This document shows, piece by piece, positions 1 through 28,772 of a stretch of 28,772 bases of DNA. The notes under the pieces are model-generated. The model was not told where the DNA came from, did not search any database, and saw nothing but the letters and a program-made list of their open reading frames with translations. This stretch comes from a virus (taxonomy: Duplodnaviria > Caudoviricetes): IMG/VR virus record IMGVR_UViG_3300025429_000060, positions 1 through 28,772 of that record. One strand, 5' to 3'. How positions within the stretch are numbered: the first letter of the stretch is position 1; the number at the start of each line of letters is the position of its first letter. The position numbers and the translations under genes are program-made.

Positions 1-153
1 CTTGAGGCGCTGGATGCGTTGTGCATCAATGACTACAGCGGGTATGAACTTGGAAAACGAGATGCACACCTTGTTGACAACGCCCTTACCGCAATCAAAG
101 AAGCCCTAGAAGAAGCCCTAGAGCAAAAGCAACAGGAGAAACAAAATGACTAA
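1..153 (+). CDS. Partial (5'-truncated) small phage hypothetical protein, paralogous to 146..538
   Basis: Frame 1 is open from base 1: LEALDALCINDYSGYELGKRDAHLVDNALTAIKEALEEALEQKQQEKQND* (TAA 151-153). It shares the AIKEAL motif with the next ORF and overlaps its start. Confidence 0.65.
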   Translation, partial: LEALDALCINDYSGYELGKRDAHLVDNALTAIKEALEEALEQKQQEKQND

Positions 154-538
154 AGACGAAGCCTTGCGTATGGCGCTGGAGTATTTGGAAGAAAGTAACA
201 GCTATCTTGGGTCGCTTGACTACAGTGAACCAATTGCAGCTATCAAAGAAGCATTGGCACAACCAGAGCGTGAATGGGTTGGGCCTGTGGCGTGGCGCAC
301 GTTTGATGGTGAAGGTGGCTACGACTACCGTAGTTTTGAAGATAACGAAAATCACAAAGAAGATTACATCAAACGGAATGGAGACAAGTACAAAGATTGG
401 GTTGAACCTCTCTACACCACACCACAACAACGCACATGGGTTGGGCTGACGGATGAGGATGAAATTGATTGGGATGGGGTCGATGCCATGTCTTTTGCCC
501 GAGCCATTGAAGCCAAACTCAAGGAGAAGAACACATGA
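146..538 (+). CDS. Phage hypothetical protein (modular, ends KLKEKNT)
   Basis: 130-aa ORF with SD AGGAG upstream and an ATGA overlap with the next gene. Confidence 0.85.
   Translation: MTKDEALRMALEYLEESNSYLGSLDYSEPIAAIKEALAQPEREWVGPVAWRTFDGEGGYDYRSFEDNENHKEDYIKRNGDKYKDWVEPLYTTPQQRTWVGLTDEDEIDWDGVDAMSFARAIEAKLKEKNT
514..538 (+). repeat. 25-bp direct repeat copy 1, CAAACTCAAGGAGAAGAACACATGA (SD + stop/start junction)
   Basis: Identical to 775..799. Confidence 0.95.
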
Positions 539-696
539 TTATTAACCAAGGAAAAGTTGCTGGTGGCTTGGTCGATGAAATGTTGGAGCTAATCCACAAA
601 TACGACGAGTCTTTGTACATGTCAACCGCTATTGGCTGTCTTGAACTGGTCAAACAACAACTTATCAATGAAAGTCTTGAAGATGACGAGGACTGA
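535..696 (+). CDS. Small acidic hypothetical protein (53 aa, not in ORF track)
   Basis: Manually translated: MIINQGKVAGGLVDEMLELIHKYDESLYMSTAIGCLELVKQQLINESLEDDED*. SD AAGGAG and ATGA overlap with the upstream stop. Confidence 0.75.
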   Translation: MIINQGKVAGGLVDEMLELIHKYDESLYMSTAIGCLELVKQQLINESLEDDED

Positions 697-799
697 TTTT
701 GAATTGCTTTTGATCGGTATTGGCGTGGGGGTTTTTGCCGTAGCCTGCGTCCGCATCGTTGATTACATTTTTGACAAACTCAAGGAGAAGAACACATGA
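683..799 (+). CDS. Small single-TM membrane protein (38 aa, not in ORF track)
   Basis: MTRTDFELLLIGIGVGVFAVACVRIVDYIFDKLKEKNT*. It has a hydrophobic core, fills the gap exactly and ends in the repeat. Confidence 0.65.
   Translation: MTRTDFELLLIGIGVGVFAVACVRIVDYIFDKLKEKNT
775..799 (+). repeat. 25-bp direct repeat copy 2
   Basis: Identical to 514..538. Confidence 0.95.
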
Positions 800-1014
800 G
801 TGAAGGACTCTTTGATGATGTGCCACTGATGAACCGTGAACGAGACAATTCTTGGGAGTCGTTCATAAAGCGCAAAGATGTAAAGGCCATGTTTTCAGAA
901 GAAGGCTTTGGTTTCCCACTTAACCGTGGCTACTACGACCTGTGGTGCATCTGCTGGGCGAAGGCATGGGACAAAGGATTCATGGCAGGGATTAAAAAGG
1001 AGAGAAATAAATGA
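796..1014 (+). CDS. Phage hypothetical protein (Trp-rich, 72 aa)
   Basis: SD AAGGAG and ATGA overlaps at both ends. Confidence 0.8.
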   Translation: MSEGLFDDVPLMNRERDNSWESFIKRKDVKAMFSEEGFGFPLNRGYYDLWCICWAKAWDKGFMAGIKKERNK

Positions 1015-1199
1015 TTGAAATTACATTTGCCGATATGTTTTTGTTGCTGTGGGCTATCCTAGCCACGGTGTTCTGTATTTTTTATCGTGAGCAAGAGGCA
1101 TCACACAGGCAGTTCATTGGTCTGCTAATCAAGGACAAAACTAACCGTGAACGCTTCTTTGCGGAAATGGACAAACACCTTGGGGAGGAGAGCGCTTGA
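1011..1199 (+). CDS. Small membrane protein with N-terminal TM helix
   Basis: SD AAGGAG, ATGA overlap, hydrophobic FLLLWAILATVFCIFY. Confidence 0.75.
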   Translation: MIEITFADMFLLLWAILATVFCIFYREQEASHRQFIGLLIKDKTNRERFFAEMDKHLGEESA

Positions 1200-1417
1200 A
1201 CGCCATGCAATACTTAAACAACCTGCGCCCAGCCATACCAATGTCCGTTGAAAATCCATGCACACAGATGAGCGGCGGTGAGCTACGCCGACACATCCAA
1301 CAAGGCGCGGTGTTGATTAACGGTGAGCGCATTACGCACACCGAGGAGATTGACTTTCCTGTTTTCTCCTTGGTGTTTTTCCCAAAGTCTGCAACCCGCA
1401 GAACAACTATTATTTAA
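1196..1417 (+). CDS. Stand-alone S4-like RNA-binding domain protein
   Basis: SGGELRRHIQQGAVLINGERI resembles the S4 core (S-x-x-E-A-R-R-x-I-x-Q-G-A-V-x-I-N-G). SD GAGGAG. Start is TTG 1196 or ATG 1205. Confidence 0.65.
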   Translation: MNAMQYLNNLRPAIPMSVENPCTQMSGGELRRHIQQGAVLINGERITHTEEIDFPVFSLVFFPKSATRRTTII

Positions 1418-1420
1418 CCC

Positions 1421-1606
1421 ATGAAGACAGACTTCAAAACGTGGAGCCGTGAGACGCTCGAACAGTTTGCCCGCGAAGCGGCAGACGAGATTACAGTCTT
1501 AAAAGAACTCAACACAGCACTACACAACGCTTGGAAAAAGGAAGTATCAATCAATGCGAAAATCAAATCACGCGGCAATTCGGGCACTGCTACATCAGAA
1601 CCCTGA
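1421..1606 (+). CDS. Phage hypothetical protein (short coiled coil)
   Basis: 61-aa ORF in the co-directional run, 3 nt after the previous stop. Confidence 0.6.
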   Translation: MKTDFKTWSRETLEQFAREAADEITVLKELNTALHNAWKKEVSINAKIKSRGNSGTATSEP

Positions 1607-1826
1607 CGGACTCATGGTCAGCGAGGTAGCTAAAGCATTGGGTGTGAAGAACGATTCAATAAAAGTTGCCTTGCGAGCTATGGTCGATACTTACGTAGAT
1701 CGCTGGGTTAAATTGCCTAGTGCGCCAACGGCTGCTGTATGGTGTGCCATTGAAGTTCCACCTAACTGCCCTAAACCAGATGACTCCAGAAGCAAAAGTA
1801 AAAAAGAAAATAAACGCTGCACTTGA
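1554..1826 (+). CDS. Putative winged-helix/HTH DNA-binding protein
   Basis: IRALLHQNPDGLMVSEVAKALGVKNDSIKVAL fits a wHTH pattern. SD-like AAGGA upstream. Confidence 0.65.
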   Translation: MRKSNHAAIRALLHQNPDGLMVSEVAKALGVKNDSIKVALRAMVDTYVDRWVKLPSAPTAAVWCAIEVPPNCPKPDDSRSKSKKENKRCT

Positions 1827-2211
1827 TGCGGTGGGTGCGTACCATGTGAACTATATTGGAGGGCTTGCTGGTAACAACGGCACGCCTGACATCATCGGAT
1901 GTCACCAAGGTAGATTCTTTGGGATTGAGGCCAAGGCAGGTACGAACAAGCCTACGGACTTACAGATGAAACGTCTGCAACAAATAGCTGATACAGGTGG
2001 GCTTGCATTAGTTATTAACGAAACCAATATCCTGTACCTTGTCGGGTGCATGGACAACATCACAAAAGCTGAGAGCAACTATGAGCAATTCAGAACCAAC
2101 CACAGAAACACAGATGACCAACCAGAACCCAGACTACTACGTAAACAAACAGCAGAACAAGAACAGCTCGAACTGCAAGGTTTGCAGTTGGGAACAAAGA
2201 TAATCAAATGA
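1780..2211 (+). CDS. VRR-NUC domain nuclease (Holliday junction resolvase-like)
   Basis: MTPEAKVK...GTPDII...FFGIEAK...PTDLQ PD-(D/E)XK pattern. The start is better placed at ATG 1780 than at 1720. Confidence 0.85.
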   Translation: MTPEAKVKKKINAALDAVGAYHVNYIGGLAGNNGTPDIIGCHQGRFFGIEAKAGTNKPTDLQMKRLQQIADTGGLALVINETNILYLVGCMDNITKAESNYEQFRTNHRNTDDQPEPRLLRKQTAEQEQLELQGLQLGTKIIK

Positions 2212-4046
2212 GCATACTCTGCATAGACTTTGAAACCTACTACGACCGTGAGTATGGTTTTGCAAAGATGACGACTGAAGAATACGTGCGTGACCCAAGG
2301 TGGGAGACCATCGGGTTTGCATACAACATTGACGGGGGCCCGACCACTTGGGTTCCTAAACCTGATGTTGAGCGTGTGATTAAGTCTATTGACTGGTCGG
2401 ACAAACTTGTCCTGTGCCAGAACACCGCCTTTGATGGAGCCATACTCGCATGGCGCTACGGGGTGCAACCACAAGGGTGGCTAGACATCATGGGTATGTC
2501 TCGTGCCCTATTTCCGCATGAGAAGTCGCACAGTCTCAAAGCCCAAGCCGAGCGCATGGGTGTCGGGGTCAAGGGCACTGAGGTTGAGAACGCGCTGGGC
2601 AAGCACTACAAAGACTTCTCAGCAGAGGAACTGTCACGCTATGGCGACTATTGTTGCAATGACGTAGTTCTAACGTTAGAACTTTTCAATAAGTACATGG
2701 CCCTCGGCTTTCCAAAGATTGAGCTGAAGCTGATCGACCTGACGTTACGTATGTTCATTGAGCCTGTGTTGCGCTTAGACCGTGATATGTTGGTTAAACA
2801 TTTACAAGAAGTTATAGATCGCAAAGAACAGTTGCTTGATGAGTTGGCGTACAAGTTCGGGGCTCGTGAGGATGCCAAGACCATGCTGATGTCCAATGAA
2901 AAGTTCGCCGCCGCACTGGAGTCGCTGGGCGTTGAGCCGCCCCGCAAGGTGAGCCCGACCACAGGCAAGTTAGCGTTTGCGTTTGCCAAGACCGATGAGA
3001 AGTTCAAAGAGTTACTTGAGCACCCGAACGTAGACGTGCAAGCACTGGTGTCGGCACGGTTTGGGAACAAGACGACCATTGAGGAAACTCGTACTGCTCG
3101 GTTCATTGATATGGCAGACCGTGGGTTGTTCCCTGTGCCCCTGCGGTACTACGGTGCACACTCAGGCCGCTGGTCGGGGCAAGACTCTGTGAACTTGCAG
3201 AACCTACCTAGCCGTGGGGAGAACGCAGGGAAGATCAAGAAGGCTATCTTGCCGCCCGAAGGCTATGTGATTATTGATTGCGACTCTGCACAGATTGAGG
3301 CACGTACGTTGGCGTGGCTTGCAGGTCAGCATGACCTCGTTGATGCATTTGAAAGGAAAGATGATGTCTACAAGATTATGGCGTCGGCAATTTACGGCAA
3401 GCCCGTTTCGGAGATCACCAAAGACGAACGATTCGTCGGCAAAACTACGATTCTTGGTGCAGGCTATGGCATGGGGGCGGCGAAGTTTAAAGCACAACTT
3501 AAAAATTTTGGTGTTGAAGTATCGGGCGAGGAAGCTAAGCGAATCGTTGATACTTACCGAACTACATATCCGAAAATTACTAGGCTCTGGAAAGCGGCTG
3601 AAGAAGGTCTCAAAGCGTTATCGTTTAACAACGGGGCGCAGGTGGACGCACAGGGCATAGTCAAAGTTGTGCCGAACAAAGGGTTTTCCCTACCTAACGG
3701 TTTGTTTATTCAATACCCAGACTTGCAAAAAGTTTCAGTAGAGAACAAAGACCAGTGGCGCTATATGTCCAAGGGGCGGCCTGTGTACATCTATGGTGGC
3801 AAGTGCGTGGAGAACTTCACGCAAGCTGTGGCCCGAATCATTGTGGGTGAGCAGATGCTGCGGATATCAAAAAGATATCAGGTGGTGCTGACCGTACATG
3901 ATGCTGTGGCTTGTGTTGCACCCGCCGCCGAGCGGGATGAGGCTGTGCGCTTCGTTGAGGAGTGCATGTCATGGCGACCCAAGTGGGCTAAAGATTTACC
4001 GCTATCCTGCGAATCAGGGGTTGGTTTGTCATACGGCGACTGTTAG
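2208..4046 (+). CDS. polA: DNA polymerase family A with 3'-5' exonuclease (phage type, no 5'-3' exo)
   Basis: ExoI DFET, ExoII NTAFD, ExoIII YCCND; SGRWSG..NLQNLP; motif A DSAQIEAR; motif B RFVGKTTILGAGYG; motif C VHDA. Confidence 0.95.
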   Translation: MSILCIDFETYYDREYGFAKMTTEEYVRDPRWETIGFAYNIDGGPTTWVPKPDVERVIKSIDWSDKLVLCQNTAFDGAILAWRYGVQPQGWLDIMGMSRALFPHEKSHSLKAQAERMGVGVKGTEVENALGKHYKDFSAEELSRYGDYCCNDVVLTLELFNKYMALGFPKIELKLIDLTLRMFIEPVLRLDRDMLVKHLQEVIDRKEQLLDELAYKFGAREDAKTMLMSNEKFAAALESLGVEPPRKVSPTTGKLAFAFAKTDEKFKELLEHPNVDVQALVSARFGNKTTIEETRTARFIDMADRGLFPVPLRYYGAHSGRWSGQDSVNLQNLPSRGENAGKIKKAILPPEGYVIIDCDSAQIEARTLAWLAGQHDLVDAFERKDDVYKIMASAIYGKPVSEITKDERFVGKTTILGAGYGMGAAKFKAQLKNFGVEVSGEEAKRIVDTYRTTYPKITRLWKAAEEGLKALSFNNGAQVDAQGIVKVVPNKGFSLPNGLFIQYPDLQKVSVENKDQWRYMSKGRPVYIYGGKCVENFTQAVARIIVGEQMLRISKRYQVVLTVHDAVACVAPAAERDEAVRFVEECMSWRPKWAKDLPLSCESGVGLSYGDC

Positions 4047-4049
4047 AAT
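4041..4049 (+). promoter_or_regulatory. Possible extended -10 promoter TGnTAGAAT upstream of the exonuclease gene
   Basis: TGTTAGAAT overlaps the pol stop codon. The -35 region (TTGGTT, 17 bp upstream) is weak. Confidence 0.3.
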
Positions 4050-4076
4050 AAGCGGTCAAATCAACGTGGTAAATAT

Positions 4077-4739
4077 ATGGCACTAGCTCATTCATACTCG
4101 GCAATCAAAGATTTTGAATCCTGCCCCCGTAAATACCACGTCGTCCGTATATTAAAGCAAGTCAAACAGAAAGACACAGAAGCTACCCTTTATGGGACTG
4201 CTGTGCATAAAGCATTTGAAGAGTTCATTCGTGATAAAACACCACTTCCAGAAACTTTTAAGAGTTACGAGCCATTCGTGGAACGTCTCGCCCAAATCCG
4301 TGCAGACGTACGATGCGAAGAAAAATTGGGAATACGTTCGGACTTCACCCCATGTGGATTTTTTGACAAAGACGTATGGTTCCGAGGCATACCCGACTTC
4401 CTTGCCATTGACCGCGAGAGAGGCGTTGCCCGCTTAGCCGACTACAAAACTGGTAAGACTAGCCGTTACGCAGATGTCGGGCAGTTAGAACTTATGGCGG
4501 CTATGGTTATGTCGCACCACCCAGAAATAGATATCGTTAAGGGCGCATTGCTTTTTGTGGTGGTCGGTGATGTAATTAAGGCTGAGTTCAGTCGTGAACA
4601 GTTACCTGAAATCTTTTCTAAATGGGCGGGTAGGGCTAACATGATTGAAGCCGCCGTAGACCACGGCGTATGGAACCCCAAGCAGTCAGCTCTGTGCAAG
4701 TTTTGTCCTTTAACGGATGATATGTGTGAGTACCGGTAA
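4077..4739 (+). CDS. Cas4/RecB-like PD-(D/E)XK exonuclease with probable Fe-S cysteines
   Basis: SYS..FESCPR, GTAVH, RGIPD...LADYKTGK, Q motif, C-terminal CKFC...C. Confidence 0.9.
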   Translation: MALAHSYSAIKDFESCPRKYHVVRILKQVKQKDTEATLYGTAVHKAFEEFIRDKTPLPETFKSYEPFVERLAQIRADVRCEEKLGIRSDFTPCGFFDKDVWFRGIPDFLAIDRERGVARLADYKTGKTSRYADVGQLELMAAMVMSHHPEIDIVKGALLFVVVGDVIKAEFSREQLPEIFSKWAGRANMIEAAVDHGVWNPKQSALCKFCPLTDDMCEYR

Positions 4740-4755
4740 ATGTTAGGGAAATAAC

Positions 4756-5052
4756 ATGGCAACTAAACGAAATTACGCAAGGGAAGAGAAGTACGAAGAC
4801 TCTCCCAAGCAAGTCAAGATGCGTGAAGCACGTAACAAGGCCCGTAAAGAATACGAGGCCAAGCATGGCAACCTGCCAAGCACTGAAGACGTTGACCATA
4901 TCAAACCCCTGAGCAAGAAGGGTAAGCCCTTGGCTCTGAGTAACCTGCGGGCTGTTAGCGAGTCTGCTAACCGTAGCTTTGCACGTGGCAAGAAGGGGCA
5001 GTTGGTTTCGCAAGTTAGCAAAAAAGAACGTGCACAATCACGTTCAAAGTAA
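4756..5052 (+). CDS. Small basic HNH-like endonuclease
   Basis: DVDHIKPLSKKG...SNLRAVSESANRS beta-beta-alpha-Me-like motif. Confidence 0.7.
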   Translation: MATKRNYAREEKYEDSPKQVKMREARNKARKEYEAKHGNLPSTEDVDHIKPLSKKGKPLALSNLRAVSESANRSFARGKKGQLVSQVSKKERAQSRSK

Positions 5053-5093
5053 GGTATCATTGGTTCCATCGTGGTTGCTTCGTTAGAAGCGTT

Positions 5094-5124
5094 TGGCTAG
5101 GTAGGCAACTACCTAGCTATTTTT
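5094..5124 (+). terminator. Rho-independent terminator
   Basis: Stem GCTAGGTAG / GCAA loop / CTACCTAGC followed by TATTTTT. Confidence 0.8.
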
Positions 5125-5153
5125 CTCCACTATAAGTTATACATTGTTTAATC

Positions 5154-6707
5154 ATGCAAATCATCGACAATCGCGCACTACTGTTTAACACCCGCAAGGC
5201 AGACCAAATTACTGCCTTGATTCCCAAGAGCAAAATCCTGCAACAGAATGGGGATATGTCTCAAATCCTAGTCAACTGGGACTTTGACTCAACGCAACTG
5301 CTACGCAATATAGGTATCAAGGATGTGCCCTCACCGATCACGGCGAAGTACGCTTGGCCGGGGGTATATCAGCCGTTCGATCACCAGCGCACCACTGCAG
5401 GATTCCTAACGCTACATCCACGTTGTTTCGTGTTTAACGAGGCAGGTACAGGTAAGACCAGTGCGGCGGCATGGGCGGCTGACTACCTAATGAATCAAGG
5501 GCGGGTCAAGCGGGTGCTGGTGGTGTGCCCTGTGTCGATCATGGACACAGCGTGGCGGTCAGATTTATTTAAGACGGTGATGCACCGCACAGTGGCTATC
5601 GCCCAAGGCTCTCGTGAGAAACGTGCGGCCATAATTAACGGCGGCTATGAGTTCGTCATCATTAACTTTGACGGCGTGAAGGTAGTTACCGCTGAGCTTG
5701 CGGCTGGTGGGTTTGACTTAATCATTGTGGACGAAGCCAATGCAGTCAAGAGCGTGACGACCGACCGCTGGAAAGCCCTTGCATCTTTGCTAAAACCCAC
5801 GACTCGTTTGTGGATGATGACGGGTACACCTGCATCGCAGTCTCCGCTGGATGCCTACGGCTTGGTTAAGCTTGTGAACCCCGACTCTGTGCCTAAGTTC
5901 CTTGGCTCGTTCCGTGACAAGGTTATGTTAAAGATTAACCAATACAAATGGGTTCCACGGCAGGAGTCCAAAAACATAGTGCATGAAATACTGCAACCTG
6001 CTATACGGTTTACCAAGGCTGAGTGTCTGGACTTGCCTGACCTGCTGTATTCCAACCGTGAAGTGCCTCTGACCCCGCAGCAGACGAAATACTACAACGC
6101 CCTCAAGCAGCAGATGATGACGATTGCAGCAGGAGAAGAAATCACTGCGGTCAACGCAGCCTCAATGCTTAACAAACTTTTGCAGGTTTCGCAAGGGGCA
6201 GTCTATACGGACAATAAAGAAATCGTTGAGTTTGATGTTACCAACCGATTCAATGAGCTGGTAGAGGTGATCGAGCAGACGGACAACAAAGTATTAGTGT
6301 TTATCCCATATAGGCACACCCTGCAGATGGTGGAAAATTCGCTCCTCAAACAAGGCTACACAGTGCAGACAATCCACGGCGGCGTATCGGCTACGACACG
6401 AGCAGAGATCATTAAGGAATTCCAGACCGAAGACGAGCCACGTATACTTCTGCTTGTACCGCAAGCGACTGCACACGGCATCACGTTAACCCGAGCCGAC
6501 CAAGTGGTATGGTGGGGCCCAGTTGCCTCCACAGAAATCTACCTGCAAGCCAACTCCCGAGCGCACCGAGCAGGTCAGACCAATCACGTCACAGTGACGC
6601 ACCTGCAGGGCAGTCCTGTTGAGAAGCGCATGTACGTCATGCTGCAAAACAAAATCGACCTTCATCAAGGATTAGTTGATCTTTACAAACAGGAGCTTGA
6701 TATGTGA
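5154..6707 (+). CDS. SNF2-family (SF2) helicase
   Basis: Walker A EAGTGKT, VVCP, motif II IVDEAN, motif III MTGTP, motif V HGITLT, motif VI QANSRAHRAGQ. Confidence 0.93.
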   Translation: MQIIDNRALLFNTRKADQITALIPKSKILQQNGDMSQILVNWDFDSTQLLRNIGIKDVPSPITAKYAWPGVYQPFDHQRTTAGFLTLHPRCFVFNEAGTGKTSAAAWAADYLMNQGRVKRVLVVCPVSIMDTAWRSDLFKTVMHRTVAIAQGSREKRAAIINGGYEFVIINFDGVKVVTAELAAGGFDLIIVDEANAVKSVTTDRWKALASLLKPTTRLWMMTGTPASQSPLDAYGLVKLVNPDSVPKFLGSFRDKVMLKINQYKWVPRQESKNIVHEILQPAIRFTKAECLDLPDLLYSNREVPLTPQQTKYYNALKQQMMTIAAGEEITAVNAASMLNKLLQVSQGAVYTDNKEIVEFDVTNRFNELVEVIEQTDNKVLVFIPYRHTLQMVENSLLKQGYTVQTIHGGVSATTRAEIIKEFQTEDEPRILLLVPQATAHGITLTRADQVVWWGPVASTEIYLQANSRAHRAGQTNHVTVTHLQGSPVEKRMYVMLQNKIDLHQGLVDLYKQELDM

Positions 6708-6725
6708 CCTTAAACAATGTATAAT
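6697..6725 (+). promoter_or_regulatory. Near-consensus sigma70 promoter TTGATA-N17-TATAAT
   Basis: -35 at 6697-6702, -10 at 6720-6725, 17-bp spacer, 35 nt upstream of ATG 6760. Confidence 0.7.
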
Positions 6726-6759
6726 TTAATCTCGTTCAACGCAAATCAAAGGAATCAAT

Positions 6760-7149
6760 ATGAGTGATGTAAGCAAATTGGTGCGGGTATACATCAAGAT
6801 ACGTGACGCCAAGGAAATTAAAAAGAAGCAGATGGAAGAAGAACTAGCTGCTCTCGACCACCAACTAGAAGCCATTGAGCAGGAACTGCTTGAGGTATGC
6901 AAATCTACAGGCCAAGACGGTGGCAAGACCCCGTTTGGTTCATTCACTAGGGGTGTCAAAACCCGATACTGGACTAGCGACTGGGACAGTATGTACAAGT
7001 TCATCCGTGAGCACGATGTGCCAGACCTTTTGGAAAGACGAATTGCCCAGACTAATTTCAAGCAGTTTGTCACCGAAAATCCGGGGCTCATGCCTGCAGG
7101 TGTTAACGTTGAGTCCAAGTACTCAATCACTGTTCGTCGTTCTAAATAA
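6760..7149 (+). CDS. Phage hypothetical protein of the replication module (N-terminal coiled coil)
   Basis: 129 aa, SD AAGGA, located between the helicase and SSB-like genes. Confidence 0.85.
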   Translation: MSDVSKLVRVYIKIRDAKEIKKKQMEEELAALDHQLEAIEQELLEVCKSTGQDGGKTPFGSFTRGVKTRYWTSDWDSMYKFIREHDVPDLLERRIAQTNFKQFVTENPGLMPAGVNVESKYSITVRRSK

Positions 7150-7163
7150 CTTAAGGAAATCAA

Positions 7164-8072
7164 ATGAGTAACCTAACCCTTTTCAAATCCGGCTCCGTCA
7201 TTCCCGACTACCTGCGTGAAGCAAATGACTCCACCACCAGCGACATTGCTGGTAACTCCGGTGGTAAACAAATCTCAATCAAGGGCGGCGTATGGCGCAT
7301 GATTGTTGGCGGCGAAGAAGTCTCCAAGAATGAAGACCGTGCCATGAACTTCGTCATCATTGCATCAGGCAAGGGCGTGACCCGCACGTTCTACGCAGAG
7401 AAGTATGAAGAAGGCAAGGACATCAAACCAGCTTGCTGGTCTGCCGAAGGTGAGAAGCCCAACGAAGAAGTGCCGAACCCCCAGCACCCCACCTGCATGG
7501 GTTGCCCACAAAACATTGAAGGCTCCGGCGAAGGTAAGTCCCGCGCTTGCCGCTTCAGCAAACGTTTGGCTGTGACTTTGGAAAACGATATCAGCGGCAA
7601 CGTGTACCGTATGTCTGTGCCTAGCAAGTCTTACTTTGGTAAGGCTGAGGGTGAGAAGATGGGTCTGCAAGCCTTTGGTAAGTTCCTCAAGGGTCATGGT
7701 CTGCCGATCACTGGCATCGTTACCGAAGCCCGCTTTGATACCAGCGAAGCTGTGCCTGTTCTGAAGTTCCGTGCTGTGCGCCCCCTGACTCGTGAAGAAT
7801 GGAACACCGCTAAGGTTCAGAGCGAAAGCGAAGACGCCAAGCAAGCCATTGAGTTCAAGATGGTTCCTAGCAAGAGCGAAACTGCCCCTGCCCTGCCTGC
7901 GGCTTTCAAGAACGCACCTGCTATCAAGCATGAGGAAGCTGAAGAAGTTGAGGACGCACCCGTCAAAGAACCCGTGAAACGTACCGTGAAACAAAAGGCT
8001 GAACCTAAGCCTGAGGTAGCTAAGAACGTCTCAGACATCCTGAACGACTGGGCAACAGACGACGATGAATAA
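7164..8072 (+). CDS. Putative single-stranded DNA-binding protein
   Basis: SD TAAGGA, Cys motif (CWS...CMGCPQN...ACR), low-complexity linker, acidic aromatic tail DWATDDDE, replication context. Confidence 0.65.
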   Translation: MSNLTLFKSGSVIPDYLREANDSTTSDIAGNSGGKQISIKGGVWRMIVGGEEVSKNEDRAMNFVIIASGKGVTRTFYAEKYEEGKDIKPACWSAEGEKPNEEVPNPQHPTCMGCPQNIEGSGEGKSRACRFSKRLAVTLENDISGNVYRMSVPSKSYFGKAEGEKMGLQAFGKFLKGHGLPITGIVTEARFDTSEAVPVLKFRAVRPLTREEWNTAKVQSESEDAKQAIEFKMVPSKSETAPALPAAFKNAPAIKHEEAEEVEDAPVKEPVKRTVKQKAEPKPEVAKNVSDILNDWATDDDE

Positions 8073-8310
8073 ACCGGTAAGGGGGTACGACTCCCTTTTC
8101 ATCCAGCGAGTGAAGTCAGCCGACTTGGACAAGGAAGTCAAGGCGCTAGCCTTGGCATGTATAAAACATGCAGTATCCATTAGTCAAGCGGCAGACTTGC
8201 TCAAAGTTACACGGGCGACTGTGTACAACTGGATGACAGGGCGAACAAAACCGTACCCCAAATATCTGGCAGTGATGCCTGAAGTTACAGCGCAAATTAA
8301 ACAGCAGTAA
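8065..8310 (+). CDS. Cro/CI-like HTH DNA-binding protein
   Basis: SISQAADLLKVTRATVYNWMTGRTKP is a classic HTH. Confidence 0.85.
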   Translation: MNKPVRGYDSLFIQRVKSADLDKEVKALALACIKHAVSISQAADLLKVTRATVYNWMTGRTKPYPKYLAVMPEVTAQIKQQ

Positions 8311-8321
8311 CCAAATCCGGT

Positions 8322-8350
8322 GGGCGGCAGGGAGACTTGCCGCCCTTTTT
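8322..8350 (+). terminator. Rho-independent terminator
   Basis: GGGCGGCAGG-GAGA-CTTGCCGCCC followed by TTTTT. Confidence 0.85.
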
Positions 8351-8374
8351 CCCTCTTAGCTATGCCGAGGCTAT

Positions 8375-11233
8375 GTGAATGATTTTCTGACAACTATATT
8401 GCCCACTGAAGGGCACTACTGCACAGTCGGTATCCGTGCGGGTAAGATCAAGCAGTCGTTTCATAGGACGATTGAAGACGTTGATGAAGTTGGTATTGGG
8501 CTGAATTCCCAAGGTGTTGATGCATATTTTGCGTTGGCTTCATTCAAACTGATGTCCAAGCGGGAAGCAGATAACTCACTTTTTCTGCGCTCATTTTTTC
8601 TTGACCTAGACTGTGGGGAAGGTAAGCCGTACGCTGACCAACCCGAAGCTGCACAGGCGCTCAATGCGTTTTTGCAAGCAACTAATTTGCCAAGCCCTAC
8701 CGTGGTTAACTCGGGTAATGGGCTACATGTGTACTGGCCTCTTGATACGAATGTACCGTCTGATATTTGGTACGGCTACGCCAAGGCGCTCAAACAACTT
8801 TGCAAACAACACAACCTTTATGCTGACCCAGCGGTAACTACTGACCGCGCTCGTATCCTGCGTATTCCCGGAACGAACAACTATAAAAACGATCAAGCAC
8901 GACCTGTACAAATAATGCACCAAGGGTTAGTAACACCCTTTGAAGTGTTTACTGCGGCGCTACCGCAGCCAGCGATGGACTTGTCCTTTGCCAAGCAGTT
9001 TGGTATGGACGAAACAAGTAACGACATTGCAGGGGGTGAATACCCTAAGTCGTCATTCACAAAGATTGTTAAGCGCAGCATGGGTGAAACCGGCTGTGCA
9101 CAGATTAAAAACGCATTAGTAAACGCTGCTACGCTTGAAGAACCCCTATGGCGGGCAGCACTGTCGATCGCTGTACGTTGCGAAGACGGAGCCAAGGCTA
9201 TCCATAAGATATCCAAGGCGCACCCAAGTTATACGGCAGAAGATACTGAAGCCAAAGCTGCTGAAACTAAAGGCCCTTACACTTGCCAGTGGTATAGGGA
9301 GAATTATTCTGAAGGTTGCAAGGGTTGCAAACACTTGGTCAGTAGCCCGATCGCCCTTGGCAGAATCGTAGAAGAAACGGTTCCCGATAATGACACGTAC
9401 ATCATTGAAAAGCCAGCGGACGAAGTTACCCCTGCGATCACGCTGAGCATCCCTGCCTATCCGTTCCCATATTTCCGTGGTGCAAATGGAGGGGTATATA
9501 GAAAAGTGCAGGACAAAGACGGCAACGAAGATCAGGTTGAAATTTACCCACAAGACCTGTATCTGACTGAACGGTTCTTTGATCTGGACGAGCATGGCAC
9601 AGGCGAGGGTGAGTTGGTTGGCATCAACCTGCATATGAAGATGGACGGTGTGCGTAGGTTCTACGCCCCTGTTACCAGTTTGTTTAGCCCAGAGAAACTT
9701 AGGGACACCTTAGTCAAGAACGGGGTAGTTGTTTATGGCAAGGAGATCAATACACTTATGGCTTACTTTGCATCATCAATAAAGAAGCTGCAGGATAAAT
9801 ATGCAGCAAACCGCACCCGCAGTCAGATGGGGTGGACTCCTGACATGTCAGGCTTTGTGATCGGTGAAATCGAGTACACCCCCAGCACAACTAAGCTTGC
9901 GCCCCCGACCAGCACGACCAGACAGTTTGCTGGTTTGTTTAAACCACGTGGCACATTGGAAGAGTGGAAGAAGATCGTTAACTTCTATAACCGCCCCGAA
10001 CTTGAGTCACATGCCTTGGCGTTCTTCACAGGGTTTGGCTCACCCCTACTGCGGCTCATGGACATCAAGACTATTCGTGGTATGCAACTGCACTTGAAGT
10101 TCAACGGCTCAGGCTCGGGCAAGTCAACTGCCCAGATGGTAATTAACTCAATCTTTGGTGAGCCTGATACCCTGCTGATGAAGCAGGACGACACCATGAA
10201 TTCCAAGATGCAGATGCTTGGCATGATGAACAGCCTGTGCTTCACGATTGACGAAATCACCAATGAGACTTCAGAGAACTTGTCCTCTATGTCGTACGGG
10301 TTTAGTTCAGGCCGTGGCAAACACCGCATGGATAACCAAAGCAATAAGCTGCGGGAGAACAAGACTACATGGTGCAACTTTACTGTGACCTCAGGTAACC
10401 ACTCGGTTGTGGACGCCCTGCAACAGATCAAGAGCACTGCAGACGGTGAGTTACGCCGTGTGTTAGAACTTACGCTTAGACAATATCGGGGCGCTACAAA
10501 ACAAGAGATCGACCAAGTATTCAACAAGCTGTCAGACAACTACGGCGTGGCGGGCCCGATCTTTATTCAGCACGTCCTAGCCAACATGGATTCGATCAGG
10601 ACTGCGTTGTTTGATATGCAGCAGAAGATTGACAAGGAACTGGATATTGACCAGACCGATCGGTACTTCTCTGTTTACTTGGCTTGCTGCTTTGTGGGTG
10701 CGTTGATTGCACAGAAGTTGGGTCTGCATGAGATTGACATCCCACGGGTTTACAAGTATGCAACGAACGAAGTGCAACGTGCACGGGCTCATACCAAAGC
10801 AAGCGTTGGCGATCTCAATATCGTGGCTCAGGAAACCCTAGCGGCCTTTGTGAATGAAAACATTAATAACGTATTAGTTATTGCCAAGTCCACTGGTTCA
10901 GTTCCGCAGGCTCCGATCATCTCGCCCCGAGGTGAACTTAAAATGCGCTACTGCCCAACGACTAAGGAACTTACAATTCCCGCTGCAGAACTACGAAACT
11001 TTTTTAGTAGGAAGCAGGTGGATGTCCGTGAAAGCGTATTGCTCATGACCAAGAGTGGTTTGCTCAAGCACGAAGGCAGGTCTGTTCCAGTTCGTATTGG
11101 TTCAGGGGCGCTAGGCGGTTTGGGCGGCATCCAAGTCCGTTGCTATGTATTTGATGGAGATGCCCTTGGCTTTAAAGAATCAGCCTTCATCCCAGAAAAG
11201 CCAGAAGAAGCCGAACCAGAACTCGATATCTGA
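8375..11233 (+). CDS. Primase-helicase fusion (AEP/RepB-like primase, Cys cluster, DUF927-type P-loop helicase)
   Basis: FFLDLDC, VNSGNGLHVYW and RILRIPGT primase motifs; YTC...CKGCKH; MGW; Walker A GSGSGKST; Walker B FTIDE. GTG start. Confidence 0.88.
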   Translation: MNDFLTTILPTEGHYCTVGIRAGKIKQSFHRTIEDVDEVGIGLNSQGVDAYFALASFKLMSKREADNSLFLRSFFLDLDCGEGKPYADQPEAAQALNAFLQATNLPSPTVVNSGNGLHVYWPLDTNVPSDIWYGYAKALKQLCKQHNLYADPAVTTDRARILRIPGTNNYKNDQARPVQIMHQGLVTPFEVFTAALPQPAMDLSFAKQFGMDETSNDIAGGEYPKSSFTKIVKRSMGETGCAQIKNALVNAATLEEPLWRAALSIAVRCEDGAKAIHKISKAHPSYTAEDTEAKAAETKGPYTCQWYRENYSEGCKGCKHLVSSPIALGRIVEETVPDNDTYIIEKPADEVTPAITLSIPAYPFPYFRGANGGVYRKVQDKDGNEDQVEIYPQDLYLTERFFDLDEHGTGEGELVGINLHMKMDGVRRFYAPVTSLFSPEKLRDTLVKNGVVVYGKEINTLMAYFASSIKKLQDKYAANRTRSQMGWTPDMSGFVIGEIEYTPSTTKLAPPTSTTRQFAGLFKPRGTLEEWKKIVNFYNRPELESHALAFFTGFGSPLLRLMDIKTIRGMQLHLKFNGSGSGKSTAQMVINSIFGEPDTLLMKQDDTMNSKMQMLGMMNSLCFTIDEITNETSENLSSMSYGFSSGRGKHRMDNQSNKLRENKTTWCNFTVTSGNHSVVDALQQIKSTADGELRRVLELTLRQYRGATKQEIDQVFNKLSDNYGVAGPIFIQHVLANMDSIRTALFDMQQKIDKELDIDQTDRYFSVYLACCFVGALIAQKLGLHEIDIPRVYKYATNEVQRARAHTKASVGDLNIVAQETLAAFVNENINNVLVIAKSTGSVPQAPIISPRGELKMRYCPTTKELTIPAAELRNFFSRKQVDVRESVLLMTKSGLLKHEGRSVPVRIGSGALGGLGGIQVRCYVFDGDALGFKESAFIPEKPEEAEPELDI

Positions 11234-11438
11234 GGTACTGGTTGTACAAGGAACACCGTTCTTTATACCGTGGGGGCAACTGGGCCCCCACAACTCTTTC
11301 TTCCTGCCGACAACTGCAACTCCTAAGCAGGTGCTAGAAGCACTGCAACCGGTAACTGCGGCTCTAGGCTATGAGTTTGATGCCCGCCCCCGATGCGAAT
11401 ACGATCGCTATGGGGTACGGGTCTGGCGTACTTACTGA
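11145..11438 (+). CDS. Small phage hypothetical protein (possible DNA binding); start uncertain
   Basis: C-terminal SFFLP...YGVRVWRT pattern. It fills the gap to the convergent gene. Alternative ATGs at 11154 and 11160. Confidence 0.6.
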   Translation: MYLMEMPLALKNQPSSQKSQKKPNQNSISEVLVVQGTPFFIPWGQLGPHNSFFLPTTATPKQVLEALQPVTAALGYEFDARPRCEYDRYGVRVWRTY

Positions 11439-14400
11439 CGCACCATCTTCTCGGCTTCACGCACCCAGCCGACCATCTCATTCCTAGTCCGAGCCAACTC
11501 AGTCAGTTGGCGTTGGCGCTCTGCCATGTTGGGTTCAATCTCAGCACCACGGGGGCTCTTGAGGATGTTTTCATACTGGCGGATTTTAGATAGCTGAGAC
11601 AGCGCATGTTGCACGGGCTTAGCCAAAGCCAACTCTTGCTGGTGATCTTGTGCAAACTGCATGGCCTTTTCGGGGTCACGCTTGGTCAAGTCTTGCAAAG
11701 TCTTCAGGACAGGTAACGTACGTTCTTGCAAGTTATAGAACTCATCCACGGGGTTGGACAAGTTGGACTCATCGTAAGCGTAGCCGCTGATGCCCATCCA
11801 TTTAGACATGGGGCGATCGACCGAGCCGGGATTCAGCATAGAGTCCGTCAGCAAATTGACGACTGCAGGGACAGCACCGAAGTAACCGTTAACCGCTTGG
11901 TCAATCTTGATCGGGGAAATATCTAAACCGAACTGGCCTTTGGTGAACTCATAGATTGCATTGGACAGAGCCTTGGCAGGGAACGATGTCGCATTGTTCT
12001 GGCGCTCGTGGGGCATCAGGGTCTGCTGGTACGTACCTTCCAGTTCGCGCCCAGTTAAGAACGAATGGTTAGTAACAATTTCAAGCAGGGGGCGTACGGC
12101 CAGCGGTATGGGGGCTGCAGCAACACGTTCACCAGTTTGTGACCATGCGTAAGCCATAGCGGTTTTCACTGCTTCGCTTGCCAGTTGTTCCTCAGGTGTG
12201 CCTTGACGGTGGAAGTAACCCACTGCGTTTTCAATAGCAACTTTAGCAATAGCCATGTCGCCCCGAATTGGGATGCGAACTCCATCACCCACAACCCAGT
12301 TATTGTCCCGCATACGGCGGTTCATCTTCTCGTACTCTTCATCCCCACTCTTAGCCATTGCATAGGCCAGAGCCATACCTGCGTAGATTGCCATGTTCTT
12401 ACGGAACAAAGCTTTAGCAGCATCACGGCTCAAACCACTGGGTGCATCCACTCCGGTGGCTGCACGGTACATAATGTCCAAAGACTGTGCAGTAGAGTTT
12501 AAGAACGGCACAACCGACACCAAGTCGCGCATCAGCGTGTTAGCCCCGGCGTTACGGAAGTTGATTAACTCACGGGCTTTTTGTGTAGCCATGAGCGAGT
12601 CCTTGCTCTTACGGAACTCATCGTCGTACAGAGCTTTACGAACTGCCAAGTCTGAACCATGTGTTATGCGCTCAAGGCGATGAACCAAGTTAGCAACTGG
12701 GCCGCGAGTGCGGATACCCATGCCGTACATCATAGCCTCGCCGGGGTTGTATGAGGTGTAATCAACTTCACCTGCTAGCCCCATGTTGCGCATCTGGCGC
12801 TCCATATCATGCACTTTGGATGTGCGACCAGTCAGGTCTCCGGCATAGCCCTTCAATTCATGGAAGGTTAACCTACCAAAGTTGCCAAACGACTCAGCAA
12901 TAAATCGTGCTGGGTTATGGACGTTAGATGTTATCAATGCGCCTTGCACGTCTTCAAACACCTGCTTGGCTGCAAACGCTGGGTTGGCAGTCACAAACTT
13001 ACGGGTCACTGGGGCGACCTTACCCATTGCAGCTACGTACCAACGTTTTGGTGCAGCTTTATCAACGAAGGGCAACGCATCGTATGCAGACGGTAAGTCC
13101 ACAAACTCTTTAACACCCTTGCGGTAGATTGGCGCAGTGTAGCCAGTTTGGGAGTTAGCCTCATTCATGCCAATGTTTTTGCCGATACCCAAATCGACCA
13201 GCGTGTCCAGCATGTGCGAGTTGGCGTTCTGTTTGGAAACTTGGTCAACCATCCAGCCCATTGTCTTGTAGTAATTCTCAAAGACGTTACCGACTGAGCG
13301 TTCATAAGAACCAATTAATTTTGGCAAGGCCCCCAGTTGGGCCAGACCTTTACGGCCTGTGCGTTTAGAACCTGTAAAGGTTTTAGCAAATGCTTCAATG
13401 TTTTTACCTTCACGGTCAAACGGCACGTAGTGCGACACTTCACGCCAAACTTTGGCATCATGCTCGTTTAAACGCCCAGTTTTTTCCATCAGGTCAACCA
13501 ACCGGATACGGAAATCATCCATGATCTTGTTGATCTTCTGCAGTTCTGGGCTGTTACGGTAAGCAGTCTCAGCGTCCTTGATCTTGGCAGTATTAAAACT
13601 ACCATCAGCATTTCGCCAGCCTTTATGGATAACAAACTCCGTGCCTTGGGTGGCATTTTGCTTAATTAAATCTGCAACCCGCAAACCTTCAAGGATGTGG
13701 CTTGCGTTGGCGTAGGCGGTTTCATAATCCCGGCCTGTTGCAGCAGCGTAGTCCTTGACATGGTTCAGGATATCTTTAGGTTTCCCAGCGGCGTCCGTGA
13801 CTTCCAACTGGCGGGTCACTGGGTTGATTTCCAAACCGCCACGCTCAAAGATGGGCTGCAGCATACGGTCTGTATCCTTAGCCTGCTGCACGGTAATCCG
13901 TGGGTCGGCCTTGCCTAGCTTAGCCATCATGCCTTGGTCATAGGCTTCTTGGATGCGGTTCTTCACTGACGCATAGGCGTCCGTAACTTGCGTCCGAACT
14001 TTTGTGATAGTACCGATTTCTTTAGGGCCAGTTAGCGCTGTTTTTGAGCCTTGGTACATCGACTTGACTGCACCAATTGCACTGGTTTCTTTTGGCTTCA
14101 GATACGCAGCATCGCGCTCAATGCTTGCAGGCACGGCTTGCTTAACTACAGAATTACGTGATGTGTTTGGTGATGCTTCACCTTTAGGTTTAAATAATGC
14201 TTCTTTAAGGAACGCAGCTTTAGCTAACGTACCAATTTGATCGGGTGTAAAGTGTTGGACACCAAAGTTTGTACCCATTACTCGGTTAAGTGCGCTAACC
14301 GTAAGGGCTTTGATTCGGTCCCACAAAACACGTAAGGGGCCTACTTTTGGCAGCGAACCATTTTGTTCTGAGTTAAGCAATTCTTCAACAAAGTAAGCAA

Positions 14401-17400
14401 GGTGTTCATCCCTACCAACTTCAGCGCCCCGTGCTAAATCTGATTCTGGAATTCGGGTAAATGCTTTTTGTGCTAATTTGCGTTCTGCACTGCCTTTTGG
14501 CGCATCAACTAAAGCTTGTATGCGATCAATTATGCTTTCATACGCTTTGTCCCCAAGCAGCTTCTTCATACCCATGTGTGCTGCTACTTCATGCAGTATT
14601 GTGGGGAACTCAAGCCCTTTAGAAATAGGTTTGGCATACAGCGTAACTGTTTTACCGTCAAACGTACCGCCTCGATGTGGGTCATCAGGGTGTTCAGCTT
14701 CAAGTTTTAGCTTACCTGTTGCCATTAATCGGCGCAAAGCAAAACCAAAAATTCCTTTTTTATTTTTAATATAGTCTTGGAATTCTTCTAGGGTCTGACC
14801 TTCTTTGCCTTCTGGGGCTACAGAATTACGGCTAGCAAGTTGCCGTTTGCGTTCCGCAAGTTCGTTAATGGCTTCTTCTTTAGTATCGCCAAGGTAGCTA
14901 TTTTCTAAGGTTTCGTTGGCATCATGCCAACCTGCAAACCCATCAGATTCTTTATTGTTTAGTCGAGCAATTTGATGTGTACTGCCATCCGGTAACGTAA
15001 CTTCAGTAAGTTTTTTACCCTGCATACTTGGGTTTACTGCAGTGGGCTTGGGAGCAGCTTCAGGGGCAGCTTGTACTTTGGCAGCTTCTGCTTGGCGCTG
15101 TTCATCCGTAGGCTCTGCGGGGTGGTATTTGTTAAGGTAGTCCTCTACCAAGTTCATCTTACCGTTATGTGCGTCATCCGTTTGGGTAGAAGTTTTATCA
15201 AGGTTATCCATGTGCTCAAACGCTGCGCGTTTTTGAGCTTTACTTGCAGTTTGGTCATTGATAACTTGCTGCAGACGGTCACGAATACCCGCTTCGCGGT
15301 CACCGCCCCTAAGGGTTACAGTTTGAATAGCCGGAGATTGTGTGGATGTGGAAGTGGTAGTACCTGTTTGTTTAAACAAATTTGGGAATAATTCTGCTGC
15401 GTCCGAACCTGCCCATTCCCTAGCACGCTGCTTAGCCGCTGCTAAAACTTCACTTTCATTAAATCCTTTTTCTCTAGCAATATTTATTGCATGACGTACA
15501 GCGCCGTACTCAGGCGAACCAATGTATTCAGCTTGATCCGAATTTATTAACATTAGGCCAATTGAATTGCCTAATGCTTTGGCTGAAGAATCGTCTAACC
15601 TATTTCTTGCGTCAATATGCGCCCCAATTTCTTCTTCGTTGACCCCTTTAAATACAGAAGAATCTCTTTCAAGGGCCTCAGTAGCATTTTTATCCCACCA
15701 AGCATTTCGTTGGCGGTTGTTCATCTTGTCGTACGCTTCAGCCGCCTCGGGGCCAAAATGTTTGCCGATTGCGGCCAAATCTAATGCATGATTTGTTGTG
15801 TTTGCATTTTCAAGAGTTTGTTGCAGCTCATTAGTGCCCATGTGCGCATAGTTTGGTTTTTGCGCTGTTAATGCACCGGACTGTGGTCCTTCTCCGACAA
15901 CAGGTTTTCCAGCAGGTTGCTGAGCAACTGCCACTCCACTGGGTTCAACTCCGGCAGGCTTTGCGGTGGTGGTTCCTGTATCGGGCTGGCTAGCCACGAC
16001 AGCGCTTGTTCCAGTTGATTCACTGACAGGTTTTGCAACATTTTCGGCTTCCTTATATGGTGCTACCTCAGGTGCGGGGTTAAGCAGTTCTTTCAAGACT
16101 TGTGCACGCTGCCCTTTACCGCTCAGCAGGGTTGGGTCTTTTTTAACCATATCCTGAACTTCTGGCAGCGTGCGACCAACGATATTATCTTGCATCCACC
16201 TAGCTACGCCCGGACCATGTTCCACCCCAGTATTTGTGATGTCCTCAGGTTTAATGATCATTTCCCCCAACGTTTTGGTTGGGAGTGGTTGGGGTACGGG
16301 AAGGTCTGCGGGCTTAATTTGGTTCCGCAAGGGCGCTTTGTACTGATACTGGTTAGGCTGCACAGCAATAGGTGCTTGCGGCGTTTGTGGGGGTACAGTA
16401 GCTAAAGGCGTTGTGGGGGGCGCTTCTGTAGGCAGGTTTTGGTCTGCAAATAAATCACCCTGAACCCGAGGACCCGCAGGTTGTGCAGCCTGAATGGACG
16501 CTTGGGTTTCTGGTTCTGTGCGGGACAGAATACGTTGGTTTGGCTGGGTAAAAGCGCTACCCGCTGCTTTTTGTGCGTCAGCTTGTTCTTGCTGTTGTTG
16601 GGTACGTTCTTGTTGGAGCGCAGCAATGTCACGGTCTTTAATGTGATCTGCAATCAGTGCGGCACGGGTTTGAACTTCAGGGGTTTGTTCCTGTGAACGC
16701 AGGCTAGCCAGCTCTTTATGCAGGTCCGCATAGGAGGTGTTGGGGTCAACTTTAGCCAGTGGGTCTGTAGGTTTAATCTCAGGTGCAATGTCGCCCTCAG
16801 TCTTTTGGACTTCCTTGACATTGGGGTGCAAGAACTTAGCACCAGCACCAAAGGCAGCGCCAGAGATAGCCCCCGTTAGACCTGCACCGAGGACGCCTTG
16901 ACCTGTTGGGGTTTGATAACCTGCGCCTGTAAGTGCTTGATTTTGCAGTGCTTGTTGTTGGGCGCTTTGTGCGCCCATAGCAGTGGCTTCTTTTGCTGCA
17001 GACTTAGTGTAGGAATCAACCGCCTTTTCAGCAACTTCTTGCCCCAGACGCTTACGGATAGCAGCATTTGCTGTTTGGGCAGCACCAGCTACCGCAGAAC
17101 CAATACCTAAACCTGCTGCAGTTGCAATGCCCAGTGGGTGCTCAGAATACGACTGTTCTTTGTCCGCTTTAGCGCGGGCAACTTCTTCAGAATCCCCAGC
17201 AGCACGACTAGCGTTGTACACCGAGTCATAGATAGCGCCTTTAGCACTACCTGCACCCATAGCTGCACCAGCACCGGTCAAAGCAGCACGAGCAGCTAAG
17301 GACTCGCCACCCCCAAGAATAAATGGAGCCGCAGCACCGCCTAAACCGGCCAGAGTTTCCAGTGGGGCTTCTTTAAACGCCCCAAGATATGCACTAGCCA

Positions 17401-17725
17401 TCTTGCCATAGTCACCGGACTTATTGGCTTCTTCTTCAATTTGTCGGCGGCGGGCAATTTCAGCTTTACGCTCTGGGGTCTTGGCCTCTTCTAGATATTG
17501 TTCAGCTTCGCCTAGCTTGCGGGAAACGTAGTTATTTGCGCCAAAAACATCCGTTAAGCTTTTAGCCGCCCCAGTAAACCCAGAAAGTGCGGCAAGACCT
17601 AAGTTGGGCGCAGAGAACCCTGCGGGGGTTTGGGCTTTAACTTCGTCAAATTGGTCGAATGGATTTGCGGTAGCTTTAGTAGGTCGTGCAGGGGGATCAA
17701 ACTGGTCAAATGGGTTTGTCGCCAT
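11432..17725 (-). CDS. Giant internal virion/ejection protein, polyvalent type (zincin-like HExxxH domain; C-terminal LPD38-like domain)
   Basis: 2097 aa. Two N-terminal NPFDQFD motifs, Gly/Ala hydrophobic segments, TILHEVAAH...DEHLAY, and a C-terminal PLLEIVTNHSFLTGREL...ISPIKIDQAVNGYFG resembling LPD38 (recognised by eye). Confidence 0.8.
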   Translation of the reverse strand: MATNPFDQFDPPARPTKATANPFDQFDEVKAQTPAGFSAPNLGLAALSGFTGAAKSLTDVFGANNYVSRKLGEAEQYLEEAKTPERKAEIARRRQIEEEANKSGDYGKMASAYLGAFKEAPLETLAGLGGAAAPFILGGGESLAARAALTGAGAAMGAGSAKGAIYDSVYNASRAAGDSEEVARAKADKEQSYSEHPLGIATAAGLGIGSAVAGAAQTANAAIRKRLGQEVAEKAVDSYTKSAAKEATAMGAQSAQQQALQNQALTGAGYQTPTGQGVLGAGLTGAISGAAFGAGAKFLHPNVKEVQKTEGDIAPEIKPTDPLAKVDPNTSYADLHKELASLRSQEQTPEVQTRAALIADHIKDRDIAALQQERTQQQQEQADAQKAAGSAFTQPNQRILSRTEPETQASIQAAQPAGPRVQGDLFADQNLPTEAPPTTPLATVPPQTPQAPIAVQPNQYQYKAPLRNQIKPADLPVPQPLPTKTLGEMIIKPEDITNTGVEHGPGVARWMQDNIVGRTLPEVQDMVKKDPTLLSGKGQRAQVLKELLNPAPEVAPYKEAENVAKPVSESTGTSAVVASQPDTGTTTAKPAGVEPSGVAVAQQPAGKPVVGEGPQSGALTAQKPNYAHMGTNELQQTLENANTTNHALDLAAIGKHFGPEAAEAYDKMNNRQRNAWWDKNATEALERDSSVFKGVNEEEIGAHIDARNRLDDSSAKALGNSIGLMLINSDQAEYIGSPEYGAVRHAINIAREKGFNESEVLAAAKQRAREWAGSDAAELFPNLFKQTGTTTSTSTQSPAIQTVTLRGGDREAGIRDRLQQVINDQTASKAQKRAAFEHMDNLDKTSTQTDDAHNGKMNLVEDYLNKYHPAEPTDEQRQAEAAKVQAAPEAAPKPTAVNPSMQGKKLTEVTLPDGSTHQIARLNNKESDGFAGWHDANETLENSYLGDTKEEAINELAERKRQLASRNSVAPEGKEGQTLEEFQDYIKNKKGIFGFALRRLMATGKLKLEAEHPDDPHRGGTFDGKTVTLYAKPISKGLEFPTILHEVAAHMGMKKLLGDKAYESIIDRIQALVDAPKGSAERKLAQKAFTRIPESDLARGAEVGRDEHLAYFVEELLNSEQNGSLPKVGPLRVLWDRIKALTVSALNRVMGTNFGVQHFTPDQIGTLAKAAFLKEALFKPKGEASPNTSRNSVVKQAVPASIERDAAYLKPKETSAIGAVKSMYQGSKTALTGPKEIGTITKVRTQVTDAYASVKNRIQEAYDQGMMAKLGKADPRITVQQAKDTDRMLQPIFERGGLEINPVTRQLEVTDAAGKPKDILNHVKDYAAATGRDYETAYANASHILEGLRVADLIKQNATQGTEFVIHKGWRNADGSFNTAKIKDAETAYRNSPELQKINKIMDDFRIRLVDLMEKTGRLNEHDAKVWREVSHYVPFDREGKNIEAFAKTFTGSKRTGRKGLAQLGALPKLIGSYERSVGNVFENYYKTMGWMVDQVSKQNANSHMLDTLVDLGIGKNIGMNEANSQTGYTAPIYRKGVKEFVDLPSAYDALPFVDKAAPKRWYVAAMGKVAPVTRKFVTANPAFAAKQVFEDVQGALITSNVHNPARFIAESFGNFGRLTFHELKGYAGDLTGRTSKVHDMERQMRNMGLAGEVDYTSYNPGEAMMYGMGIRTRGPVANLVHRLERITHGSDLAVRKALYDDEFRKSKDSLMATQKARELINFRNAGANTLMRDLVSVVPFLNSTAQSLDIMYRAATGVDAPSGLSRDAAKALFRKNMAIYAGMALAYAMAKSGDEEYEKMNRRMRDNNWVVGDGVRIPIRGDMAIAKVAIENAVGYFHRQGTPEEQLASEAVKTAMAYAWSQTGERVAAAPIPLAVRPLLEIVTNHSFLTGRELEGTYQQTLMPHERQNNATSFPAKALSNAIYEFTKGQFGLDISPIKIDQAVNGYFGAVPAVVNLLTDSMLNPGSVDRPMSKWMGISGYAYDESNLSNPVDEFYNLQERTLPVLKTLQDLTKRDPEKAMQFAQDHQQELALAKPVQHALSQLSKIRQYENILKSPRGAEIEPNMAERQRQLTELARTRNEMVGWVREAEKMVRQ
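15868..16041 (-). CDS. Nested overprinted 57-aa protein (+1 frame inside the 2097-aa gene)
   Basis: The minus strand reads TAAGGAAGCCGAAA-ATG, then MLQNLSVNQLEQALSWLASPIQEPPPQSLPELNPVEWQLLSNLLENLLSEKDHSPVH*, which looks like an amphipathic helix-Pro linker-helix. Confidence 0.6.
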   Translation of the reverse strand: MLQNLSVNQLEQALSWLASPIQEPPPQSLPELNPVEWQLLSNLLENLLSEKDHSPVH

Positions 17726-17727
17726 GA

Positions 17728-19680
17728 TTAAATCCCTTGGGGCAGATATCCGTATTTAGACTTAAAGAACTCTTTATTTTCTTTTGTTGGGTTTGCAGTT
17801 AAATAACTTACTGCATTAGCAGGCGCTGAATTAGCGGGAGCGGTTTCCCCCATAGCGCCGGTTTTTAGCCCCTGCAAAATACGTGGGTACATGCTTGCAG
17901 CAACTTCTTCTGCGGACATGCCTTTGTATTTAGTCATATTCATCGGGTCAGCTAATGCTTTAGTGGCTGCGCCCATAGCCAAAGACATAGCTTGTTTAGA
18001 GAACCCAGCTTCACGATCAGCTTCTTTTTGGTCCATGCGTTGTTGCATGATATCTTCATGTTGTTGCTGTTGGCCCTGTGCAAGTTGTCTACGCATAGCA
18101 AGATTATCTGCTGCGATTTCTTTACGGCCCTGAACAGTTTCAGCACGATTAGCAGAGCTAGTAAGGGTTTCAAGACCAGCTTTGTAAATGCCTGCATTAA
18201 TTTCTTTAGCCTTGGTGGTGTTATCTTGCCAGCCTTTAAAGTCACCACGAGAAAGTGCAATTTGTGCGTCATCTAAAGCTTGCTTAGCTGCCTGCTGCTT
18301 CATCATGTTAATCATGTTTTGCTGCTGGTAGGCTTCTTCGGCGGCACGTTGTTGGTCAACGCGGTTTTGTCCTGCTATTGCAGAGTTAGCCAGTGCATCG
18401 CTTGCACGACCACCACGCATATTGGCTAAGGTATACCAAACATTTTCCAAACCTTGAGCTTTATTAGCGCGTTCGTGTGCGGCATTAGCTGCTTCACGTG
18501 CGGCATCAATTTGTGCTAATGCGTTCTTATGGGTTTCGTAAATTTGTTTACGATCTACCCCATTAGCTTTATCAAATTCAGCTTGGTCCGCTAAGTGGTC
18601 TTTTATGCTTTGAATCCCCATTTCATAGGATTTACCTGCTTCATGGGCTGCATTTACTGCGGCTTCATATGGGTTAACCCATGAGGTAGCCTTTTGTGCG
18701 CCGGGTTGAGCAGCTACGGGAGCCCCGACAGGGGGACGTGCTTGTGGAGCAGCTTGTGGAGCAGCTTGTGGAGCAGCTTGTTGAGCTCCGGGCTGAGCTT
18801 CGGGGGCAATAGCCCCTAAGCCTAATTGAGCCGCATTGGGGCCACCTTGAACACCACGGCCTGCGCCTGCACCAGTTGCAGGTAATGCTGGGTTAGCTTG
18901 AGGGGCAGCTTGTGCTGCCTGTGCCATTTGGTCTGCTTGAACAGCTTGTTGGTTTTGCACGCCCATATTTGGGTCTTTAGCAATTGCCCGCAGATATTCT
19001 TGCTCTTGGGCTTTTAACTGTTCTTTAACACGTTTTACACCGGGGTCTTTTGAAGAGAACAAGTCGGCATAAATATTTTGCTGGTCTGCATTTGTGATTG
19101 GCACGCCCAATGTCAAAGGAGTGCTTGGGGTTTCAGCTTGCTGAACCTTGGGAATCATTGAGTCGGGCAGGTTATCTGCTGCGCCGCCTTCGTCAAAATG
19201 CAAAATTCCACCTTGAGAGAAGTGGAACATATGGCCCGGAATACGGGCGTGCATTAACCCACCACCAGCAGCGTGTTGGGGTGGCATTTGTTGAGGTTGC
19301 TGGGGCATACCCTGTGTAGGTTGCATAGGCTGCATCTGCATTGCACTTGGCTGGTATTGACCGTAGCCTTGGGGACGGAACCCTTGTTGCTGTGCACGGG
19401 CCATCATTGCCTGCTGCTGTCTTGCTTGTTCCATAGCCATAATTTTTTGCTTTAGTTGGTCCGCTACTGTAGGCATGTTAGTAGGGTTTTGCAAGTTCTG
19501 TTGCGTCTGGGCGCTCTGCATTTGTTGCTGCAGGTCATCAAGGGCAATCAGGTCTTTTAGGTCTGAGGGCAAACCCGCAGGGCCCTTAGGTTCTTGCGCC
19601 ACTTTTTGGCTAAGCGACTGCAAACCTTGCTGGCTACCGTAGGCGCTTTCAATATCATTAACAGAAGGTGTACCGAGCAT
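17728..19680 (-). CDS. Putative internal virion (ejection) protein, Gln/Ala-rich
   Basis: 650 aa, SD AAGGA, coiled-coil stretches, AxGG-type motifs, located among the ejection genes. Confidence 0.75.
   Translation of the reverse strand: MLGTPSVNDIESAYGSQQGLQSLSQKVAQEPKGPAGLPSDLKDLIALDDLQQQMQSAQTQQNLQNPTNMPTVADQLKQKIMAMEQARQQQAMMARAQQQGFRPQGYGQYQPSAMQMQPMQPTQGMPQQPQQMPPQHAAGGGLMHARIPGHMFHFSQGGILHFDEGGAADNLPDSMIPKVQQAETPSTPLTLGVPITNADQQNIYADLFSSKDPGVKRVKEQLKAQEQEYLRAIAKDPNMGVQNQQAVQADQMAQAAQAAPQANPALPATGAGAGRGVQGGPNAAQLGLGAIAPEAQPGAQQAAPQAAPQAAPQARPPVGAPVAAQPGAQKATSWVNPYEAAVNAAHEAGKSYEMGIQSIKDHLADQAEFDKANGVDRKQIYETHKNALAQIDAAREAANAAHERANKAQGLENVWYTLANMRGGRASDALANSAIAGQNRVDQQRAAEEAYQQQNMINMMKQQAAKQALDDAQIALSRGDFKGWQDNTTKAKEINAGIYKAGLETLTSSANRAETVQGRKEIAADNLAMRRQLAQGQQQQHEDIMQQRMDQKEADREAGFSKQAMSLAMGAATKALADPMNMTKYKGMSAEEVAASMYPRILQGLKTGAMGETAPANSAPANAVSYLTANPTKENKEFFKSKYGYLPQGI
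18740..18780. repeat. 12-bp tandem repeat (GCTTGTGGAGCA) x3.4, encoding QAAP repeats
   Basis: Read directly from the sequence. Confidence 0.9.
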
Positions 19681-19692
19681 GATGTGTCCTTA

Positions 19693-22600
19693 TTAACCGC
19701 CAGCTTTGCTAAAGGTATTGTAAAGATTGCCTAAACCACCAACAGTCCCAGTAATTTGGCTCAACGGATTAGTATTCGTCGTATTAGCGTACGTAGAAAT
19801 TGGCAGACCTTGCAGCATGCTTTGTTGGAATTGCAGCTGTTGATAGGGGTACTGAGCCTGTTGTTGGAATTGATTGTACGCAGCCGTATCTTGAGCTTGC
19901 TGGATTTGCTGTTGAGTAGCACCTGCAGTACCCATTGCGCCCAGTGTAGCTAAACCAAAGTTTGCCGATGCTTGATTTGCAGCGGACTGACCTTGCTGTG
20001 CAGCCAACCCATACTGAGCTTGATTTTGCGCGTTTTGCATTTGCTGTTGATAAGCAAATTGATTTGCAGCTTGCTGAGCTTGTTGGGTTGACAAATTGTA
20101 CTGCTGGTTTGCCAGTTGGCTCTGCATATTTTGACCAGAACCCAGACTTTGAATACCCAACAATGCTTGCAGGTTAGTATTGCCCGTGTTGTAGGCCATT
20201 TGTTGGTTGGCTAGATTTGCAGCTTGTTGGTTAGCCGCAGTATTCATGTTGGCTGCTTGGTTGAACTGGCCTTGTTGCAGTCCGTATTGACCCGCCATAG
20301 ATTGGTTAGCCAAGTTAGCTTGCTGCTGCAGTTGGGCATTTTGTAAACCCGTGTTGTAGCCCATAGTTTGGTTAGCCAAGCCAGCTTGCAGGTTAGACGC
20401 CTGATTGAGCTGTTGTGCTTGCAGCCCAGTTTGTGCAGACAGCCCTTGGGTTTGAAGACCAGCGGACAAGTTCTGCAGGTTGGCTTGTTGTTGATTAGCT
20501 TGGTTAGCCAGTGCAGCTTGTTGGCCCAGCGTTGCGCCGAGGTTTTGGGTCTGCATGTTAGCGCCCAAGTTTTGTTGGCCGACAGTTAAACCAGCTTGTT
20601 GGTTGGCTTGTTGTGCTTGCAGGTTGGCTTGTTGTTGTGCGTTGAACTGCTGTTGAGCTTGACTATAGGCAGTGTTGTAACCTTGTCCAATCAAATTGGA
20701 CATAGCCATTTGGTCAGATTGGTTTTCCAAAGCATTTTGTACATCCGCACGGCTACCGCCAAAAGCCCCAGCTTGAGTTTGTGCTTTCAAGTTATTGAGG
20801 TGGCTAATGCCTTGTTGCTGTTGGAGCAGCGCAATTTGTGGGTCTAAAGACTGCTGCAGGTAGGGGTTCATGAACTGCTGCGCAGTTCCGGCAGACGTAA
20901 AGTCTTGTGTGCCAACTTGCGAAGCAGGGCCCATTTGGTAGTTTTGCAGGCTGGGGCCGTTTACATTTTGAGCCGCCTGCATAGATAAGTTATTTAAACT
21001 TGGGGCGTTTACCTGTTGAGCATTTACATTTGAAGGTTGGTTAAACCCTGCAGCATTAACCGTAGGTGCGTTGCTCATTTGAGCAGCTTGCGCTTGGACC
21101 CCATTAATGCTTTGGGGCTGCTGCATTTGGTAGTTCTGCAGCTGTGGTCCGTACACAGACTGCATGTTGTATTGCCCTTGGTTATAGGCTCCGGGGGCTT
21201 GATACTGATTAGTGAACTGCGTGGGTTGCAGGCCAGTTTGGTACAACTGAGACAAGCCAGCGGCTTGTTGGTTTTGCAAGTCCGAAGGGCCAGCAGCCAA
21301 TTCACCTTGATACACAGGCATCGACTGGTTGCCCAGCGCCTGAGCCTGCCCCAGCATTTGGGTTACATAATCACCAGCCCAAGGGGACAGGGTAGAGGAA
21401 GTCGAAGTGCCAGCCGAAGGGCTGCTAACTGAGTCACCAGTTGCAAAGTGTTTAACTGTGCCACCTTCTGCGTAGCCTGCAATACCGCCGGGGGTGAACT
21501 TATCAGGGTTAATACGCTTGCCTTGGCGCTTAGTGCCCGTGCGGGCCATACGTACTTTGTCCATCATCTTGTAGAGTTGCTCTGCGCCAGCGTCAGAGTT
21601 GCCGTTGCCTAGATGAGATACAACGTCTGCAGGAACCACGAATTCACCGTGGCTAAGCAGGGCTGGGTCTTTACCGTCGATTGATGTTGGAATTTGGTCG
21701 GCCATCCCGTCAGTCGTACCTTGCAGATACCGTGGGGTTTGCGCCGAGCCACCATCAGCATACCCCATAACCCCACCTGCAGCGTGGCCTATTTGACTAG
21801 TACCGTAAACCGATGCACGTTGGGATTCAGGAGAAATAGTACCGGGGGTGCTATCTGGCAGCAGATGGAACTGCACCATCAAGTCGTGTGCGGCTTGGGC
21901 AATAGGACCACGTTCTTCCGGTTGGTTGTATTTAGGAGTTGGGTAAGCTGCATTAAACGCAGCCACTGCTTCTTCGTGTGTAGGGTAACGGTCTTTATCT
22001 GTATCACCACCGCCAGCGTAACCCATGATGCCACCAGTAGCGGCTTTTTGTGCCCAAGGCATTGCCATTGCAGGAACCTGTGTTTGTTGTTGGGCTTGCG
22101 CTTGTTGGGCAGCTTGAATTTGAGCTGCTTGTTGAGCGGCAGCTTGCTGGGCAGCGGCTACGCTAGCCGAATCTTGGGGGGTGTACTGGGTATCAGTAAA
22201 GTATTGGCGGCTTTGGCCGGGGGCGGCTGCAGGATTGATTTGTTGACGGGTAGCAGTCAGCTTAGGGATTGAACCTTTATAACCTGCAGTGGTTGTTTTG
22301 TTTCCGCTAGCCAGCGCAGCAAGTGCAGCAAGGCCAGTCAATGCCCCAGCGTTACCACTAATAAAAGAAGCAAGACTTCCATTGCCTGAGCTAAGCCCAA
22401 ACGCTTTTGCAAAACTATCTAATAGGGGATTGCCACTTGTGGCTGTACCACCACCGCCGCCAGCATTAGCGCCTTTACCGCCGTTTTCGTTTGCGCCAGT
22501 ACCTGCAGTAGAGCTTACTTGTGTGTATGTACCGTCTGAGTTAACTTTAATGGTGTTTACGTTACCTTGGCTGTCTTTTTGTGTAAAAGTGCCATCACCA

Positions 22601-22794
22601 TTGTCTGTATAGCCAGAGTTAAGCAAGTCAGAGACACCACCAGCATAGGCATCACTATAGTTAGGATTTATGCCACCAATACCCCCATCTCCTGAAGGGA
22701 TAGTGGAAGAAACTACAGGCGAACTCGAACCGTTATTACCGCTATTATCACTGCCGTATGGGTCAGCGGGGTCAAAAGAACTATCGTCTGCCAT
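19693..22794 (-). CDS. Putative DNA transfer/ejection protein with Gln/Asn-rich repeats
   Basis: 1033 aa. It contains a DGMADQIP...LSHGEFVVPADVV domain, FMNPY...AGAFGGSR and QQANxxN repeats. Confidence 0.75.
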   Translation of the reverse strand: MADDSSFDPADPYGSDNSGNNGSSSPVVSSTIPSGDGGIGGINPNYSDAYAGGVSDLLNSGYTDNGDGTFTQKDSQGNVNTIKVNSDGTYTQVSSTAGTGANENGGKGANAGGGGGTATSGNPLLDSFAKAFGLSSGNGSLASFISGNAGALTGLAALAALASGNKTTTAGYKGSIPKLTATRQQINPAAAPGQSRQYFTDTQYTPQDSASVAAAQQAAAQQAAQIQAAQQAQAQQQTQVPAMAMPWAQKAATGGIMGYAGGGDTDKDRYPTHEEAVAAFNAAYPTPKYNQPEERGPIAQAAHDLMVQFHLLPDSTPGTISPESQRASVYGTSQIGHAAGGVMGYADGGSAQTPRYLQGTTDGMADQIPTSIDGKDPALLSHGEFVVPADVVSHLGNGNSDAGAEQLYKMMDKVRMARTGTKRQGKRINPDKFTPGGIAGYAEGGTVKHFATGDSVSSPSAGTSTSSTLSPWAGDYVTQMLGQAQALGNQSMPVYQGELAAGPSDLQNQQAAGLSQLYQTGLQPTQFTNQYQAPGAYNQGQYNMQSVYGPQLQNYQMQQPQSINGVQAQAAQMSNAPTVNAAGFNQPSNVNAQQVNAPSLNNLSMQAAQNVNGPSLQNYQMGPASQVGTQDFTSAGTAQQFMNPYLQQSLDPQIALLQQQQGISHLNNLKAQTQAGAFGGSRADVQNALENQSDQMAMSNLIGQGYNTAYSQAQQQFNAQQQANLQAQQANQQAGLTVGQQNLGANMQTQNLGATLGQQAALANQANQQQANLQNLSAGLQTQGLSAQTGLQAQQLNQASNLQAGLANQTMGYNTGLQNAQLQQQANLANQSMAGQYGLQQGQFNQAANMNTAANQQAANLANQQMAYNTGNTNLQALLGIQSLGSGQNMQSQLANQQYNLSTQQAQQAANQFAYQQQMQNAQNQAQYGLAAQQGQSAANQASANFGLATLGAMGTAGATQQQIQQAQDTAAYNQFQQQAQYPYQQLQFQQSMLQGLPISTYANTTNTNPLSQITGTVGGLGNLYNTFSKAGG

Positions 22795-22796
22795 GA

Positions 22797-24707
<1,911 letters not shown>

Positions 24708-24710
24708 AGC

Positions 24711-25025
24711 TTAAGGCTTCATTTTTAGCACGTTGTTTGCCGATGTGTCGTAGTAAACGTCCCCACTGCGTAGGTTAGACAAATCCGCCTGTGTTGGCAA
24801 GCTGGAAACGAATTTATTTGGGTTACTCGGATTGGGGTGGGAGAAATTTAAACCAGACTTTACACTGGTCGTTCCAATATTTGACGACGCCGCTACCATC
24901 GGCCCAGCATTATCAATCTGCGTAAAGTACAAGCGAAGTTGGCTGACCAAGTTGTTCATCCACACCTGATCGTATTCTGCAGGGGCACTTTGCAGTCGAG
25001 GCTGCGTTACGTTTGCATTTGCCAT
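24711..25025 (-). CDS. Small virion-associated hypothetical protein
   Basis: 104 aa, SD GGAG, TAATG overlap with the upstream tail gene. Confidence 0.75.
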   Translation of the reverse strand: MANANVTQPRLQSAPAEYDQVWMNNLVSQLRLYFTQIDNAGPMVAASSNIGTTSVKSGLNFSHPNPSNPNKFVSSLPTQADLSNLRSGDVYYDTSANNVLKMKP

Positions 25026-27022
25026 TACGCTCTCCGTCCATCTGGTCTAACGTCCATCCGAGGAATACCAACCTGCCACTGCGTGCCCAGCGTGTTGGAG
25101 CCAAACACCGCTGCAATCTGGCGACCGCGCACCCGAATATTGATCTGTTGGGTGAACTGTTGTGTGCCGTAGAAAGGTGCAGATGTGTAGTCTTGGGTGC
25201 TGGCAACCGTTGGGTAAATAGTGGTGCTGTAAGCAGCGCCGGGGTTTTGACGAGGCAGCAGCGTCATGTACATAGACGGATCATTCACATTGGAGCCGTC
25301 AAACGACACGTCAGGAATCATGCGCCAAGCAAACCCATACTTGTCACCATCACCAATATCGAAGTCGGATGATTGGATGTAAGCATTGATAGGAGAAGCG
25401 GGGTTAGTTGTGCCATCATCCACTCCAGACTCGTGGTAAATCAAATTGCCGCTGGTTGTGCCGCCGTTGCTATATCCCGTTGCCACTGGCAGGCCGCGCA
25501 GGGGGCTGTAAGTCCATGCCGTACGAGCCATCGAGCCGTAGGCCCAAGTGTTATCCACGTAGTTGTAGATCACATAGCTGTCGATCGTGTTTGAGTTTGC
25601 CGAGCAGTAGTACCACCAGACTTCACTGAAGCCCTCATTGGAGCCAGCAAAAATCTGGAACGCTTGCTGCATGTTGATATTCTCAAACACGTATTTACGC
25701 AAGGTACTCGGCAGCGTTTGAACCGTACCGTTGTACATGTAGAACTTGTCAACGCCCATCCAGTAGACGTTGTTGTTTGCCACCACCCGAGCGTTAGGCG
25801 AGACGATGGACACGTTGGAGCCCATGATCTGAAAACCCCACACATACGGTGGCCCAAGGTACTGCATCGAATACAGCGAGGTATCCGACCACACCAAAAT
25901 TTCTTGGCGGGCTTGAACGGCTGTAATGATCGCAGAGCCTTGAGAGAGGCGGTAGTTACCGGCTTGGTTGGTTGCAGCTGGAGTCCACGTCAAAATATCT
26001 GACTGGTCTGACCAAGAGACCAGCATGGGGTCTTGAGTACCGTTGCCGTTGTTATCTGTACCAAACGCAATCACAAACCGAGACTGATCCGAGACAAGCA
26101 CAAAGTTAGCAATCGTCGGGCAATAAGCATCTGTTTTCCAATACTGCGCGTTCCCTGCATCGCCATTGAAATAGTTGGTATTGCTGTTTGAAAGAACTTG
26201 TGCACGGTAAAAGCTTGAGGGCGACGAGGAGGTCACCCAGTAGTACAGCGCCCCGCCACGGGGGTTCATGACCAAGTTTTCACCGTAGTTAGACTGGCTC
26301 CACAAACGCAGCTGGTAGCCGCCTGTAGACTGGCCCCAGCCGGTAGACGCAAAGCCCGGGGTACTGCCGCCCCAACCACCAGCGCCCCAACCCACACCGA
26401 CCGAATACTGAGTCGGCCCAGCGTTTAACTGGAAAGCCCCAACCGTTGAACTGCCACCTGTGCCTGTATCGCTGGAGTTTGCCGCAACCGACATGACCAC
26501 TTGGAACTGCGTATTACTAACGACTTTGGTGATCTGGAACTCAGCGTTGAGGATGGTTGCGGTTACGTTACCGCCCAGACTGGCTGCACCACTGAAAGTC
26601 ACAAATGTGTTCGCTGTAATCGTCAGCGCAGTGGAACTATTAACAGTAAGGGTTGTTGAGCCGTTAGAAGCAGAAAAAGTAATTGCCCCTGCCGAGGTGG
26701 TCGTTGTGATCGGCGTTACGTCATAAAACATGCCGCCGTTGCCGTTTTGAATGTAGTACTTGACGTTAGTACCAATCCCCATCAGGTTGAACCCTGCAAG
26801 GCTGGCCCAGCTGAACAGAGACTTGGCAATACCCCAGTAGCTGCCCGTTGTGGGTTTTAGCGTAGAGGCAGTGACCCCATTATCCGCTGTCCAGCCACCA
26901 AGCTTTTCGGCAACGCCAGAGCGGAAGCGCACATTGTTGCAAGCAAACCAGCCCCCCTTACCACCGAGCGTCGTGATTTCTTTATTGATACCCGGTGAGA
27001 ATTGGAGCTTAATTAGGGCCAT
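25025..27022 (-). CDS. Tail nozzle / packaged-DNA stabilisation protein (P22 gp10 / tubular protein B-like)
   Basis: 665 aa, beta-rich. PGINKE...W...NVRFR...EKLGGW and VSWSDQ...W...TNQAG. It precedes the ejection proteins, as in podoviruses. Confidence 0.7.
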   Translation of the reverse strand: MALIKLQFSPGINKEITTLGGKGGWFACNNVRFRSGVAEKLGGWTADNGVTASTLKPTTGSYWGIAKSLFSWASLAGFNLMGIGTNVKYYIQNGNGGMFYDVTPITTTTSAGAITFSASNGSTTLTVNSSTALTITANTFVTFSGAASLGGNVTATILNAEFQITKVVSNTQFQVVMSVAANSSDTGTGGSSTVGAFQLNAGPTQYSVGVGWGAGGWGGSTPGFASTGWGQSTGGYQLRLWSQSNYGENLVMNPRGGALYYWVTSSSPSSFYRAQVLSNSNTNYFNGDAGNAQYWKTDAYCPTIANFVLVSDQSRFVIAFGTDNNGNGTQDPMLVSWSDQSDILTWTPAATNQAGNYRLSQGSAIITAVQARQEILVWSDTSLYSMQYLGPPYVWGFQIMGSNVSIVSPNARVVANNNVYWMGVDKFYMYNGTVQTLPSTLRKYVFENINMQQAFQIFAGSNEGFSEVWWYYCSANSNTIDSYVIYNYVDNTWAYGSMARTAWTYSPLRGLPVATGYSNGGTTSGNLIYHESGVDDGTTNPASPINAYIQSSDFDIGDGDKYGFAWRMIPDVSFDGSNVNDPSMYMTLLPRQNPGAAYSTTIYPTVASTQDYTSAPFYGTQQFTQQINIRVRGRQIAAVFGSNTLGTQWQVGIPRMDVRPDGRRA

Positions 27023-27031
27023 AGTGCTTTT

Positions 27032-27628
27032 TTAGGCTGTCAGTACACCGAGCGCAGTGTCCATCTTAGCAACTCGATCTTCGAGCCCAAGGTTACCACC
27101 ATTGATGCGTTTTGTCATCAGTACGTATTCTTTTGCTTCAGCACATTCATTCAAACCGTGTTTGCGCCAGAACCAGCCAGCAGACAGGCAAGCGCCTTGG
27201 GGAGTCAGCAAAATGTCAGGGTCACGCAGCAAGTCCAGCATCAGAGAGTCGCCGCACAAAGTATAGTTATCCTTGCCAGTCAACTGGATGAGGCCGCGTC
27301 CGTGGTACAACCACCCCTCACCAGACTCTTCGTCGCCGTTGCCCATGCGACCGGCATAGACCTTGTTGGCGATCTTCTCAGGATTATGGGCGTACTCAAG
27401 TGCAGTTTCCATGTCGGGGAAACGGCTGGGCCACACACGCATCAGCGCTTCGGGCTTGTAGTTCAGGTTCTCTTCCAGCGTCTTGAAGTTGCCGGATTCA
27501 TGTTGGCACTGACCAACGAACGCAGCTTGGCGCAGGGGCGTGTTGATATCAAACCGAGCAAAGGTCTCCAGCAGGGGGTCAAACCATTTGGCGTCAATAC
27601 CAAGTTCGTGAAGTTGTTCTACGTTCAT
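27032..27628 (-). CDS. Endolysin, glycoside hydrolase family 19 (chitinase-like)
   Basis: AAFVGQCQHESG..LEENLNY, YHGRGLIQLTGKDNY, SAGWFW, TKRINGG..GLEDR. Confidence 0.92.
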   Translation of the reverse strand: MNVEQLHELGIDAKWFDPLLETFARFDINTPLRQAAFVGQCQHESGNFKTLEENLNYKPEALMRVWPSRFPDMETALEYAHNPEKIANKVYAGRMGNGDEESGEGWLYHGRGLIQLTGKDNYTLCGDSLMLDLLRDPDILLTPQGACLSAGWFWRKHGLNECAEAKEYVLMTKRINGGNLGLEDRVAKMDTALGVLTA

Positions 27629-28089
27629 TGTTTCTCCAGTAGTGAGTTGTAAGCAGCTATGCAGGAATTCAGTTTTTCGATGGCGGCATCGCCTCGTTCT
27701 GTAAGGGAGACAAGAGTTTGAGCAGCTCTTGGGTCAATGTTGCAGGTTCCGGCGTTATCGCTGCTGGCAGCGGAGGAATCACTGGGCACTGGGCTACCAC
27801 AGGAACCAGCGATGTGCAACTGCACAGAACCAGAGGCCAGCTTATCGTTGAGAGCTTTAGAAGCCGCAGCAGCTTTTGTTTGCGTGTCGGCCAGACTGCG
27901 AGAAATGTAGGCAACTGTTTTGTTTCGTTCATCGGTGATCTCCTGCGAATGTTTGTTTGCGGCGTCCAGTGCAGCTTGGGCTACTGCACGTTCTTTATCA
28001 AATTCGGTTTGCTCATGCTCGTAGACCGACACGGCCACGACTACCCAGCTCATGACAATGGCGACCCAGAAGTAGGGGTTAAATATCAT
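27625..28089 (-). CDS. Rz: Rz-like inner-membrane spanin
   Basis: N-terminal TM, periplasmic coiled coil, Cys residues, and C-terminal ERGDAAIEKLNSCIAAY. Confidence 0.8.
   Translation of the reverse strand: MIFNPYFWVAIVMSWVVVAVSVYEHEQTEFDKERAVAQAALDAANKHSQEITDERNKTVAYISRSLADTQTKAAAASKALNDKLASGSVQLHIAGSCGSPVPSDSSAASSDNAGTCNIDPRAAQTLVSLTERGDAAIEKLNSCIAAYNSLLEKQ
27669..27932 (-). CDS. Rz1: Rz1-like outer-membrane lipoprotein spanin embedded in Rz
   Basis: Alternate frame inside Rz, with basic then hydrophobic signal, lipobox-like LVLCS-C and Pro-rich mature part (CPVIPPLP). The exact start is uncertain. Confidence 0.75.
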   Translation of the reverse strand: MNETKQLPTFLAVWPTRKQKLLRLLKLSTISWPLVLCSCTSLVPVVAQCPVIPPLPAAITPEPATLTQELLKLLSPLQNEAMPPSKN

Positions 28090-28376
28090 TTGGGCGTTTC
28101 CTCATGGTTCTGGTTAATAGCAGTAGTGACCATGCCCAAGCCTTTTTCAGAAGCTATACCACCGATAGCGCCCACGATCAGCAGCACAATGTCGTTCAGC
28201 ATCTTGGTATAGGCTTGGTCTATCGGGGCCATTGCCTTCATGGGCTGCTCAACAAAGGTTAGCGAATACAGCATCATGCTGGTAATGCCGACAAACACAA
28301 AGACGATCATCAAGACCACAACGGCCCAAATGCGGATTTTAATTTCTTCCGGCGTCAGGCGGGGGCGGTTGAACAT
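28086..28376 (-). CDS. Holin-like two-TM membrane protein
   Basis: Start reassigned to MFNRPRL (ATG 28376). TM1 IWAVVVLMIVFVFVGITSMMLY, TM2 IVLLIVGAIGGIA. Adjacent to the spanin genes. Confidence 0.55.
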   Translation of the reverse strand: MFNRPRLTPEEIKIRIWAVVVLMIVFVFVGITSMMLYSLTFVEQPMKAMAPIDQAYTKMLNDIVLLIVGAIGGIASEKGLGMVTTAINQNHEETPK

Positions 28377-28557
28377 ATTTTTCGTTGACAGGTGCAACGA
28401 GGTATTCCGGGCACGTCTGGCTGAAGGCGCAAACTGGCCGTTGGCATTGCGCGGCTGCAAAGTTTCTGGGTTCTTGACAGGCGTATCTGGTTCGCTCATA
28501 GCATCCCCCCAAATTAAGACTTGCGATGATGAGCAGGGCGGCTATTAGCTTTCGCAT
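28339..28557 (-). CDS. Small Cys-rich lipoprotein
   Basis: From ATG 28557: MRKLIAALLIIASLNLGG-CYERTRYACQEP...CQRPVC...TC. Lipobox plus four more Cys. Confidence 0.75.
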   Translation of the reverse strand: MRKLIAALLIIASLNLGGCYERTRYACQEPRNFAAAQCQRPVCAFSQTCPEYLVAPVNEKYVQPPPPDAGRN

Positions 28558-28772
28558 AGTCCACTGCCTCCTGAACAAAGTAATAACCAACTACACCCAA
28601 TACAACCACCAGCACGACGATGAGGGCGGCTAGGAAAAACTCTTCTTGCTCTTTCTTTTGGGCCTTGGCGCGGTCTTCTGCGGCTTTGGCAGCAAACTTA
28701 TCGGCTGCATCCATCTTTCCAGCACGTTCGATAATCTTGTTCCAGACATCGACCTTGCCGACCTTCATGAAC
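28514..28772 (-). CDS. Partial membrane protein (coiled coil + C-terminal TM), likely continues beyond the window
   Basis: The frame is open to the window edge, with TM FFLAALIVVLVVVLGVVGYYF. Confidence 0.6.
   Translation of the reverse strand, partial: FMKVGKVDVWNKIIERAGKMDAADKFAAKAAEDRAKAQKKEQEEFFLAALIVVLVVVLGVVGYYFVQEAVDYAKANSRPAHHRKS

Follow-up and report, generated by a model that had tools for sequence, protein, structure and literature searches.

The window, the whole 28.8-kb stretch of DNA analyzed here, is a virus record estimated to be 45% complete. Its replication genes lie on one strand; the lysis and virion-structural genes and three large genes lie on the other. The best cultured matches to its virion protein, from DSL-LC04, CRP-901/902 and HTVC023P/027P, are 28–38% identical. 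The features discussed below are:

11432–17725, minus strand: gene for a 2097-aa large polyvalent protein (the giant), with LPD38 and a putative ejection role
11837–12343, minus strand: LPD38 domain of the giant, aa 1795–1963 (Pfam PF18857, E 2.4e-20)
15868–16041, minus strand: predicted nested gene in the +1 frame, 57 aa, net charge −6 (from ORF reading and homolog conservation)
15869–16042, minus strand: G/A/P/V/S/T-rich linker of the host frame over the nested gene, codons 562–619 (from pN/pS)
16050–16055, minus strand: Shine-Dalgarno (SD) sequence TAAGGA, with an 8-nt spacer to the ATG (−6.2 kcal/mol; GGAG in homologs)
17728–19680, minus strand: 650-aa Q/A-rich gene directly upstream of the giant (from position)
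19693–22794, minus strand: 1033-aa gene, putative ejection protein, carrying the survey motif
21523–21732, minus strand: survey marker motif of 70 aa in the 1033-aa gene (from motif search)

The giant consists of a Gly/Ala-rich N-terminal domain, a variable middle with an HExxxH motif, and a C-terminal part bearing LPD38, the match to which scores 73.8 bits against a cut-off of 27. We infer its role in ejection from its position and from the analogy with gp47 of phi24B (10.64898/2026.04.10.717836). A similar protein of PTXU04 (PTXU04_00025) is described as essential (10.1101/2023.09.18.558157). The 650-aa gene, which has no Pfam or PHROG match, is by position a putative second ejection protein. 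The 70-aa motif of the 1033-aa gene belongs to no Pfam or PHROG family; it is 73–86% identical in its best 80 loci and is estimated to occur in ~2200 IMG/VR stretches.

Other out-of-frame ORFs are present in the window. The 650-aa gene contains an ATG-started +1 ORF of 106 codons (17952–18272, minus strand) that is basic, Leu/Lys-rich and preceded by a weak SD; it has only 6 matches among the fetched loci, none with stops, and is probably a shadow frame. The DNA polymerase gene contains a +1 ORF of 128 codons (3274–3660, plus strand) with moderate SD-like sites at internal ATGs. An Rz-like spanin gene (27625–28089, minus strand) has a nested +1 ORF (27669–27932) without an obvious lipobox start, and an 83-aa ORF (28339–28590, minus strand), whose sequence resembles that of a lipoprotein with a Cys, may encode an o-spanin of its own.

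The nested ORF that concerns us begins at an ATG at 16041–16039 and runs for 57 codons to a TAA at 15870–15868, overlying codons 562–619 of the 2097-aa gene (11432–17725) in the +1 frame. The first-pass annotation had proposed a hidden gene with its own SD at this place, and its coordinates for the TAAGGA (16055–16050), the ATG and the TAA, as well as the peptide it quoted, agree with ours, as does the AT-rich stretch that it noted nearby (GC falls to 0.44–0.45 just downstream). The strength of the SD is within the range of those of the window's ordinary genes. We found no sigma-70-like promoter and no same-strand terminator between 15500 and 17900.

Taken by itself, the window leaves the nested ORF unremarkable and within chance. 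Its stop-free run of 64 codons is only the fourth longest +1 run in the giant gene. When the host peptide was held fixed, the frame stayed open in 22% of random synonymous recodings, and start, open frame and stop occurred together in 6.6%. The 13 leucines of the peptide compare with 11.7 expected under recoding (P = 0.375). One of 214 out-of-frame ATGs combines such an SD strength with such a length, with both thresholds set on the candidate itself.

Homologs give a different basis for judgment. Searching viral metagenome records with the window peptide, as the first-pass annotation had proposed, recovered 11 viral loci, and searching with an alignment of 10 sequences recovered 72. The nested ORF is spanned by an open host frame in 72 of 72. 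One locus is cut by a contig end; the other 71 represent 63 distinct nested sequences, all of which keep the aligned stop (30 TAA, 28 TAG and 5 TGA; one has a 3-codon deletion). The start is ATG in 41 and GTG in 22, and GGAG lies 6–7 nt before it in 56 of the 63; where the N-terminus is 1–2 codons longer or shorter, the SD shifts along with the start. In the 62 gap-free sequences, Q9, E11, A13, W16, P26, W37 and L40 are invariant and the last residue is always H or Q. The search patterns partly covered Q9, E11, A13, W16 and P26, but none of W37, L40, the terminal H/Q, the start, the SD and the stop. The flanking DNA falls to background identity (0.29). The giant gene has 14 stop-free segments of 45 codons or more in alternative frames; of these, the nested ORF has 147 matches and the others 0–1, counting matches below 85% identity among fetched loci that were largely fetched with the nested peptide. 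Judged by this conservation, the homologs place the nested ORF far beyond chance.

Selection was also frame-specific. For 10 sequences, the inner frame has a pN/pS of 0.41 and the host frame one of 1.95. We also counted changes in 24 close pairs that do not overlap: 103, 51 and 238 fall on the first, second and third positions of the inner codons. Read in the inner frame, 203 of the changed codons are synonymous and 117 nonsynonymous; read in the host frame, the numbers are 22 and 297. These patterns indicate purifying selection on the +1 frame rather than on the host frame, which is what the first-pass annotation had suggested looking for. Since the invariant residues use varied codons and third positions change freely, it is the protein that is under selection. 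Conservation of the start, SD, W37, terminal H/Q and stop in the +1 frame, together with pN/pS, bears out the idea of a nested gene with its own SD and with the constraint in its frame. A chance ORF in a low-complexity linker would be compatible with the window alone (P ~0.07, ordinary Leu content); the frame-specific purifying selection and all homolog tests refute it, and we give it practically no weight.

We also considered whether programmed frameshifting could make the conserved frame a leader of the giant or another way for the giant to end, with no separate gene involved. Three database proteins of 308–621 aa do end in the nested domain, two of them after an N-terminus that looks giant-type. 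However, each comes from a single contig and may reflect an indel or a misassembly. In loci L048 and L049 the ATG is immediately preceded by a +1 stop, in many others such a stop lies within 4 codons of it, the SD is the only nucleotide motif conserved upstream of the nested start, and both the SD-start spacing and the stop are conserved. Frameshifting is therefore hard to credit. As clues to function, we set the long fusion proteins aside: they are single-contig sequences, some joined at look-alike motifs, and are probably artefacts. On some contigs, gene callers do call the 57-aa product, which is left unnamed or hypothetical. From the conservation of the start, signal, frame and stop, we regard it as very likely that the nested ORF is a real gene and is translated.

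For the host-frame linker, the first-pass annotation had taken a composition rich in small residues as a sign that the other frame carries the constraint. The constraint does lie in the alternative frame, but the G/A/P/V/S/T composition by itself is no evidence of it. Given the pN/pS values, we read the linker as a by-product of the nested gene.

We surveyed related giants with a marker chosen without reference to the nested ORF, the conserved motif of the 1033-aa gene, 5.5 kb upstream. The best 80 of 592 marker loci were fetched, and 57 of these contain part or all of the giant ORF. The nested gene was detected in 32 of the 57 (the starting profile found 31 and iteration one more; the contig of one was already in the first set), always in the +1 frame and always with the host frame open over it, while none of 3525 control-frame segments from the survey loci scored above 7.5 bits. 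The best SD is −5.5 kcal/mol or stronger in 29 of 32 nested genes, compared with 62 of 431 control +1 ORFs. An H or Q end occurs in 32 of 32, compared with 36 of 431 controls, although the profile includes that column. The nested gene was not found in the remaining 25 giants, 4 of which end before 900 codons, and no stand-alone copy was present in the fetched flanks of these negatives. A quick tree of the marker implies at least 8 gains or losses (13 changes found, 17.4 when shuffled). Most giants that lack the nested gene also lack a linker comparably rich in small residues (G/A/P/V/S/T). The giants of L106, L118, L138, L154 and L095 carry ART-PolyVal or Strawberry-notch helicase cargo, and several complete giants of this set have no LPD38.

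A profile search extended the family to 206 clusters at 50% identity, and a DNA pattern covering the C-terminal half of the nested gene leads to an estimate of ~1700 IMG/VR stretches; neither Pfam, PHROG nor NCBIfam has a model for it. Of 120 pattern matches fetched, 118 were family members, all of them nested and none with a host-frame stop nearby. Of 80 loci with long flanks, 75 have a host frame that stays open over 150 or more codons upstream and 250 or more downstream, the other 5 being cut by contig ends; 40 further loci had flanks of at most 300 nt. The nested gene sits 340–830 codons into a giant ejection-type gene. A contig binned in a Polaromonas MAG holds one copy, nested within an ORF of 2325 aa; this is a weak hint of the host, because the contig may be misbinned. 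A tblastn search of 50,697 phage records gave no match to the nested protein, nor did a broad HMM applied to parts of 6 phage records that have a related tail gene. By these sequence searches, the family is widespread, occurs in considerably more than a hundred uncultured relatives of this phage, and is nested wherever context can be seen.

We characterized the predicted product. With an alignment of 90 sequences, AlphaFold2 places helices at residues 7–18 and 34–53 with a Pro-rich loop between them (pLDDT 85.4, pTM 0.64); with the 10-sequence alignment, pLDDT is 75.4. The window protein is amphipathic, has a net charge of −6 and ends in S-P-V-H; it contains no Cys and no hydrophobic stretch of membrane length (maximum 19-aa hydrophobicity 0.21). 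The product is thus predicted to be an acidic two-helix hairpin. The first-pass annotation had described two Leu-periodic helices with a Pro linker: the model retains the two helices, but the Leu periodicity is no evidence for them, because the fixed host peptide alone gives the same Leu content. Family members are mostly 56–82 aa, varying in the N-terminus and loop. In 138 proteins from the listed profile matches, with 5 fused or repetitive rows dropped, the last residue is H in 96, Q in 38, N in 3 and S in 1, the penultimate residue is L, V or I in 135, and the third-last is mostly P, Q, S or R.

Scans with the window peptide and with alignments of 70 and 90 members gave no significant match in Pfam, PHROGs, NCBIfam or PDB sequences (best E 0.0046–0.5, scattered over single or few members), and a search of the ESM Atlas gave no usable match. 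We considered an Sda-like hairpin, on a mere resemblance, and rejected it, as there was no Pfam match. A subtype of 70–77 aa, in which both the N-terminus and the loop are longer and the SDs are very strong (to −12 kcal/mol), occurs in L098, L105, L108, L113, L124, L127, L130, L134, L145 and others and accompanies one cluster of LPD38-type C-terminal domains.

We compared the nested protein with the giant around it. The proteins of 62 host genes, truncated ~1390 aa past the nested ORF, included 39 without a BLASTP match to the window giant, yet the inner proteins of these 39 are 49–70% identical. Across 81 sequences, inner similarity correlated weakly with that of the giant's N-terminal (rho 0.12), middle (0.12) and downstream (0.11) regions. 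An apparent co-variation with the giant's C-terminal part in the survey set of 31 sequences (rho 0.58) was driven by one long subtype; we discarded it, since rho falls to 0.11 in the 81 sequences and to 0.03 when that subtype is left out. Among 330 close inner-protein pairs, the downstream regions are unrelated in 219 and the N-termini in 241. One relative has an identical inner protein and a different N-terminal domain of the giant; in another, divergence sets in precisely at the inner stop. By these comparisons, the giant gene is a mosaic.

Individual pairings show where the mosaic changes. L088 shares the N-terminal part with the window (17641–15867) up to exactly the inner stop, and then again the C-terminal part. 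L012 has the inner gene and the cargo block after it in common with the window (16162–15321) and, apart from a diverged C-terminal part, nothing else. In L088 and in 3 pairings, the edge of a homology block coincides with the inner stop. The giant of L024 (on the same contig as L006) has an insert of ~80 aa just after the inner stop that its close relative L061 lacks; 17 nt of the inner gene's 3′ end stand as a direct repeat on both sides of it. The Y-R-G...E pattern of the insert looks ADP-ribosyltransferase-like. Because homology blocks stop there and because of the 17-nt duplication in L024, the end of the nested gene may be a module border. The same borders and duplication, with the strong SD, could mean that the act of internal initiation is what matters, tuning output of the giant or serving as a recombination anchor, with the peptide secondary. 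The invariant residues encoded by varied codons and the freedom of third positions point instead to selection on the protein, and we consider this explanation very unlikely.

The mosaic also bears on what the protein might act upon. The first-pass annotation had suggested a chaperone, inhibitor or immunity partner for the ejected domains. An immunity protein or inhibitor, directed at a toxic cargo domain or at the giant's metallopeptidase, would fit a gene lying just before variable cargo and an acidic, likely abundant product. However, exchange of cargo takes place exactly at the inner stop and leaves the inner gene untouched, and an HExxH peptidase domain is present in 16 of 30 positives compared with 6 of 18 negatives (p = 0.24), by an HMM that missed the window's own HExxxH variant. 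We dropped the proposed peptidase-inhibitor link for want of a significant association and regard immunity or inhibition in general as quite improbable. With weak co-variation, no significant peptidase link and swapped cargo, cargo-specific partnership of any of these kinds is disfavored, and a partner among the giant's own domains is improbable. The first-pass annotation also suggested a host-interacting microprotein, which is still a candidate reading.

A role in assembly, as a helper or internal head protein that loads or stabilizes the giant through a conserved portal, scaffold or capsid, is harder to dismiss. The nested gene is always at one place in an ejection gene and, by position, would be co-transcribed with it, and its presence agrees with that in the nearest C-terminal neighbor in 41 of 49 cases and the nearest N-terminal neighbor in 39, compared with only 25 of 49 for the marker gene. 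There are precedents in Rz1, where a nested product partners the product of its host gene (PMC6139136), and in Ulx, which is described as packaged with DarB in P1 (PMC12810830). Against this, 25 of 57 related giants do without the nested gene and their fetched flanks hold no stand-alone copy, and close inner proteins reside in giants with unrelated downstream regions (219 of 330) and N-termini (241 of 330). We view an assembly role as a possible, if doubtful, explanation.

The origin of the nested gene may be read in two ways: as overprinting of a linker, or as the engulfing by read-through of a small gene that is older. That it is never found stand-alone fits overprinting, while the absence of a comparable linker from most giants without the nested gene fits capture. 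We found no internal homolog of the nested protein in the giant's own frame, nor a clean pair of alleles with and without it that would show insertion borders.

A model that we tentatively favor, at somewhat less than an even chance, is that the nested protein is an optional late accessory factor with a conserved host protein as its binding partner. Translation would start from the internal SD of a late transcript, the timing being suggested by the position of the nested gene among virion genes. Since the inner SD is stronger than that of the host gene in 25 of 32 survey giants, output of the nested protein would exceed that of the giant. The hairpin would then bind its host partner late in infection, with the invariant [LVI]-[HQ] end as part of the putative binding site. 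A protein so well conserved, yet patchily present and with a fixed C-terminus, looks to us like an accessory factor whose partner is conserved. That inner proteins are ~50–70% identical across phages whose giants do not align points to a partner in the host, and the patchiness together with the lack of co-variation with the giant's domains favors a host-factor binder over a cargo chaperone. A conserved phage part (portal, capsid or scaffold) would explain the conservation equally well, and the C-terminal tail could instead be conserved for folding.

The most concrete candidate partner is the Lon protease, which the nested protein might engage as a decoy or modulator that protects new virion proteins; we consider this unlikely. 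The Lon degron is reported as x-L/I-L/I/V-H, with Ser and acidic residues nearby disfavored (PMC11986505). Val88-His89 of LarA binds the Lon N-domain (PMC11882793), and the phage protein Dap2 is described as inhibiting Lon and thereby protecting a packaging protein (PMC13083879). Like SulA, Y2853, LarA and Dap2, the nested protein is small, and ~70% of members share the terminal [LVI]-H, matching the last two degron positions. The fit is partial, because the third-last residue, mostly P, Q, S or R, mostly differs and ~28% (38 of 138) end in Q; the disfavoring of nearby Ser and acidic residues also counts against it. We found no sequence relationship to these degrons and regulators. In its boldest form, the idea is that the ejection genes of an abundant group of aquatic podophages hide Lon modulators. 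Every transcript of the huge, partly unfolded ejection protein would also yield an excess of hairpin, the C-terminal His/Gln of which would engage Lon and shield the virion cargo, and the linker would be both the shadow of the nested gene and the border at which cargo is swapped. This is a speculation with a small chance of being right. Should a host factor such as Lon prove to be the partner, the family would be a new late-acting, host-modulating one.

The results matter for other giant genes. Knockouts or knockdowns of such genes may affect two proteins, and the floppy linkers of polyvalent and ejection proteins are worth checking for hidden genes.

We compared the nested family with known systems. 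In the open-access literature, taken without supplements, we found no description of such a family. LPD38 polyvalent proteins have been described (PMC5512222), and the host gene shares with them LPD38, the HExxxH motif and a place among virion genes; the words "overlapping" and "frameshift" do not occur in the main text of that paper, in which we found no nested gene described. Rz1 in Rz of lambda and T7 is likewise small, Pro-rich, wholly within a late phage gene in the +1 frame, and often uncalled, but Rz1 is a lipoprotein that partners the product of its host gene (PMC6139136), whereas the nested protein has no Cys, lipobox or hydrophobic segment. The nested gene also differs in residing in an ejection-type gene of which the host frame is the unconstrained one. 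Without a Cys, and with an Rz-like gene elsewhere in the window (27625–28089), it does not qualify as an o-spanin. Gene E within D of phiX174 is another nested +1 phage gene (PMC8227390). In ShiLan, an out-of-frame HNH gene with its own start and stop lies in a phage methylase gene and is read through as a loop (PMC11855218). The likeness is that the host ORF reads through and that only some alleles carry the inner gene; the difference is that the nested family has a strong SD, 57–77 aa and no nuclease or homing motif. A hidden homing endonuclease is not indicated, with no nuclease match in Pfam, PHROG, NCBIfam or PDB and an all-helical model. The family lacks the defining features of Rz1, phiX174 E and the ShiLan HNH gene.

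Ulx of P1 is encoded by a separate gene, and the family scans turned up no similarity between it and the nested protein. Like the nested protein in our preferred reading, it is an accessory protein, in its case tied to the ~2000-aa virion-packaged polyvalent protein DarB (PMC12810830). Nested phage genes are known, and the family within LPD38 giants, for which we found no prior description, is, by its conservation, one of nested +1 genes. It provides a clear case from dsDNA phages in which the annotated frame is the passenger and the unannotated frame the one under selection.
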